DNA of 64,000 nt from an uncultured Acidobacteriota bacterium (GTDB lineage Bacteria > Acidobacteriota > Thermoanaerobaculia > Gp7-AA8): the NCBI GenBank assembly GCA_963822445.1, contig CAWGHO010000003.1:1120001-1184000 (forward strand), in the 5' to 3' direction. Below, in pieces: positions 1 to 64,000 of this stretch (position 1 is its first letter; each line of letters starts with the position of its first letter). Made by a program: the position numbers and the translations under genes. Below the pieces are notes generated by a model that did not search any database, had not been told where the DNA came from, and worked only from the letters and a program-made list of their open reading frames with translations.

Positions 1-112
1 CATTCCACGAGGAGTGCGCCGATACCGCTCCATAGAGGACGCGAACGCGGACAGAGATCGCTGGGAACAACTGCGCGTCGACCGCATCCGCGCGCGGAAC
101 GAGCGCAAATAG
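1..112 (+). CDS. 3' end of a small hypothetical protein (partial)
   Basis: Frame from nt 2 reads IPRGVRRYRSIEDANADRDRWEQLRVDRIRARNERK* with TAG at 110-112. Confidence 0.55.
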   Translation, partial: IPRGVRRYRSIEDANADRDRWEQLRVDRIRARNERK

Positions 113-130
113 GTGTCGTTGCCACTCTCT

Positions 131-163
131 TTGAGACTTTGCGACTCTGAGACTCTGAGACTC
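131..163. repeat. Short tandem 8-nt repeat (tgagactc-like, ~4 units)
   Basis: ttgagactttgcgactctgagactctgagactc in the intergenic region. Confidence 0.6.
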
Positions 164-183
164 CACAAACAGAAAGCCAACCA

Positions 184-1377
184 TTGGATTACAAACGCCT
201 CCTCACCCAGGTCGAGCGCACGCTCGAGGCCATCGACACTTCCGAGTCGAACACCGTCACGGTCTCGCAGATCGCCGAAACCATCGCCACGAATTTCCGC
301 GAAGAGCTGGGGATCACCGGCGGGCGGGTTTATGAGAATCGCGATGATGCGTACGAGCTCGTGGCGCGGTTCGGTGAGGACCATGAAGGGGAGCTGGGGA
401 TCACAGTGCCGCGCGAGTACCGGCCGGTCGAGCTCGCGCTCGAGAACGGCATCGTGGTCATGGACCCGAGCGATCCCGGCTTCGATCTCGCCCTCGAACA
501 GAAGCTCGGCGCGCGGCGGTTCTGCGCGATCTCCGTCGGCGACGAGGACTACATCATCGCCTTCAACGTCTCCCCGTCGCTCGTTCGCGAGGACATCCTC
601 TTCTCGCTGAACCTCATCCGCTACGCGATCAACAATCGCATCCGCACGCAGTGGTACGAGTCGCTGATCGTCGAAGCGCAGCGCATCCAGCAGTCCATCC
701 TGCCGCAGCGCATTCCGCAGTACGCCGGCTACGACATCTGGGGCCGGACCGTGGCCGCGGAAGTGGTCAGCGGCGATTTCTACGATTTCATCCCCGTCTC
801 CGACAGCATCCTCGGCCTCGCCGTCGCCGACGGCTCCGGCCACGGACTGCCGGCGGCGCTGGTCGTACGCGATGTGTACATGGGCCTGCGCATGGCCACC
901 GATCGCGATTTCAAGATCGTGCGGACGGTGGAGAAGCTCAACCAGATCATCCACCGCGGCCGCCTGACCACGAAGTTCGTCTCGCTGTTCTACGGCGAGC
1001 TCGAAACGGGCGGAATCCTCATCTACTGCAATGCCGGCCACAATCCGCCGTTCCTCCTCCGCGCGAACGGCAAGACCGAGTTCCTTCACTCCACCGGACC
1101 GGTCCTCGGACCCACTCCCGACGCCACCTACACCCGCGGGTTCGCGAAGCTCGAGCCGGGCGATCTGCTCTGCCTCTACTCCGACGGCATCATTGAAGCC
1201 CACGACAAGAAAGATCGTGAATTCGGGACCGATCGCCTCGTCCGTCTCGTCAAAGCGAGCCGCCAGCGCACGTCGAGCGAGATCGGCAAAGAAGTCCTGG
1301 CCAAAGTGAAGGAGTGGGGAAGGGCGGCCGAAGACGACCGGACCATCGTCATCGTGAAGGCCGTTCCCGTCAGCTGA
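184..1377 (+). CDS. PP2C/SpoIIE (RsbU-like) protein phosphatase with N-terminal GAF-like domain
   Basis: Motifs VSGDFYD, VADGSGHG, NAGHNPP, YSDGIIEA, DDRT; TTG start. Confidence 0.9.
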   Translation: MDYKRLLTQVERTLEAIDTSESNTVTVSQIAETIATNFREELGITGGRVYENRDDAYELVARFGEDHEGELGITVPREYRPVELALENGIVVMDPSDPGFDLALEQKLGARRFCAISVGDEDYIIAFNVSPSLVREDILFSLNLIRYAINNRIRTQWYESLIVEAQRIQQSILPQRIPQYAGYDIWGRTVAAEVVSGDFYDFIPVSDSILGLAVADGSGHGLPAALVVRDVYMGLRMATDRDFKIVRTVEKLNQIIHRGRLTTKFVSLFYGELETGGILIYCNAGHNPPFLLRANGKTEFLHSTGPVLGPTPDATYTRGFAKLEPGDLLCLYSDGIIEAHDKKDREFGTDRLVRLVKASRQRTSSEIGKEVLAKVKEWGRAAEDDRTIVIVKAVPVS

Positions 1378-2234
1378 TGCCGGACGTCCTCTACTTCAAC
1401 GGCCGGTTCACCACGACCGACGAGCGCGTGCTGACGGTCGAGGACCGCGGCTTCCAGTTCGCCGACTCCGTTTATGAGGTCTACAAGTTCATCGGCAAGC
1501 GGCCGATCTTTCTCCTCGATCACTTCGAGCGGATGCAGCGCGGCCTCCAGGAGATCGAGATCCGCTGCCCGTGGGACGAGACCTCGTTCAAGGAGACGTC
1601 GCGGGAGCTGCTGGACCGCACGTCCTTCGATGATGGCATCGTCTACATCCAGGTCACGCGCGGCGAAGCTCCGCGGACTCATTTCTGGCCGGAGAACGTC
1701 GCGCCGACGGCCGTCGCTTACTCGCGTAGCTTCAAGTTTCCCGATGCGACGAAGAAAGAGCTCGGAATCAAAGCGATCACTACGCGTGATCTGCGCTGGA
1801 GCGCCTGCCACGTGAAATCGACGAACCTGCTCGGTAATGCGATGGCCAAGAAAGAAGCGCAGCGCGGGGGAGCGGAGGAGGCGATCCTGCTCGCGGACGA
1901 CGACCGCACCGTTCGCGAAGGCGCGAGCTCGAGTTTCTTCGCGGTGAGGGGCGGCCGCATCGTCACGCACCCGCTCGATGAGCACATTCTTCCCGGCGTC
2001 GTCCGCGATCGCGTGATCGGCCTGGCCATCGCCGCGAAGATCCGCGTGGACGAGCGCCCGCTGCGCGAAGCGGAGCTGTTCGATCTCGACGAGGCCTTCA
2101 TCACCAGCACGACTCAGGGGGTCATGCCGGTGACGGAGATCGACTCGCGGGTGATCGGGAACAGCAGGCGCGGCGAGATCACCACGGAGATTCAGCGGCT
2201 GTTCGACCGGCTGGAATCGTCGTCAGCGGGCTAG
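1377..2234 (+). CDS. dat: Class IV aminotransferase, D-amino-acid transaminase-like
   Basis: EDRGFQFADSVYE, YIQVTRG, VKSTNLL, EGASSS, ILPGVVR, EAFITST; ATG overlaps upstream TGA (TGATG). Confidence 0.8.
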   Translation: MPDVLYFNGRFTTTDERVLTVEDRGFQFADSVYEVYKFIGKRPIFLLDHFERMQRGLQEIEIRCPWDETSFKETSRELLDRTSFDDGIVYIQVTRGEAPRTHFWPENVAPTAVAYSRSFKFPDATKKELGIKAITTRDLRWSACHVKSTNLLGNAMAKKEAQRGGAEEAILLADDDRTVREGASSSFFAVRGGRIVTHPLDEHILPGVVRDRVIGLAIAAKIRVDERPLREAELFDLDEAFITSTTQGVMPVTEIDSRVIGNSRRGEITTEIQRLFDRLESSSAG

Positions 2235-2479
2235 TGCCGCTGATGCCGGCGGGAAAACGGTCCGGACACGCCCAGGTTCTCCCGCGCGGTCACGATGAAC
2301 CAGATTCCGCACGCCGCCGACGCGGCCAGACAAACCTGCATCGCCCGATCGAGGATTGCTGCCGCGGCCCACGAATCGACCACGAACCAGACGAGCACCA
2401 CGAGCGCGCTCACTGCGTAGGTCACGCCGAGCGCTGCAAGAACGACATTGCCGCTGCGAGAGCGAATCACCATTCTCAC
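2231..2479 (-). CDS. Small membrane protein (2 TM)
   Basis: Two hydrophobic segments; GAGGAGGG Shine-Dalgarno upstream of GTG. Confidence 0.65.
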   Translation of the reverse strand: MRMVIRSRSGNVVLAALGVTYAVSALVVLVWFVVDSWAAAAILDRAMQVCLAASAACGIWFIVTARENLGVSGPFSRRHQRH

Positions 2480-2542
2480 GTCGCACCCTCCTCTGAAATT
2501 GAGGATTGAGTATACACCTGGGCGGAGTTAAGGCAGGGTCGC

Positions 2543-3283
2543 TCAGTCGGAGATGATGTCGCCGAGGATTCCGTTTCCGAGGCCTGCCAGGCCGCGGGCT
2601 TCGCCGCGGTTCGCGCCGGCTGCCGCGGCCACGCGATTCGCGAAACGGCTGAAGGGGAGGGTCTGCAGCACGACGTGTCCCGGCCCGGTCAGCACGGCGA
2701 AGAACAGCCCCTCGCCGCCGAACAGCGCGTTCTTGAATCCGCCGACGTACTGGATGTCGTAGCGGACGGACTCCGCCATCGAGACGATGCATCCCGTGTC
2801 CACGCGCAGTTGCTCGTTCGGCGCGAGGTCGAACTCGAGCATGTTCCCGCCGGCATGCAGGAAAACGAGTCCGTGGCCGGAGAGCTTCTGGAGGATGAAT
2901 CCCTCGCCGCCGAACAGACCGGCCCCGAAGCGCTTGGTGAAGGCGATGGAGAGGTCGATGTTCCCGATGCCGCAGAGGAAGGCATTGCGCTCCGCGAGAA
3001 CGGTGTTGCCGCGCAACTCGATGGGGAAGATTTTTCCGGCGATCGGATTGGCCAGGGCCATCTTGCCTTCGCCGGCGTGGCAGCGGAAAACGCTCATGAA
3101 CATCGACTCGCCGGCCAGGAACTTCCGCATCAGCCCTTTGACGATGCCGCCCTGCATTTTGGCCTGCAGCTCGACACCGTTGCCCATGTACAGCATCGAC
3201 CCGGCCTCGGCGAACAGCTCCTCGTTCTGCCTGAGCGTGACCTGCAGCGCCTGCATCACATCGCCGACGATTTTGTAATCCAA
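2543..3283 (-). CDS. AIM24 / TIGR00266 family protein
   Basis: DYKIVGDVMQ, AEAGSM, GLFGGEGFILQKL, VDTGC, LTGPGHVVLQTLPFSR; start reassigned to TTG 3283 behind a GGAGG SD. Confidence 0.9.
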   Translation of the reverse strand: MDYKIVGDVMQALQVTLRQNEELFAEAGSMLYMGNGVELQAKMQGGIVKGLMRKFLAGESMFMSVFRCHAGEGKMALANPIAGKIFPIELRGNTVLAERNAFLCGIGNIDLSIAFTKRFGAGLFGGEGFILQKLSGHGLVFLHAGGNMLEFDLAPNEQLRVDTGCIVSMAESVRYDIQYVGGFKNALFGGEGLFFAVLTGPGHVVLQTLPFSRFANRVAAAAGANRGEARGLAGLGNGILGDIISD

Positions 3284-3322
3284 TGTTCGACTTCCTCCGC
3301 CGAGCGATTGTATCTTGCGGTC

Positions 3323-4000
3323 ATGGACGTACAGGGGCTCATTGACGAAGCAGAAGACGCGCTCATCGACGGCGAACTGGAGCGCGCGCAACGCGCCGGC
3401 GAACGGCTGCTCGACGCACGGCACGTACGCGGGTTCGAAGTGCTGGCGCGGGTGCATCAGCAGCGCGGCGATCTCGCCGCGGCGATCGCCGTGGTCGAGG
3501 ATGGAGTCGCGAAAGCCGCACGCGCGTGGCCCCTTCGCCTGCTCCTCGGCGAGCTCCGCTCCGAGAACGGCGATTACGACGCGGCGCTCGAGGCCTATGA
3601 CTCGGCGGCCGCCATCGAAGGCGCGGACATCGACGAGATTCATGTGAACGCCGCGATCGTGCTCCATCGCGCCGGCCGTTACGAGGAAGCGTTGAAACGG
3701 CTCGATCGCGCTCCGGGCGAAAGCGATGAGACGGTCTTCGCCGCCGCGCGTGTGCGGGCCGACGTTCTGAACCTGCTGGGCCGTCCCGACGAAGCGATCG
3801 CCGCCGCGGAGGCGGGCCTCGAGCATGTGACCGACGACATCGATACCAGCGACGTGGCCGAGCTCTACACGTCGATGGCCAAAGCATCGTTCATGAAGGG
3901 CGATCGAAAGGAAGCGTCGCGGCGCGCGCGTGAGGCGCTGGCCCTCGATCCCGAGGACGCGACCGCGCGCGGCATCCTTCGCGAGCTCGAAAGGCGTTGA
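3323..4000 (+). CDS. Tetratricopeptide repeat protein
   Basis: Repeated helical TPR patterns (G-D-Y-D-A-A-L, ALALDPED); start reassigned to ATG 3323 with TATCTT 6 nt upstream. Confidence 0.8.
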   Translation: MDVQGLIDEAEDALIDGELERAQRAGERLLDARHVRGFEVLARVHQQRGDLAAAIAVVEDGVAKAARAWPLRLLLGELRSENGDYDAALEAYDSAAAIEGADIDEIHVNAAIVLHRAGRYEEALKRLDRAPGESDETVFAAARVRADVLNLLGRPDEAIAAAEAGLEHVTDDIDTSDVAELYTSMAKASFMKGDRKEASRRAREALALDPEDATARGILRELERR

Positions 4001-4851
4001 TGCGCCAGACGGTCTCGGAGGCGCAGGCGCTGCTGGACGCGCTCGCGGCGGTGTTCCCCGATTCCTCGAAGACCACGTTGCGCCAGATGCTTCAGGCGGG
4101 CCGCGTCCGCGTGAACGGCGAGATCGAAAAGAACGCGCGACGCGAGCTCGAGCCCGGCGACGCGATCGACATTGGCCAGAAAGCGGTGCAGCTCACACTG
4201 CCGCCTGGACTGGCGATTCTTCATGAAGACGAGGACCTGATCGTCGTCCTCAAATCGCATGGCCTGCTCACCGTGGCCACCGAGCGCGAGCGCGATACGA
4301 CGACGCAGGCCTACCTGAACGACTACCTCAAGCAGAAAGGCGAGGAGCGCATCCACGTCGTGCATCGCCTGGATCGCGAGACCTCGGGGGTGCTCGTGTT
4401 CGCGAAGAACTTCGAGACGCGCGAGACGCTGAAGAATCAGTTCGCCGCGCACGACGTCGACCGCGTCTACGTCGCCATCGTGGAAGGAGAGATGGATCCG
4501 CCGCGCGGCACGATCGAGTCCTACCTGCGCGAGCGCCGCGACCTGCGCATGGAAAGCGTGAAGTCCCATCCGGACGCGAAGCTCGCCGTGACGCACTACC
4601 GCACCATCCAGACGAAGAAACCGTACTCGATGCTGGAGATCACGCTGGAGACGGGCCGGAAGAATCAGATCCGCACGCATCTGTCGGAGGCTGGGCATCC
4701 GGTGGTCGGTGACCGGATGTACGGCAGTACCGTGAATCCGATCGGACGGTTGGGGTTACACGCGAAGTTGCTGGGGTTTGATCATCCGACGACGGGGAAA
4801 CACGTGGTGTTCACGGCGCCGATCCCTTCGGCGTTCAAGAAGGTGTTTTAG
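4000..4851 (+). CDS. RluA-family pseudouridine synthase with S4 domain
   Basis: HRLDRETSG catalytic motif, LETGRKNQIRTH, GHPVVGD, LGLHA. Confidence 0.92.
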   Translation: MRQTVSEAQALLDALAAVFPDSSKTTLRQMLQAGRVRVNGEIEKNARRELEPGDAIDIGQKAVQLTLPPGLAILHEDEDLIVVLKSHGLLTVATERERDTTTQAYLNDYLKQKGEERIHVVHRLDRETSGVLVFAKNFETRETLKNQFAAHDVDRVYVAIVEGEMDPPRGTIESYLRERRDLRMESVKSHPDAKLAVTHYRTIQTKKPYSMLEITLETGRKNQIRTHLSEAGHPVVGDRMYGSTVNPIGRLGLHAKLLGFDHPTTGKHVVFTAPIPSAFKKVF

Positions 4852-4857
4852 CGAAGC

Positions 4858-4945
4858 TCTGGACTGCGGTAGCGCAGCTACCGCTCTGACTTGCGGCGGC
4901 AGAGCCGCCGCGTAGAGAGCGGCAGCTCTACTGCCGCAGTCCAGA
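4858..4945. repeat. REP-like nested palindromic element between convergent genes
   Basis: Terminal IR tctggactgcgg/ccgcagtccaga plus internal hairpins gcggtagc-gca-gctaccgc and gcggcggc-aga-gccgccgc. Confidence 0.75.
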
Positions 4946-4946
4946 A

Positions 4947-5933
4947 CTAAACGAAGCTCACCGAGAGTTTCGAGCCTTCCTCGCGATAAATCGTGTCGAC
5001 GAACCGGATCACGTTCGACTTCAGCGACATGAACAGCGAGGAAACGCGGATGCCGCCGCCGAAGAAGCGCACGCCGCGGAGGAGGTCGCCGTCGGTCACG
5101 CCGGTCGCGACGAAGATGATGTCGTTGCCCGCCGCGAGCTCCGCGGTGTCGTAAACGCTGGTCATCGTCCTTGAAGCCCATGGCCTTGAGGCGGTCTTCC
5201 TGCCACTTCTCCAGGGGCTTGAGCTTTCCCTGCATGCGGCCGCCGAGGCAGCGCATGGCTGCGGCGGTGAGGACGCCTTCCGGCGCGCCGCCGATGCCCA
5301 TCGCCGCGTGCACGCCCGTGCCGCGAACGGCGGCGGCGATGCCGGCGGAGAGATCGCCGTCCGTGATCAGCTTGATGCGCGCGCCGGCCTCGCGGATCTG
5401 GGCGATGAGGTCGTGGTGGCGCTCGCGGTCGAGGACCACGATGGTCAGCTCGTCGACGTCGCGCTGGAAGGCCTCGGCCATCTTGTTGCAGGTTCTCTTC
5501 GACCGAGGCGTTGAGGCTGACGAAGTCGGCGGCGGTGGGGCCGACCACGATCTTGTCCATGTAGATGTCGGGCGCGTTGAGCAGGCCGCCCTTCTCCGAT
5601 GCGGCGATGATGGCGATCGAGTTCGCGCGAGCCGGTCGCGCAGAGGTTCGTCCCTTCCAGCGGATCGACGGCGATGTCGACCTCGGGGTAGATCTCGCCT
5701 TCCGTCCAGCCGCGGCCGAGCGGCTCGCCGACGTAGAGCATGGGAGCCTTGTCGCGCTCACCCTCGCCGATGACGACGGAGCCGCGCATCTTGAGCTTGT
5801 TCAGCTCCTCGCGCATGGCCTCGACCGCTACCTGATCGGAGTATTTGCGCTTGCCGTAACCCATCGTGCGCGCCGCGGCGATGGCCGCCTTTTCAGCCGC
5901 GCGCAGAAAACCGACTTCGAGACTCGATTCCAT
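4947..5933 (-). pseudogene. glpX: Class II fructose-1,6-bisphosphatase split by three single-base frameshifts (~5627, ~5485, ~5166); possibly assembly errors
   Basis: GlpX motifs [55 protein letters not shown] spread over four ORF pieces. Confidence 0.88.
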
Positions 5934-5976
5934 GTTGCTCCGTTCTTTTTCCGGGGGTGTTTTTGCGGCGTGAACT

Positions 5977-6777
5977 CTAGCAGATCGCTCGCACGATCTC
6001 CGCGCCGATCGCGGCGACGCGGCCGTCCTCGTCGCACGACGGATCGAACGATGCCAGCTCCAGCGCGACGATCGTGAAGCGCCGCCTGGCGATCTCGATC
6101 ACTCGCAGAATGTCCTCCGGCGACAGCCCTCCGTCGGCGGCGTACTCGTTCGCGCGGCCGTGGCGGGGATCGAGGACGTCGAGGTCGACGTGCACGAGCA
6201 GGCGATCGGCTTCGAGCTGCATCGCGCTCAGCCAGCGATCGAGGTTCGGCTCGGTGAGGGTCTCGGGCTCGAGCAATGGAACGGCGTTGGCCATCAGCTC
6301 GTCGCGCTCGCCGGGGCTGTAGTCGCGCGAGCCGATGAGCATCGTCCGCGACGGCGGCAGGGGACGAAACCAGGGGATCGACGCGGCCATCGATTTCCAG
6401 CACCGGCCGGTGAGGATCGAGAGAGGCATGCCGTCCAGGAAGCCGCTGGTGGTCGTCTCCGGCGTCATGAACTCGCCGTGCGCATCGAACCAGATCACGG
6501 CCAGCTTCTCCGTTCCGAGTCCCGCGGCGAGACCGTTGATCGCGCCGCAGTTGCCGGAGAAGACGACCGGGAAATCGCCCGCAGCGACGCACTCGTGAAC
6601 GGCGTTGGCGAGCTTCGCGTAGAGCTCGAAGGCGGTGCCGATTTCCTTCGTGAACGGGGAGTCGGATTCGATGGACTCAGGCTCGATGCCGAGGACCTCG
6701 GCGAGCCGGAGCGGGCCGGCGCCCATGCGGGCTCCGCGATGGCCGGAGTCGTACGGGACGGTGAAGTAGCGAATCAT
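5977..6777 (-). CDS. Arginase/ureohydrolase family protein
   Basis: [40 protein letters not shown]; start set at ATG 6777. Confidence 0.85.
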
Positions 6778-6932
6778 TTGGTCGGGGCCTCGGAAATCGG
6801 CACGCTGCATGCCACGGACAAGAGTGGCAACGGGGTCATCTTACAGCCGCCAAAAAACGCGGTAGACTCCGCCGGACAACGGGCCGGGAGCCATGATGTG
6901 GCACGCGCCGCCCGCATAGGAGAAAGGAAAGC

Positions 6933-7391
6933 ATGGCTTCCAAAGTTTTCGTGGGGAATCTGAATTTCAAGACTACGCGTGAGGAGGTCGAATCGCTTTT
7001 CACGCAAGTCGGCAAACCGCGCGACGTGTTTCTCCCGACCGAGCGCGAGACGGGCCGCCCGCGCGGCTTCGCTTTCGTCGAGTTCGAGACGGAAGAGGAA
7101 GCCAAGGCCGCCATCGAGCGCTTCAACGGATACGAGATGGGCGGCCGTGCACTGCGTGTGAACCTCGCTGAAGACCGTCCTCGTGGCGGTGGTGGCGGCG
7201 GCGGACGCGGATTCGGCGGCGGCGGTGGTGGTGGCTACGGCGGCGGCGGTTACGGCGGCGGCGGTGGCGGCTACGACAAGGACAGCGGTGGCGGCGGCGA
7301 CTGGGGCGGCGGCGGTGGTGGCTATGGCGGCGGTGGCGGCAAGAGCAAGGGCAGCCGCCGGAACATCCGCGCCAAGAAGCGCGCCCTCTAA
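6933..7391 (+). CDS. RRM RNA-binding protein with Gly-rich C-terminal tail
   Basis: RNP2 VFVGNL and RNP1 RGFAFVEF; AGGA SD. Confidence 0.93.
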
Positions 7392-7409
7392 CTCAAATCG
7401 ACGAAACGT

Positions 7410-9113
7410 TTACTGAGCGGCGGCGAAAGCTGCCGCTCTTTTTGTTTCGGTGACTACCGGCGCATCCATCGGCGGAAGCGTCCATCCTTCCAGCCACCCG
7501 CCCACGCTCGAGGGAATCAGCAGTCGATTGCGCTTGCGATCGAAGGCGATGCCGGACGGTGTCGCGGATTGCGCGAACAGCGGTTTGAGCTCCCCGGTCG
7601 TCCCTACATGCAGCGCGTCGTCGTGGCGACTGCCCACGATCACCGTGCCGTTCGGCAGCACGGTCAGGCCGTCGAAGTCGCCCGGTCCGCGCAGCACGGC
7701 CTTGACGTGATGGCCCGGTTGCCAGGCCACGATCTCGTTCCCGTACGCCTGGGCGACGAGGAAGCGCGTGCCGTCCCAGGCGATGCCGGTGGGGGAGTGC
7801 AGCTCCTCGCCGTGAATCGCGACCTCGACGTCGCCGTCGCGCTGGATCCTGAAAATGCGGCCATGCCCTTCGCGGACGCGCTCGCGGTTGCCTTTGATGC
7901 GGACGTCGCTGTCGGTGACGTAGACCGCGTCGTCGATTCCCGTGGCGATGTCGTTGAGGAACACCGCGCCGTGGGGAGCGAGATCGATCGTGCGGATGTC
8001 GCGGCCGGTCACGCGATCGAAGACGCGAACCACCGTCGCGTCGGCGACCCACAATTCACTGCCGTTGATGGCCATGCCGTTCGGCGCGTTCAGATCCTTG
8101 ATGAACTCGCGATTCAGCACGCGGCCGTCGGGGGAGACGCGGGCGATGAACCCTTTGCCGGACACGAGGTAGATGTCCTGCGCTTCATCGTGCACGACCG
8201 CTTCCGCACCGAGAAGATCGTGCGTCTCGAAGACTTTCGCCAGAATCGCGCGCGTCAGTTCCGATGAGCCGCTGGACGTCATCGCCATCGGCGTCGATGT
8301 GAGCCGGTAGATCGATCCGCGCTCGTCGGCGACGAACATGCGTGAGAAGCCCGTGAGTGTCGCTCCATCGACGGTGGCGACGGTTTCCACCGCGCCCGGT
8401 TTGCCGTCATCGAAGCGGATCTGCACGACCGAGTCGCGCGCCACACCGAACGCCAGCGATCCGCTCTCGTCGAAGCTCAGAGCGGACGGCGCGTTCTTCG
8501 CGACGGCCGGCTCGTTCTCGTAGTTGAGACCATCGCCGATGCGATTGAGCTCCTCGCCATCCGCGGCCCAGAGCTCGCCGGTCTGCGGATGCCAGGACAA
8601 ACCGCGAAGGTCGCGCAAACCGCGCGCGTGAATGCGGCGGCCCGCGCCACTCGCATCGAGTTGCAGCAGCGTTCCGTGCTCTCCGACACCGATGTAGAGC
8701 TTTCCGTCCGGTCCGACACTGATGATGCGGCGCGGATTCGTTCCGGAGTCGGGCAGGTCATTCAACACCGCGCGCGCCGCGCCGAATGAACCATCGGGCA
8801 AACGATCGGCGGCGACGATCTGCCTGGTGCCAGCGACGAACAGCGTCCGCCCGCGCATCGCCAATCCATGAGCGCCTTCGATGGAGGAGACCGCGGTTCG
8901 AATCTCGTCAGCCTGTCCATCGCCGTCACGATCGCGAAGGGAGATGACGTCGAACATCGTCGGCCGGCTGACCAGCACCGTTCCGTCTTCGAGAACGAGA
9001 ATCGCGCGCGCTTCGCCGAGGTCGCGCGCGAACGGCGCGACGTGAAGCGGCTCGGCGGAGAGATTGGTGGTTGCGAGAAGGATGAGTACTGCCAGCGATT
9101 GCCGCATCGTCAC
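7410..9113 (-). CDS. Secreted two-domain beta-propeller protein (sorbosone/PQQ sugar dehydrogenase-like plus SMP-30/gluconolactonase-like)
   Basis: Signal peptide; DRDGDGQADE, HARGLRDLRGLSWHP.TGELW, then LNAPNGMAI, FLNDIA, PSGIAFD; GTG overlaps the rpsD stop. Confidence 0.7.
   Translation of the reverse strand: MTMRQSLAVLILLATTNLSAEPLHVAPFARDLGEARAILVLEDGTVLVSRPTMFDVISLRDRDGDGQADEIRTAVSSIEGAHGLAMRGRTLFVAGTRQIVAADRLPDGSFGAARAVLNDLPDSGTNPRRIISVGPDGKLYIGVGEHGTLLQLDASGAGRRIHARGLRDLRGLSWHPQTGELWAADGEELNRIGDGLNYENEPAVAKNAPSALSFDESGSLAFGVARDSVVQIRFDDGKPGAVETVATVDGATLTGFSRMFVADERGSIYRLTSTPMAMTSSGSSELTRAILAKVFETHDLLGAEAVVHDEAQDIYLVSGKGFIARVSPDGRVLNREFIKDLNAPNGMAINGSELWVADATVVRVFDRVTGRDIRTIDLAPHGAVFLNDIATGIDDAVYVTDSDVRIKGNRERVREGHGRIFRIQRDGDVEVAIHGEELHSPTGIAWDGTRFLVAQAYGNEIVAWQPGHHVKAVLRGPGDFDGLTVLPNGTVIVGSRHDDALHVGTTGELKPLFAQSATPSGIAFDRKRNRLLIPSSVGGWLEGWTLPPMDAPVVTETKRAAAFAAAQ
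7415..7447 (+). terminator. Intrinsic terminator of the RRM gene
   Basis: gagcggcggc-gaaa-gctgccgctc followed by tttttgttt; lies within the last codons of the convergent gene. Confidence 0.8.
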
Positions 9114-9724
9114 CGCGAATAGAACTCGACGATGAGACGGTCATCGACGGGGATGGGGATTTCCTCCCGGTCGGGGACTTTCACCAGGCGACCCGTCATG
9201 GTGTCGCGGTCGAGCTCGAGGTAAGCCGGCGGAAGGATGCCGCCGCGCTCGGCCCATACGGCCATCTGGCGACTGCGCTTCATCCGCTCGGTGAGTGTGA
9301 TCGTTTGGCCGGGCCGTACTTCGTATGACGGAATGTCGACCCGTTTGCCGTTGACCAGCACGTGCCCATGCGCGACGAGCTGCCGCGCCGCCCAGATGGT
9401 TGGGGCGAGGCCGAGGCGCGCGACGACTGCGTCGAGGCGCTGCTCGAGGATCTGCAGGAGATTCGTACCGGTCGGTCCCTGCCGCCGTGTAGCTTCGGCG
9501 ACATAGCGGCGCATCTGCCGCTCCGCGATGCCGTAGAACGCGCGCAGCTTCTGTTTCTCATTGAGCCGCGAGCCATACGCGCCGATCTTGCCGCGCCGCG
9601 CCCGCGCACCATGCTGTCCGGGCGGGTTCGGCCGCTTTTCGAGGATGCGCGCGTACTTCGGCGATGAGGCCAGCAGCACCCCGAACCGGCGCATGACTTT
9701 CGCCTTCGGTCCTCGGTATCGCAT
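9110..9724 (-). CDS. rpsD: 30S ribosomal protein S4, cysteine-free type, stand-alone
   Basis: MRYRGP, PPGQHG, EKQKLR..YG, LEQRLD, ARQLVAHGH..VNGKRVDIPSY, IVEFYSR. Confidence 0.95.
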   Translation of the reverse strand: MRYRGPKAKVMRRFGVLLASSPKYARILEKRPNPPGQHGARARRGKIGAYGSRLNEKQKLRAFYGIAERQMRRYVAEATRRQGPTGTNLLQILEQRLDAVVARLGLAPTIWAARQLVAHGHVLVNGKRVDIPSYEVRPGQTITLTERMKRSRQMAVWAERGGILPPAYLELDRDTMTGRLVKVPDREEIPIPVDDRLIVEFYSR

Positions 9725-9765
9725 TGACCCGAATAGTGCGAAGGGTGTGCCGGGGGAGGGGGCAG

Positions 9766-9838
9766 AAGGCGCAAAGGCTCAAGGGCGCAAAGGCTCAAAG
9801 GTCTGACAACTTCCTTGAGCCTTTGAGCCTTTGAGCCT
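9766..9838. repeat. Hairpin built from 8-nt tandem units (aaggctca / tgagcctt)
   Basis: aaggcgcaaaggctcaagggcgcaaaggctcaaagg...ccttgagcctttgagcctttgagcct. Confidence 0.75.
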
Positions 9839-10058
9839 ACGGCTTCCTCAGCGGGTCCTTCCTTCGATCCGCGGGGTCGCCTTCCTCCCAGAGAAAGTCG
9901 CGGTCTTCGACGTCGAACGCGTCCTCCGTATCGGAGCGGTAGCCGGTGGGCGGGCGGTCGTCGCGGCCGCCGAGGGGGATGCCGCGGCCTTCGCCGCCGT
10001 CCACCGTTCCTTCGGTGGAGTCGTCGTCTGTGGCGGGCTTCTTCTTTCGTCCGGACAT
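9837..10058 (-). CDS. Small acidic hypothetical protein
   Basis: 73-aa ORF co-oriented with the XRE gene, GC-rich third positions; no motif recognised. Confidence 0.45.
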   Translation of the reverse strand: MSGRKKKPATDDDSTEGTVDGGEGRGIPLGGRDDRPPTGYRSDTEDAFDVEDRDFLWEEGDPADRRKDPLRKP

Positions 10059-10084
10059 GGACAGAAATCAGTGCAAAACGTGCG

Positions 10085-10495
10085 CTAGCGCGGCTTTTTG
10101 ACCTTGAGCCGGACGGCCTCGAGCTCTTCGCGCAGGAAGTCGATCTGCGCGAGCAGCTCGTCCACCTGCTGGCCCATGGTGTTCGCGTTTCGGCTGCGCG
10201 ACCGTTGCGTGCGGCGCTCCGTCGCCAGATCCCGCCAGAGCTCGGCCCGTTTTCGCGTGTCCAGGCTGGCGATGCGATGGGCGAGCGGATCGGGTCCGGC
10301 ACTCTCCGAGCCGAGGATGTCGCTGGCCTCGACTCCGAGGATGCGCGACAGCACGACCAGCAGGGCGACGTCGATCGATTGCTTGTCCGTCTCGATGCGG
10401 GACAGCGTGGCGACGCTGATCTTGGCCTTGCCTGCGACTTCGGCCAGCGACCGCCCCTGCGACTGCCTTACTTCGCGAATCTTCTCTCCGACCAT
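10085..10495 (-). CDS. XRE-family helix-turn-helix regulator with C-terminal coiled coil
   Basis: GEKIREVRQSQGRSLAEVA..AKISVATLSRIET. Confidence 0.88.
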   Translation of the reverse strand: MVGEKIREVRQSQGRSLAEVAGKAKISVATLSRIETDKQSIDVALLVVLSRILGVEASDILGSESAGPDPLAHRIASLDTRKRAELWRDLATERRTQRSRSRNANTMGQQVDELLAQIDFLREELEAVRLKVKKPR

Positions 10496-10756
10496 TGAGC
10501 CATCCTAAGCGAATCCTGCAACGACTTCGCTCTCTCCATTACTTTCCGTGCAAACGGCCGGCCGCGCTCAGAATTGCGGCTGACGCAAATATGTGCACGA
10601 ATGTTGCAACTTGCGGGAACCGGCCGATTCGAGCGAGCGAGGCATCCGGGCCGCCGAGCTGAGCGTACCGGCCAACGTTCTGATACCGGCGATCGACGCA
10701 ATCCGCAGGCGTCGGTCGCCGGGTTTTTTGGCCCGGTTGTTGCGGCCGCGCCCGCC

Positions 10757-11614
10757 ATGGCCGCCGCCATCAGTCACGCCGAGTCTCTCCGCGAATACGG
10801 GCGCGGCCTCGCCGGCGGTCTGATCTTCAGCCTTCCTCTTCTCTACACGATGGAGATGTGGGCGGTCGGGTCGCTCGTCCGTCCGGAACGCCTCCTCGCC
10901 TATCTCGTTTTCGTCTTCCTGCTGCTGCTCGGCTACAACCGCTACGCCGGCCTGCGTCATGACGCGGGCTGGGCCGAAGTCGCCATCGATTCGGTCGAAG
11001 AGCTGGGCCTGGGAGTCATCACCTCGGCGGCCCTGCTCTTTCTGATCGGGCGCATCGGGCCGGAGTCCACCTTCGCCGAAGCGTTCGGCCGGATCATCAC
11101 CGAAGCGGGCGTGGTCGCCATCGGCTTCTCGATCGGCACCGCGCAACTCGGGGCCGAGGACGAAGGGGAGTCGGGGATGGGCGGCGCGCAACGCCGCGGG
11201 AAAAACGAGCACGAAACGGTGCACTTCGGCGGTCAGCTGGTGATCACCTTGTGCGGCGCGGTGCTGTTCGCGGCGAATGTCGCGCCGACCGAGGAGATCC
11301 TGATCATCGCCATCGAGACCCCTCCCGCGCGGCTGCTCGGTGTGGCCGCGCTTTCGTTGCTGATCGGCGCGCTGATCCTGTACTTCACGAACTTCGCGAG
11401 CGCATCCCGCTACTCACCGACCGAGACGCACGGCCAGGCCATTCGCGGCACGATCGTCACCTACGCGCTGGCGCTGGTCGCCTCGGCGTTCATCCTCTGG
11501 TTTTTCGGACGCTTCGACGATCAGGGCCTCGAGGTCTGCATCGGCCAGATCATCGTCCTCGGTCTGCCATCAACGCTCGGCGCATCCGCGGGAAGGCTTC
11601 TGCTGCAAGCATGA
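10757..11614 (+). CDS. TIGR02587 / DUF2391 family integral membrane protein
   Basis: SLPLLYTMEMW, ANVAPTEEI, GASAGRL; start reassigned to ATG 10757. Confidence 0.85.
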   Translation: MAAAISHAESLREYGRGLAGGLIFSLPLLYTMEMWAVGSLVRPERLLAYLVFVFLLLLGYNRYAGLRHDAGWAEVAIDSVEELGLGVITSAALLFLIGRIGPESTFAEAFGRIITEAGVVAIGFSIGTAQLGAEDEGESGMGGAQRRGKNEHETVHFGGQLVITLCGAVLFAANVAPTEEILIIAIETPPARLLGVAALSLLIGALILYFTNFASASRYSPTETHGQAIRGTIVTYALALVASAFILWFFGRFDDQGLEVCIGQIIVLGLPSTLGASAGRLLLQA

Positions 11615-11994
11615 AAAAACACGAGAAGAACGCCGTGGAGTGGAGCGTGTTCGCGGTCAGCGCAGTCATCGTCGCGCTGGCGGTCGGATATCTGGCGATG
11701 GCAGCGATTCGCTCAAAGAAGGTCGCTCCCGATCTGCGGATTACGACCGGGTCGGCGTCGGCGACGAGCGCCGGTCATCGCGTCGAAGTGAAGGTGCGGA
11801 ACGCGGGTGACACGAGCGCGGAGCAGGTGCGGATCGAAGTGAGCTTGCGGCGCGGCGAGGAAGAGGTCGAGAGCGCGGAGCTCGACATCATTTACGTTCC
11901 GCGAAAATCGGAGCGCACCGGCTGGGTCACCTTCCGCAACGATCCCCGCTGCTGCTCGATCGCCACGCGGGCCATGAGCTACGACACGCCCTGA
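11611..11994 (+). CDS. TIGR02588-like partner protein
   Basis: KNAVEWSVFAVS TM, VRNAGDTSAEQVRIEV, GWVTFRNDP; ATGA overlap with the upstream gene. Confidence 0.8.
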   Translation: MKKHEKNAVEWSVFAVSAVIVALAVGYLAMAAIRSKKVAPDLRITTGSASATSAGHRVEVKVRNAGDTSAEQVRIEVSLRRGEEEVESAELDIIYVPRKSERTGWVTFRNDPRCCSIATRAMSYDTP

Positions 11995-12110
11995 AAAAAA
12001 AACTGCCGGACACCGGCTGTGGTGAGTGTCCCGGAAGGAGCTTCCGAGTCCACATCCGGCGTCCGGCCACCCTCTCCCCACCTCTAGCGAGAGGGATGCT
12101 CCGGAATCGT
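11994..12110 (-). other. Structured intergenic region / probable minus-strand terminator
   Basis: IRs ccctctc..gagaggg, cggaag-gag-cttccg, ggacac..gtgtcc, followed on the minus strand by a T9 tract (A-run 11994-12002). Confidence 0.55.
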
Positions 12111-12122
12111 GTTACCGACTGC

Positions 12123-12191
12123 TCAGCCTCCAGGGACGGACAAACGGTGATCCAGTACAACCAGTACGACCAGGATGATGACCGTTTCCAC
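12123..12191 (-). CDS. Unannotated 22-aa peptide METVIILVVLVVLDHRLSVPGG
   Basis: GTG at 12191 preceded by a strong GGGAGGGG SD, TGA at 12123-12125; follows the TPR gene on the same strand. Confidence 0.6.
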   Translation of the reverse strand: METVIILVVLVVLDHRLSVPGG

Positions 12192-12267
12192 GTACCCCTC
12201 CCTTCTGCCCCGCTTGGGCGGACGAATGGAGGGCCCTCAGTAAGGAGTGTCGTGAGTCGGGAAAACC

Positions 12268-13620
12268 TTAGTTCAGCGTGGGGGGCACGAATGGCGTGCC
12301 GTGCTGGTCGGGGTGGGATTCGAGGTATTCGCGGACGTGGCGGACGAGCTGCGGCGTGACCGCGCCCGTGGCAAATGCTTCCTGCAGAAACGCGAGTGCG
12401 GTCAGCGCGTTGCCGGTCATTCCGACGGCGGTGAAGTTGCCGACCAGCCCTGAGCAAAGGTCGGCCGCTTCCGTCGCACCGGCGACGGTGCCGGCGGCAA
12501 GGAGGACTTCCGCGATGTCGAGCGTTACCAACGCCGCGTCGGTTCGCGCGCCGAGCTCCTCGAATTCGCGGCGGGCCTCGCGCAGGCGCGCCAGCCCCTC
12601 GGCCGTATCGCCCGCGGCAATGCGCAGGCAGCCGATGTTCCAGCGCGTGCGAATCCGCTCGGTCTCCAGGCCGAGGGCCTCGTAGAGCGACAGGGCGCGG
12701 GTGAAGTACGAGTCGGCGGAGGAGAGCTCGTTGAGGCGGAGCTGGCAGTTGGCGATGTTGAGGTAGAGCCGCGCCAGCGACGCGGCATCGCCGAGACGCT
12801 TGGCGACGTCGAGCAGAGACAGGAAGAGCTCGCGCGCTTCGCGGAAGCGGCTGTGATCGAAGAGGATCGCTCCCTCGAGGATCTTCGCGTGCACGTAACG
12901 CTCGTCTTCACCAAATTGCCGGAAGACGCGCGCGCTCTTTCGCGCGAGACGCACCGCGTCCTCGAGCTTTCCCGTCTCCAGGAAAATGACGGCGCGCGAG
13001 TACTCGACGATCGCCGTCCAGTACACAGCCACCGGCGAAGCGGAGTACGCGCGCTCGGCGATGTCGAGAGCATCGAGCGCTTCCGGATGGCGGCCGAGGT
13101 AGCGGAGCACGTTGGCGCGCTCGAGCCAGGAATCGCCGCGCATCTCGTCGATCAAAGGCTGTGGATAGCGCTGACTCCCGAGCTGATCGGCGATGGCGAT
13201 GGCCGCGTCGGCGACGACCAGCGCGTGCATCGGCTGCCGCTCGCGAAGCGATCGCGATTCAGCGCACAGACGCCGCACTACGCCGGCGGTGTGCATGGCT
13301 GGAATCGAGCCGACGTTCGCGCGACGGAAGGAGACCGGACTGGCCACGAGCGGTCCGAGGAGATCCGCGGCATCGGCGTCTTCTTTCGCCAGCATTTCGG
13401 CCAGCACGCGGATGGCCTCGGGCGGATTCGCCGAAACCGCGCCGGCCAGTTCCCAAAGCGACTCCGCGGAAAGCGCGGCGTCGAACGCGCGCAGCTCGTT
13501 GAGCAGCGCGCGACATTGCCCACAGGCTGAAACGTGCGCCTCGAGCGCATCGCGTGCGGGGAAGGTTTCAGGATCGTCGAGGTAATCCTGGAGAGCGGTC
13601 TCGTCGTAGTGACCGCTCAC
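12268..13620 (-). CDS. Soluble zf-HC2 (ZAS anti-sigma-like) domain plus TPR-repeat protein
   Basis: N-terminal H...LQDYLD...HVSACGQC (HxxxCxxC), then TPR-like helical repeats; no TM segment seen; GTG overlaps the sigma stop. Confidence 0.8.
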   Translation of the reverse strand: MSGHYDETALQDYLDDPETFPARDALEAHVSACGQCRALLNELRAFDAALSAESLWELAGAVSANPPEAIRVLAEMLAKEDADAADLLGPLVASPVSFRRANVGSIPAMHTAGVVRRLCAESRSLRERQPMHALVVADAAIAIADQLGSQRYPQPLIDEMRGDSWLERANVLRYLGRHPEALDALDIAERAYSASPVAVYWTAIVEYSRAVIFLETGKLEDAVRLARKSARVFRQFGEDERYVHAKILEGAILFDHSRFREARELFLSLLDVAKRLGDAASLARLYLNIANCQLRLNELSSADSYFTRALSLYEALGLETERIRTRWNIGCLRIAAGDTAEGLARLREARREFEELGARTDAALVTLDIAEVLLAAGTVAGATEAADLCSGLVGNFTAVGMTGNALTALAFLQEAFATGAVTPQLVRHVREYLESHPDQHGTPFVPPTLN

Positions 13621-14159
13621 GGTTTGTTCTCCTTCAGCGCGGCATAGGCCTCGCGTACCCGCTTGCGACAGCCATGCAGAAGTTGGAGAACGTATCCCGT
13701 GGTCGTGCCGAGGCGCTCAGCCATCTCGGCCGCCGAATATCCCTCGGCGTAGAACATGTGCAGCGTCTCACGGCACTTTGGATCGAGCTGACTCAAGGCC
13801 ATCGCCATCGTAACCCGGTCGACGATGCGACCTTCCAGGCCGGAAGAGTCAGGATGTACGTACTCGGCGAGGTCATCCGGAAACTGACAGGTGCGTGCTG
13901 CCGCGCGCCAGTACGCGCGGCTTGCGTGGCACACCGCGCCGACCAGCCATTTGCGCGCGTCGCGCACGGAGTCGTGCCGCGTCAGATAGGAAGTGAAGAC
14001 CTCGTTGACGATGGCCTCGGCATCGCAGGGCGGAATGTTGAACTTCTTTTCCGCGATGGCGCGAAGGCGCGAGGCATGGCCGTTGTACGCGTCTTCGACG
14101 CGTCCCGTGTGACGACCTGGCTTGTTAGCCGGCGAATCATCGTCGCCGGGCGGACCCAT
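13617..14159 (-). CDS. ECF-type sigma-70 factor
   Basis: Region 2 DAEAIVNEVF..WLVGAVCHASRAYWR; region 4 LSQLDPKCRETLHMFYAEGYSAAEMAERLG; TATACT 6 nt upstream of the ATG. Confidence 0.85.
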   Translation of the reverse strand: MGPPGDDDSPANKPGRHTGRVEDAYNGHASRLRAIAEKKFNIPPCDAEAIVNEVFTSYLTRHDSVRDARKWLVGAVCHASRAYWRAAARTCQFPDDLAEYVHPDSSGLEGRIVDRVTMAMALSQLDPKCRETLHMFYAEGYSAAEMAERLGTTTGYVLQLLHGCRKRVREAYAALKENKP

Positions 14160-14203
14160 GCCGGCAGTATATTCGCGGGCCGGGAGATCACAGGAGGAAT
14201 TGC

Positions 14204-14698
14204 ATGTCGCTGGTCAGCGCCATTCTTGGAGAGCTGGAACAGGAATCACGGACGACGAGGAAAGTACTAGAGCGCGTTCCGGACGACAAACTGGGCTGGG
14301 CGCCGCATCCGCGGTCGATGACGCTGGGCCGGCTGGCGTCGCATATCGCCATGGTCCCGTCGCGTGTATTGCTCTGGCTGCGTGCAGGCGAGTTCGATCT
14401 CGTGAATGCCGGCCCGGCGCCGGGACTGGACCAGACGGCGTTGATCGTCGCCGCGTTCGAGAAGAACCTCCAGGAGATTCGCGAGCACCTCGTTTCGATC
14501 GATGACTCCGTGCTCAAGGAGCCGTTCACGCTCAAGAAAGAGGGAAACACGGTCGCCTCGCTGACGAAGATCGGCATCGTGCGCTCGGTCCTCCTCAATC
14601 ACACCTACCACCACCGCGGACAGCTGTCCGTTTACCTGCGATTGCTCGATGTCCCGCTGCCGGCGATGTACGGACCGTCAGCCGACGAGCAGATGTGA
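14204..14698 (+). CDS. DinB/YfiT-like metal-binding protein
   Basis: WAPHPRSMTLGRLASHIA and NHTYHHRGQLSVYLRLL; AGGAGG SD. Confidence 0.9.
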   Translation: MSLVSAILGELEQESRTTRKVLERVPDDKLGWAPHPRSMTLGRLASHIAMVPSRVLLWLRAGEFDLVNAGPAPGLDQTALIVAAFEKNLQEIREHLVSIDDSVLKEPFTLKKEGNTVASLTKIGIVRSVLLNHTYHHRGQLSVYLRLLDVPLPAMYGPSADEQM

Positions 14699-15615
14699 TG
14701 ATTCTCGCGGGTGACGTGGGTGGAACGAACACGCGGCTGCGCGCGGTCGATGCGCGCGGACAGATCGTGCGCGAGCAGAACTACGGGAGCGGAGCGTGGG
14801 GAACGTTCGATGACCTGCTCCGTGATTTTCTGCAGGGTATCGAAGGTCCGATCGACGCGGCCTCTTTCGCCGTTGCCGGTCCGGTGTGGGAAGGACGGGC
14901 GGAGATCACCAATCTGCACTGGCTGATGGAGAGCGCGGCGCTCGCATCCGCGTTTTCGATCGGCCGCGTCTCACTCATCAACGACTTCCACGCGGTCGCC
15001 CTCGGCGTACCACTGCTCGCTGAGGCCGATCTGATCTCCCTCCAGCGCGGGTCGCGCGACAAGAGCCGTCCCATCGCCATCCTTGGCGCGGGCACCGGTC
15101 TCGGGGAGGCCTTCATCGTCAATGGCGAAGTGGTCGACACCGAAGGCGGTCATGGCGATTTCGCACCGCAGACTGAGGAGCAGGCTCGGTTTTTCCTCTA
15201 CCTTCACGAGCGGCACGGTCATGTGAGCTGGGAGCGGGTCGTCTCCGGGATCGGCCTCGTCAATATGTTTACCTTCTTCGGCGGCGAGGAGATCGATGCC
15301 GCGGAGATCGCGAGGCTGGCGGAGCAGGGCGACGAGCGGGCCCGGCGGACCGTGGCGATGTTCGTCGATACCTACGGTGCCGAGGCGGGGAACATGGCTT
15401 TGCGGGTCCTGGCGCGGGGCGGCGTGTTCCTCGCAGGAGGCATCGCCGCGAAGAACGTCAGCTGGTTCAACGACGGCGCGTTCATCGAGGCGTTTCGCCG
15501 CAAAGGCCGCTTCCGCGAGCTCATGGAGAGCATTCCCGTTGACCTGATCGCACGCGAGGACGCCGGCCTGGCCGGCGCGGCCGAGGCGGCGCGGCGTTCG
15601 CTGGAATCCTATTGA
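14698..15615 (+). CDS. glk: Glucokinase
   Basis: LAGDVGGTNTRL, AVAGPV, INDF, GAGTGLG, EGGH, ERVVSG.GL, GGVFLAGGIA. Confidence 0.92.
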   Translation: MILAGDVGGTNTRLRAVDARGQIVREQNYGSGAWGTFDDLLRDFLQGIEGPIDAASFAVAGPVWEGRAEITNLHWLMESAALASAFSIGRVSLINDFHAVALGVPLLAEADLISLQRGSRDKSRPIAILGAGTGLGEAFIVNGEVVDTEGGHGDFAPQTEEQARFFLYLHERHGHVSWERVVSGIGLVNMFTFFGGEEIDAAEIARLAEQGDERARRTVAMFVDTYGAEAGNMALRVLARGGVFLAGGIAAKNVSWFNDGAFIEAFRRKGRFRELMESIPVDLIAREDAGLAGAAEAARRSLESY

Positions 15616-15663
15616 GCCGTAGCGGGTTAGGGCCGCACGCGACACGTAAGGAGTCTTTCAAGT

Positions 15664-16758
15664 ATGGGTTTGTCCGTAGGCATCGTCGGCCTTCCGAACG
15701 TCGGTAAGTCGACGATCTTCAATGCGCTCACCGCCGCCGGCGCGCAGAGCGCGAACTATCCGTTCTGCACCATCGAGCCGAACGTCGGCATCGTCCCGGT
15801 AGCCGATCCGCGCCTCATGAAGATCGCCGAGCTCGCGGCCAGCAAGCAGATCGTCTTCACCGACCTCAAAGTCGTCGACATCGCCGGCCTCGTCCGCGGC
15901 GCGAGCAAGGGCGAAGGCCTTGGCAATCAGTTCCTGGCCAACATCCGCGAGACCGACGCGATCCTGCATGTCGTGCGCTGCTTCGAGGATACGAACGTCG
16001 TGCACGTCGAGGGAAGCGTGGATCCGGAGCGGGACATCGAGGTGATCGAGACCGAGCTCCTGCTCGCCGATCTCGACGCGCTCGCCAAACGCAACGACCG
16101 CGTCTCGCGGCTCGCGCGCGTCGGGCAGAAGGAGTACTTCGGCCAGGCCGAGGCGCTGGCGAAGGCGATTGCTGCGTGCGACAAGGGAACGCCGTTGCGC
16201 GCAGCCGGACTGACCGATCAGGAGAAAGAACTGCTCGCGGATCTGAACCTGATCACCATCAAGCCCGTGCTCTACGTGGCCAACGTCGCGGAAGACGATC
16301 TGGGCAAGGAGACGCCGCTGCTGCAGAAAGTGCGGAAGGCCGCCGCGGACAAGGGTGGCGAAGTGGTGGTCATCTGCGGCGAGCTGGAAGCGCAGATCTC
16401 GCAACTTCCGGCCGGAGAGCGCGAGGACTTTCTCAAGGAGATGGGGCTGGAGGAAGCGGGGCTGGATGTGCTCATCCGCGCCGGCTACAAACTCCTCGAC
16501 CTGGAGACGTTCTTCACCGCCGGACCGAAAGAGGCGCGCGCCTGGACCATCCATCGCGGCTCGAAGGCACCGCAGGCCGCCGGGAAAATTCACACCGATT
16601 TCGAGCGCGGGTTCATCCGCGCGGAGACGATCTCGTACGACGACTACATCGCCAACCGCGGCGAGCAGGGCGCGAAAGCGGCCGGCCGGATGCGCAGCGA
16701 GGGCAAGGACTACGAGGTCAAGGACGGCGACGTAATCCTGTTCCGCTTCAATGTTTGA
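15664..16758 (+). CDS. ychF: Ribosome-binding ATPase YchF
   Basis: [59 protein letters not shown]. Confidence 0.97.
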
Positions 16759-17557
16759 GATACCGTCTAACGAAGGTCTCGCGATCGCGGGCAACCTCGA
16801 CGCACCCGAGCGTCCGCGCGCGCTGGTGATCGTCGTCCACGGCTTCAAGGGCTTCAAGGACTGGGGCTTCTTCCCCTGGCTCGCGCAGCGGCTCACCCAG
16901 CATCACCTGGCCGTCTGCCGTTTCAACATGTCGCGCTCGGGCATCGGCGACGATCCGGAGACGTTCGACCGCCTCGATCTGTTCGAAGACGACACCTACT
17001 CGACGCAACTCGACGATCTTCGCCGCGTGGTCGCGTACGCGCAGCAGCAGGTGCCCAACGTCCCGACCTTTCTCCTCGGCCATTCCCGCGGCGGCGGCAT
17101 CGCCATCCTTGCCGCGTCGGACGTGCCGCATCTGAATGGCGTGATCACCTGGAGCCCGATCTCGCGCGTCGATCGCTGGGATGACGAGACGAAAAAGCAG
17201 TGGCGCGCGGACGGAGTGCGCGAAGAAGTGAATTCACGCACGAAGCAGGTGATGCGCATGTCCACGCGCATCCTCGATGACTACGAGGCCAATCGCGATC
17301 GCCTCGACATCACCGCCGCCGCGAAAGCGCTGAAGGTTCCGCTGCTGGTCATTCACGGCGGCCGCGACGAAAGCGTGTCCGTCGACGAGGGAAGGCTCGT
17401 CGCCGATCAAACACCGCATTCATCAGTGGTCGTAATCGACCGCGCCGGCCACACCTTCAACGCCATCCACCCGCTGGTGCATGTGCCGTTCGAACTGATC
17501 ATCGCCGCGGAGATCAGCGCGCACTTTGTGATCGCCGAAGCGACGCGCCGGTCGTAA
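16751..17557 (+). CDS. Alpha/beta hydrolase
   Basis: HGFKGFKDWGFFP, GHSRGG nucleophile elbow, HGGRDESV, GHTF. Confidence 0.88.
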   Translation: MFEIPSNEGLAIAGNLDAPERPRALVIVVHGFKGFKDWGFFPWLAQRLTQHHLAVCRFNMSRSGIGDDPETFDRLDLFEDDTYSTQLDDLRRVVAYAQQQVPNVPTFLLGHSRGGGIAILAASDVPHLNGVITWSPISRVDRWDDETKKQWRADGVREEVNSRTKQVMRMSTRILDDYEANRDRLDITAAAKALKVPLLVIHGGRDESVSVDEGRLVADQTPHSSVVVIDRAGHTFNAIHPLVHVPFELIIAAEISAHFVIAEATRRS

Positions 17558-17564
17558 CGGCAAA

Positions 17565-18248
17565 TCACTCCGGCTCGGCAATGAACCGGTATCCGATCCA
17601 CGGCTCAGTCACGATGTAGCGCGGATTCGCCGGATCGGGCTCGATCTTCCGCCTGAGCGCGCTCATGTGCACCCGCACGGTGTCGTGCGTGGTTCCGGCC
17701 GCCGAGTCCCACACCCTGGCGATGATCTGCTCCATGAACACAGGCTTGCCCGCCCGCGTGGCGAGCAGCTCGAGGAGCGCGAACTCGGTCGGCGTCAGCT
17801 TGATCTCGCGATCGCCTTCCGTGACGACGCGAAGCTCGCGATTGATGCTCAACCCGCCGAAGCGCAGCGGTGCCGTGGACGCAGTCGCGCTGCGGCGGAG
17901 TTGCGCGCGAACCCGCGCCAGCAACTCCGGAATGGAGAAGGGCTTGGTGACGAAGTCGTCGGCGCCGAGGTCGAGGGCGCGGATCTTGTCGGCGTCGGCG
18001 CCGCGGACGGAGATCACGATGATCGGCGTTCGCGACGTCCGGCGGATCGCGCTGATCAACTGAAATCCATCCGCCGTGGGCATGGCCAGGTCGGTGAGCA
18101 TCAGCTCGGGGACATTCACGCGAAACGCAGCCAGTCCCGCCCGGCCGTCCTCCGCGGTGATGGTGTCGTAGCCGGCCGCGCGAAGCTCGATGCAGAGCGA
18201 TTCACGAATGCCCGGGTCGTCGTCGACGACGAGGATGACCTCGTTCAC
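17565..18248 (-). CDS. kdpE: OmpR-family response regulator, KdpE-like
   Basis: ILVVDDD, DLAMP, ALDLGADDFVTKPF, LRRKIEPDPANPRYIVTEPWIGYRF; start reassigned to GTG 18248. Confidence 0.8.
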   Translation of the reverse strand: MNEVILVVDDDPGIRESLCIELRAAGYDTITAEDGRAGLAAFRVNVPELMLTDLAMPTADGFQLISAIRRTSRTPIIVISVRGADADKIRALDLGADDFVTKPFSIPELLARVRAQLRRSATASTAPLRFGGLSINRELRVVTEGDREIKLTPTEFALLELLATRAGKPVFMEQIIARVWDSAAGTTHDTVRVHMSALRRKIEPDPANPRYIVTEPWIGYRFIAEPE

Positions 18249-19258
18249 GCCGGCCTCGCGACGGGAAGGTCGATCCGCGCGATCGCGCCACCGCCCTCGC
18301 GATTCGTCAGCGTGAACGTGCCGTTGCACGCGGCGGCGAGTCCGCGGGCGATCTCCAGGCCGAGGCCGTGGCGGGGGAGGTCGGAGTCGGGGGCGAGGCC
18401 GGGGCCGCGATCGCGCACTTCCAGACGGACGTGCGAGCCGACGAACTGCGCGGCCAGCTCGATCGGCGTGCCGGGCCGTGAGGCGCGATGCGCGTTCTCG
18501 ACGACGTTCACAAGGATCTCCAGCAGCAGCGACGGATCGGCGTAAGCGTCGGGACAGTCGTCATCGAGCGTGATCGAGACCGGCCGCGCCGCGAGCATCG
18601 ACGCCAGGCTTTCCCGCACCGAGCGAAACAGGTCCGCCGGCGGCGTCGGCTCCGGATGGGGCGTGAAGCGGCCCGACTCCAGCCGGGCGATGGTCAACAA
18701 GTTGTCGATGCGCCGGTGCAGACGCGCAGTCTCGTCGCGGATCGCGCCGACCGTCGTGGCCAGTTCCTGCGAACCGGCCGTTTGCCGCTCCAGCGACGCC
18801 GCGTGAATGCGGATCGCCGTCAGCGGCGTGGTCAGGTCATGCGACACCGCCCGAAGCAGCGAGGTCTTGAACGCGTCGCTCTGCCGCAGCAGATCGATGT
18901 GCGCATTCGCCTCCCCTTCGAGACGCAGCCGCTCCGCCTCGGCCGCCTGCGCCCGCGCCGCGAGCACGAGCCGCGTCACCACCAGCGCGGCGAGCAGAAA
19001 CGCGGTCATGGCCGTCCAGTTGCGGGGATCGTCGATGTGAAACGTGTGCAGCGGCGGAAGGAAGAAATAGTTGTAGCAGGCCGTGGCCAGAAACGACGTG
19101 GCGATTCCCACCTTCAGCCCGGCCCACATCGAGAGGAAGACCACGCCGAACAGGTAGATGAATCCCATGGTCGTGGGATTCACCCGCGTCGCCGCGCCGG
19201 CGGCGGTGAGCGCAACGATCACCACCACGACGGTCAACCACTTGACTGCTGCGCGCAT
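18245..19258 (-). CDS. Short KdpD-like sensor histidine kinase (DUF4118 + HisKA + HATPase)
   Basis: 4 TM with YNYFFLPPLHTF.I.DP.NW, SHDLTTPL H-box, N-box, DRGPG and GLGL. Confidence 0.82.
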   Translation of the reverse strand: MRAAVKWLTVVVVIVALTAAGAATRVNPTTMGFIYLFGVVFLSMWAGLKVGIATSFLATACYNYFFLPPLHTFHIDDPRNWTAMTAFLLAALVVTRLVLAARAQAAEAERLRLEGEANAHIDLLRQSDAFKTSLLRAVSHDLTTPLTAIRIHAASLERQTAGSQELATTVGAIRDETARLHRRIDNLLTIARLESGRFTPHPEPTPPADLFRSVRESLASMLAARPVSITLDDDCPDAYADPSLLLEILVNVVENAHRASRPGTPIELAAQFVGSHVRLEVRDRGPGLAPDSDLPRHGLGLEIARGLAAACNGTFTLTNREGGGAIARIDLPVARPA

Positions 19259-19306
19259 AAAGACTTTCTAAAGATACGGGAAACGCGTGGCTGCCGGAGT
19301 TAGAAC

Positions 19307-19386
19307 GGTTGCGGGGTTACGAGGTTGCGGGGTTACGAGGTGGCTTTCTTCTCCTCGTAACCCCGCAACCCCGAAACCCCGCAACC
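19307..19386. repeat. Hairpin built from 8-nt tandem units, abutting the kup start codon
   Basis: Perfect 18-bp IR ggttgcggggttacgagg / cctcgtaaccccgcaacc with extra units. Confidence 0.8.
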
Positions 19387-21267
19387 ATGACCACCCACCC
19401 GAAAAACTACCTCCTCACTCTCACCCTCGGCGCCCTCGGCGTCGTTTACGGCGACATCGGAACCAGTCCGCTGTACGCGCTCGAGGAATGCTTCAAGGTC
19501 CATCACGGCCAGCAGATCGCGGTCACGCACGACAACGTCCTTGGCGTGCTCTCGCTGATCACCTGGTCGCTGATTCTGGTGATCTCGCTCAAATATCTGG
19601 TCTTCGTGCTGCGCGCGGACAACCGCGGTGAGGGCGGCATCCTCGCGCTGATGTCCCTGGTCCGGCCGCGCGAGGCAGGGCGCCGCGGGGTCCGCCGCAC
19701 GATCCTCATCGCCCTCGGCCTCTTCGGCTCCGCACTGCTCTACGGCGACGGCATGATCACGCCGGCCATCACCATGCTCAGCGCTTTCGAAGGCATCGAC
19801 GTGGCCACGCCCGTCTTTCACGACTGGATCGTGCCGATGACCGTGGCTGCATTGATCGTGTTGTTCGCGGTGCAGAAACATGGCACCGCCCGCGTGGGGA
19901 TGCTCTTCGGACCGTTGATGCTGGTCTGGTTCGCGGTGCTGGCGGCGCTCGGCGTGTGGAACATCGTCCGCTTGCCGCACGTGCTGCTCGCGGCGAATCC
20001 AGTCTGGGCGGCGAAGTTCCTCCTGGCCCATCCGCTCGCCGGCTACCTGGTCCTCGGCGCGGTGTTCCTCGTCGTCACGGGCGGAGAGGCGCTCTACGCG
20101 GACATGGGGCACTTCGGCGCACGCCCGATCCGCATCGCCTGGTTCAGCGCCGTGTTTCCGGCGCTCCTGCTCAATTACTTCGGCCAGGGCGCGTTGCTGC
20201 TCCGCGATGCGAGCGCGGTGCGCGATCCGTTTTTTCTGATGGCGCCGCAATGGGCGCTGTGGCCGCTGGTCATCCTGTCGACGCTCGCCGCCGCGGTCGC
20301 ATCCCAGGCGGTGATCTCCGGATCTTTCTCGCTGACGCGGCAGGCGGTGCAGCTCGGCTACCTGCCGCGCATCACCATCCGCCACACTTCCGCGCGCGAG
20401 ATCGGCCAGATCTACATCCCGTCGGTGAACTGGCTGCTGATGGTCTGCGCGATCGGCCTGGTCATCGGCTTTAAGGAGACCACCGCATTGGCCGGCGCGT
20501 ACGGTGTCGCGGTCACGGCGACGATGGGCATCACCACGGCGCTGTTCGCGGTGATGGCGCGGGAGCGGTGGGGCTGGAAGCTGCCGATGGTCCTCGCCTT
20601 CGCGGTGCCGTTCCTGATCATCGATCTGGCGTTTTTCGGTGCGAACATCATCAAGGTCGCGGACGGCGGCTGGTTTCCACTGGCCGTCGGCGCATTGGTC
20701 TTCACGGCGATGACGACCTGGTACACGGGACGGCGCATTCTCACCGAGCGCCTCGCCGAAAGCTCGATGAGCAGCGAGGACTTCATCGGCCAGCTGGCGG
20801 CGAACAGGATTCATCGCGTGCGCGGCACGGCGATCTTCATGACCCGCAACCAGGAAGGCATTCCCACCGCGCTGCTGCACAACATCAAGCACAACAAGAT
20901 CGTGCACGACCGGACGGTCCTGCTCACGGTGAACATGGAGGAAAGTCCGCATCTCAGCGATGACGAGCGCGTGGAATGGATCGACCTCGGCCACGGCGTG
21001 TGGCGCCTCATCCTCCACTTCGGATTCATGGAAGACCCCGAGCTGCCGGAACTGCTCGGCAACCTGCAGGGGCCCGTGCCGTTCAACCCGATGGCCACGA
21101 GTTACTTTCTGGGCCGGGAGACGCTCGTCCCGACGGACGACCCGGGCATGGCCGAATGGCGCGAGCACCTCTTCGACTGGATGACCCGCAACGCCACCAG
21201 CGCGTCGATCTTCTTCAACCTCCCCGCAAATCAGGTCATCGAGCTGGGGGCGGTGGTGCGGATGTGA
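19387..21267 (+). CDS. kup: KUP/HAK/KT potassium transporter
   Basis: GVVYGDIGTSPLY, ADNRGEGG, GDGMITPA, TGGEALYADMGHFG, GQIYIP; start reassigned to ATG 19387. Confidence 0.95.
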   Translation: MTTHPKNYLLTLTLGALGVVYGDIGTSPLYALEECFKVHHGQQIAVTHDNVLGVLSLITWSLILVISLKYLVFVLRADNRGEGGILALMSLVRPREAGRRGVRRTILIALGLFGSALLYGDGMITPAITMLSAFEGIDVATPVFHDWIVPMTVAALIVLFAVQKHGTARVGMLFGPLMLVWFAVLAALGVWNIVRLPHVLLAANPVWAAKFLLAHPLAGYLVLGAVFLVVTGGEALYADMGHFGARPIRIAWFSAVFPALLLNYFGQGALLLRDASAVRDPFFLMAPQWALWPLVILSTLAAAVASQAVISGSFSLTRQAVQLGYLPRITIRHTSAREIGQIYIPSVNWLLMVCAIGLVIGFKETTALAGAYGVAVTATMGITTALFAVMARERWGWKLPMVLAFAVPFLIIDLAFFGANIIKVADGGWFPLAVGALVFTAMTTWYTGRRILTERLAESSMSSEDFIGQLAANRIHRVRGTAIFMTRNQEGIPTALLHNIKHNKIVHDRTVLLTVNMEESPHLSDDERVEWIDLGHGVWRLILHFGFMEDPELPELLGNLQGPVPFNPMATSYFLGRETLVPTDDPGMAEWREHLFDWMTRNATSASIFFNLPANQVIELGAVVRM

Positions 21268-21283
21268 GCGGCGGCGGGCCGCC

Positions 21284-21372
21284 GAATTGAAAATTGAGAA
21301 TTGAAAATTGAAAACGAGGGCAACTACTCATAACCGTCACGTTTTCAATTTTCAATTTTCAATTTTCAATTC
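21284..21372. repeat. AT-rich hairpin of tandem heptamers (aattgaa / ttcaatt); probable bidirectional terminator
   Basis: gaattgaaaattgagaattgaaaattgaaaacg ... cgttttcaattttcaattttcaattttcaattc between convergent genes. Confidence 0.8.
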
Positions 21373-21938
21373 GCCTCCGCGCCCCACGGGGGCGCGGGAG
21401 GCGTCACCGGCTTCGTCAGATCGAACTCCACCCGAAACCGCCGCCCCTGCGCCTCGCGGCGCAGTGCGTAGGTGAAGGTCCTGCCGGGATCGACGGCCAC
21501 GGTCCAGATGTTCGTCGCCGCGGTGGGGATCAGCTTCGCGGTGAAGTCATCGGCGTAAAAGTCGAGCGCGAGTGGATTCACGATCGCGCGCGTGTCCCCG
21601 CCGTATTGCGTGACGCGATCTTCCGAGCCGTCCTCGTGACGATGATCGTGTTTGAGGCGGACGCCATCCGCGGTCCGGGTGAGGACCCACGTGCGCGAGC
21701 GGTTTTCGCCGGCGTGGAAGGGGATGCGGATCTCGTTTGCCGAGCATTCCCGGATGTGCATGACCAGGCGCTGCTCGCGGAACGCCGCGTCGGACGGCTC
21801 GGTGCCTTCGACCACGCGTCCTTCGAAGGCTTTGCCGCACAACGGCTGCAGCGCGGACCAGAGCGAATCGGCCGGCGTCGACGTGCGGCAGGCGGACAGG
21901 AGGAAAAACAGAACAAAGACTGCTATCGTTCTCGGCAC
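21366..21938 (-). CDS. Conserved hypothetical lipoprotein
   Basis: Lipobox LSAC; LCGKAFEG, RSRTWVLT, LKHDHRHEDG.ED.VTQYGG, PPPWG. Confidence 0.8.
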   Translation of the reverse strand: MPRTIAVFVLFFLLSACRTSTPADSLWSALQPLCGKAFEGRVVEGTEPSDAAFREQRLVMHIRECSANEIRIPFHAGENRSRTWVLTRTADGVRLKHDHRHEDGSEDRVTQYGGDTRAIVNPLALDFYADDFTAKLIPTAATNIWTVAVDPGRTFTYALRREAQGRRFRVEFDLTKPVTPPAPPWGAEAN

Positions 21939-21944
21939 ACCATC

Positions 21945-24899
21945 ATGCTAGCTCGCAACGTCGTTCGCGCGATCGCCGCGCTCTGCCTTTCCACGCTGCC
22001 GCTGTTTGCGCAGACCACCGCCTCGCTCACCGGTCAGGTCACGATCGGCGATGAGCCCGCGCCCGGTGTGATCGTCACGGTCACTTCGCCGTCGCTGCAG
22101 GGATCGCGATCGGCGGAGACCGGTGCGAACGGCGCGTATCGCTTTTCGGCGCTTCCGCCCGGCGAGTATCGCGTTCGCTTCACCCTCGCCGGCGCGCAGG
22201 AGGAGACCGCCACGGCGCAACTGCAGCTCGCGCAGACCACGCGGCTCGATGCGGTCCTCGACATCGTGCTGGACACACACACCACCGTTCTCGCGGCGCC
22301 GCCTTCCGAGCTCGAAACGCCCGCGGTCGCGACGACGATGACCCTCGCCGAGATCGAGCGCCTCCCCGTGCAGCGCAACCAGCTGGCAACCGCGCAGTTC
22401 ATGCCCGGCGTGACCGCCAACGTTCTGACGAACGGCCAGGTCTCGATCTCCGGCGCGCCTGGGTATGACTCGCTGGCGATCGTCGACGGCGTCGTCGTCA
22501 ACGAAAACACCCGCGGGCAGATGCGGCCGATGTACGTCGAAGACGCGATTCAGGAGACGACCGTGCTCACCGGCGCGATTTCCGCCGAATACGGCCGCTT
22601 CACCGGCGGCGTGATCAGCACGCTGACCCGCTCGGGCGGCAACGAGGTCACCGGCTCGCTGCGCGACTCGCTCAGCAATCCTTCCTGGTCCTCGACCACG
22701 CCCGCCAACGAATCGCGCGAGGACTCGCTGAGCCACGTCTGGGAATCGACCCTCGGCGGATTCGTGATGCGCGACCGGCTCTGGTACTTCGGCGCCGGAC
22801 GCTGGGCGAAGAACGACACCGCCCGGCAGACCATCGCCGTGCCGGCTTTCACCGGTCCCGAATCGACGCCGCGCTCGCCGCAGATCAGCTATCTCGAATC
22901 GAACGATCAGAAGCGCTTCGAAGCGAAGCTCACCGCCCAGCCGCTGGCCAATCACAACATCGTCGGCTCGTACTTCGGTATCGACACGAAAGGGACGAAC
23001 GCCCGCGCCGCGAACAACATTTACGACGAGGCCAGCCTCACCACGCGCATGGATCCGGAGTCGTTGCTCGCGTTCCGTTACGACCTCCTGGCCGCGCAGG
23101 ATCTGCTCATCACCGGCCGCTTCGCGAAACGCGACATGGCCCTGCAGAGCGGCTCGGAGCTGACCGATCTCGTCGGCGGCACGGTCCTCTTCGACCGCGC
23201 GAACGGCAACGCGCGCTTCAACTCTCCGTCGCTCTGCTCGGTCTGCGGCACCGAGAATCGCGACAACCGGAATCTCGCCCTCGAAGGGCAATGGTTCGCG
23301 GACACGCGCCGGTTCGGCAGCCACAGTCTGGTCGCGGGCATCGACCGTTTCGAGGAGCGCCGCAGCAGCGCCGGCCATGACAGCGGAAGCGATTTCGGTC
23401 TCTTCGTGAGCCGCGCGCAGTTCAAGGACGGCGCGATCTATCCGGTGATCACGCCGACGACGAACAACGGCGGCGGGACGTTCATCCGCTGGATGCCGTT
23501 GCTCGTCGAGCCGCAACCGAATCGCCTGCGCACCGACTCGGTCTACATCAACGATCGCTGGGACCCGTCGGTGCACTGGAGCATCTCCGCCGGCGCGCGT
23601 TTCGACAGCAATGACGCCGTCGATGCCGACGGCACGGTGATGTCGGACGACAGTCGCATCTCGCCGCGCCTGGTCGTGCAGTACGACCTCGCCGGCGACG
23701 GGCGCCATCGCTTCAGCGCGTCGTACGGCGAATACGCGTCCCGCATCGCCGACAGCATCGCCTCGGCCAACCAGACCGCGGGCATCACCGGCGCGATCGA
23801 CTTCGCTTACCGCGGTCCGGCCATCAACGCCAACTCGCTCAACGTGCCGATGGCCGACGCCATCCGCATGGTCTTCGACTACTTCAACAGCACTCAGGGC
23901 GGCACGAACAACCGGGCCGCGAACAACCTCCGCCCGAACGGCACCCGTTCCATTCCCGGCTACTCGTCCTATGTCGACGGCACCCTGGCCGCGCCGTACG
24001 TGCAGGAGCTGACTGCCGGGTACGGCATGTCGATCGGCAATCGCGGCTTCGCCAAGATCGACGTGATCAGCCGCGACTGGCGTGATCTCTACGCGGCCAG
24101 CGTCACCCAGAACACCCGCCGCACGAGCACGCCCCTCGGCATCCCCGTCGATCTCGTGCGCAACGGCAACAGCGACAACCTCCAGCGCACCTACCGCGCC
24201 GTGCAACTGCAGGCGAGCTGGAATCACTCGCGATTCGACACCGGCGCGTTCTACACATGGTCGCAGCTCCGCGGAAATCATGAAGGGGAGAGCGCGACGA
24301 CGGGCGCGGTCGCCGACGCCGATCCTTCGATTTACTACCCCGAGTTCCTGAACTACGAGCGCTTTTCCCCGATCGGCTGGCTGCGCGGCGATCAGCGCCA
24401 TCGTCTCCGCGCCTGGGCCGGCGTCGCGCTCGGCTCGTTCCACGTCTCGCTCCTGCAGACCTTCGACTCCGGCCAGCCGTATTCAGCGGTCGCGCCGGTC
24501 AACGTCACGTCCTACGCCGGCGCGCCCGCGAATCCCGGCTACAACGCCATTGCCAACGGCGTGTACTTCATCAGCGACCGCGGCGAGTTCCGCACGCACG
24601 ACGTGCACTCGACCGACCTCGCGGTCCGCTACAGCCGCCGCATTCTCGGCGCGGAACTGTTTGCACAGGCCGACGTGCTCAACGTGATGAACAACGATGA
24701 CGTGGCCGATCCCCAGCGCCTCAACACCGGCGTCACCACCTCGGCGACGTCCGCAGCGTTCCAGCCGTTCGATCCTTTCAACACCATCCCCGTCGCCGGC
24801 ACGCATTACCAGCTCAACGCGAATTTCGGCCGGCCGCTGAACGATCTCGCCTATCAGCGGCCGCGGACGGTGAGGGCTTCGCTCGGCCTGCGTTTTTGA
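21945..24899 (+). CDS. TonB-dependent outer-membrane receptor (Oar-like, N-terminal carboxypeptidase-regulatory-like domain)
   Basis: Signal peptide, G.YRFSALPPGEYRVRF, plug ISAEYGRFTGGVISTLTRSGGN, C-terminal GLRF; start reassigned to ATG 21945. Confidence 0.9.
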   Translation: MLARNVVRAIAALCLSTLPLFAQTTASLTGQVTIGDEPAPGVIVTVTSPSLQGSRSAETGANGAYRFSALPPGEYRVRFTLAGAQEETATAQLQLAQTTRLDAVLDIVLDTHTTVLAAPPSELETPAVATTMTLAEIERLPVQRNQLATAQFMPGVTANVLTNGQVSISGAPGYDSLAIVDGVVVNENTRGQMRPMYVEDAIQETTVLTGAISAEYGRFTGGVISTLTRSGGNEVTGSLRDSLSNPSWSSTTPANESREDSLSHVWESTLGGFVMRDRLWYFGAGRWAKNDTARQTIAVPAFTGPESTPRSPQISYLESNDQKRFEAKLTAQPLANHNIVGSYFGIDTKGTNARAANNIYDEASLTTRMDPESLLAFRYDLLAAQDLLITGRFAKRDMALQSGSELTDLVGGTVLFDRANGNARFNSPSLCSVCGTENRDNRNLALEGQWFADTRRFGSHSLVAGIDRFEERRSSAGHDSGSDFGLFVSRAQFKDGAIYPVITPTTNNGGGTFIRWMPLLVEPQPNRLRTDSVYINDRWDPSVHWSISAGARFDSNDAVDADGTVMSDDSRISPRLVVQYDLAGDGRHRFSASYGEYASRIADSIASANQTAGITGAIDFAYRGPAINANSLNVPMADAIRMVFDYFNSTQGGTNNRAANNLRPNGTRSIPGYSSYVDGTLAAPYVQELTAGYGMSIGNRGFAKIDVISRDWRDLYAASVTQNTRRTSTPLGIPVDLVRNGNSDNLQRTYRAVQLQASWNHSRFDTGAFYTWSQLRGNHEGESATTGAVADADPSIYYPEFLNYERFSPIGWLRGDQRHRLRAWAGVALGSFHVSLLQTFDSGQPYSAVAPVNVTSYAGAPANPGYNAIANGVYFISDRGEFRTHDVHSTDLAVRYSRRILGAELFAQADVLNVMNNDDVADPQRLNTGVTTSATSAAFQPFDPFNTIPVAGTHYQLNANFGRPLNDLAYQRPRTVRASLGLRF

Positions 24900-24959
24900 G
24901 ACTGCTGTCCGGCAAATTAAAAGCAGTGCGGCGCTTACACTCGCGCCGGTCCAATTTCC

Positions 24960-27404
24960 ATGGAGCTCATCGGGCGGCAGTTCGGCCATATCCGGGTCAC
25001 GGAAGTCATCGGCGAAGGGGGCATGGGTGCGGTCTATGCCGGCTATGACGACAGGCTGGACCGCAAAGTCGCGCTGAAGGTTCTGCACGCCGAGCAGCGA
25101 CTCGACGAAGAAGCGCGCGAGAGGCTGCTGCGCGAAGCGCGCGCCCTCTCCAAGGTCGACCACCCCAACATCTGCCGCATTCACGACTACATCGAGACCG
25201 CCGACGTCGATCTGCTGGTGCTCGAGTTCATCGACGGCCGCACGCTCGATGTCGCGCTCGAAGGCGGCATTGCGTACAGCGAGAAGTTGCGGGTCGCCAC
25301 GACCATCGCCGAGGTTCTGCTGCGGGCGCACCGGGCGGGGATCGTCCATCGCGATCTGAAGCCCGACAACGTGATGATCACCTCGGCGGGGGAGGTGAAG
25401 GTCCTCGACTTCGGACTCGCGCGCTGGCTGCGCGACGCGCGCAAATCATCCGGACGGAACCGCGGCGTAGAGCAGACACTCCTGTCTGCTCCGTCCGAAC
25501 AGACAGGAGTGTCTGTTCTACGCCTCCCGCAACCGTGGATTACACCGGGCGGTCGTTCGCCGCGGCCCGAACTGGCAACGGCCATGGGCGTCACCCTCGG
25601 CACGCCGTTCTACATGAGTCCCGAGCAGGCTCGCGGGGAGCCGCTCACGCCCGCGAGCGACATGTACGCGTTCGGTCTGCTCCTGCAGATCATGTTTTCG
25701 GGAACGCAGCCGCATCCGGAGAACATGCCATCGCGCGACGTGATCCTGCGCGTTGCGCAAGGGGAGACACAGCCGGCCACTGGCGCGCCGAAAAGCATCC
25801 TCCCGCTCATCAACGCGCTCAAATCGTTTGCGCCGGCCGATCGCCCGACCGCTACGGACGCGGTCGCGAAACTGCGATGGCTGATTGCCAGGCCGCAACG
25901 CATTGCACGCCGCTCCGCGATCGCCGCCGTGGTCGTCCTGGCCCTCCTCGGATTGTGGCGCTACACGGTCGATCTCAAAACGGAGCGAGCCGAGGCGCAG
26001 AGGCAGCGGGCTCGGGCCGAGGATCTGATCAACTTCATGCTCGGCGATCTGCGCAGGAAGCTCGAGCCGGTCGGCCGGCTGGATGTCCTCGACGACGTCG
26101 GTGAAAAAGCACTGCAATACACCGCCGAACTGCGCCCCGAGGTCATGTCAGCCGAAGAGCTGTCGCGCAATGCCGCGGCCCTCCATCAACTGGGTGAAGT
26201 GCGCATTGGACAGGGCAAGGGGCCGGAGGCCGCGGCGATCTTTCGCCGTTCGCTGAAGCTGAGCGAGCTCGCTGTGAAGAAAGCCCCCGGCGATCCGAAA
26301 GCGCTTTTCGTTTATGCCCAGACCCAGTACTGGATCGGCAATGGTCTTTACACCGATGGCAATGTCGAAGCGGCGCTCGTGCACATGCGCGAGTATTTGC
26401 GCGTCGCCAATCGCCTGGTCGAGCTCGAGCCGGCCAATCGCGATTATCAGCGCGAGGTCGCATACGGTCACGGCAACGTCGCCTCGATGCTCGAAAACCT
26501 CGGCCAGCCGCGCGAGGCCTTGCCGCACCACCGTCTGAATCTTCAGGTCAAAGAGCGGCTCGACGACGGCAGCAACAGCAGCCGCGCGGAGATTGCCGTC
26601 GGCTGCAACAAAGTCGCGCTCGCGCTCTACAAGCTCGGCGACCTGCGTCAGGCCCTCGAATACTTCCGGCGCGAGCATCAGATTTACAGCGAGCTGACGG
26701 CGCGCGATCCGAAAGACATGCGCTGGAAGCAGAAATTCGCCACGAACATGGCCTATCTCGGCCGCGCACTGATTGCCAGTGGACAGCGCGACGAGGGCGC
26801 CGCCTTGTACGAAAAAGAGCTGGCCATCGAGAGCGAGCTCGCCGAACGCGATCCCGCCAATGTCGTCTGGCAACGCAGCGTGGCCATCAGCACGCGGCAT
26901 GTTGCCGAGGCCAGGGCCCGTCGCGGCGAGGTCGCTGGTGCGCATGAGCTGTACAGAAAGGCGCGGGCCAAGATCGCCGAAGCGATGAAGCTTGCGCCGA
27001 CGCGAACGTCGTATGCGGTGGATGCTGCGGTGATCGACGTTGAATACGGGCGCTTCCTGTCCGAGAACGGTGATGTCAGCGGCGGCCTGCGCATCATTCG
27101 CCAGGCCATTCCACGATTACAGAAGTTGGAGGCCACTGCGTCAACGGCGCGTGCGCTCTTCTACGAAGCGGAAATTCTGCGCAAGACGAAACCGCAATCG
27201 GCGGAAGCGATTTACAGCATTGCGGAACGTGAGCTGGCGCCGGTCATCGCGAAGTCGTCCGATCCTTCCGATCTCGCGCTGTGGACGCGGATCCTCATCC
27301 GCCGCGGTCTTCACGCCGACGCGAAGGCGATGCTCGCCCGCATGCGCGCAAACGGGCAGTGGGTTGGCGAGCTCGAGCAGATGTGCCGCGAGTCCGGCTG
27401 TTGA
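24960..27404 (+). CDS. Ser/Thr protein kinase-TM-TPR receptor, copy 1
   Basis: [34 protein letters not shown]; one hydrophobic segment; TPR-like repeats. Confidence 0.92.
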   Translation: MELIGRQFGHIRVTEVIGEGGMGAVYAGYDDRLDRKVALKVLHAEQRLDEEARERLLREARALSKVDHPNICRIHDYIETADVDLLVLEFIDGRTLDVALEGGIAYSEKLRVATTIAEVLLRAHRAGIVHRDLKPDNVMITSAGEVKVLDFGLARWLRDARKSSGRNRGVEQTLLSAPSEQTGVSVLRLPQPWITPGGRSPRPELATAMGVTLGTPFYMSPEQARGEPLTPASDMYAFGLLLQIMFSGTQPHPENMPSRDVILRVAQGETQPATGAPKSILPLINALKSFAPADRPTATDAVAKLRWLIARPQRIARRSAIAAVVVLALLGLWRYTVDLKTERAEAQRQRARAEDLINFMLGDLRRKLEPVGRLDVLDDVGEKALQYTAELRPEVMSAEELSRNAAALHQLGEVRIGQGKGPEAAAIFRRSLKLSELAVKKAPGDPKALFVYAQTQYWIGNGLYTDGNVEAALVHMREYLRVANRLVELEPANRDYQREVAYGHGNVASMLENLGQPREALPHHRLNLQVKERLDDGSNSSRAEIAVGCNKVALALYKLGDLRQALEYFRREHQIYSELTARDPKDMRWKQKFATNMAYLGRALIASGQRDEGAALYEKELAIESELAERDPANVVWQRSVAISTRHVAEARARRGEVAGAHELYRKARAKIAEAMKLAPTRTSYAVDAAVIDVEYGRFLSENGDVSGGLRIIRQAIPRLQKLEATASTARALFYEAEILRKTKPQSAEAIYSIAERELAPVIAKSSDPSDLALWTRILIRRGLHADAKAMLARMRANGQWVGELEQMCRESGC

Positions 27405-27428
27405 GTCATTTTTCCTTCTCTCCCGAAC

Positions 27429-27437
27429 TGCTATAAT
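27429..27437 (+). promoter_or_regulatory. Extended -10 promoter (TGcTATAAT) of kinase copy 2
   Basis: Consensus TGnTATAAT ending 32 nt upstream of the ATG; context shared with copy 3. Confidence 0.75.
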
Positions 27438-27469
27438 CCGCGCGGGCCTTACCACCACACAACCTGCGT

Positions 27470-29944
27470 ATGGAGCTCATCGGACGGCAGTTCGGGCATA
27501 TCCGCGTCTCCGGAGTCATCGGCGAAGGCGGCATGGGGGCGGTCTATGCGGGGCATGATGAGAAGCTGGACCGCAAGGTCGCGCTGAAAGTCCTCCACGC
27601 CGAACAGCGTCTCGACAGCGAGGCGCGCACGCGGCTGTTACGTGAAGCGCAGACGCTTTCCCGGGTCGATCATCCGAACATCTGCCGGATCTACGATTAC
27701 ATCGAGAGCGGAGACGTCGACCTGCTCGTGCTCGAGTACATCGACGGCCGCACGTTGCAGTCGGCGATGGATGAAGGCCTTCCGCAGGCCGAGCGGATGC
27801 GCATCGCGTCGACGATTGCCGAGGTGCTGGTCGTCGCTCACCGCGCGGGCATCGTCCATCGCGATCTGAAGCCGGACAACGTGATGCTCACGAAAACCGG
27901 CGCCGTGAAGGTGCTGGACTTCGGCCTGGCGCGGCTGTTCGAGAAGGGCCGGAAGTCTTCCGACTCTCATTCGGTGGCGGGTGAAGCAGTCGAACCGTCC
28001 ATTGCCGCGACGATGGTCATGCCCTCCGTGCATGCGTCGGACGTCAGCCCATCAGGCCGGGCCGCCTTCCTCGCCACGGCCGCAGGCATCGCCCTCGGCA
28101 CGCCGCTCTACATGAGTCCCGAACAGGCCCGCGGCGAGGCACTGACGCCGGCCAGCGACATGTTTTCCTTCGGGTTGCTCCTGCAGGTCCTCTTCACCGG
28201 CAAGGAGCCACATCCGGAAGTGATGAGCGCGAGGGACGTCATCCTTCGCGTCGCGCGAGGTGAGACCAATCCCGTTGAAGGTGCGCCGAAAGACATCACC
28301 GTGCTCGTAAACAATCTCAAGATGCTCGCCCCGGCCGACCGTCCGACGGCCGTCCAGGCGGTGGAGCGGCTCCGGTTTCTGATCGCGAAGCCGCAGCGGA
28401 TCGCGCGGCGCGCGATCGCCGCAGGCGTCGCGTTGATGATGCTCTTCGGCGTCTGGCGTTACACCGTGGACCTCGATCGCGAGCGGGCCGTCGCCGTGGC
28501 AGCACGCGCGGACGCGGAGAACCTCATCGAATACATGCTCGGCGATCTGCGCAAGAAACTCGAGCCGGTTGGAAGACTAGACATCCTCGACGATGCCAGC
28601 CAGCGCGCGCTGGCGTACATCGGCTCGCATCAGCCGGCGACGATGTCCAATGACGCGCTCGCGCGAAGCTCCAAGGCGCTCAATCAGCTCGGCGAAGTGC
28701 GGATCGGACAGGGGAAGCTTCACGATGCACTCGCGCTGTTCAAGCGGTCCTTGAGCCTGGCCGAACTGGCCTTGAAGCGCGAGCCCGATTCGGCACCTGC
28801 GCAGCTCGCCGTCGCAACGACGCACTTCTGGATCGGCGACGTCTACCGGAAACAGGGAAATCTGAAGGACGCGCTCGCGCACTACACGCTCTACATGAAC
28901 GGCGCCGAGGCGCTTTTCAAGGCCCATCCGGAAAACGATGAGTATCAACTCGAGCGCGGGTATGGCCACGCCAACGTTGCGTCGATCTACGAGTTGCAAG
29001 GCGAGTTCTCCCGCGCGCTCGAACACCTGCGCTTGACGCGGGAGGTCAAGGTCGCCCGCGTGGCCGCCAAGCCTTCCGACGCGGAACGCCAGGGAGACCT
29101 CGCCCGAACCCTGAACCGGATCGGTTTCGTTCTCGAGCGCAGCGGCGACCTCCGCGGCGCGCGCGCCAACTACGAGCAGGAGTTCGCTACGTACTCGCGG
29201 CTCGTCGCCCGCGATCCCCAGAACAGCCGCTGGAAGCACCGGTTGATCGTGAGCCACGACTTCCTCGCCCGGATGTTCGAGATGACCGGCGACGTGGACG
29301 CTGCGTTGAAACACCGCCGGGCCGAGCTGGTGCTCAGCGAACAGCTCGCGGAGCGCGATCCCGAGAACGCGCAGTGGCAGAGGAATCTCGCCGTGATCCA
29401 AATGCAGTACGGCGACGTGCTGCGCGTCGCCGGCGAGTTCGCGCCGGCGTTGAAATCGATTCGCACGGGCGAGGCCTCGATGGAACGCCTTCTGATGCGC
29501 AAGGAAACGGTGTCGTCGTGGCATCGCGATCTGGCGACGATTCAGACCGCGGCGGCCCAGGCATACCTGGCCAATGGAAACGCCGCCGCCGCAGAACAGT
29601 CGGCCGCCGCATCGGTTGCGCTCGCCGAACCGCTGCTTACCATGGACGCGGCCATGCCGCGTCATATCGCCGAGAGCTACCTGGCCCTCGGCGACGCCCG
29701 CGCTGCCGCCGGGAACGCAGTGCGCGCCCGGGAAGCGTGGTCGACAGCAGTCGACGTGTTGTCCCGGGTGCCGGCCGAACAGCGCACTCCGGAGCTGCTC
29801 GACACGCTCGTCCGGACGCTTCTCCGCCTCGACCGTCGGGACGAAGCCGAGCCGCTGATCGAGCAATTGACACGCATCGGATATCGCGCTCCCGATTTCA
29901 TGAGAGCGATTGCAACAGCGAGAGAAAAGGAGGCAAGCATATGA
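27470..29944 (+). CDS. Ser/Thr protein kinase-TM-TPR receptor, copy 2
   Basis: Same Hanks motifs; TM then [20 protein letters not shown] and TPR repeats. Confidence 0.92.
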
Positions 29945-30351
29945 CCCAGCACATCACCATCTATTCACTGACCGACGTGAGACCGGACATTGCCAGCGTC
30001 TGGAGAGACGACCAGGTGCTCATGTGGGGCTTTGCGCCGGAATCCCGACTGGCGTGGCCCCCCGACTTTCTCGAGCCGATCCAGTTCACGAACGACAATC
30101 CGAATTACGCCCCGTGGCCCGGATCGAATCCGGTGCCGGTCGGTGCGAAGCCGGATGTCGGCCCGGATCGGCGGTTTTACATCGCCATGGCTCAGATGAT
30201 CATGCCGAACGGCGAGACCGCCATGTACAACTACACGATCAACGTGGTGGACGAGTTCAATAACCTTCAACGGGTCCAGGTGCATCGCACCAAGCCCGAC
30301 GGAACGGTTGAGGTAATCGACCCGGAAGTCGAGAACGAGCCCCAGCCGTGA
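29941..30351 (+). CDS. Small kinase-partner protein A (136 aa, ends DPEVENEPQP), DP-EP-like
   Basis: ATG overlaps the kinase stop (ATGA); AGGAGG SD; hidden inside the longer 29374 ORF call. Confidence 0.8.
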   Translation: MTQHITIYSLTDVRPDIASVWRDDQVLMWGFAPESRLAWPPDFLEPIQFTNDNPNYAPWPGSNPVPVGAKPDVGPDRRFYIAMAQMIMPNGETAMYNYTINVVDEFNNLQRVQVHRTKPDGTVEVIDPEVENEPQP

Positions 30352-30360
30352 CCTCGTGAT

Positions 30361-30389
30361 CGCAGGCCGGCGCCAATCGCCGGCCTGCG
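30361..30389 (+). terminator. GC-rich hairpin after partner A
   Basis: cgcaggccggcg-ccaat-cgccggcctgcg, 12-bp perfect stem, weak U-tract. Confidence 0.6.
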
Positions 30390-30408
30390 TCGTCTCTAGC
30401 ATCCCGAT

Positions 30409-30417
30409 TGCTATAAT
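30409..30417 (+). promoter_or_regulatory. Extended -10 promoter (TGcTATAAT) of kinase copy 3
   Basis: tcccgattgctataatcgccgcggg, nearly identical to the copy 2 context. Confidence 0.75.
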
Positions 30418-30451
30418 CGCCGCGGGTCTAATAACCAAAAACGGTCGGAAT

Positions 30452-32956
30452 ATGGAGCTCATCGGACGGCAGTTCGGTCATATCCGTGTCACTGAAGTAA
30501 TCGGTGAAGGCGGTATGGGCGCGGTGTACGCCGGCCACGACGAGAAGCTCGACCGCAAGGTCGCCCTCAAAGTTCTTCATGCCGATCAGCGCCTCGACGA
30601 AGAGGCCCGGGACCGGCTGTTGCGTGAGGCCCGCGCGCTCTCCAAGGTCGACCACCCGAACATCTGCCGCATCCACGATTACATCGAGACCGGCGACGTC
30701 GATCTACTCGTGCTCGAGTACATCGACGGGCGCACGCTGCAGGCCGCGATCGACAACGGGCTGGCGCACACGGAGAAATTGCGCATCGCTCTCGCCGTCG
30801 CGGAAGTGCTGGTTCGCGCTCACCGTGCCGGCATCGTTCATCGCGATCTCAAGCCGGAAAATGTGATGCTCACGAAAACCGGCGAGGTGAAGGTCCTCGA
30901 TTTCGGACTCGCGCGCTGGCTGCACCGCGGCCGTAAGTCCTCCGACAGCCATCAGGCCGCCCCGTCGCTCCTGCGTGTGGACCCGACCAAAGACTCCGGC
31001 TCCGCTGACATATCGCTCGGCGAGACGACGGCCATGCCCTCGGCCCGTCCTTCCGACATCTTCCCGAGCGGACGCCGCGAGTTCCTGGCCACCGCCGCCG
31101 GCATCACCCTCGGCACACCGCTCTACATGAGTCCCGAACAGGCACGCGGCGAGGCTCTGACGCCGGCCAGCGACATGTTCTCGTTCGGTCTGCTTCTGCA
31201 GGTGCTCTTCACCGGCAAGGAACCGCATGGCGACGTCATGAGCGCGCGCGAGGTGATCCTGCGCGTCGCGCGCGGCGAGACCAATCCCGTCGAAGGCGCG
31301 CCGAAAGACATCGCCGCGCTGATCAATCAGCTGAAGATGTTCGCCCCCGCGGACCGACCCACGGCCGTGCAGATGGTGGAGCGGCTGCGCTTCCAGATTG
31401 ACAAACCGCAGCGCATCGCCCGCCGCTCCATCGCCGGTGGCGTCGCGGTGATGATGCTGTTCGGCGGCTGGCGCTACACGGTCGATCTCGATCGCGAGCG
31501 GGCGAAGGCCATCGAGCAGAAAACGGTCGCGCAGGAGGAAAAGGCCAAGGCCGAGGACCTGATCAACTTCATGGTCGACGACCTGCGGAAAAAACTCACC
31601 GTGGTCGGCCGGCTGGACGTACTGGAAGCGCCGAGCGAGAAGGTCCTGCAATACGTGCAGCGGCTGCGGCCCGACGCGATGTCCATCGACGAGATCGCCC
31701 GCCACGCGAAAGTCCTCAATCAGCTCGGGGAAGTGAAGCTGGGACTCGGAAAAACGCCCGAGGCCATCGATTTCTTCAAAAAATCACTCCTCTTGAGTGA
31801 AACGGCCATGAAGCGCGACCCGCGCAGCACCGAGGCGCTCATGGTGTACGGCAACTCGCATTTCTGGATCGGCAACAGCCACCGGCTGAAGGGCGATCTG
31901 AACGAAGCATTGACCCACATGCGCGAGTACATGAAGGCCGGTGACACGCTCGTCGAGATCGATCCATTGAAGAAAGAGAACCAGCTCGAGCGGGCGTATG
32001 GGCATGCGGGAGTGGCGGTAATACTCGAAAGCAAGGGCGACCTTGCCGGAGCGCTGCGGCATTATGAGCAGGCTCGCGAGGTCAAACACGAGCTCGCCCG
32101 TCGCGATCCTGCCGATCTGGAAGCGCAGGCGGAGTTGGCGCGCGCTTACAACAAGGTGGCCGTGCTGTTGTACAAGAAGGGTGATCTCCGCGGCGCCCTC
32201 GACTACTCGCAGCGCGAGGTCGAGATTTACCGCCGGCTTGTCTCGCAGGAACCGAAACAGGCCATCTGGAAGCGCCGCCTGTCGAACAGCGTCACCTATC
32301 TGGCGCGGACGCTCAGCCATACCGGAAACAGCGACGCGGCGCGGGCGATGTTCGAGGAAGCGCTGACGATGAATCGCGCCATCGCGGCGCTCGATCCGGC
32401 CAATGTCGAATGGCAGCGCAACGTCGCCATGTCCCTTCGCTGGCTCGCGAGCGAACACTCAGACCGCGGCGATCGCTCCGAGGCCCTGAAACTGTGCCGC
32501 GAAGCGGTTGAGATCATCGTTGACGTCGTCAAGCGCGACCCCTCGCGCACTGGATTCGTCATCGATTCGATGAATGTGAAGACTGACTATGCGCGGCTGC
32601 TTGCGGAGCAAGGCGATCCGCGCGGAATGGCGATGCTTCGGGAAGTTCTGACGGGGCTGGAGGCGGTTGCGAAAGACCGCATGACGCGTTACCAGGCCGG
32701 CCGGTGCGCGGTCATTCTCGGCGAGCTGTCATTGAAGAAAGATCGTGCCGCCGCGGCGGCCGCATTCGATCGCGCAGCCCGCCACATGGAACCGATCGTG
32801 GAACAGACGACGCATCCGGACGAGATGGCCATTTGGACCCGGCTTTTGATCCATCAAAAGCGCTTGCCTGAAGCTCGCGCGAGCCTCGCTCGCTTGCGCG
32901 GTACCGGCTACGCCACCACTCAGCTTGAACAGCTCTGCTCCGAGCACGGATGCTAG
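30452..32956 (+). CDS. Ser/Thr protein kinase-TM-TPR receptor, copy 3
   Basis: Start reassigned to [13 protein letters not shown] by alignment with paralogues; [16 protein letters not shown]; TM; TPRs. Confidence 0.92.
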   Translation: MELIGRQFGHIRVTEVIGEGGMGAVYAGHDEKLDRKVALKVLHADQRLDEEARDRLLREARALSKVDHPNICRIHDYIETGDVDLLVLEYIDGRTLQAAIDNGLAHTEKLRIALAVAEVLVRAHRAGIVHRDLKPENVMLTKTGEVKVLDFGLARWLHRGRKSSDSHQAAPSLLRVDPTKDSGSADISLGETTAMPSARPSDIFPSGRREFLATAAGITLGTPLYMSPEQARGEALTPASDMFSFGLLLQVLFTGKEPHGDVMSAREVILRVARGETNPVEGAPKDIAALINQLKMFAPADRPTAVQMVERLRFQIDKPQRIARRSIAGGVAVMMLFGGWRYTVDLDRERAKAIEQKTVAQEEKAKAEDLINFMVDDLRKKLTVVGRLDVLEAPSEKVLQYVQRLRPDAMSIDEIARHAKVLNQLGEVKLGLGKTPEAIDFFKKSLLLSETAMKRDPRSTEALMVYGNSHFWIGNSHRLKGDLNEALTHMREYMKAGDTLVEIDPLKKENQLERAYGHAGVAVILESKGDLAGALRHYEQAREVKHELARRDPADLEAQAELARAYNKVAVLLYKKGDLRGALDYSQREVEIYRRLVSQEPKQAIWKRRLSNSVTYLARTLSHTGNSDAARAMFEEALTMNRAIAALDPANVEWQRNVAMSLRWLASEHSDRGDRSEALKLCREAVEIIVDVVKRDPSRTGFVIDSMNVKTDYARLLAEQGDPRGMAMLREVLTGLEAVAKDRMTRYQAGRCAVILGELSLKKDRAAAAAAFDRAARHMEPIVEQTTHPDEMAIWTRLLIHQKRLPEARASLARLRGTGYATTQLEQLCSEHGC

Positions 32957-32983
32957 CAGGGAGAGAAAATTAGGGAGGAAATC

Positions 32984-33454
32984 ATGTCCAACGGAGTCAA
33001 CACATTTCCGGTCAACGTCTCCTGCAATTCAGGCAGTACCAGCGCAAATCCACCGAAGTTACCCGTGAAGCGTGCCCAGGGCACCGCGATCACGATCAAC
33101 TGGAACGCTCAGGGCGGCAGCACGTTCCCGGAGTCAGGGTTCTTCAGTTGGAAGAACAGCACCAACCCCGGCATCCTGCCGACGCGCAGCAGCGACGGGA
33201 CGACATTGACGCTGAACTACAACATCCCCGGGTCCGTGAACTGGGCGTACAACATCACCTTGTCGGGATGCGCAACCCAGGATCCCGAAATCGATAATGA
33301 GGTGCCTCCTGGTGAGGAAGAAGTGATCCCGCCGAAAAACCCGCCCGGACAGCAGGGACCCGGCGGCCCGACGGGTGGTGGAAACGTCGGCGGTGGTCAG
33401 CCCGGCGGCGGCCAGACCGGTGGCAGTCAGAACGACCCGGCCAAATCTGATTGA
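32984..33454 (+). CDS. Small kinase-partner protein B (156 aa, DPEIDNEVPP plus Gly/Pro/Gln tail), DP-EP-like
   Basis: GGGAGG SD, 27 nt after the kinase stop; beta-rich composition. Confidence 0.82.
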   Translation: MSNGVNTFPVNVSCNSGSTSANPPKLPVKRAQGTAITINWNAQGGSTFPESGFFSWKNSTNPGILPTRSSDGTTLTLNYNIPGSVNWAYNITLSGCATQDPEIDNEVPPGEEEVIPPKNPPGQQGPGGPTGGGNVGGGQPGGGQTGGSQNDPAKSD

Positions 33455-34251
33455 TGCGTGATCCTCGGGCCGGCGGAAACGCCGGCCCTGTTTCGTTTGT
33501 GGAGCGCGGTCTCGAAGAGTGCTTCCGCACGTTCGCCGCGCTTCCGGGTGCCGTCGTCGAGGATCGCGACGATGTTCTGGCCGTGCGTACCGATCTTCCG
33601 CTCACGTTTCTGAACGGCATCTCGCGCACGGCATTCGCCGCTGACGCGAACGAGCGCGTTCGCGAGACGGCGGCTTGGTTTCGCGATCGTGGAACGCCGT
33701 TTCGATGGTGGCTCACGCCGTCGGTCGAGCCGCCGGATCTCATTCGCGTGCTCGCTGCGAATGGGTTGCGGCATTTTTATTACGCGACGGGGATGGCAGC
33801 GGACATCAGCGACGGTGGTCCAGTTCGGGAAGTAACTGGTCTTTCCATCGTTCGCGTGAAGGACGGACGAACGCTGTCGACGTGGGTCGATGTATTCGCG
33901 GAAGTCTTCTCGTTGTCGGAGAAGGCGAAAGGCGTCTGGTACGACGTCTACTCGCGCCTCGACACCTGGCGTCACTTCCTTGCCATGCTCGACGGCAGGC
34001 CCGTGGCCACGACTTCGCTCTGTCTTGGCGGTGAGGTCGGAGGCATCTTCCACGTGGGGACGTTGCCCGAAGCGCGCGGGCGGGGAGTGGGTGCGGCGGT
34101 CACCGCCGCGGCGATGCGCGAAGCAGCGGACACGGGATGCACGGTCGCGGCGCTGCAGTCATCGGAGATGGCGGTGAACGTCTACCGTTCGATCGGCTTC
34201 GAAGTCTGCTGCGAGCTCGAGTTGTACGACTGGAAGCCCGAGTACGACTGA
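33454..34251 (+). CDS. GNAT-family acetyltransferase
   Basis: VGTLPEARGRGVGAAV acetyl-CoA motif A, VYRSIGF; TGATG overlap with partner B. Confidence 0.88.
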   Translation: MRDPRAGGNAGPVSFVERGLEECFRTFAALPGAVVEDRDDVLAVRTDLPLTFLNGISRTAFAADANERVRETAAWFRDRGTPFRWWLTPSVEPPDLIRVLAANGLRHFYYATGMAADISDGGPVREVTGLSIVRVKDGRTLSTWVDVFAEVFSLSEKAKGVWYDVYSRLDTWRHFLAMLDGRPVATTSLCLGGEVGGIFHVGTLPEARGRGVGAAVTAAAMREAADTGCTVAALQSSEMAVNVYRSIGFEVCCELELYDWKPEYD

Positions 34252-34253
34252 GG

Positions 34254-35552
34254 CTACTCGCCGCCTTCGTCGCCACCGCCGAGGAGATGCTTCCCGCGAT
34301 TTCCCGGGAGTTGCTCGGTGTGCTGGCGCGCGCCACCGCGGCGGCGACGGCGGCGTCGCGGCCCTTTCGGCGTCATCGCCGGCGCGTCATCGTCGGCATC
34401 AACCACTGCAGGCGCGGGTGGCGCAGGTGGACGCGGTTCAGCTTTCTTCGCGCCGCGATCGTTGAGCTTGTCCTCGTCGAGCAGCCATACCCACTGCGTA
34501 TCGGGCACTGCGGCCGCTGGAGCGGCCACCTCGGCCACAGGCCTTTCGCGGCGCGGCTCGCGCTCGCGACGCGGATGCTGCGGCTGCTGTTGCTGCTGCG
34601 GACGCCGCGCGACCGCCGGCGACTCGAGCCGCTTCACCCGAATCAGCACATCCTCGGTGAGCCGGCGATTCACGGCGATCAGATCCGCGAGCAGCGCGAT
34701 CAGCCAGGTGTGAAATCCGGTGATCAGAAACACAGCCGCCAGAATCAGCGACTGAATGTGGCCGCCGCGCTCGCCCTGGAAGAAGTACCAGAGGAAACGC
34801 GCGCCGAGGATCATGCCGAGGAGCATCAGGACCGAGCCGATGGCGAAGAAGGTCTTGAGCGGACGGTAGAGCGTGTAGATGCGGAAGATGGTGGCCATCG
34901 ACTTGCGCATGTACGTGCCGATGCCGCTGTACAAACGCGAAGGGCGCGTCGGCGCGTTCGTGCGCACGCTCACGCTCTGCACGCCGAGGTTGCGGTTGCC
35001 GGCCTGTATGACCGTCTCCAGCGTGTAGGTGAACGGATTGAAGACGTTGATCTGCATCGCCGCTTCGCGCGTGAACGCGCGGAAACCGCTGGTGACGTCC
35101 GCGACGCTGAGTCCCGAGGCCTTGCCGACCGTCCAGCTGCCCATGCGTTGCAGCATCCGCTTGAGCGGCGACATGTGCGGCGATTTCGACACCTCGCGAT
35201 CGCCGATCACCACTTCCGCCGTGCCTTTCACGATCGGGTTGACCAGGCGGACGATGTCCGCGGCCACGTACTGATTGTCGGCGTCGGTGTTGACGATGAT
35301 GTCCGCGCCGAGGCGCAGCGCGGCGTCGATTCCGGCGACGAATGCCGAGGAGAGGCCGCGGTGGCTCTTGAGCTGGAGCACGTGGTTCGCGCCGGCCTTG
35401 CGCGCGGCCTCGGCGGTCTTGTCGGAGGACCCGTCATCGATGACCAGGGTCTCGATCGAAGTCACGCCGTCGATTTTCTTCGGCAGGTCGCGCAGGGCCT
35501 GCGCGATGGTCGCCTCTTCGTTGTAAGCAGGGATTTGAACGATAAGCTTCAT
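34254..35552 (-). CDS. GT2 glycosyltransferase (DPM synthase-like) with 2 TM and a disordered C-terminal tail
   Basis: IPAYNEE, IDDGSSD, NTDADNQY, DVTSGFRA. Confidence 0.9.
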   Translation of the reverse strand: MKLIVQIPAYNEEATIAQALRDLPKKIDGVTSIETLVIDDGSSDKTAEAARKAGANHVLQLKSHRGLSSAFVAGIDAALRLGADIIVNTDADNQYVAADIVRLVNPIVKGTAEVVIGDREVSKSPHMSPLKRMLQRMGSWTVGKASGLSVADVTSGFRAFTREAAMQINVFNPFTYTLETVIQAGNRNLGVQSVSVRTNAPTRPSRLYSGIGTYMRKSMATIFRIYTLYRPLKTFFAIGSVLMLLGMILGARFLWYFFQGERGGHIQSLILAAVFLITGFHTWLIALLADLIAVNRRLTEDVLIRVKRLESPAVARRPQQQQQPQHPRREREPRRERPVAEVAAPAAAVPDTQWVWLLDEDKLNDRGAKKAEPRPPAPPAPAVVDADDDAPAMTPKGPRRRRRRRGGARQHTEQLPGNRGKHLLGGGDEGGE

Positions 35553-35555
35553 TTA

Positions 35556-36500
35556 GTGAAAGTCGCAGTCATCATGCCGGTCGAACGTCTCGGCGGTGAG
35601 GCCGAGCGCGCCATCTCCTCGGTACTCAATCAGGAAGCGCCGTTTCCGTTCGAGCTGATTGTCGTGTCGGCGGCAGCGTTGAATTTGCCGGGAAATCTGC
35701 CTGCCGAAACCCGCGTACGAAACGTCCTCGAGCAGGATCGTAATCCCGCAACTCGAAGAAATCGAGCAGTTTCCGCCGTTTCGGCCGATGTGGAGGTCCT
35801 GGCCTTCGTCGATGACGACGCCGTGGCCGATCCGCGCTGGCTGGCGACGGCGGTCGCGTACCTCGATGCGAATCCGGACGTGCTCGCCATCGGAGGACCC
35901 GATCCGGCGCCTCCCGATTCGACGATTGCGGAGCTCATCTCGGACACGCTGCTGGCGACGCGGTGGATCGGCAGCGGCGTTGCGGCTCATGAGAATCGCC
36001 GTGGCATTTTCGACGTCACGCGCGCAAGCGACGTGGCCCTGGTCAATCTGTTCGTGCGACGCAACGCGTTCACTGGATTCGACGAGTCGATCGGCTACAT
36101 CGGCGAGGACACGAAGCTGATCGAAGAGCTGATGAAGCGCGGCCGGGTCGTGTATCACGACGGCGTGCGCGTCTTTCATCGCCGTCGCGCGTTTCCCGGA
36201 CCGTATCTCCGCCAGCGCTGGCGTTATCGCGTGAAGACCGGCCGCATGATCGCGACCGGGGAGCGGGCGCGCGATCCGCGCATCGATGCGTTTCTATTCG
36301 CGGGCTTCCTGGCGATCATCCTCGCGCCGTTCGTGATCATCCCGTACGCGATCCTCACCTTCATCCTCGGCGCGATGGCGACGCGGTTGCCGATGCGCTG
36401 GTGGCCGGTGATTCCGCTCGCCTTCGCGATGCATCACCTCACGTACTGGGTGGGCCTCGTGAGCGGAATCATGCAGGGATCTCAGCGCGCTCCACGTTGA
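35556..36500 (+). CDS. GT2 glycosyltransferase with C-terminal TM helices
   Basis: RRNRAV, AFVDDD, IGGP, GFDE..GEDT, VFHRRR; start reassigned to GTG 35556. Confidence 0.82.
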   Translation: MKVAVIMPVERLGGEAERAISSVLNQEAPFPFELIVVSAAALNLPGNLPAETRVRNVLEQDRNPATRRNRAVSAVSADVEVLAFVDDDAVADPRWLATAVAYLDANPDVLAIGGPDPAPPDSTIAELISDTLLATRWIGSGVAAHENRRGIFDVTRASDVALVNLFVRRNAFTGFDESIGYIGEDTKLIEELMKRGRVVYHDGVRVFHRRRAFPGPYLRQRWRYRVKTGRMIATGERARDPRIDAFLFAGFLAIILAPFVIIPYAILTFILGAMATRLPMRWWPVIPLAFAMHHLTYWVGLVSGIMQGSQRAPR

Positions 36501-37392
36501 ACATCACCTTCACCGCGTGATTCTTCCGCGGCAGCGGGACGATCTTCCGGAGCAGGGGATCGAAGTAGTCCTTGAGCATGGACGGGCGCGGGGCGGTGAG
36601 GTAGCGGTCGGGATACATGCGCACGCCTTCCGGCCCGACCACTTCCAGTTCCTCCCGGCGCGTGACTTTCTGCACGGCGCAGGGAACGTGCGTCACGCCG
36701 TGCTCGCGCAATGCGAAGACGCGATGACTGCCGTTGCCGAGGACCAGGCGATTCTCGACGTGCATGGCGTTGACGATGTTCGGGCCGTATCCGACGACCA
36801 GGCCGACGATCGACGTCACCGCCGCGGCCATCGGATTCACCAGCTGATCGGGATCGAGCAGGACCGGCTCGATGAACCGGAGATCGTTGGACGGCGACAC
36901 GAAGGTATAGGCGTTGGGCGCGGTCTTGAGCGCGCGCACCGGCGCGCGCTGCGGATTGACGGAGATGCAGGTGTGAAAGACGTCCTCGGCCGACGGGTTT
37001 TCGTCGAGCCGTTCGCGGATGCGGCGCACCTGGGAGAGGTTGATGTGCTTCTGGAAAACGACCAGGCGATCGAGCTCCACCATCGCGATCTCGGTCGACA
37101 CCATCTGGAACGCGCGGCGGAAGAGGGGAGTGGCCTTCGCACTTTCCGCCAGCGCCTCGAGCTCCGGAGGCAACGGTCCGGGCGCAGCACCGTCGGCGAT
37201 TCCGGCCTCGATGCGCTCCAGTTCGCGAATCCGATCGTTCGCGGTGCGCCATTCCGCCATCAGCTCCCCCTCGCTGTAACGCCTGGCGTCGACGGCGAGC
37301 GTGAGCACGGCGCCGATTACTTCAGTGACCGGCGGCCTGCCGAAGAGAAAGAGATGATCATCGGCCTCCTGGGCCGCGGGCGTCGTATTCAT
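36469..37392 (-). CDS. Hypothetical protein with a ParB/Srx-like G(S)HR motif
   Basis: LVLGNGSHRVFALREHGVTHVPC resembles the ParB/sulfiredoxin core. Confidence 0.7.
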   Translation of the reverse strand: MNTTPAAQEADDHLFLFGRPPVTEVIGAVLTLAVDARRYSEGELMAEWRTANDRIRELERIEAGIADGAAPGPLPPELEALAESAKATPLFRRAFQMVSTEIAMVELDRLVVFQKHINLSQVRRIRERLDENPSAEDVFHTCISVNPQRAPVRALKTAPNAYTFVSPSNDLRFIEPVLLDPDQLVNPMAAAVTSIVGLVVGYGPNIVNAMHVENRLVLGNGSHRVFALREHGVTHVPCAVQKVTRREELEVVGPEGVRMYPDRYLTAPRPSMLKDYFDPLLRKIVPLPRKNHAVKVMFNVERAEIPA

Positions 37393-37450
37393 TATGGGAA
37401 TTCCCGTTCCTTATTGTACGGAAGCACGGCGAAGAGGCGATAAGGAACTG

Positions 37451-37459
37451 TGCTAAAGT
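37451..37459 (+). promoter_or_regulatory. Extended -10-like element (TGcTAAAGT) of kinase copy 4
   Basis: Followed by cgggtcttaccaaatacaac, similar to the copy 2 leader cgggccttaccaccacacaac. Confidence 0.55.
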
Positions 37460-37502
37460 TTCGTCGGGTCTTACCAAATACAACTTCGGGGCTCCGCCAT
37501 CA

Positions 37503-39959
37503 ATGGACTTGATCGGCCAGCGGTTTCGCGACATTCGTGTTCTTGGCCTCATCGGCGAAGGAGCGATGGGCGCGGTCTACTCGGCGCACCACGAAACGCT
37601 CGATCGCAAAGTCGCGCTCAAGGCCCTCCACTTCGACGCCCGTCTCGATGAAGAAGCGCATCAGCGGATGTTGCGCGAGGCGCGCGCGCTGTCGAAGCTG
37701 GACCATCCGAACGCCTGCCGGATTTACGACTATCTGCGCGAAGCGGGTCAGGACCTGCTCGTGCTCGAGTACATCGACGGAAAGACGCTCGAGTCGGTGC
37801 GCGGAAATCTTTCCTACAAAGAGAAGCTGCGGGTGGCCGCGTCGATTGCCAGCGTTCTCGTGGCCGCGCACCGCGCGGGCATTGTCCATCGCGATCTCAA
37901 GCCCGAGAACGTGATGATGACCTCGTCGGGCGACGTGAAAGTGCTCGACTTCGGTCTCGCGCGGCTCATGCACATGCGCTCCGCCGGCGGATCGGGACCT
38001 CACGCCGTCGTGAATGACGTTCCCGACGCGTCGATGAAAGAAACGACGCCATCGTTCGGGGGCGGACGCGAATCGAAGCGCTCATTCCTGCTCACCGCGG
38101 CCGGCATCACCATGGGCACGCCGCTTTACATGAGTCCCGAACAGGCCCGCGGGGAGGCACTCACGCCGGCCAGCGACATGTACACGTTCGGCCTCGTGCT
38201 GCAGACGCTCTTCACGGGGATCGAGCCGCATCCCGAGCTTCTTTCGGCGCGTGAAGTGATCCTTCGGGCCGCGCGCAACGTGACCGAGCCGGTGCGCGGA
38301 ACGGATCGCGCCGTGATCGCGCTGATCGAGCATCTCAAGCAGACGGCACCGACCGACCGCCCCACGGCTGGTGAAACGCTGGCAAAGCTGAACTGGATCA
38401 TGGACCGGCCTAAACGCATCGGACGGCGTTCCGCGGCCGCGGCGCTCGTCCTGATCCTGGGTACGGGCACGTGGCGCTACACGGTCGATCTTGCGGAACA
38501 GCGCACGCTCGCCGTCAAGGCGCGCGCAGAAGCGGAGCATCGCAGAGGACAGGCCGAGGATCTGATCGACTTCATGGTGGACGACCTGCACAAGCAGCTC
38601 GTGCCGATTGGAAAGGTCGACATCCTCGACGAGGCCGCGGAACGGGCCATGGCCTACATGTCCTCCCAGCGACCGGAGCTGATGGCGGCCGACGAACTGG
38701 CTCACAACGCCACCGCGCTGCACAACGTCGGCAAGGTACGCGGCAGCCAGGGAAAGCGCGCCGAAGCCCTCAAAGCCTTCCAGCAGTCGCTGATCCTCGC
38801 CAATGCGGCCGTGAAGAAAGAGCCGTCGAATCTCCAGGCGCTGTTCACGCTGGGGCAGTCGCAGTTCTGGGTCGGTGAGACCCACCGGCGAATGGGCAAC
38901 AAGCAGGTGGCTCTGGCGAAGATGAAGGACTACCTGGCGACGTCGGAGCGTCTCGCGCGCGCGGCGCCCGCGAATCAGGAGTACCAGGTCGAGCTGGCCT
39001 ACGGTTACAGCAACGTCGGGAGCATGCTCCAGGTCGACAAGGACTACGACGGCGCGCTCGTCAACTACCAGCGCTGTCTCGCCATCAAGCAGGGGCGCCT
39101 TCGAACGGACCCGTCGAACCGCGAGTGGCAGGCCGACCTCGCCACGACCATCAACAAGTTGGCCTTCGCCAATCAGAGCAAAGGCGATCTCGTACAGGCC
39201 CGCATCCACTTCGAGGAAGAGAATCGGATCCTCAAGAAGCTCGTCAGCGAGAAGTCCGATCACGCACCGTGGCGTAACCGACTGGTCACCAGCCACTGGT
39301 ATCTGGCGGGCCTGCTCAACGATCTGGGGGAAGTGGACGAGGCGGCGGCGAAGCTCGCGGCGGCGCTCGAGGATGCGGAGAGGCTTGTGAAGCTCGACGG
39401 GGCGAACACACTCTGGCGCCGCAATCTGATCGTCAGCCTGGCAAACCTCGGCAACACCGAGCGCATGCGCGGCAATCTCGCCGAGGCACGGCGGCTGCTC
39501 GAGCGCGTGCGTCCGCTGCAGCGCGAGCTCGAGCGCGACGCGCCGGAGATGAAGGAATGGCGCACAGACGCGCCGATGATCGACCTCTGGCTGGCGATGA
39601 CGCTCTACGAATCCAACGAGCTCGCCGCCGCGGAACAACTGGCAGTGCGGACCGTCGGCGCACTGCGGGAACCTGAGCTCACCGCCGATGCGCACCTGCT
39701 TCTGGGGCAGATCGCCGCCAGACAGCGGCGTCCCGAGGATGCTCGCGCGCATTGGCAGCTCGCCGCGGACGCGGTGGGGGAGAGCAAGGGCCTGCGGGTT
39801 GCGGATCGCCGCGCGCGAGCCCTGCTCGTTTCCGGAAAGACCACAGAAGCGCAGCCAATCCTGGACTGGCTGCGGGAAGCGCGGTACGCCAACAGGGATC
39901 TCACGACCGTAGTCGCTTCAATCAATGGTTCGAGCAGAAAGAGAGGAATGAGCTCATGA
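37503..39959 (+). CDS. Ser/Thr protein kinase-TM-TPR receptor, copy 4
   Basis: [30 protein letters not shown]; TM; [20 protein letters not shown]; TPRs. Confidence 0.92.
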
Positions 39960-40399
39960 CTTACCAGATCAATGTTTATCTGAACACCACCGCCAACCCA
40001 CCGGTGACCTGTTCCCCGGACACGATGGCGGTCTCCTTCGGAACGCAGGACGTTCAGTGGAGCATGGCCGCCGGCCAGAACGGGTCGATCTCCGCGATCA
40101 CCTGGGGCAGCGGCGGCGATCCGTTTTCCGTCGACCCCAGCGCCTCGAACAACTGGACCGGTACCGACGACAACTCCAACACTTCGGGCGCCGGCCAGAT
40201 GTACTCGTACACGATCTCAGTGACCTACAACAACACGACGTATTCGTCGGATCCCGAGATCGAAAACGACCCCCAGCCTCCGCCTCCGCCGCCGGCGCCA
40301 GGACCAGAGATGGTCGAGCCGCCGACGGCAGCAAACGTTCGGCGACACCGCCGCCGCCACAGCATCAGTCATGCAGCGAAGAGCGACGGCAACAGCTAA
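39956..40399 (+). CDS. Small kinase-partner protein C (147 aa, DPEIENDPQ plus poly-Pro/basic tail), DP-EP-like
   Basis: ATG overlaps the kinase stop (ATGA), GAGG SD; starts MTYQINVYL. Confidence 0.8.
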   Translation: MTYQINVYLNTTANPPVTCSPDTMAVSFGTQDVQWSMAAGQNGSISAITWGSGGDPFSVDPSASNNWTGTDDNSNTSGAGQMYSYTISVTYNNTTYSSDPEIENDPQPPPPPPAPGPEMVEPPTAANVRRHRRRHSISHAAKSDGNS

Positions 40400-40408
40400 C
40401 CTAAACCC

Positions 40409-40435
40409 GAACGGGCCGGCCATGCCGGCCCGTTC
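40409..40435 (+). terminator. Hairpin after partner C
   Basis: gaacgggccggc-cat-gccggcccgttc, 12-bp perfect stem. Confidence 0.6.
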
Positions 40436-40473
40436 AGTCATCCGGGAATCGCGATTGCAACTCGCCGCCGGAC

Positions 40474-40779
40474 ATGAGCGTTCTCGACCTCGACTCCACC
40501 CTCGTCCGTCGCGGTACTCAGGCAATCACCTTCGGGCAGATGGCTGATTTTGCCGATCGCATCGAGCGCCGGCCCCTCGATCAGCTCGTGACCGACCTCC
40601 CCGGCCTGGCGCGCCTCTCCGACATGAAGTTCAGCCTGGCCCGGCAGGTCATCCGCCGGCGGGCTCGTGCGCTGGGCGACATCGATCGCGAACAGCTCCG
40701 GACCCTGGCCATGGAAATCGCTTCCACCGCACCCGGCACGGTTGCCGAACGGATCCGGGCGATCTTCGCCTGGGACTGA
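40474..40779 (+). CDS. Hypothetical protein (101 aa, helical)
   Basis: Good codon bias; fills the gap between the hairpin and the radical SAM gene. Confidence 0.6.
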   Translation: MSVLDLDSTLVRRGTQAITFGQMADFADRIERRPLDQLVTDLPGLARLSDMKFSLARQVIRRRARALGDIDREQLRTLAMEIASTAPGTVAERIRAIFAWD

Positions 40780-40828
40780 AGCCCGCGGAAATGCATACAC
40801 TTACGTCGCGGTTGCCACCCGCGACTCG

Positions 40829-41911
40829 ATGAAGTTTTCCGACAAGCTCCCCTATCTGAAGTATCTGGTCGACAAGCGCGGCATGCGCCCGGTCTACCTG
40901 ATCCTCGGCCTGACCTACGACTGCAACTCCTTCTGCCGCACCTGCTTCAACTGGGAGCAGCTCCGGAAGAACAAGGAGCACGAGCTGTCGCTGGACGAGA
41001 TCAAGCAGACCCTTTCGTCGATGGGCGACCTGCTGTTCATCGTCATGAGCGGGGGCGAGCCCTTTCTCCGCCGTGATCTGCCGGAGATCTGCGAGTTTCT
41101 GTCGACCAACAACCACGTCAAGCAGATCACCATCCCCACCGGTGCCATCACCAGCGATCTGATCGCCCGCCAGGTCGAGACGACGCTGCAGCGCTGCCCG
41201 AACACGCAGATCGTGGTCAACCTCTCCATCGACCACATCGGCGAGAAGCACGACTGGATCCGCGGCGTTCCCGGCAACTACGAGAAGGCGAAGAAGACCT
41301 ACGCGCATCTCATCGCCTTGCGCGACAAGTACGCGAACCTGACGGTGAACGTGCACACGTGCTTGTGCACCTACAACGCCGAGGATCTGGACGTCCTGTT
41401 CGAGGGCGTGCGGCGCGATTTTCCGAAGGTCTCCTTCCACTCCTTCGAGATGCTGCGCGGCGATCAGCCCGACAAGAACATCCAGCCCATCACCACCGAG
41501 CGCTATCGAGAGCTGTTGCCGAAGCTGGAGGAGTACTGGAACAGCTACCGCAACTACGACGGCTTCCTGAAGTTCGTGAAGATCTATTCGCGGAAGATGG
41601 AGCTGGCCGTGCTCGAACAGGAAACGCAGGTTCGCCCGTGCCACGCCGGTCTCGTCTCGGGCGTGCTCGACGCGCGCGGCGAAGTGCGGATGTGCGAGCT
41701 GCGCGAGGCCGTGGGGAACGTGAAGGACACCGGCTTCAACTGGGACAAGCTCTGGTTCTCGCCCGAGGCGGATGAACAGCGCCGCTCGATCCGCGCGAAG
41801 GAGTGCCACTGCACGCACTCCTGCTTCATGTCGTCCTCGCTGGTGTTCGACGTCCGGACCTGGGGCGCGTATCTGCAGAGCACCGTCGTGAATTTCCTCT
41901 CCGCTTCGTGA
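40829..41911 (+). CDS. Radical SAM protein with SPASM/twitch-like domain
   Basis: CNSFCRTC, SGGEPFLR, PCHAG..G.V..CE, C-terminal CHCTHSC; start reassigned to ATG 40829. Confidence 0.9.
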   Translation: MKFSDKLPYLKYLVDKRGMRPVYLILGLTYDCNSFCRTCFNWEQLRKNKEHELSLDEIKQTLSSMGDLLFIVMSGGEPFLRRDLPEICEFLSTNNHVKQITIPTGAITSDLIARQVETTLQRCPNTQIVVNLSIDHIGEKHDWIRGVPGNYEKAKKTYAHLIALRDKYANLTVNVHTCLCTYNAEDLDVLFEGVRRDFPKVSFHSFEMLRGDQPDKNIQPITTERYRELLPKLEEYWNSYRNYDGFLKFVKIYSRKMELAVLEQETQVRPCHAGLVSGVLDARGEVRMCELREAVGNVKDTGFNWDKLWFSPEADEQRRSIRAKECHCTHSCFMSSSLVFDVRTWGAYLQSTVVNFLSAS

Positions 41912-42990
41912 AGACCATCCTCGTCGGCCCGGTCTACCCCTTCCGCGCCGGCATCGCCTACTGCACGACGCGTCTCGCCGAGGAGCTGCGGTGCGAGGTG
42001 ATCTCCTTCAAACGGCAGTTCCCGAAGTTTCTTTATCCGGGCGGCGATGACGTCGATCCGACCCTGCCGCGCGCGAATGCGAGGTTCCTTCTCGACATCG
42101 TGAATCCCTTCACCTGGCTGCGCACGGCGTTGCTGCTGCGGCGCGAGAAGCCGGATGCGGTGATCCTGGTCTGGTGGGTGTGGGTGTGGGCGCTGCCGTA
42201 CCTGACGTTGATTGCGTTGCTGCCGAAGAAGACGCGGGTGATCCTGCAGTGCCACAACATCGGCGACAAGGAACCAGCGGCCTGGAAGCGGATGCTGAGC
42301 AATCTCGTGCTGCGGCGGGGGGATGTGCTCGTGGTGCATGCGAAGACCGAGGCGGAGGATGCGTGGAGACGAACCACCAAACCGATTGTTTCCACCTTCC
42401 TCCCGGTGCATGAGTTGGGCGGCGCAATTCCATCCCGCGCCGACGCCCGCAAACAGCTCGGACTCAAAGACAACGTCGCCCTTTTCTTCGGCCACGTCCG
42501 CCCATTCAAAGGCCTCGACATCGCGTTGAACGCATGGCGACTGCTGAAGACCGACGTCACCCTCGTCGTCGCCGGCGAGGCCTGGTGGAAATCGGAGGAC
42601 GAGTATCGCCGGCTCGCGAAAGGACTGGACAACGTCCGCTTCGACTTCCGCTTCATCCCCGATGCGGAGATCGCCACGTACTTTGCCGCGGCGGACGTCG
42701 TGCTCGCGCCCTATCGCATCGAAGCCCAGAGCGGCGTCGCACTGACCGCGTTTCACTTCGCCCGGCCGGTCATTGCCACGCGCGTCGGCGGGTTGCCGGA
42801 GATCATCGAGGAAGGCCGGAACGGGATGCTCGTGCCGGTCGAGGATCCCGCGGCGCTGGCGAAAGCCGTGGATGCGTTTTTCGCGCGGAACGATCGCGAG
42901 GAGGTGGAGCGACAGGCCGCAGCCTCGGCCCGTAAGTATTCCTGGGAGGAATACGGAGCGCTCCTCGGGCGCTTGGTGGCAGGCGAATGA
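41908..42990 (+). CDS. GT4 glycosyltransferase
   Basis: GPVYPFRAGIA, FFGHVRPFKGLD, PYRIEAQSGV, PVIATRVGGLPE; GTGA overlap. Confidence 0.9.
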   Translation: MKTILVGPVYPFRAGIAYCTTRLAEELRCEVISFKRQFPKFLYPGGDDVDPTLPRANARFLLDIVNPFTWLRTALLLRREKPDAVILVWWVWVWALPYLTLIALLPKKTRVILQCHNIGDKEPAAWKRMLSNLVLRRGDVLVVHAKTEAEDAWRRTTKPIVSTFLPVHELGGAIPSRADARKQLGLKDNVALFFGHVRPFKGLDIALNAWRLLKTDVTLVVAGEAWWKSEDEYRRLAKGLDNVRFDFRFIPDAEIATYFAAADVVLAPYRIEAQSGVALTAFHFARPVIATRVGGLPEIIEEGRNGMLVPVEDPAALAKAVDAFFARNDREEVERQAAASARKYSWEEYGALLGRLVAGE

Positions 42991-43913
42991 AGTTTTCCCC
43001 TTCACGGATCAAGGTCGGTCTCGAGCTGACCTCCAAGTGCAATCTGCGCTGCGGGATGTGCCCGCTGCCGGTGCTCCGCCGTCCGTACGAGGACATGGAG
43101 TGGCACCTCGTCGAAAAGGCCGAGCGCGAGATCCACGGGATGGGCCTGAAGCTCAAGTGGCTGCACGAGATGGGGGAGCCGCTGCTGTACGCGCGGATCG
43201 ACGACGCCATCCGCCTCTTCCCCGAGGCCAGCGTGTCGACGAACGGCCTGGTGCTGACCGAGGAGGTCGGCGCGAAGCTGCTCGCTTCGCCGCTCAAGCG
43301 CCTGCGCATCTGCGTCGACTCGATCAACCCGAAGGTCTATCCCCAGCTCCGCACCGGCGGAGACTTCGACAAGCTCGTCGATCTCACCCAGAAGTTCCTC
43401 AGGCAGGCCAAGGGCCATCCGATGCGCATCGAGATCCAGAAGATGCGCTCGCGGCTGACGCTCGAGGAGACCACGGACGACTTCCGCAAGCTCTTCGATC
43501 TCCGCCAGTTCAAAAATGCGCGGGTCATCGAGAAAACGTGCGAGGCCCTCGACGTCAACGAGGAGACCGATCTGCACGGGAAGTTCTACGGCTGCGTGCA
43601 GGGCGCCTTTTTTACCTGGGTGGTGGTCTTCGCCGACGGCCGGGTCACGCACTGCTGCTACGACGCGCACGGCGATCAGGTGATGGGCGATCTGAAGACG
43701 CACTCGCTGCGCGAGATCATCGAGAGCGACCGCTTCGCCACGATGCAGGACGCCTTCAACCGCCGCGACTTCTCCCAGCTCCCCCGGTGCGGCGAGTGCT
43801 TCAAGCACGGCGGCGAGTCGCACACGTTCAACGACGTGCTGACCCGCGTTCAGAACCTTCCCGGCGCCGCGAAGGACGCGGTGCGGAAGGTCATTGACTT
43901 GCGGTACCGCTAG
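42987..43913 (+). CDS. Radical SAM protein with SPASM/twitch domain
   Basis: CNLRCGMC, GEPLL, STNG, DGRVTHCCYD, CGEC. Confidence 0.9.
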   Translation: MKFSPSRIKVGLELTSKCNLRCGMCPLPVLRRPYEDMEWHLVEKAEREIHGMGLKLKWLHEMGEPLLYARIDDAIRLFPEASVSTNGLVLTEEVGAKLLASPLKRLRICVDSINPKVYPQLRTGGDFDKLVDLTQKFLRQAKGHPMRIEIQKMRSRLTLEETTDDFRKLFDLRQFKNARVIEKTCEALDVNEETDLHGKFYGCVQGAFFTWVVVFADGRVTHCCYDAHGDQVMGDLKTHSLREIIESDRFATMQDAFNRRDFSQLPRCGECFKHGGESHTFNDVLTRVQNLPGAAKDAVRKVIDLRYR

Positions 43914-44751
43914 GTACCTTCAGTGCCTCCTCGATCAACCGCGCAAGACGCAGACCGGCCAGGAGCATGCGCTCTTCGATGATGGGCACCGCCTCCCTCA
44001 CGTAGGTTTCGTCGAACGGCTTCTTGGTCGTGTGGAGCTCCCTCGCTTTCTGGTGCGATTCGTTGAGCCACGACGTCGACGTTCCCGTGGCGAGCACCGC
44101 TGGGTCGCGTCCGGCGAGCGTGTCGTTCATCAGCCGGGTCACCCACTGCGCGTCGGTGCGGCCCTGCTTCTCGATGATGCCGGAGTCCCAGACGCTGTGC
44201 AGGTTGGTCTCCCGTCCGTCGAATGTCAGCTTCACGAGATTGGCGCCGAGGTCGGGATCGCCGTTCGGAAGGCGTCCGAAGCCGGTGTGAAACGGCTGGT
44301 GCATGTCGCCCATGAAGTGAATGAGGTAGATCAGCGCCGACTCGTGGTCGCAATTGTTGCGCTTCGAATCGCTGAGAATCTCCACCATCCGGTCGATGCG
44401 GCGGACCACGCAGTCGCCGTTCGGACAGTCCCTGCTCTCGTCGTACGTCGGATTGGCGATGTCGATGTTCACGAAGTGCCAGTCGCGCGTGGGCAGGGCC
44501 AGCTCGATCTGGCGGAAGTCGTCGGGAGCGTTGGCGACCGCGGCGAACGACCGCGGGTCGTCGCACGGCGCGCAGTCTCTGTTGTGGTTGTTCGCGCGCA
44601 GAGCATCCCGGGCTCGTTGCAGCGCCTGGGGCGAGGTCTGCTCGAGACGCTTCTCGGCGATCTGACCGACCACGCGATGTCCCTGCGCGCCCCACCCGAA
44701 CGCCGACTGCGAAATCACCATCAGGATGAGCAACAATCCGCACCTCTTCAT
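43891..44751 (-). CDS. S1/P1 nuclease (secreted)
   Basis: Signal peptide then WGAQGH, WHFVNI, HFMGDMHQPFH, NLHSVWD, LAGLRLA; AGGAGG SD before ATG 44751. Confidence 0.9.
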   Translation of the reverse strand: MKRCGLLLILMVISQSAFGWGAQGHRVVGQIAEKRLEQTSPQALQRARDALRANNHNRDCAPCDDPRSFAAVANAPDDFRQIELALPTRDWHFVNIDIANPTYDESRDCPNGDCVVRRIDRMVEILSDSKRNNCDHESALIYLIHFMGDMHQPFHTGFGRLPNGDPDLGANLVKLTFDGRETNLHSVWDSGIIEKQGRTDAQWVTRLMNDTLAGRDPAVLATGTSTSWLNESHQKARELHTTKKPFDETYVREAVPIIEERMLLAGLRLARLIEEALKVPSGTASQ

Positions 44752-44995
44752 GACCATCCTCCTCAATCTTCTTTTCGGCTTCGCCCCGATTCTCATTCTC
44801 GGCGCGAGCATCGCCGCCGGCACGGACGACGATCCGCGGCACCGCCGCGTTTTCTTGCTGGTTTATGGACTATGGGCCTTCACGTTGGCAATTGCCAACT
44901 GGATCAAGTCCGGGAACCTGTTCTGGATCGGCCTCTGGATTGTCTTCGGGATCGTCGCGCTGGCGATCAGTTTTCGCAGGCCTTCACCTGAATGA
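44750..44995 (+). CDS. Small membrane protein (3 TM)
   Basis: MTILLNLLFGFAPIL..., three hydrophobic segments; start uncertain. Confidence 0.5.
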   Translation: MTILLNLLFGFAPILILGASIAAGTDDDPRHRRVFLLVYGLWAFTLAIANWIKSGNLFWIGLWIVFGIVALAISFRRPSPE

Positions 44996-45961
44996 AATCG
45001 GGATGTCGTCCATGGTCAGCACGCCGTGGCGCGCCTGCACGATCCGGGGAATGCAGTTGACGACCATGGCCGCGGTGGCGCGATCGCCGTGGACGCCGTG
45101 CTTGATCTCCATCTCCACGTCGGGGACGCCGCGCACGATCACGCGATCCGCGGCCACGGCTTCCGCGCCGACGTACATCCGCAGCTCGAGGCTCACGTCG
45201 ACGCGGCCCTTGCCGTAAATCGTCTGATGCACGCCGGCGACCTGTCCCGGCGCGACTTTGAGGTACTGCGTGATGATCTCGCGGTCGGCGATGATCGGCT
45301 CGATCGTTTCCTCGCTGACGCTGGTGAAGTCGACGCCCAGGCCGTTGCCGACCATGATCAGCGACTCCCTGAGGCCCATGTGCTTGATCTTCCCCGCGGC
45401 GACGGCGGCGCGGAACTCGTCGACGGTCATGCTCGCCCCGACCTTGCGCTGCAGCGGCTCGCGGCGGGTCGATGCGTTCTGGATGCGGATGATCTCGACG
45501 GACTTCACGTCCTGGCAGACCGAGGTGATGGTGAGGGGGAGCTTGTCCATCACGAAGCCGGGATTCACGCCGGTGCCGATGAGAGCGGCGCTGTTCGATC
45601 GCGCGATCTGCTGCAGCTCTTCGCGGATCTTCGTGTCGAGCGGGAAGGAGAGCTCCTCGCAGGTCGAGACGACGTGCGAGCCGCGCGACAGCAACTCTTT
45701 CAATTGATCGGCGACGTCGACGAGGCGCGAGCCGGTCGAGTGGCAGACCACGTCGGCTTTGACGTTGAGGTCCGCGGTGACGGCGACGCCGACTTCGCGC
45801 CCGAGGCCGATCACTTCGCCGACGTCTTTGCCGATCTTGTTCGGATCGATGTCGACCGCTGCGACCAGCTTGACCCACGATTTGGTGAGGAGCAGGCGCG
45901 CGATCTCCGCGCCGATGGGGCCGATGCCGTACTGAGCAACGGTGATGGGTTGAATGTTCAT
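44984..45961 (-). CDS. NAD(P)-dependent dehydrogenase, dihydrodipicolinate reductase / 2,4-diaminopentanoate dehydrogenase-like
   Basis: QYGIGPIG Rossmann motif, STCEEL, GTGVNPGFVMD, GDRATAA.VVN.IP; start reassigned to ATG 45961. Confidence 0.82.
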   Translation of the reverse strand: MNIQPITVAQYGIGPIGAEIARLLLTKSWVKLVAAVDIDPNKIGKDVGEVIGLGREVGVAVTADLNVKADVVCHSTGSRLVDVADQLKELLSRGSHVVSTCEELSFPLDTKIREELQQIARSNSAALIGTGVNPGFVMDKLPLTITSVCQDVKSVEIIRIQNASTRREPLQRKVGASMTVDEFRAAVAAGKIKHMGLRESLIMVGNGLGVDFTSVSEETIEPIIADREIITQYLKVAPGQVAGVHQTIYGKGRVDVSLELRMYVGAEAVAADRVIVRGVPDVEMEIKHGVHGDRATAAMVVNCIPRIVQARHGVLTMDDIPISFR

Positions 45962-45980
45962 GCGGCGCGGATTGTAAGCG

Positions 45981-47045
45981 CTAAAAGAGCGATGCCTCCG
46001 CGCTCGGCTCTTCCTCGTCCTCGTCGAGAAAGTTCGAGACTCCCACGCCCACCAACCTGTATCGCGCATCCGGCGGAAAGTCGAAGCGATCCAGCAGCGA
46101 CACACCAAGGTCCGCGAGCTGCTGCGCGCTCGACGGAAGCTCGGGCGGCGTGATCCGCCGCGTCGCGGTTTGAAAGTCCGGGGTGCGCAGTTTCACGGTG
46201 ACGGTGCGGCCGCGCATCGATTTCTGTTCGAGCGTCTCCCACAGTTTCTGCGCCTGTTCCGCGATCCAGGCCGCGGCTTCTTCGCGGGTCACGTCTTTCG
46301 CGAAGGTGTTCTCGCTCGACCACGACTTGCGTTTGCGCGATGGCTCCACAGGGCTTTCGTCGATGCCGCGCGCGAGCTCCCACAGACGCGTGCCCCATTT
46401 GCCGAAGCGGGCAATGAGCTCGTTCTGCTCGAACTGGTGAAAATCGCCCACCGTCTCGATCTTCATCTCATGCAACACAGCCTCGGTCGCCTTGCCGACG
46501 CCGGGGATCTTGCGGACGGGGAGCGAGACCAGGAACTTCTCGACCTGGTGCGGACGGATGACGAAGCAGCCGTCGGGCTTGCGCCAGTCCGAGGCGATTT
46601 TCGCGAGGAACTTGTTCGGGGCTACGCCGGCGGAGGCGGTGAGATTCGTTTCCTCGCGGATCTCGCGGCGGATCGTTTCCGCGGTTTCGGTCGCCGTCGG
46701 AATGCCGGTCAGCTCCTGGGTCACATCGAGATAGGCCTCGTCCAACGAGAGAGGCTCGACCAGCGGCGTATGCCGCTCGAAGATCTCCCGGATCTGCTTC
46801 GAGACCGCGCGATAACGCTCGAAATCAGGGACGAGCCAGACCCCGGACGGACACAATCGCTTGGCTCGCGAGGCGGGCATCGCCGAGTGCACGCCGAACT
46901 TGCGGGCCTCGTAGGACGCGGCGCAAACGACGCTCCGTTCGCCGGCCCAGCCGACGATGACCGGCTTGCCTTTGAGCGACGGATCGTCACGTTGTTCGAC
47001 GGATGCGTAGAACGCATCCATGTCGATGTGAATAATCTTCCGCAC
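45981..47045 (-). CDS. dinB: DNA polymerase IV
   Basis: IIHIDMDAFYASVEQRD, SYEARKFGV, SLDEAYLD, KIASDWRKPDG; start reassigned to GTG 47045. Confidence 0.96.
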   Translation of the reverse strand: MRKIIHIDMDAFYASVEQRDDPSLKGKPVIVGWAGERSVVCAASYEARKFGVHSAMPASRAKRLCPSGVWLVPDFERYRAVSKQIREIFERHTPLVEPLSLDEAYLDVTQELTGIPTATETAETIRREIREETNLTASAGVAPNKFLAKIASDWRKPDGCFVIRPHQVEKFLVSLPVRKIPGVGKATEAVLHEMKIETVGDFHQFEQNELIARFGKWGTRLWELARGIDESPVEPSRKRKSWSSENTFAKDVTREEAAAWIAEQAQKLWETLEQKSMRGRTVTVKLRTPDFQTATRRITPPELPSSAQQLADLGVSLLDRFDFPPDARYRLVGVGVSNFLDEDEEEPSAEASLF

Positions 47046-47047
47046 CT

Positions 47048-48163
47048 GTGAGCATCCTAAACGACCTCCCCACTCCCGCTTTTCTCGTCGATCGACCGGC
47101 ACTGAACCGCAACTGCGCGCGAATGCGCGAGAAGGCCCTCGCGTCCGGCGTGGCCTTCCGCCCGCACGTGAAAACGCATAAGTCCGTGGAGATCGGACGC
47201 ATCCAGCACGACGGCGCGCCGGGAGCGATCACCGTGTCGACGCTCGCCGAGGGGGAGGTTTTCGCGGCGGATGGCTTCCGGGACATTACCTACGCCGTGC
47301 CGCTTGCGCCGTCACGCGACAAGCTCGATCGCGTGAACGCGCTCGCCGCTCGTGTCGATCGACTCAGCGTTCTCATCGACTCGGAAACGGCGTTGCGCGC
47401 GCTCGAGGAGTACGCGGCGTCGCATGACATGGTCTTCGACGTTTTTCTGAAGGTCGATTGCGGCTATCACCGCGCCGGCGTCGATCCATCGAGCCCCGAC
47501 AGCGTCCGGCTGGCGATGGGCATGGCCCGTTCGGAAGGCGTGCGCTTTCAGGGTCTGCTCACGCATGCGGGTCACTCCTACAACGCGCGGGACATCGAGG
47601 AGATCCGGCGCGTGGCCGCGGAGGAGTCGGGCTCGCTGAGCCGCTTCCGCGCCCTCCTCGCCACAGAAGGCCTCGGCGACGCCCGCCGCAGCATCGGCTC
47701 GACGCCGACGCTTTCGGTGACGGAACGGTTCAGCGACTGCGATGAAGTGCGTCCGGGCAATTATGTTTTCTACGACGCCTTCCAGGCCACGATCGGGTCC
47801 TGCGCGTTCGAAGACGTCGCCGTGTCGGTGCTGGCGACGGTCGTCGGCTCGTATCCCGAGCGTGGTTCGGTAATTGTCGACGCGGGCGCACTCGCAATGT
47901 CGAAAGACGCCGGCCCCGAGCACGTCGATCCGAAGTTCGGTTACGGAATCGTCTGCGATCTCGATCTGCGCCCGCTGCCGATGCGCGTCGCCGCGCTGTC
48001 GCAGGAGCATGGAAAGCTGGTAGGGGAGGCGCGGCTGCCGGTCGGAACGCGCGTGCGCATCGTTCCGAATCACTCCTGCCTGACCGCGGCGATGTTCGAC
48101 AAGTACGCGATCGTGGAGCGGGGGAAGGTCGTCGATGAATGGAAGCCGGTAAGAGGTTGGTGA
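47048..48163 (+). CDS. PLP-dependent fold-type III enzyme (D-serine dehydratase DSD1 / D-threonine aldolase family)
   Basis: RPHVKTHK, D.GYHRAGV, HAGHSY, GSTPT, RPGNYVFYD, SQEHG, PNHSC. Confidence 0.88.
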   Translation: MSILNDLPTPAFLVDRPALNRNCARMREKALASGVAFRPHVKTHKSVEIGRIQHDGAPGAITVSTLAEGEVFAADGFRDITYAVPLAPSRDKLDRVNALAARVDRLSVLIDSETALRALEEYAASHDMVFDVFLKVDCGYHRAGVDPSSPDSVRLAMGMARSEGVRFQGLLTHAGHSYNARDIEEIRRVAAEESGSLSRFRALLATEGLGDARRSIGSTPTLSVTERFSDCDEVRPGNYVFYDAFQATIGSCAFEDVAVSVLATVVGSYPERGSVIVDAGALAMSKDAGPEHVDPKFGYGIVCDLDLRPLPMRVAALSQEHGKLVGEARLPVGTRVRIVPNHSCLTAAMFDKYAIVERGKVVDEWKPVRGW

Positions 48164-49096
48164 TGAAGAAACTGGAAGGGAAAGTCGCTGTCGTCGCCGG
48201 TGCCACCCGCGGTGCGGGACGCGGAATCGCCACCGCGCTCGGGGAACTGGGAGCAACGGTTTACTGCACCGGCCGGAGCGTTCCGGGTAGTCCGGGGATG
48301 AAGGGTCGCCCGGAGACGATCGATCAGACCGCGGAGATCGTGACGGCGCGCGGCGGTCGCGGGATCGCCGTGCAGGTCGATCACACGGTGCCGGAGCAGG
48401 TCGAGCGTTTGTTCGAGCAGGTCGGCGAGTTCGACATCCTCATCAACGACATCTGGGGCGGCGACGAGCTCGCCGAGTGGGGAAAGAAGCTGTGGGAGAC
48501 GAAGCTCGAGGACGGGCTGACGATGATCGACCGCGCGATCAAGACGCACATCATCACCAGCTACTACGGCCTTCCGCGGATGCGAGCGGGCGGGCTGGTC
48601 GTCGAGATCACGGACGGCGACGCGTACTTTTATCGCGGGCATTTTTTCTACGACCTGGTGAAGACGACGGTCATCCGGATGGCCTTCGCGCTCTCGCAGG
48701 AGCTGAAGGGCCGCGGACATCACCGCTGTCGCCGTGACGCCCGGCTTCCTGCGTTCGGAGTGGATGCTCGACCAGTTCGGCGTGACGGAGGCGAACTGGC
48801 GGGATGCGGCGAAGAAGGTGAAGGAGTTCATCGCCTCGGAGACGCCGCTCTTCGTCGGCCGCGGCATCGCCGCGCTCGCCGCAGACCCGAATGTCGCGTC
48901 GAAGAACGGCCGCGTCGTCGCCTCCTGGGATCTCGGCGACGAATACGGCGTCAATGATGCCGACGGCACGCGCCCGCACTTCATCCGCTGGCTGGAGGAG
49001 AACGAGCCGAAGATGGCCGCCGGCTGGAAGAAACTCGACGACACGTTTTACTCGTATTGGGGCTCGATGCCGTATGAGATGCCGGCGCAGGAGTGA
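48163..49096 (+). pseudogene. SDR family oxidoreductase with one frameshift at ~48716; possibly an assembly error
   Basis: VAGATRGAGRG, YDLVK, then the next frame continues DITAVAVTPGFLRSE, SETPLFVGRG. Confidence 0.8.
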
Positions 49097-49156
49097 TTGG
49101 GGGTTAGGAGTAGCGGTGATGGTTGGTTCGACGAATCACTGAACACTAATCGCTTA

Positions 49157-49166
49157 GTTAGCCCGC
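49157..49166 (+). mobile_element. Putative integron cassette core site GTTAGCC(CGC)
   Basis: Exact reverse complement of GCGGGCTAAC at 51854-51863; marks the start of the AT-richer segment. Confidence 0.55.
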
Positions 49167-49180
49167 GCGTGAACGCACGA

Positions 49181-49189
49181 TGTTATACT
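49181..49189 (+). promoter_or_regulatory. Extended -10 (TGtTATACT) upstream of the Roc-COR gene
   Basis: TGnTATACT about 70 nt upstream of the ATG; GGAGG SD at 49251. Confidence 0.55.
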
Positions 49190-49259
49190 TCATGACTTAC
49201 GTACAACCGCTGAGTTACTCCATCGTAAATCGGTGCTTCGTCCCCCTTGCGGAGGCTTC

Positions 49260-51809
49260 ATGGCGACGGCAAACGAAGACGCACGGCTACTGACCGAACT
49301 GAAGAAGCTGCTCCGTGAACACGGCGAGAAACGCGAGTTGGCGCTAGTTCCGCCACCGCTCATTCTGCCGTTCTGGTCCATCGGCTATGCGGTGAATGGT
49401 AGCGGCTCCGTGATCGGAATTAAGATAGGCGGTTCACCTGGCGCGCAGCGAGCCCTCGAACTTATCGCGCGATTTCGCCATCTTGAGCGGCTCGTATTTC
49501 ACAGCGCTGAAGATGTGTATGTGCCTGCAGCGATCGGTAACCTCACAAATCTCCGCTTTCTGAGTCTTGGCGGGTCGGTTAAACGGCTCCCGCCGGAATT
49601 CTTGAATCTCGCGCTAGATGTTTATGACGCGCACGCACCGGACGGCCAGTCGCAGGTGATGAGAAGGTTCGACCAGCTGGCGGACGCGATAAGGGAAACG
49701 AAAGGCACGGCTGCCCCAGTGACGTTACCGCCCGACGATGCCGAGCGCGAAGCCGATTACGAGCGACGCGACAAAGAGAACGAGGAAATTATCGCGGCGA
49801 TCTGGCGCGACGATGCGCCTAACAACGGCACTGTCGACTTACGTCTTCGGCGTGAGGTGCTGGCAGCTTGCGATGAAAGCCTGCGGCTCCGTGGTTTATA
49901 CCTTTCGGGCGCGGAGCTAGAAGATCCCCCACTTGAGATAGCTGTCAAGGGACGTGATGCGATAGAGCGGTACTTTGAAGACCGGCGCGGCGGTGATTTG
50001 CCGTTGAATGAGGTTAAGATCATTCTAGTCGGCCACGGTAGTGCCGGCAAAACCTCCCTCGTTAAGCGAGTATTCGGCGACTCGTTCGACCAGAATGAGC
50101 CACAAACACACGGGATAAATATTCGTACTTGGCATTGCGGCGTAGAGAACAACGCTGAGATCAAGGCGAACTTTTGGGATTTCGGCGGTCAGGAGATAAT
50201 GCACGCAACGCACCAGTTCTTCCTGTCCAAGCGAAGCTTCTACATACTGCTGCTGGACGGCCGGAAAGAGGAGGATGCGGAATACTGGCTACAGCACATA
50301 GAAAGTTTCGGGGGCGATTCGCCAATCTTGGTAGTGTTGAACAAAATCGATGAGCATCCCTCTTTCGACGTCAATCGGCGTTTTTTGAAGCAAAAGTACC
50401 CCGGCATAGTCGATTTTTGTCGCATTTCATGCGCGACTGGACTCGGTATCGATTCGTTCACGCAGCGACTCCGAGACGAAATCGGCAAGGTATCGATTCT
50501 CCGGACGCGTTGGCCTGCGAATTGGTTTCGTGTCAAGCAGCGGCTGGAATCTCTCGATACCTCGTATATCTCCCTCACAGATTACAATCGCATTTGCGAC
50601 GAGGAGGCCGTACGAGATCCCGCGAGCCGCGAAACACTCGTAGATTTCTTGCACGATTTAGGTGTAATTCTTCACTTTCGTGACCTGCATCTGCTCGACA
50701 CGCACGTCTTGGATCCCTTGTGGGTCACCGAAGGCGTCTATAAGATCATAAATTCGGAAATCGTTGCCACGCAGCGCGGTAAGCTCCGGCTTGATCAATT
50801 GTCATCGGTGTTGACTGGTGGTGAAGACGCGGTCCATCGTTTTCCCAAAGACAAGCATCAATATATCGTTGAGCTCATGTTGAAGTTTGAGCTTTGTTAC
50901 CGTTTGGACATGGCCTCCATTCTGATTCCGGATCTGCTCGACATTCAGGAACCGCCGCTACCGTTGGATCGGCAGGGCAGCCTCCGTTTCATCTTTGAAT
51001 ACAGTTACCTGCCACGGTCGGTGATTCCGCGTTTCATCGTACGCATGCACCGCGATATTAAAGGGCAGAATCTGTGGCGCACCGGAGTAATGCTGGCTGA
51101 CGATGCGCTTGGCGCCACAGCACTCGTCCGCGCGGACGAAAAAGCGAGACGTATTTATGTGTCTGTCACCGGTGGGCAAAAGCGGGATTACTTCGCTATC
51201 ATTCGAAAGGTAATTGCCGACATTAACAGTTCGTTCGAGAAGTTGGCAGTCACTGAGCTTGTGCCTTTGCCGGATGCCCCGGACATCGCCATCGACTACC
51301 GTGAGCTGGTCGGACATGAACAGGCGGGGCGCGATGACATCTTCGTCGGTCGACTAGGTCGTGCCTACAACGTTTCTAGCCTGTTGAGCGGGATCGAAGA
51401 CGTCCTCCGGCGAGACCGGCTCGCGCACACTGTCATCAATGTCCATGGCGACTACATCGCAACTCAAAAGGGAGGAGGCGAGACCTCGCTGTTCAACGAA
51501 AGCGCGTATGAAAGGGAAAGCATGGCCTACGAGCCCCGGGAGTGGGAGCGAATGGTAACGTATGCGACCGGCGCGACGTTCTTGGCCGTAGTTGGATTCC
51601 TCGTAATTCGCAACAAACCGTTCGCGGATCCGAACTTAGTCGTCTTGGTTCGCACGGTCTTGAGTTTAATTATAGCCGTTTTCGGTGCGACGATACCCGG
51701 GATGCTCAGGGTCGATCTCACTGCCAAAGGGGTTCTCATCAGGGCTGGTGGAGCTTTAGCGCTCTTCGTCATCACATTCATGCTGACGCCCGCAGTTTTG
51801 CCGGGTTGA
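49260..51809 (+). CDS. Bacterial Roco protein: short LRR, Roc GTPase, COR domain, C-terminal TM domain
   Basis: DPPLEI..G..AIERYF, GHGSAGKTS, THGI, WDFGGQE..HATHQFFL, NKID, LHDLGVILHF; three C-terminal hydrophobic helices; AT-richer codons. Confidence 0.9.
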   Translation: MATANEDARLLTELKKLLREHGEKRELALVPPPLILPFWSIGYAVNGSGSVIGIKIGGSPGAQRALELIARFRHLERLVFHSAEDVYVPAAIGNLTNLRFLSLGGSVKRLPPEFLNLALDVYDAHAPDGQSQVMRRFDQLADAIRETKGTAAPVTLPPDDAEREADYERRDKENEEIIAAIWRDDAPNNGTVDLRLRREVLAACDESLRLRGLYLSGAELEDPPLEIAVKGRDAIERYFEDRRGGDLPLNEVKIILVGHGSAGKTSLVKRVFGDSFDQNEPQTHGINIRTWHCGVENNAEIKANFWDFGGQEIMHATHQFFLSKRSFYILLLDGRKEEDAEYWLQHIESFGGDSPILVVLNKIDEHPSFDVNRRFLKQKYPGIVDFCRISCATGLGIDSFTQRLRDEIGKVSILRTRWPANWFRVKQRLESLDTSYISLTDYNRICDEEAVRDPASRETLVDFLHDLGVILHFRDLHLLDTHVLDPLWVTEGVYKIINSEIVATQRGKLRLDQLSSVLTGGEDAVHRFPKDKHQYIVELMLKFELCYRLDMASILIPDLLDIQEPPLPLDRQGSLRFIFEYSYLPRSVIPRFIVRMHRDIKGQNLWRTGVMLADDALGATALVRADEKARRIYVSVTGGQKRDYFAIIRKVIADINSSFEKLAVTELVPLPDAPDIAIDYRELVGHEQAGRDDIFVGRLGRAYNVSSLLSGIEDVLRRDRLAHTVINVHGDYIATQKGGGETSLFNESAYERESMAYEPREWERMVTYATGATFLAVVGFLVIRNKPFADPNLVVLVRTVLSLIIAVFGATIPGMLRVDLTAKGVLIRAGGALALFVITFMLTPAVLPG

Positions 51810-51853
51810 AAAGACGCATGCCTTCGAAATCTGGATGTCTCATCGTCGTACAT

Positions 51854-52026
51854 GCGGGCTAACTATGGTGTGAAGCCGGCAGCGGGCCGTTCGCCGCGCC
51901 CCGGCGGCCGAGCCGCCTACCGATCCCAAGACGCACGGCGTCACGCCGCTTGCAGATCTCCGTCAGTCGAAAACCGCGGCAAGGGGCGCGCCGGAGCCGG
52001 AAGTTCGCTTTGCTTTCCGTTACGGC
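51854..52026 (+). mobile_element. Degenerate attC-like recombination site
   Basis: Begins GGCTAAC-tatggtgtgaagccggc, internal pairing cgccgcttgc..gcaaggggcg, ends near GTTACGGC (52019). Confidence 0.45.
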
Positions 52027-52087
52027 GTCAGACAGAAGAGCCCGCGTCCACAACCAAAGGCAACGAAGTAACAACGCGAGGTGCTCC

Positions 52088-52596
52088 ATGTCCGTGGTCC
52101 CATCGGCATCGACCGAAGTCGTTACGAATGACTGGAAGTAAACACCGGCATCGGCGGCTGGCTGGTTCTCGTCGCGATAGGTCTCTGCGTATCGCCGGTG
52201 CTTCAGCTGCTTACCTTGGCGAATCTTCTGCCGATTTTTACTAACGGCACGTGGTCGCTCCTTACCGATTCGGCCAGCGCGGCGTATCACCGTTTGTGGG
52301 GACCCGTGATCGCGCTTGAAGTCGTGATGAACGTTCTGTTCATCGCCAGTGAGGCGATTCTCATTTTCTGGTTCTTCAGGAAATCGGGCCGCTTTCCGAA
52401 GGCTATGATCGCTTATCTGTTCATGGTCTTCGTACTCGTCGCATTGGACTACTTCTTAGCGCAGGCAATTCCCGCGGTGGCTGACCAGAACGACGCCGAA
52501 ACTCGGGGAGCGTTCATTCGGTCAGGTGTGTCTTGCGCCATATGGATGCCGTATTTCTTGGTGTCGAAGCGGGTTAAGGCAACATTCGTAAACTGA
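52088..52596 (+). pseudogene. DUF2569-family membrane protein with an N-terminal frameshift (~52130-52142)
   Basis: GIGGWLVLVAIGL...FFRKSGRFP...IWMPYFLVSKRVKATFVN; ATG 52088 with GAGG SD lies in a different frame that stops at 52141. Confidence 0.7.
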
Positions 52597-52645
52597 GCCG
52601 ACCGGCGGCATCGCCGAGAGGCAGACCGGCGTGCCCCGCGCAGGA

Positions 52646-52727
52646 GTAGGCGGTAGGTAGGAGACCTGCCGCTCCATCCACCGCCTACCGCGAGGCCGCG
52701 CAGCGGCCGTACCGCCTACTGCCTACT
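52646..52727. repeat. Heptamer-based imperfect inverted repeat with an internal palindrome
   Basis: gtaggcggtagg...ccgcctac, ggccgc-gca-gcggcc, accgcctactgcctac. Confidence 0.55.
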
Positions 52728-52736
52728 ATTGGCGTC

Positions 52737-53366
52737 ATGAACTACCTCACCGACGGTCCCGCCGACTCGCCCCACATCTTCCTCTTCGCCCACGGCGCGG
52801 GCGGGGCGATGGACACGCCGTTCATGACCCGCGTCGCGCGAGACCTCGGCGAACGGGGGATTCGCGTGGTTCGCTTCGAGTTTCCATACATGGCGGCGCG
52901 GCGGGAAGGCGGGAAGCGCGGCGCGCCGGATCGCCAGCCTGTACTTCTCGACACGTTTCGGCGGGTGGTCGAAGAGCATGGCGGCGGTGGGAAAGTTGTC
53001 GTCGGCGGGAAGTCGATGGGCGGGCGGATGGCCAGCATGGTCGCGGACGAGCTCGGCGTGCGAGGGCTGATCTGCCTCGGCTATCCCTTCCATCCGCCGG
53101 GAAAACCTCAGCAACTTCGCACGGCCCACCTAACTTCTCTCCGCACTCCGGCGTTAATCATTCAGGGGACCCGCGATCCTTTTGGAACCGAGAGCGAGGT
53201 TTCCACGTATGAGCTATCGAAGACGATTCGCATCGAGTGGCTGGAGGATGGGGACCATTCCTTCAAACCGCGGGCGAGCTCCGGGACGACCGAGCGGCAG
53301 AACCTCGAGCGCGCGGCAGGGTTGATGGAGGAATTCCTCAACACACGTGCCCCTTTCCGCGCTTGA
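52737..53366 (+). CDS. Alpha/beta hydrolase (KANL3/Tex30-like)
   Basis: AHGAGGAMD, FEFPYM, GGKSMGGR, LGYPFHPPGKP, QGTRDPFG, DGDHSF. Confidence 0.9.
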   Translation: MNYLTDGPADSPHIFLFAHGAGGAMDTPFMTRVARDLGERGIRVVRFEFPYMAARREGGKRGAPDRQPVLLDTFRRVVEEHGGGGKVVVGGKSMGGRMASMVADELGVRGLICLGYPFHPPGKPQQLRTAHLTSLRTPALIIQGTRDPFGTESEVSTYELSKTIRIEWLEDGDHSFKPRASSGTTERQNLERAAGLMEEFLNTRAPFRA

Positions 53367-53394
53367 GTATATGCTGCTAGAGTTAAGTACGTAT

Positions 53395-53787
53395 ATGCGC
53401 CCCAAGGTCCTGATCGTCGAAGATGACGCCGCCACCCGTGACGCTTTGCGACGGATTCTGGTCGCCGAGGGGTGCGACGTCGACCTGGCCATCGATGGCG
53501 AGAAGGCCGTGGGATGCCTGGCCCGGAATCGCTACGACGCCGTCGTTCTCGACATCGCTCTGCCGAAGATGAGCGGCACCGACGTGATGGAGTACATCGC
53601 CAGTACGACGCCGGAGCTGCTCTCCGCGATCATCGTCGTCACCGGCCTCGACGTCGGCGAGATCCGCAAGCTGTTCCCGTCGGTGTGCGAGACGCTGGCG
53701 AAGCCGGTCATGCCTTCGCGTCTGCTGGCCTCGGTTCGCCGCTGCTTCGGCAGCCTGGGCGGATCGGCAGGCATCAGCGTCGCATAA
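53395..53787 (+). CDS. Single-domain response regulator
   Basis: VLIVEDD, LDIALPKMSG, VVTG, KP; start reassigned to ATG 53395. Confidence 0.88.
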   Translation: MRPKVLIVEDDAATRDALRRILVAEGCDVDLAIDGEKAVGCLARNRYDAVVLDIALPKMSGTDVMEYIASTTPELLSAIIVVTGLDVGEIRKLFPSVCETLAKPVMPSRLLASVRRCFGSLGGSAGISVA

Positions 53788-53797
53788 ACGCCGCGCC

Positions 53798-54760
53798 GTG
53801 GGCGCCTCGCTTTCGCGATCCGAAGTCAGTCAGCTCCTCGAGCTCGATCCAACGGTCGTCGATGCCCTCATCGACAGCGGCCGGATCCTCTGTCATGTGA
53901 AACGCGGCGAGGCGCGCATCCCCGTCGAGCAGCTCGAAGGATTCCTGCGCGACTCGCTGGTGCGGCTGTATCGCGCCGAAGCGGCGGCGGCCGCGCCGAT
54001 CGTCATGGTTCGCGAGCCGGAACCGGAACGGCCGCCGGCGCCACCCCCCGAGCCGGCGCCCGAGGTTCCCGCGGAGGCCGTGAGCCGGCCGGTGCAGACG
54101 CCGGTTCACCACGAAGACGACGAAGAAGCCGACCGGCCGGAGCTGCGCATCGCTTCGCGCTATGTGCCGTTGCGGCAGATCGACGGCATCTTCGGCGAGA
54201 CGAAGTTCTCGCTCCTGCAGATTTCGGCGACGGGCTTGCGGATCAAGCATCGCGACTCACTGCTGCCGGGCACCGAGGCCAAGGTTTCCTTTGCGTTGAT
54301 GAAGCCGGCGCGGTCCTTCGTCGTTCGCGCGCGAGTGGTCTGGACGAGCATCGCCCGCTCCGGCGAGGACCGCTTCTCGATCAGCGGCCTGCGCGTGACC
54401 GCGCATCAGGAACGGCTCGCGCGCGCGATCGATCTGTTGAAGTCGACGAACGAGCTGCAGCCCGAGCGCCGCGCGCAGGTGCGCCGTGCGACGGACGGCG
54501 TGGTCGCGATCGAAGAGATTTCGGACGAAGAGATCGCCCTCGTGACGAACGCCATCCAGAAGTTCGCCACCGATCCCGTCGAGGCCAGCCGCTGGTATTC
54601 GCGCGCGCGCTTTTCGATGGCGGATGAAAACGTGCGGAAAGCCGCGCCGGAACGCCCCCGCGACCGCGAAGAAGTCCTCGGCATCTGGGAGTATCTCGAC
54701 CATCAGGTGGAGATTCCGAAGATTGCGGGGATCGTGGGTTGGGTGCGGCAGGCGGGGTAG
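53798..54760 (+). CDS. Hypothetical protein: excisionase-type HTH, Pro-rich linker, PilZ-like domain
   Basis: LSRSEVSQLLEL...LIDSGRI; RIASR (RxxxR), QISATGLRI, VRARVVW. Confidence 0.7.
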   Translation: MGASLSRSEVSQLLELDPTVVDALIDSGRILCHVKRGEARIPVEQLEGFLRDSLVRLYRAEAAAAAPIVMVREPEPERPPAPPPEPAPEVPAEAVSRPVQTPVHHEDDEEADRPELRIASRYVPLRQIDGIFGETKFSLLQISATGLRIKHRDSLLPGTEAKVSFALMKPARSFVVRARVVWTSIARSGEDRFSISGLRVTAHQERLARAIDLLKSTNELQPERRAQVRRATDGVVAIEEISDEEIALVTNAIQKFATDPVEASRWYSRARFSMADENVRKAAPERPRDREEVLGIWEYLDHQVEIPKIAGIVGWVRQAG

Positions 54761-54787
54761 GTCCCTCGACTACGCTCGGGATGACAT
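54761..54787. repeat. REP-like short element between convergent genes
   Basis: gtccctcgactacgctcgggatgaca, an imperfect hairpin ending GATGACA typical of widespread REP-like repeats. Confidence 0.5.
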
Positions 54788-54790
54788 CAG

Positions 54791-57019
54791 CTACAACGGC
54801 TCCACCGTCGCCCCGATGATGAATCCGCTGAAGTTCGGGTTGTGCCGCACCGCATCCACCGAAAACGAAGGCAGCGTCTCGATCCGGCTCAGCGTTCTGT
54901 ACAACTTCTGGTAGGCGACGCTCTGCAGCTCGACGCTCTTGATCGTCAGCGGTGTGGCCAGGCCGTAGCGCTCGGCGTCGATTTCGTCGAGGCGGATCGG
55001 GCGGCGCACTTCCTCCGACACCGGATCCCATTCGCCGACGAGAATCGCGCTCTCGGTCTCGGCCACGACCAGGTCCGAGGTTCCGAGCTCGTTCTCCGCC
55101 TGCGCGGCCACGGCGACATTCCGCGCGGCGCTCCGATTGCGTTCCTGCTCGAGTAATTGAAGAAGAGGTTTGGACTCATCCATCACGGAGATCTCCGCGA
55201 TCTCGGGCGTGAGCCAGACGACCTCGCCGATGTCCTGCGTCCCGATTCCTTTCAGCGCTACCGATCCGAGGAGGCGGATGCCGATGTAGCCGCCCAGCTC
55301 ATCAGCGGATACGCCGAGGTAGACGCTCCAAGGAGTGCGCAGGCGATACACCTTCTGTGCATCTTCGGAAAGCTCGGTCGACAGCTGACGAAGGAAGGGG
55401 ATCGAGACGACGATGCCTTCGTTGATGAGATGGCCGCTCTCGTTCACGTACGCGTAGAACTCGCGCTGCTGCTGCAGGGCGTCGGTGTGATCGACGCTCC
55501 GCGCCAGCGGCGAGAAGAAGCGGTAGACCTCGTTCTGGTCGTAACCGTGCGTCAGAAGCAGGTGCTGTACGTCCTCGAGCTCTTTCGTCGCTTTGCCCGT
55601 GGTCAGACGGGACAGCTCAACGATACCGGGACCGTAAAACTCGATGATCTGCGCGCCGTCGGTCGAAACCTGCATCGGCAGGAGCCGGTAGTACCCGTAG
55701 TTGAGGGCGATGCGCATGCCCTTGTTGAAAGCGAACCCTTTCGAGCGGGCGCGCGAGTAGAAGCGCTGGATCTCGATCGCCGCCTGCACGACGCGCGTGG
55801 CCCGTCGCGACGTGTAGAACGCGCCGTCGCCGAGGAACTTCTCGAATTGCAGACCGTGCCGGCGGGTGATGGCGGCCAGCTCGCGCTGGAACTCGAGCAT
55901 CTGCCGGTAGGAGCTCTGCTCTTCGCCTTTGCCGCCGCGGGCGATCTCGCCGAGGGTCTCGGTGAAGGAGGTGATGTCGTAGACCAGGCCGTAGCGATAG
56001 ACGATCGGCTCGACCACGCCGCGCCGTCCGAAGTCCATCGGCCGGATGGCGCGCGAGTAAACGGCATCCGTCCCGTCGTCAGCCACGTTCTCACCCGCCT
56101 CGGTCGTCCTCATCCAGGTGATCGACCGCCGCAACGCCTGCACGAGGAACAGCTCCAGCGCGCGGCGGCTCAGTGAATCGATGAGCGAGCTGTCCTGAAC
56201 GGGACGGTAGGCGGAGTGATCGCCGAGAAGCTGGCGGACCCGGGGATCGAGGACGGCGATCGCGGGGAGGATCGCCTCGGGATATCCGAGCAGGGTCAGG
56301 GCGCGACGGAGAAGCTTGTCCTTCGATGCGAGGTCCTGGGCCTGACCGCGCATGTCGTCGAATGCGCGGCGGAAGCTCGAGTAGTCGCGGCGCATGTACG
56401 AGAAGTAGCCCCGCAGCTCGCGCAGATCCGGCCCGACGAACTCCTCGGCCGCGATCAGCGGGTTTTCCAGCAACAGCTCGAGGAACCCTTCCGGGTGCTC
56501 GATCTCCCTGAGCGCCGCGACCCACTTCTCATGCAGCGTGTACTTCAGCCGGTCCGCTTCGTCGCGCGACAGGCGAGCGTCCAGGCCGCGATGGACGACG
56601 GCCGTGAGGGCGCGCGCCGCGTGCTGGGAGTGCAGGAGCCAGAAGACGGAGTGGTAGTCCGAGAGGATGCTCGAGTTCCGGGCGTTGTGCGCGAGCTTCA
56701 GGACCTGATCGCGGTACTGGGCGAGGAGGTCGTCGACGCGGCGCTGGGATTGCTGATCGCCGGTGCGGGCCTCAACCTCCTGGTTGAGCCATCGTCCCAG
56801 CCGGGCCTCGAGCTCGTCGACCATGGCCGATTTCGCGAGAGGGAAGCCGTAACTCTTCGGGACGAGCTCGTCGACCAGGAAGATCTTGGCCGGGACCGGA
56901 AGGCGGGCGCTGGAGGTGAGCCCGATCGCGTCCGTGAGGAAATGACGGACGTCGATGTCGCGGCGGAAGGGGAAGGCGTCCTGCCGCTGCCGCAGGAACT
57001 GGATGAGGTTCTCGTGCAC
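54791..57019 (-). CDS. Large protein with a divergent class III adenylate/guanylate cyclase-like domain
   Basis: YDITSFT, EKFLGDGAFY, MRIALNYG, YGPGIVELSRL; start uncertain (57019, 57052 or 57145). Confidence 0.7.
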   Translation of the reverse strand: MHENLIQFLRQRQDAFPFRRDIDVRHFLTDAIGLTSSARLPVPAKIFLVDELVPKSYGFPLAKSAMVDELEARLGRWLNQEVEARTGDQQSQRRVDDLLAQYRDQVLKLAHNARNSSILSDYHSVFWLLHSQHAARALTAVVHRGLDARLSRDEADRLKYTLHEKWVAALREIEHPEGFLELLLENPLIAAEEFVGPDLRELRGYFSYMRRDYSSFRRAFDDMRGQAQDLASKDKLLRRALTLLGYPEAILPAIAVLDPRVRQLLGDHSAYRPVQDSSLIDSLSRRALELFLVQALRRSITWMRTTEAGENVADDGTDAVYSRAIRPMDFGRRGVVEPIVYRYGLVYDITSFTETLGEIARGGKGEEQSSYRQMLEFQRELAAITRRHGLQFEKFLGDGAFYTSRRATRVVQAAIEIQRFYSRARSKGFAFNKGMRIALNYGYYRLLPMQVSTDGAQIIEFYGPGIVELSRLTTGKATKELEDVQHLLLTHGYDQNEVYRFFSPLARSVDHTDALQQQREFYAYVNESGHLINEGIVVSIPFLRQLSTELSEDAQKVYRLRTPWSVYLGVSADELGGYIGIRLLGSVALKGIGTQDIGEVVWLTPEIAEISVMDESKPLLQLLEQERNRSAARNVAVAAQAENELGTSDLVVAETESAILVGEWDPVSEEVRRPIRLDEIDAERYGLATPLTIKSVELQSVAYQKLYRTLSRIETLPSFSVDAVRHNPNFSGFIIGATVEPL

Positions 57020-57146
57020 CCGGGCGGACTGTGTGCGGGTCCCGTGCCGCACCCGGCAGCGATCTTGAAAGGATGCGTCCCGGCTGTACGACGAGTAACG
57101 CAGCGCTTCAGCAGTTCCACATTTCCGAAAATCTGGAGGTTTCATC

Positions 57147-58715
57147 GTGCGTACATCAGCCGGGGTCCTTTCATTGCTCCTCGTACTGTCCGCTTTTGGT
57201 CAGGTCACCTCGCCTGGCGGGTTTCTCGAGCGCGGCACGACCGCGTTCCGCTCAGGCGATTACGGCTCGGCCGTGATCGACCTGCAGGCGGCGGCGCAGG
57301 GCTACATGTCGCCCGAGAACATGCAGCGGTACGTGAACACGGGCAAATTCGAGAACCTCGACAAGCTGGAGGAAGCGCTGGTTTATCTCGCGCTTTCCCA
57401 GTCGAAGCTCGGCCGTGAAGGCGATGCGCGCGAGACGATCCTCCGGCTGATGTCGGCCGAGCGGATCAAGCCGACTTACGAGCGTCTGCAGATCGCCGAG
57501 GCCAAAGAGTTCGACATGCTGGTCGCTTCGCTGGTACCGGCCTCGACCCTTCCGCCGAACATGCAGATCGCGGCCGCGACGCCGGCACCTGCGCCTGCGC
57601 CGCCGACGGCCGTCGCGGAAGCGGAAGAGACGACGCCGCTGCCTTCGGTCACCGCGGCTCCGGCACCTGTCATCGCCGAAGCCCCACCGGCGCCCGCCCC
57701 CGTGCAGACCGAAGGGCGGTTCGTGACGCAGCGGACGATGGCCGAAGAACGTGCTGAGCGGGAACGGATCGTCGCCGAGCTGGTTGCCATCGAGCGCGCG
57801 CGGATCGAGAAGGAAGCAGAAGCGAGGATCGCCGCGGAGCGCCAGGCCACCGAGCGCGCCGCCGCTGAAAAGATCGCCGCCGCCGAACAGCGCGCCACGA
57901 CCGTCGAGACCGAGGCGCAGCAGCGGATCGCTGCGGCCCAGACGGAAGCCGACCGAAAAGCAGCCGAGGCCGCTGCGGAAGCGCAGCAGAGTGCCGCCGC
58001 GGCCGCCGCGGAAGCGCAGCAGAAGGCAGCCGCAGCGGAAGCGGAGGCGCAGCAGCGCATTGCCGCATCGCAGCGCGAGGCCGAGCAGAAGATCGCCACG
58101 CTGCAGAACGAATCGCAGGAACGCTTGACTGTCGCCGAGGCTGATGCTGCGGCACGGATTGCGGCGGCGAGGAAAGAAGCGGAAGAGCGTGTAGCCGCGG
58201 CAGAAGCTGCAGCGAAACGCGACGCCGAGGCCCGCGTGGCCGCATTGCAGCAGGAGACCGAACGGCGCATCGCGGCCGAGCGTGCCGAGGCCGAACGTGC
58301 CGCCGCGGCGCAGATCGCGGAGGCGGCGGCCAATGCCCGCCGCGCGTACGTGACCAGCCTCCGCCAGGCCGACGCACTTGCGAACAAAGGCGATCTCGAG
58401 GGCGCGAACGCCATCTACCAGCGCGTCGCGAACACCGAGACCGCGCCGCGTGAGCTGATCGCCGAAGCGGCGGTCGGCATGTATCGCACCGGCGCGTTCC
58501 GCCAATCAGCGGCGGCATTCAAGCGCCTCGGCCTCTTCGCGAAAGGCGAGGAAGACCTCCGCTACTACAACGCCGTCGCGCTCTACGAGATCGGCAACTA
58601 CCAGGAAGCGAAGAAGGAGCTCGCCTGCGCGCTGCCCTTCATTCAACTGACCGACGACGTGAGCCGCTATCGCGCAAAGATCGAGCAGACCTCATCCCAG
58701 CAGGCGATGAAATAG
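57147..58715 (+). CDS. Secreted protein with TPR-like ends and a central Ala/Glu-rich coiled coil
   Basis: Signal peptide ..LSAFG/Q; EAEAQQRIAA-type repeats; YYNAVALYEIGNYQEAK TPR. Confidence 0.8.
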   Translation: MRTSAGVLSLLLVLSAFGQVTSPGGFLERGTTAFRSGDYGSAVIDLQAAAQGYMSPENMQRYVNTGKFENLDKLEEALVYLALSQSKLGREGDARETILRLMSAERIKPTYERLQIAEAKEFDMLVASLVPASTLPPNMQIAAATPAPAPAPPTAVAEAEETTPLPSVTAAPAPVIAEAPPAPAPVQTEGRFVTQRTMAEERAERERIVAELVAIERARIEKEAEARIAAERQATERAAAEKIAAAEQRATTVETEAQQRIAAAQTEADRKAAEAAAEAQQSAAAAAAEAQQKAAAAEAEAQQRIAASQREAEQKIATLQNESQERLTVAEADAAARIAAARKEAEERVAAAEAAAKRDAEARVAALQQETERRIAAERAEAERAAAAQIAEAAANARRAYVTSLRQADALANKGDLEGANAIYQRVANTETAPRELIAEAAVGMYRTGAFRQSAAAFKRLGLFAKGEEDLRYYNAVALYEIGNYQEAKKELACALPFIQLTDDVSRYRAKIEQTSSQQAMK

Positions 58716-58733
58716 AAAGCTACGAACGAGTCC

Positions 58734-61700
58734 ATGACCCAGGAGACCCGCCGCAACATCTTTCGGTACGGCATCGCCATCGATCTGGTGATCCTGGCGA
58801 CCGGAATAGGAATGATGTTGCCGATGTCGCCGCGGGCGCTGGTGATCATGTACGTCGGCGCGATCGCGCTGACGGTGTGGAAGGGCGGGTGGAAGGGCGG
58901 TCTCGCGGCGTTGGGGCTGTCGGTGCTCGCGCTGCTGTCGATGTTCCCGTCGGAGACCGGCGCGGCGCAGCTCATCGAGCTCACCGGTGCCGCGGTCGCC
59001 GCCGGCGCGATCATCAGCGCCGCGCAGGTTCCGCGCATGCCCGTGATGCAGCCCGCCGCCGCGGCGCTGCGCTCGAACGTCGTCGCGTTCAATGCTTCTG
59101 TCATCGATGAGGAAGAAATCGCGCGCGAATCGCTAGAGCGTCATCGCATCGCGCGCACGCTCGAGAAGACTGCGGCGATTCAGATTGAAACGCTTCGTCG
59201 TGATGCCGAACGAGCGCGTCGCGAAGCCGAGGAAATGGCCGTACGCGAGCGCGAAGCAGCGGAACGCGCCGTTCAGGAAGAAGCGCGGCGCCTGGCCGAG
59301 CAACAGCGGCGCGCCGCGGAAGAAGAAGTCCTGCGCCGCGCCGAAGAGGAGCATCGCGCTGCGGAGGCCCGCGAGCGCGAGCGGATGGAACGGCACCGCG
59401 TCGAAGAGGATCGCGCCGTCGCGGAGCGCAATCGCGCGGCCGAGGAGCTCGCCGGGCAGCTCGCGCGCGAGCGGGAAGAGATGGAACGCATCGCTCGCGC
59501 CGAAGCGGAGCGCATCGCCGAGGAACAGCGGCGTGTCGAAGCGGAACTGACGCAGCAGCTCGCCCGCGAGCGCGAAGAAGCGCAGCGTCTCCTCCAGGAG
59601 CGGCTCGAGACCGAACGCCGCGTCGCTGAAGAAGAACTGCGGTCGCGTCTCGAAGCCGAGCGCGAAGCGTTGCGCGTGCAGATGGAGAAGCAGCTCGCCG
59701 CGGAGCGCGAAGCGATCGAGCGGGAAGCTGCCGCGCGCGTCGAGGCTGCGCGGAAAGCCGCTGAAGAAGAAGCCAGCCGTCGTGTCGCGGAAACGGCCAC
59801 GAAGCGGGTCCCGCCGCCGGCGCCGAAGCACACGGTCGTCGATTCGCTCAAGCAGACGTTCAGCGGCTGGTTTCAGAGCGCCGAGCCGCACCGGCCCGTG
59901 CCGCCGAAGCGAAAAATCGCGACCAACGTGGCGCCGCCGCGAAAGGCAGCGACGACGAACGGGTCGCCGGCACGCCGGGTCACGCGATCGCAACCGGTTC
60001 AGCGCAAGCCGCGGCTGCTGATGGTCGAGCGCCGTCGCGCCACCGCGGACACCGCCGCGCCGAAGTTGCGCCAGCGCGGCATGGAAGTCGGCGTGGTCGA
60101 GCGATGGGTCGACGCTGTGGACGAGATCTTCCGCGTTCGCCCCGATGCCATCGTCCTCGACGTCGAGCATCCCGAGTTCGAGAAGATCCACTACACGCTG
60201 ACAACCAAGTACAGCGACATGCCGATCGTCCTCAGTGGACGGTCGAGCACTGCCGCTCCTGCCACGTCCCGCCGCGCCGCGTTCGTCGTCCGGCCGTACG
60301 ACGTGGACGAACTGGTGCGGCTGGCGGAAAAGGCGAGCTCGCGTCCGGAGGATCTGCTGGCCGAGCAGGCCGCGCCGCGTGTCGCACCGAAAGCGCCGGT
60401 GGCACCGGCGTCGCGGCCAATCGCCGAACAGAGGCCGCAACCGCGACCCGTTGCCGTTGCGCCGGTGGTTGTTTCTTCTGCACCCTCGGACACATACGAG
60501 GTCGGTTGCTTCTCCTGCCGCGTCGAATTCGATGCCGTCGAAGCAGACTGGTGCAGCTGCCTGGCGAAAGAGCGCTCGCTGGTCTGCACGAACTGCCTTT
60601 CCTGCTTCTGCAAAGCACCTCCCGCGTACAAAGAGAAGTTCTGGGTCGAAGCACCGCCGCGACTGTTCGAGCGCAAGACCTCCGACGCGCGCCGGCAGCA
60701 GAATGTGCTTCCGCCGAATCCTGCGCCAGCCGATGTGAAGCGGCCCCTGGTCCTCACCGTCGAAGACGACGAGGACATCCAGGCCATCATCGCCCGCGTC
60801 TGCTCGAACCTCGGCTACGGCTTCATCTACGCAACCAACGGTCAGGACGGCCTCGAGGTCGCGCGTGAATACCGGCCGAACCTCATCCTCTCCGACGCGT
60901 TCATGCCGAAGCTCGACGGCCGGGAGATGTGCCGCATCCTCAAGGAAGACCCGGGCTTCGATTGCAAGATGGTCGTGATGACCGGCCTGTACACCGACAC
61001 GAAGTATCGGAGCGAGGCCCTCAAGCGGTTCCACGTCGACGACTACATCGCCAAGCCCGTCTCCATCACCGATCTGATCAACCTTCTGCAGAGACATCTG
61101 GAAGGCATCGCCGGTCTTCCCATGCAGGAAGATCTGCACGAGCTTCATCGCCAGGACATCTTCGAGGAGGAGGATGAGCTCGAGAGCAGTCTGGAAGGGG
61201 AGCCGGCCGAGGAAGGGATTGCGCTGGCTGATCTGCTCGACACGCCACGGACGATCGAAGTGCGGCCGCGGCTCGTTGCCGTTCCGAAGAGCGACTCCTA
61301 CGACGTCTGCTGCTTCAACTGCCAGAACACCTTCGACGCGACCCGCGCGGATTGGTGCACGTGCGTGGGCCGCGATCAGACCGTGGTCTGCACGCACTGC
61401 GGCGGATGCTTCTGCAAGTCTCCCGCGGCGTACAAAGAGCGGTTCTGGATGGACGCGCCGCCGTCGCTGTTCGAGCGGAAGATGCTCGGCTCGAAGCGGC
61501 ACCATGGCGAGAAGGCCAATCCTGTTCCGTCCGACGTCAAGCGTCCGCTGATCCTGCTCGTTGAAGACGACGAGAACGTGCAACTGATAGTGAAGACAGT
61601 CGTTACGACGATGGGCTTTGGATTCGTGGTCGGTGCGAACGGGCAGGAAGGCCTGAGCCTCGCCCGCGAGTACAACCCCGACCTCATCCTGTCCGACGCG

Positions 61701-61931
61701 TTCATGCCGAAGCTCGATGGACGGGAGATGTGCCGCCTGTTGAAAGAGGATCCGGCGACGTCGCGCTCGAAGGCGATCATCATGACCGGCCTGTACACCG
61801 ATCGTAAGTACCGCAACGAGGCCCTCGACTACTTCAAGGTCGACGATTACGTGGCCAAGCCGCTGGCCGTCGACGATCTGATCAAACTGTTCAAGAAGCA
61901 TCTGCCCCAGGAAGTCCAGGCGGCGAACTAA
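58734..61931 (+). CDS. Membrane-anchored multi-receiver protein: TM domain, coiled coil, degenerate REC, two (8-Cys module + REC) repeats
   Basis: N-terminal hydrophobic helices; two copies of CxxC...WCxC...CxxCxxCFC each followed by VEDDE..SDAFMPKLDG..MTG..KP. Confidence 0.85.
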   Translation: MTQETRRNIFRYGIAIDLVILATGIGMMLPMSPRALVIMYVGAIALTVWKGGWKGGLAALGLSVLALLSMFPSETGAAQLIELTGAAVAAGAIISAAQVPRMPVMQPAAAALRSNVVAFNASVIDEEEIARESLERHRIARTLEKTAAIQIETLRRDAERARREAEEMAVREREAAERAVQEEARRLAEQQRRAAEEEVLRRAEEEHRAAEARERERMERHRVEEDRAVAERNRAAEELAGQLAREREEMERIARAEAERIAEEQRRVEAELTQQLAREREEAQRLLQERLETERRVAEEELRSRLEAEREALRVQMEKQLAAEREAIEREAAARVEAARKAAEEEASRRVAETATKRVPPPAPKHTVVDSLKQTFSGWFQSAEPHRPVPPKRKIATNVAPPRKAATTNGSPARRVTRSQPVQRKPRLLMVERRRATADTAAPKLRQRGMEVGVVERWVDAVDEIFRVRPDAIVLDVEHPEFEKIHYTLTTKYSDMPIVLSGRSSTAAPATSRRAAFVVRPYDVDELVRLAEKASSRPEDLLAEQAAPRVAPKAPVAPASRPIAEQRPQPRPVAVAPVVVSSAPSDTYEVGCFSCRVEFDAVEADWCSCLAKERSLVCTNCLSCFCKAPPAYKEKFWVEAPPRLFERKTSDARRQQNVLPPNPAPADVKRPLVLTVEDDEDIQAIIARVCSNLGYGFIYATNGQDGLEVAREYRPNLILSDAFMPKLDGREMCRILKEDPGFDCKMVVMTGLYTDTKYRSEALKRFHVDDYIAKPVSITDLINLLQRHLEGIAGLPMQEDLHELHRQDIFEEEDELESSLEGEPAEEGIALADLLDTPRTIEVRPRLVAVPKSDSYDVCCFNCQNTFDATRADWCTCVGRDQTVVCTHCGGCFCKSPAAYKERFWMDAPPSLFERKMLGSKRHHGEKANPVPSDVKRPLILLVEDDENVQLIVKTVVTTMGFGFVVGANGQEGLSLAREYNPDLILSDAFMPKLDGREMCRLLKEDPATSRSKAIIMTGLYTDRKYRNEALDYFKVDDYVAKPLAVDDLIKLFKKHLPQEVQAAN

Positions 61932-61973
61932 ACCGCTGGCGTATCTCCTGCATTTGTCGAGTTCGGCAAACCG

Positions 61974-63029
61974 ATGATTGCGACGAAGCTATTAGCGCTT
62001 GCATTGATGGCGGCGCTCAACCCGCTCGTGGCCCGTGCGCCCGAACCGCGCGGCATGACTCCCGAAAATTGCGAAGTCAGCGACGCGCCGCCGATGCCGC
62101 GCACGGTCATCGCTGCCGCGGATCTTCCCGGTGAGGAATCGGCGATGCCCCTTCCGCCGGTCAGGCCGGCCGCGCGCGCGTTGCCGGCATCGACTTCGTC
62201 CGCTCACGTCTCCGAGTTGAAACGCGCGCTGGCCGCGAACGACCGTCCCGCGTTCGACGCGGCGCTGGCGCGCGCGAAGGAAGATGGGGTGGCGACGCGC
62301 GTCTACGAGGACATCGCCCGCATCTGGGACGCGCAGTTCCAGTCGCCGTTCTTCGCCGAGGATTCGGATGCGTATCGCGTGGCGAGCTCGTATCCGGGAT
62401 ACGCGGAGGCGGTGCGCCGTCAGGTGTTCACCGATGCCAGCGGCAGGAAGTACTACCCGGCCGCGGAGTCCCGCGCATTCGTCGCGACGCACGCCGGCGT
62501 GCGATCGCCGACCTCGCGTCGCATCACGACGACGACTGACAGAAAACCTGCTCCGACGCCATCCAGAACGACTCCATCGCGAACGACCACTCGCCGGTCC
62601 ACGCCGGCGACGTCCGGCAAAACAGCAAGCTCAAAACCCGCCGCGAGCAGAAAGAAGGCGCCGCCGAGCTCACCCGATCCCTCGGCACCGCCCAGGATCG
62701 CCGCGCGGGAGCCCGCGCCGGTGGTGGCTTCTCCGGCCGTCGAGAAATCGCCGGCCAGTGCACCACCGGCCGCGGGGATGTTGGACACCGCGGCGCCGTC
62801 CCCGCCAGCCGCCGATCCGATGGCAACCGACACGGACACCAGGCTGACTGACACGGTGGCCGCCGACACGATGACCACGTCCGCCGTCACGGAAACCGGC
62901 ACCACGGCTCCGGTCACGACCACCACCGCCGCCGCGGAACCGGCGAAGGGCCGGCCGATCCTCATCCCGGCGATCCTCATCCTGATCGGCCTGGGCGTGC
63001 TGATCCTCCTTTTCCGCACCAAGGCCTAG
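61974..63029 (+). CDS. Exported Pro/Thr/Ser-rich protein with a C-terminal membrane anchor
   Basis: Signal peptide, low-complexity stalk, ILIPAILILIGLGVLILLF-RTKA. Confidence 0.75.
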   Translation: MIATKLLALALMAALNPLVARAPEPRGMTPENCEVSDAPPMPRTVIAAADLPGEESAMPLPPVRPAARALPASTSSAHVSELKRALAANDRPAFDAALARAKEDGVATRVYEDIARIWDAQFQSPFFAEDSDAYRVASSYPGYAEAVRRQVFTDASGRKYYPAAESRAFVATHAGVRSPTSRRITTTTDRKPAPTPSRTTPSRTTTRRSTPATSGKTASSKPAASRKKAPPSSPDPSAPPRIAAREPAPVVASPAVEKSPASAPPAAGMLDTAAPSPPAADPMATDTDTRLTDTVAADTMTTSAVTETGTTAPVTTTTAAAEPAKGRPILIPAILILIGLGVLILLFRTKA

Positions 63030-63061
63030 AACGAAATCTCCAATCAGGTCAGGGTGTTGAG

Positions 63062-63067
63062 TACAAT
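63062..63067 (+). promoter_or_regulatory. -10 element (TACAAT) for the tRNA
   Basis: TACAAT 18 nt upstream of the tRNA 5' end. Confidence 0.5.
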
Positions 63068-63085
63068 CCGCACTCCTTCCGTCAT

Positions 63086-63162
63086 GCGCCCGTAGCTCAG
63101 CTGGATAGAGCGTTCGCCTCCGGAGCGAAAGGTCGCAGGTTCGAATCCTGCCGGGCGCACCA
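63086..63162 (+). tRNA. tRNA-Arg(CCG)
   Basis: Acceptor stem gcgcccg/cgggcgc, D-arm agctcagctggatagagc, anticodon arm ttcgc-ctCCGga-gcgaa, ggttcgaatcc T-loop, encoded CCA. Confidence 0.97.
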
Positions 63163-63170
63163 AAACAATC

Positions 63171-63449
63171 TCACCGCCGCCGCGTCAACGAAGACTCGAG
63201 CACATCCTCTTTTTCCTCTTCCTCCACTTCACAGCCGAGGATGAAGCCGACCACGGTGAGGAGCGCACTTACGCCGATTGCAGCGAGCGGCCAGCCGGGA
63301 ATCGTGGCGAAGAACGCGATGCCCAGCAGGCCCGCGGCCATGAGGTAGAACGAGGCCTGGATGTGTCGCCGCCAGGTTGCGTGGCAGGCGATGCAAACAG
63401 CGGCGAGCGTGATGGCGCCCATGAACAACTGAAAGATCTTCGGTTCCAT
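63171..63449 (-). CDS. Small membrane protein (92 aa, 3 TM, acidic tail)
   Basis: Start reassigned to MEPKIFQLF behind a GGAG SD. Confidence 0.65.
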   Translation of the reverse strand: MEPKIFQLFMGAITLAAVCIACHATWRRHIQASFYLMAAGLLGIAFFATIPGWPLAAIGVSALLTVVGFILGCEVEEEEKEDVLESSLTRRR

Positions 63450-63602
63450 CTTGGTCTCCAGGCCTCGCTCTCCGGAGTCCGCGGTGATCCACAGGCCGTG
63501 CCCCGGAGTCCGCGTCGAGGTACTTATCCGGAGCGACGTGACGCAGAACACAACCGGCTGAGACTTCGCGCCTGCGATTTGCATCGCATAATCGCCTCGG
63601 AA

Positions 63603-64000
63603 ATGATCAGCCCGGCCCCTACCGCGTCTCTTCAGCACGTGGTGCGCTTGAAAGAGACCGGAGATCTCGATCGCGCCGCGCGTGCAGCCGAAGATGCGCT
63701 TCGGCACGAGAGCGATTCCTCCGATCAACTCGCGTTGCTCCGCGAGCTCGCCGACATCCAGGCGAAGAAAGGGCAGTGGGCTCTCGCGCAGCAGGCCATC
63801 GATCGCGGGCTCGCGCTCGTCGACCGGTTGCGCGACGACGAAGCGCGCGATGCGTTGCTCGAGCGCCGCGCCTGGGTTTTCTTTCGCGAAGGCAAGATCG
63901 CCGAGGCCAAGCGGCTTTGTGAGGAGATGCTCGGGCGGCTGCGCGATTCGAATCGCGTCGGCCTGCTCGCTGACCTCCTCAATACCCGCGGTGGCATCGC
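63603..64000 (+). CDS. TPR protein (partial, runs off the window)
   Basis: Open frame MISPAPTASLQH...LADIQAKKGQWALAQQAIDRGLAL...AWVFFREGKIAEAKRLCEE. Confidence 0.7.
   Translation, partial: MISPAPTASLQHVVRLKETGDLDRAARAAEDALRHESDSSDQLALLRELADIQAKKGQWALAQQAIDRGLALVDRLRDDEARDALLERRAWVFFREGKIAEAKRLCEEMLGRLRDSNRVGLLADLLNTRGGI

What the first reader, a model, noticed from the sequence alone, without database searches (positions are those of the whole stretch)
12123..14159. ECF sigma, soluble ZAS-TPR protein and hidden 22-aa peptide: RRNPP-like peptide signalling wired to a sigma factor
Seen: sigma and anti-sigma genes overlap (GTGA). The anti-sigma has HxxxCxxC followed by TPR repeats and no TM. 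76 nt downstream, a strong SD (GGGAGGGG) precedes METVIILVVLVVLDHRLSVPGG*, a hydrophobic core plus short polar tail that is below the ORF-track cutoff. Known: RRNPP regulators (Rap, PlcR, NprR, Rgg, AimR) are TPR proteins with adjacent small pro-peptide genes whose C-terminal fragment binds the TPR; they are described mainly in Firmicutes and their phages. Inference: a C-terminal peptide such as HRLSVPGG could control sigma release in a diderm lineage.
Basis: partly seen in the sequence, partly recalled or inferred. Interest (0 to 1): 0.85.

Follow-up and report, generated by a model that had tools for sequence, protein, structure and literature searches.

The report
Hidden peptide gene beside TPR anti-sigma
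A 22-codon gene that annotation misses is real and conserved next to a sigma factor and its soluble TPR anti-sigma partner in soil Acidobacteriota, and it may be the signal that the TPR protein senses.

Summary

**The small ORF is a real gene.**
- All 25 genomes (of 124 in this Thermoanaerobaculia family) that carry the orthologous ZAS-TPR gene also carry the sORF. In 24 it lies downstream on the same strand.
- The conserved tail evolves as coding sequence: pN/pS is 0.33 in frame, against 2.1 and 1.07 out of frame.
- Two genomes that lost the sigma/TPR pair kept the surrounding RNA element but lost the sORF.

**The peptide family is wider than this locus.** A peptide profile found eight further loci. 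Each lies beside a different ECF sigma/ZAS-TPR pair, and the last two tail residues differ between receptor clades. In seven of the eight, the sORF also faces a TPR gene with a weak XRE-like HTH match.

**Interpretation.** The peptide tail is probably the cognate TPR ligand (about 0.6). I lean towards action from the cell's own membrane, because the N-termini are acidic rather than basic. Export and re-import, as in RRNPP systems, is not excluded. No binding, secretion or translation was shown, and the complex prediction gave no verdict.

This is a new variant of peptide-TPR signalling, in a diderm phylum, with an anti-sigma output.

The parts
14166..14171 (-). TATACT hexamer, similar to a -10 box, 6 nt before the sigma ATG. 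It suggests a leaderless sigma mRNA.
   Evidence: TATACT lies 6-8 nt before the ATG in 18 of the 21 upstream regions printed. No Shine-Dalgarno sequence is present. The promoter role is inferred.
13617..14159 (-). ECF sigma factor, 180 aa
   Evidence: TIGR02937 at 46.8 bits against a cut-off of 42.9. Pfam Sigma70_r4. PDB sequence matches to SigL: 6dv9_F at E 2.7e-4 and 3hug_A at E 1.2e-3.
12268..13620 (-). Soluble ZAS-TPR anti-sigma protein, 450 aa. The ZAS domain is about residues 1-60 and the TPR solenoid about residues 68-450.
   Evidence: zf-HC2 and TPR families. Invariant H4, H29, C33 and C36. AlphaFold2 mean pLDDT 90.1. Foldseek top matches are LGN/Pins, then Rap. Weak match of the N-terminus to the anti-sigma RslA, 3hug_B, E 0.02.
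12192..12270 (-). Conserved structured leader of the sORF. It holds TAAGGTTTT (12270..12262), CGACACTCC (12252..12244), the hairpin arm GAGGG (12238..12234), the anti-SD CCCTCC (12233..12228) and the SD GGGAGGGG (12202..12195).
   Evidence: Alignment of 15 loci shows invariant TAAG.TTT and ACACTC. The consensus fold pairs CCCUCC with the SD. That helix hardly varies, so covariation neither supports nor opposes it. The leader motif occurs once in 21 of 124 genomes, against 2 hits for the reversed control pattern.
12123..12191 (-). sORF with a GTG start, 22 aa: METVIILVVLVVLDHRLSVPGG
   Evidence: Single copy in the genome. Homologues beside the orthologous TPR gene in 25 of 25 genomes. Tail pN/pS 0.33. 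Profile hit at E 1.8e-7.
12070..12095 (-). Small hairpin CCCTCTC...GAGAGGG. It resembles a multi-copy REP-like repeat of this bacterial family.
   Evidence: The DNA search hit many copies of GCGGGGAGAGGGTGGCCGG... in other genomes.
11994..12068 (-). Long terminator hairpin with a T-run. It carries the conserved motif CTCCTTCC (12040..12033) and the conserved unpaired motif GACACTCACC (12030..12021).
   Evidence: Terminator scan. In the two inner helices, 9 of 12 pairs show changes on both sides, and 0 of 500 shuffles reach the observed covariation score. The motif combination occurs once in the genome.
14204..14698 (+). Divergent DinB-family gene, a possible target of the sigma factor
   Evidence: Pfam DinB E 7e-12. 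A homologue was found in 9 further distinct orthologous loci, from genera g1 and g34; in the 6 g1 loci it lies divergent from sigma, and in the 3 g34 loci only its first 32-45 residues lie within the fetched stretch. The regulatory link is inferred.

Best explanation
This is a three-gene signalling unit: an ECF sigma factor, a soluble anti-sigma protein (a zinc-binding ZAS domain fused to a solenoid of about 8 TPR repeats), and a 19-27 residue peptide.

The peptide has an 11-13 residue hydrophobic core and a conserved C-terminal heptapeptide, [R/V]-[L/I]-S-[I/V]-P-x-x-COOH. In this window the tail is RLSVPGG.

I propose that the conserved tail is the cognate ligand of the TPR groove. Occupancy would change how well the ZAS domain holds the sigma factor.

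I lean towards cell-autonomous action. The peptide would insert in the inner membrane with its N-terminus out and its C-terminus in, because the N-terminus is acidic and the residue after the core is usually basic. The tail would then be presented to the cytoplasmic TPR domain, tethering or gating the anti-sigma factor.

Translation of the sORF may itself be controlled by the leader, whose CCCUCC segment can pair with the Shine-Dalgarno sequence.

- Shown: the gene is real, it is under purifying selection, and it co-occurs strictly with sigma/TPR pairs.
- Inferred: binding, membrane topology, and the effect on sigma.
- Odds: about 0.6 that the peptide is the TPR ligand by any route, and 0.4 for the cell-autonomous version.
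For: **Co-occurrence**
- The orthologous ZAS-TPR gene is single-copy in 25 of 124 family genomes. All 25 have the sORF.
- In 24 of them it lies downstream on the same strand, 76 nt to about 1.6 kb away. In 1 (G007) it is on another contig.
- The peptide profile gives 31 hits at E<=0.01 in 30 of 124 genomes. All lie beside a sigma/ZAS-TPR pair except the G007 copy.

**Loss together**
- G011 and G024 lack the orthologue. Both keep the RNA element without the sORF.

**Coding constraint**
- Tail pN/pS is 0.33, against 0.72 for the hydrophobic part and 2.1 and 1.07 in the shifted frames.
- The invariant Pro and Gly each use all four codons.

**Several receptor types around the same kind of peptide**
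- Seven sister loci flank the sORF with both a sigma/ZAS-TPR pair and an HTH-like TPR gene.
- In 16-kb neighbourhoods only the TPR and sigma genes are conserved.
- G018 and G026 keep the TPR protein and the sORF although the ZAS domain is gone.

**Tail type follows receptor clade**
- In a quick tree the PG[TSG] clade has SH-aLRT support 98 and the P[DHN][PG] clade 98.

**The TPR domain resembles peptide-binding TPR domains**
- It matches LGN, Rap, kinesin light chain and Hop.

**Charge pattern**
- 18 of 26 peptides have an acidic residue in the first five positions, and 1 of 26 has a basic residue before the core.
Against: - No binding was shown.
- The hydrophobic core of 11-13 residues is short for a membrane-spanning helix. 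In several members it contains Pro or is followed by Gly-Gly or Ala-Ser. That looks more like a cleavable leader than an anchor.
- Orthologues in genera g29, g34 and g37 have no basic residue after the core (tails VISVPGT and VISIPGS). The positive-inside argument does not apply to them.
- In G007 the sORF is not linked to the pair.
- Most ZAS-TPR paralogues have no such sORF. None was found in the 20 paralogue or weak-match loci scanned, and there is only one in the whole G000 genome. TPR domains of this kind can therefore work without this peptide.
- Because relatives share traits, the clade-to-tail match is not independent evidence of co-evolution.
Confidence: 0.4

Rival explanations
1. RRNPP-like quorum sensing. 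The peptide is exported and cut after the hydrophobic part. The released C-terminal 7-8-mer accumulates outside the cell, is re-imported, and binds the cytoplasmic TPR receptors (ZAS-TPR, and HTH-TPR in sister loci).
For: - Four of the five RRNPP signature criteria are met (for the criteria; for the features).
- At 19-27 aa, the peptides fall near the bottom of the 21-50 aa length range of validated RRNPP propeptides quoted.
- Small residues precede the tail in many members (LAS|R, YAS|V, SGG|V), as in a signal-peptidase or double-glycine site.
- The tail diversifies between receptor clades.
- Sister receptors have an N-terminal XRE-like HTH: Pfam HTH_31 at E 7e-5 and 4e-4, below the cut-off, and four short N-terminal helices in the model.
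- Rap proteins are among the top fold and sequence matches.
- The genome has 6 Opp/Dpp-type binding proteins, but this does not discriminate between the models.
Against: - There is no basic N-terminal region, and 18 of 26 peptides have an acidic one. [quoted passage not shown]
- A basic residue directly follows the core in most members.
- No exporter, protease or importer is conserved near any of the loci compared. These genes are not adjacent in Firmicutes either (recalled).
- In a diderm the peptide must also cross the outer membrane.
- The tail is nearly unchanged across 17 species of the genus.
- LGN/Pins ranks above Rap, and PlcR, Rgg and AimR are not in the lists shown.
Confidence: 0.2
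2. The peptide is an output, not an input. It would be a small membrane protein expressed with or under the sigma factor, for example a membrane-stress effector. It would not touch the TPR domain.
For: - It is co-transcribed or adjacent in all loci.
- In the sister loci it is divergent from the sigma gene, and a motif similar to an ECF promoter (GGTAAC-N16-CAACT) lies before its leader in 4 of the 7 regions printed.
- Its composition resembles mini membrane proteins: Ost4 at E 0.022 in 3 members and Ibs at E 0.04 in 1, all below the cut-offs.
Against: - It does not explain why the polar C-terminal tail, rather than the membrane part, is the most constrained region.
- It does not explain why a second TPR gene with a different N-terminal domain flanks the same sORF in 7 loci.
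- It does not explain why the TPR protein and sORF persist where the ZAS domain is lost.
Confidence: 0.25
3. The RNA is the functional product: a sRNA derived from the 3' UTR, or an independent sRNA with conserved single-stranded ACACUC and CUCCUUC motifs. On this view the sORF is incidental or acts only in cis. A variant is a type I toxin-like hydrophobic peptide.
For: - The leader and terminator are conserved, with covariation in the terminator helices.
- The RNA element survives without the sORF in G011 and G024.
- The element sits behind unrelated genes in G007, G011 and G024.
- Weak resemblance to Ibs toxin.
Against: - The peptide is under purifying selection in frame only.
- In genus g34 and in the sister groups the 3' RNA element is absent or different, but the sORF persists.
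- No Rfam family matches.
- The Ibs score is 14.4 bits against a cut-off of 27.
- The two functions could coexist in one dual-function RNA.
Confidence: 0.1

Closest known systems
RRNPP peptide-receptor pairs of Firmicutes (Rap/Phr, SHP/Rgg, PapR/PlcR, NprX/NprR, AimP/AimR)
   Same: - The receptor is cytoplasmic, 250-500 aa long and TPR-rich.
- It lies next to a very small peptide gene whose C-terminal part is the conserved part.
- The peptide is about the size of SHP (19-27 aa).
- Rap is among the best fold matches.
- Sister loci carry an HTH-like TPR receptor.
   Different: - The phylum is Acidobacteriota, a diderm.
- The output domain here is a ZAS anti-sigma domain next to an ECF sigma gene.
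- The peptide N-terminus is acidic, not basic, and no secretion signal was shown.
- There is no sequence homology to known RRNPP families beyond generic TPR similarity.
ZAS anti-sigma/ECF pairs such as SigL-RslA and, from recall, SigR-RsrA and RpoE-ChrR
   Same: - An H-x3-C-x2-C zinc motif, with an upstream His about 25 residues before it.
- The anti-sigma gene overlaps its ECF sigma gene.
- Weak sequence matches to SigL and RslA.
   Different: - The sensor part is a 380-residue TPR solenoid, not a TM segment, a cupin domain or nothing.
- A dedicated peptide gene accompanies the pair.
C-terminal peptide sensing upstream of sigma-E type factors (OMP YxF tails with DegS, MucE with AlgW); recalled, not tested here
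   Same: The extreme C-terminus of another polypeptide would be the signal that frees an ECF sigma factor.
   Different: In those systems a periplasmic PDZ protease reads the tail and cleaves a membrane anti-sigma factor. Here a cytoplasmic TPR domain of the anti-sigma factor itself would read it.
ECF42 sigma factors with a C-terminal TPR extension (PMC7826278, passages read)
   Same: TPR repeats serve as the regulatory module of an ECF sigma factor.
   Different: In ECF42 the TPR is fused to the sigma factor, and no anti-sigma factor or peptide gene is mentioned in the passages read.

Membership tests
RRNPP quorum-sensing system (signature of PMC10075063) | Small propeptide of 10-100 aa | tested here: met
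   22 aa in the window. 19-27 aa in 26 aligned members.
RRNPP quorum-sensing system (signature of PMC10075063) | [quoted passage not shown] | tested here: inconclusive
   The hydrophobic region is present. Only 1 of 26 peptides has a basic residue before it, and 18 of 26 have an acidic one. SignalP was not available, and no export data exist.
RRNPP quorum-sensing system (signature of PMC10075063) | Receptor of 250-500 aa with TPRs | tested here: met
   450 aa. TPR_12 E 1.7e-17, TPR_1 and TPR_2. Solenoid model with mean pLDDT 90.1.
RRNPP quorum-sensing system (signature of PMC10075063) | Receptor and propeptide genes are direct neighbours | tested here: met
   76 nt apart in the window. Downstream on the same strand in 24 of 25 orthologous genomes, with gaps up to about 1.6 kb in some.
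RRNPP quorum-sensing system (signature of PMC10075063) | The mature peptide binds the TPR domain and switches the receptor | not testable with these tools
   The one complex job gave no verdict. See Tried and rejected.
RRNPP quorum-sensing system (signature of PMC10075063) | Homology to a known RRNPP receptor family, and occurrence in Firmicutes or their mobile elements | tested here: not met
   Record titles name Acidobacteriota/Thermoanaerobaculia. Only generic TPR-level matches were found: RapJ E 1.5e-5 and NprR E 0.013, behind LGN at 7e-8.
ZAS (zf-HC2) anti-sigma factor | H-x3-C-x2-C zinc motif in an N-terminal anti-sigma domain, encoded next to an ECF sigma gene | tested here: met
   zf-HC2 at 23.2 bits against a cut-off of 22.2. 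H4, H29, C33 and C36 invariant in 87 sequences. 4-nt overlap with the sigma gene. Sigma binding itself was not tested.
ECF (group 4) sigma-70 factor | Regions 2 and 4 only, matching the ECF superfamily model | tested here: met
   TIGR02937 at 46.8 bits against a cut-off of 42.9, covering residues 22-171 of 180.
Type I toxin (Ibs-like) | Match to the family model, and an overlapping antisense RNA | tested here: not met
   Ibs_toxin at 14.4 bits against a cut-off of 27, in 1 of 22 members. An antisense RNA was not examined.

The most novel reading that the evidence does not exclude
One family of Thermoanaerobaculia (Acidobacteriota) has its own peptide-pheromone system. It has the same logic as RRNPP quorum sensing but arose outside Firmicutes. 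Peptides of 19-27 residues are processed to C-terminal heptapeptides, and these are read by cytoplasmic TPR receptors. The receptors carry either a ZAS anti-sigma domain, which gates an ECF sigma factor directly, or an HTH domain. Tail and receptor have diversified together into at least three specificity classes.
Probability: 0.2. Interest if true: 0.9.

Novelty: new variant of a known kind. Interest (0 to 1): 0.78.

Why it matters
- Soluble anti-sigma factors of ECF sigma factors mostly have unknown inputs. Here a genetically defined candidate input, a co-encoded peptide, can be synthesised and tested directly.
- If the peptide binds the TPR domain, peptide-TPR signalling extends to a diderm soil phylum that is hardly cultured. 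It would also connect that signalling to an anti-sigma output, which I did not find described in four literature searches.
- It shows that functional genes of about 20 codons are missed by annotation. The orthologous TPR proteins are named only 'tetratricopeptide repeat protein' or 'zf-HC2 domain-containing protein'.

Tried and rejected
**Complex prediction.** The job used the ZAS-TPR alignment A5 and the peptide alignment A4. The score was 0.00 in both runs, and the controls were not run. The tool's verdict is 'no answer', so this is no evidence either way.

**RNA libraries.**
- Contigs from soil and rhizosphere RNA-labelled runs cover 12008-12336 (X1, whose RNA status is only a guess, and X2).
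- A 230-nt contig of a relative spans the element in X3 and X5.
- These are assembled contigs without strand information, and DNA carry-over is not excluded.
- The lack of cover over the sigma and anti-sigma genes cannot be used.
- I count this only as a weak hint that the element is transcribed.

**Known RNA and peptide families.**
- Rfam: no family matched. The only hit was a chance miRNA match at E 0.6.
- Peptide against Pfam and NCBIfam: nothing reached a cut-off. The best were Ost4 at E 0.022 in 3 of 22 members, Ibs_toxin at E 0.04 in 1, and GspH at E 0.47 in 1.

**Promoters.**
- The sigma-70 consensus scan found 0 sites.
- I found no conserved -35 or -10 element upstream of TAAGG in the loci where the element stands apart from the anti-sigma gene.
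- TAAGGT fits the pattern TANNNT, so an own promoter is possible but was not shown.

**DNA search with the 276-nt element.** Most hits were a REP-like repeat that is unrelated to the system.

**First paralogue scan.** It looked only downstream of the paralogous TPR genes and found nothing. This missed the divergently placed sORFs, which the profile search found later. In the rescan on both strands, the 20 paralogue or weak-match loci fetched so far and the rest of G000 still have none.

**Neighbourhood comparison.** No conserved exporter or protease was found.

**Tree.** The careful search did not finish, so the quick tree is reported. It has 39 rows. Hundreds of other paralogues were left out.

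**Supplementary files** of the papers were closed, and I did not see them. They may list ECF groups with soluble TPR anti-sigma factors.
Full report
**1.

On the minus strand, an ECF sigma gene (14159..13617) overlaps by 4 nt (GTGA) a 450-aa gene (13620..12268). After 76 nt and the ribosome-binding site GGGAGGGG, a 22-codon ORF follows (12191..12123), encoding METVIILVVLVVLDHRLSVPGG. Its start codon is GTG.

- The sigma factor reaches the ECF superfamily model: TIGR02937, 46.8 bits against a cut-off of 42.9. It weakly matches SigL in the PDB.
- The 450-aa protein has a zf-HC2 match at threshold and strong TPR matches.
- H4, H29, C33 and C36 are invariant in 87 orthologues.
- Its most hydrophobic 19-residue stretch (Kyte-Doolittle mean 1.81, at residue 362) is a helix inside a confidently modelled TPR solenoid. 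I agree that it is soluble.
- A terminator-like hairpin with a T-run lies at 12017..12005, just before the stop of the convergent gene.

**2. The sORF is a real gene.**

The organism belongs to Thermoanaerobaculia (Acidobacteriota), according to the record titles of relatives.

- Orthologues of the TPR gene (E<=1e-100) are single-copy in 25 of the 124 genomes held for its family.
- In every one of the 25 I found a homologous sORF.
  - In 24 it lies downstream on the same strand.
  - Most sit within about 330 nt. Larger gaps occur in G018 (about 0.4 kb), G081 (about 0.5 kb, behind an inserted gene), G009 (about 1.1 kb) and G026 (about 1.6 kb).
  - In G007 it is on another contig, behind an unrelated gene.
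- Nearly all have a GGAGG-type ribosome-binding site, and most start with GTG.
- The codon alignment shows synonymous change throughout. The invariant Pro and Gly each use all four codons.
- pN/pS is 0.33 for the last eight codons and 0.72 for the hydrophobic part. The same DNA read in the two shifted frames gives 2.1 and 1.07.
- The genome has a single copy.

**3. The sORF sits in a conserved structured RNA.**

Conservation begins sharply at TAAGGTTTT. In 10 of the 17 loci listed, this TAA is the anti-sigma stop codon. The motif is kept even where the stop codon lies elsewhere.

The conserved parts, in order, are:
- CGACACTCC.
- A GAGGG/CCCTC hairpin, whose 3' arm CCCUCC can also pair with the Shine-Dalgarno sequence.
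- The sORF.
- A small hairpin that resembles a multi-copy REP-like repeat.
- A long terminator hairpin. In its two inner helices, 9 of 12 pairs show compensatory changes, and 0 of 500 shuffles reach the observed covariation score. It displays the conserved motifs CTCCTTC and GACACTCACC.

The SD-sequestering helix hardly varies, so covariation says nothing about it. No Rfam family matches.

G011 and G024 lack the sigma/TPR orthologue. Both retain this RNA element but have lost the sORF. So the RNA can persist alone, while the peptide gene goes with the pair.

**4.

A profile built from the peptides finds 31 places at E<=0.01 in 30 of the 124 family genomes.
- 23 are the orthologous loci. G027 and G082 fall below the threshold, but their sORFs were seen directly.
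- Eight are new: G077, G078, G110, G092, G030, G117, G126, and a second locus in G031.
- In a sample of 401 genomes of the class, every hit at E<=0.001 is in this one family. There are 0 hits in 304 genomes of 22 other families.

All eight new loci carry a different ECF sigma/ZAS-TPR pair, 27-41% identical to the window's.
- In G126 the sORF lies downstream, as it does here.
- In the other seven it is divergent from the sigma gene and convergent with a further TPR gene. The N-terminus of that gene weakly matches XRE-type HTH models: HTH_31 at E 7e-5 and 4e-4 in 2 of 4 proteins tested, below the cut-off.
- In its model the N-terminus has four short helices, with pLDDT of about 60-70.
- One of the seven, in G031, is split over three reading frames.

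The peptide tails differ by clade. The orthologue clade and G126 have ...PG[T/S/G]. The second clade has ...PDP...PHG...PNG or ...PHP. On a quick tree of 39 receptors these clades have SH-aLRT support of 98 and 98. Six paralogues without an sORF fall outside both clades. Because relatives share traits, this is descriptive only.

Over 16 kb, only the TPR and sigma genes are conserved among these loci. Most ZAS-TPR paralogues (up to 27 matches per genome) have no such sORF.

**5. What the TPR domain looks like.**

The AlphaFold2 model has mean pLDDT 90.1.
- By fold, it is closest to LGN/Pins, then to Rap proteins: RapJ with CSF, RapI, phi3T Rap, and pLS20 Rap with Phr*. E-values run from 1e-7 to 1e-5.
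- By profile, the order is LGN, Pins, RapJ, kinesin light chain, RapI, RapF, Hop TPR2A and NprR.
- The sister TPR protein with the weak HTH match gives the same picture.

These are peptide-binding TPR solenoids, but the resemblance is generic. It fits a peptide ligand and does not make the protein a member of an RRNPP family.

**6. Mechanism.**

The best-supported reading is that the conserved C-terminal heptapeptide is the cognate ligand of the adjacent TPR sensors, and that in this locus it controls sigma release. The grounds are:
- strict co-occurrence;
- loss together with the pair;
- the polar tail, not the hydrophobic part, being the constrained region;
- two kinds of TPR protein gathered around the same kind of sORF;
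- persistence of the TPR protein and sORF where the ZAS domain is lost (G018 and G026).

I put this at about 0.6.

The route is open.
- Against classical export: 18 of 26 peptides have an acidic residue in the first five positions, and only 1 of 26 has a basic residue before the core. The RRNPP_detector paper describes Sec signals or SHP leaders with N-terminal basic residues (PMC10075063, passages read). By the positive-inside rule (established knowledge, applied here by inference), the tail would stay in the cytoplasm, where the TPR domain is.
- For export: the core is only 11-13 residues. It is often followed by small residues or Gly-Gly, and the released 7-8-mer would have typical pheromone length.

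I give the cell-autonomous version 0.4, the export and re-import version 0.2, a pure output role 0.25, and RNA-only or toxin-like readings 0.1.

**7. Comparison and novelty.**

The locus meets four of the five RRNPP signature criteria (size of peptide, size of receptor, TPRs, adjacency). The secretion criterion is inconclusive. The homology and taxon features are not met, so I do not file it as an RRNPP member. It may still work like one.

The ECF reclassification paper mentions soluble anti-sigma factors in 10 groups, TPR extensions in ECF42, and a TPR-bearing FecR-like protein in ECF267 (PMC7826278, passages read). Nothing in the passages I read resembles this locus. Four full-text searches listed no paper that describes a peptide gene paired with a TPR anti-sigma factor, or RRNPP-type systems in Acidobacteriota. 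For most listed papers I saw only titles and the start of the abstract. I rate this a new variant of a known kind.

**8. Limits.**

- No translation, binding, topology or regulation was measured.
- The complex job gave no verdict.
- The RNA-library contigs are only a weak hint of transcription.
- One of the 25 loci and the first row of the peptide alignment used in the complex job rest on G025, which is flagged unpublished; the first row of the receptor alignment appears to be that genome's protein.

Noticed in passing
window 14166-14171 (minus strand), and orthologous loci: TATACT lies 6-8 nt before the sigma ATG, with no Shine-Dalgarno sequence, in 18 of the 21 upstream regions printed. The sigma/anti-sigma operon looks leaderless and driven by a housekeeping-type -10 box, not by an obvious ECF autoregulatory promoter. 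Sister loci show the same motif (GCTATACTTC on the sigma strand), about 45 nt from the ATG in the one locus where I measured it.
   Followed up: partly
L016 (G026) and L017 (G018): Two orthologues of the TPR protein start at about residue 66 and lack the whole ZAS domain. Both keep the sigma gene upstream and the sORF downstream, and both have the tail variant GHLHIPGG.
   Followed up: partly
window 12070-12095; many loci: A REP-like repeat, CCCTCTCCCCGC..GCGGGGAGAGGGTGGCCGGAGGCCGGGTGAGGGG, occurs in many copies in other genomes of the family. The small hairpin after the sORF resembles part of it.
   Followed up: partly
L116, L117, L136 and L137, upstream of the divergent sORFs: The motif GGT(A/C)A(C/T)-N16-C(A/G)ACT precedes the sORF leader in 4 of the 7 regions printed. 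It looks like an ECF-type -35/-10 pair and could be the target promoter of the adjacent sigma factor.
   Followed up: no
window 10574-11614 and 11611-11994 (plus strand): A gene pair for a TIGR02587 family membrane protein and a TIGR02588 family protein runs convergent to the sORF element. This neighbour is not conserved: TIGR02588 was found in 1 other locus only.
   Followed up: partly
genome G000 and relatives: ZAS-TPR genes are strongly expanded in this genus, with up to 27 matches per genome and 9 in G000. In 10 of 18 paralogue loci a homologous ECF sigma gene lies directly upstream. One G000 paralogue (C3:1071330-1072412, outside the window) has an in-frame TGA.
   Followed up: partly
L083 (G007:C31) and L099 (G011:C347): In these two genomes the RNA element sits between an unrelated gene and a gene whose N-terminal sequence (...GKRILNSIRQL...) is shared between the two loci; I took it for a MarR-like regulator by eye and ran no family search. 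This second, shared insertion site suggests that the element moves as a unit.
   Followed up: no
L080 (G081): A gene that looks SnoaL-like by eye (no family search run) is inserted between the anti-sigma gene and the sORF in one g34 genome. The g34 loci lack the ACACTCAC terminator element but keep a related leader (TAATCATTT...GCGACACCCTC).
   Followed up: no
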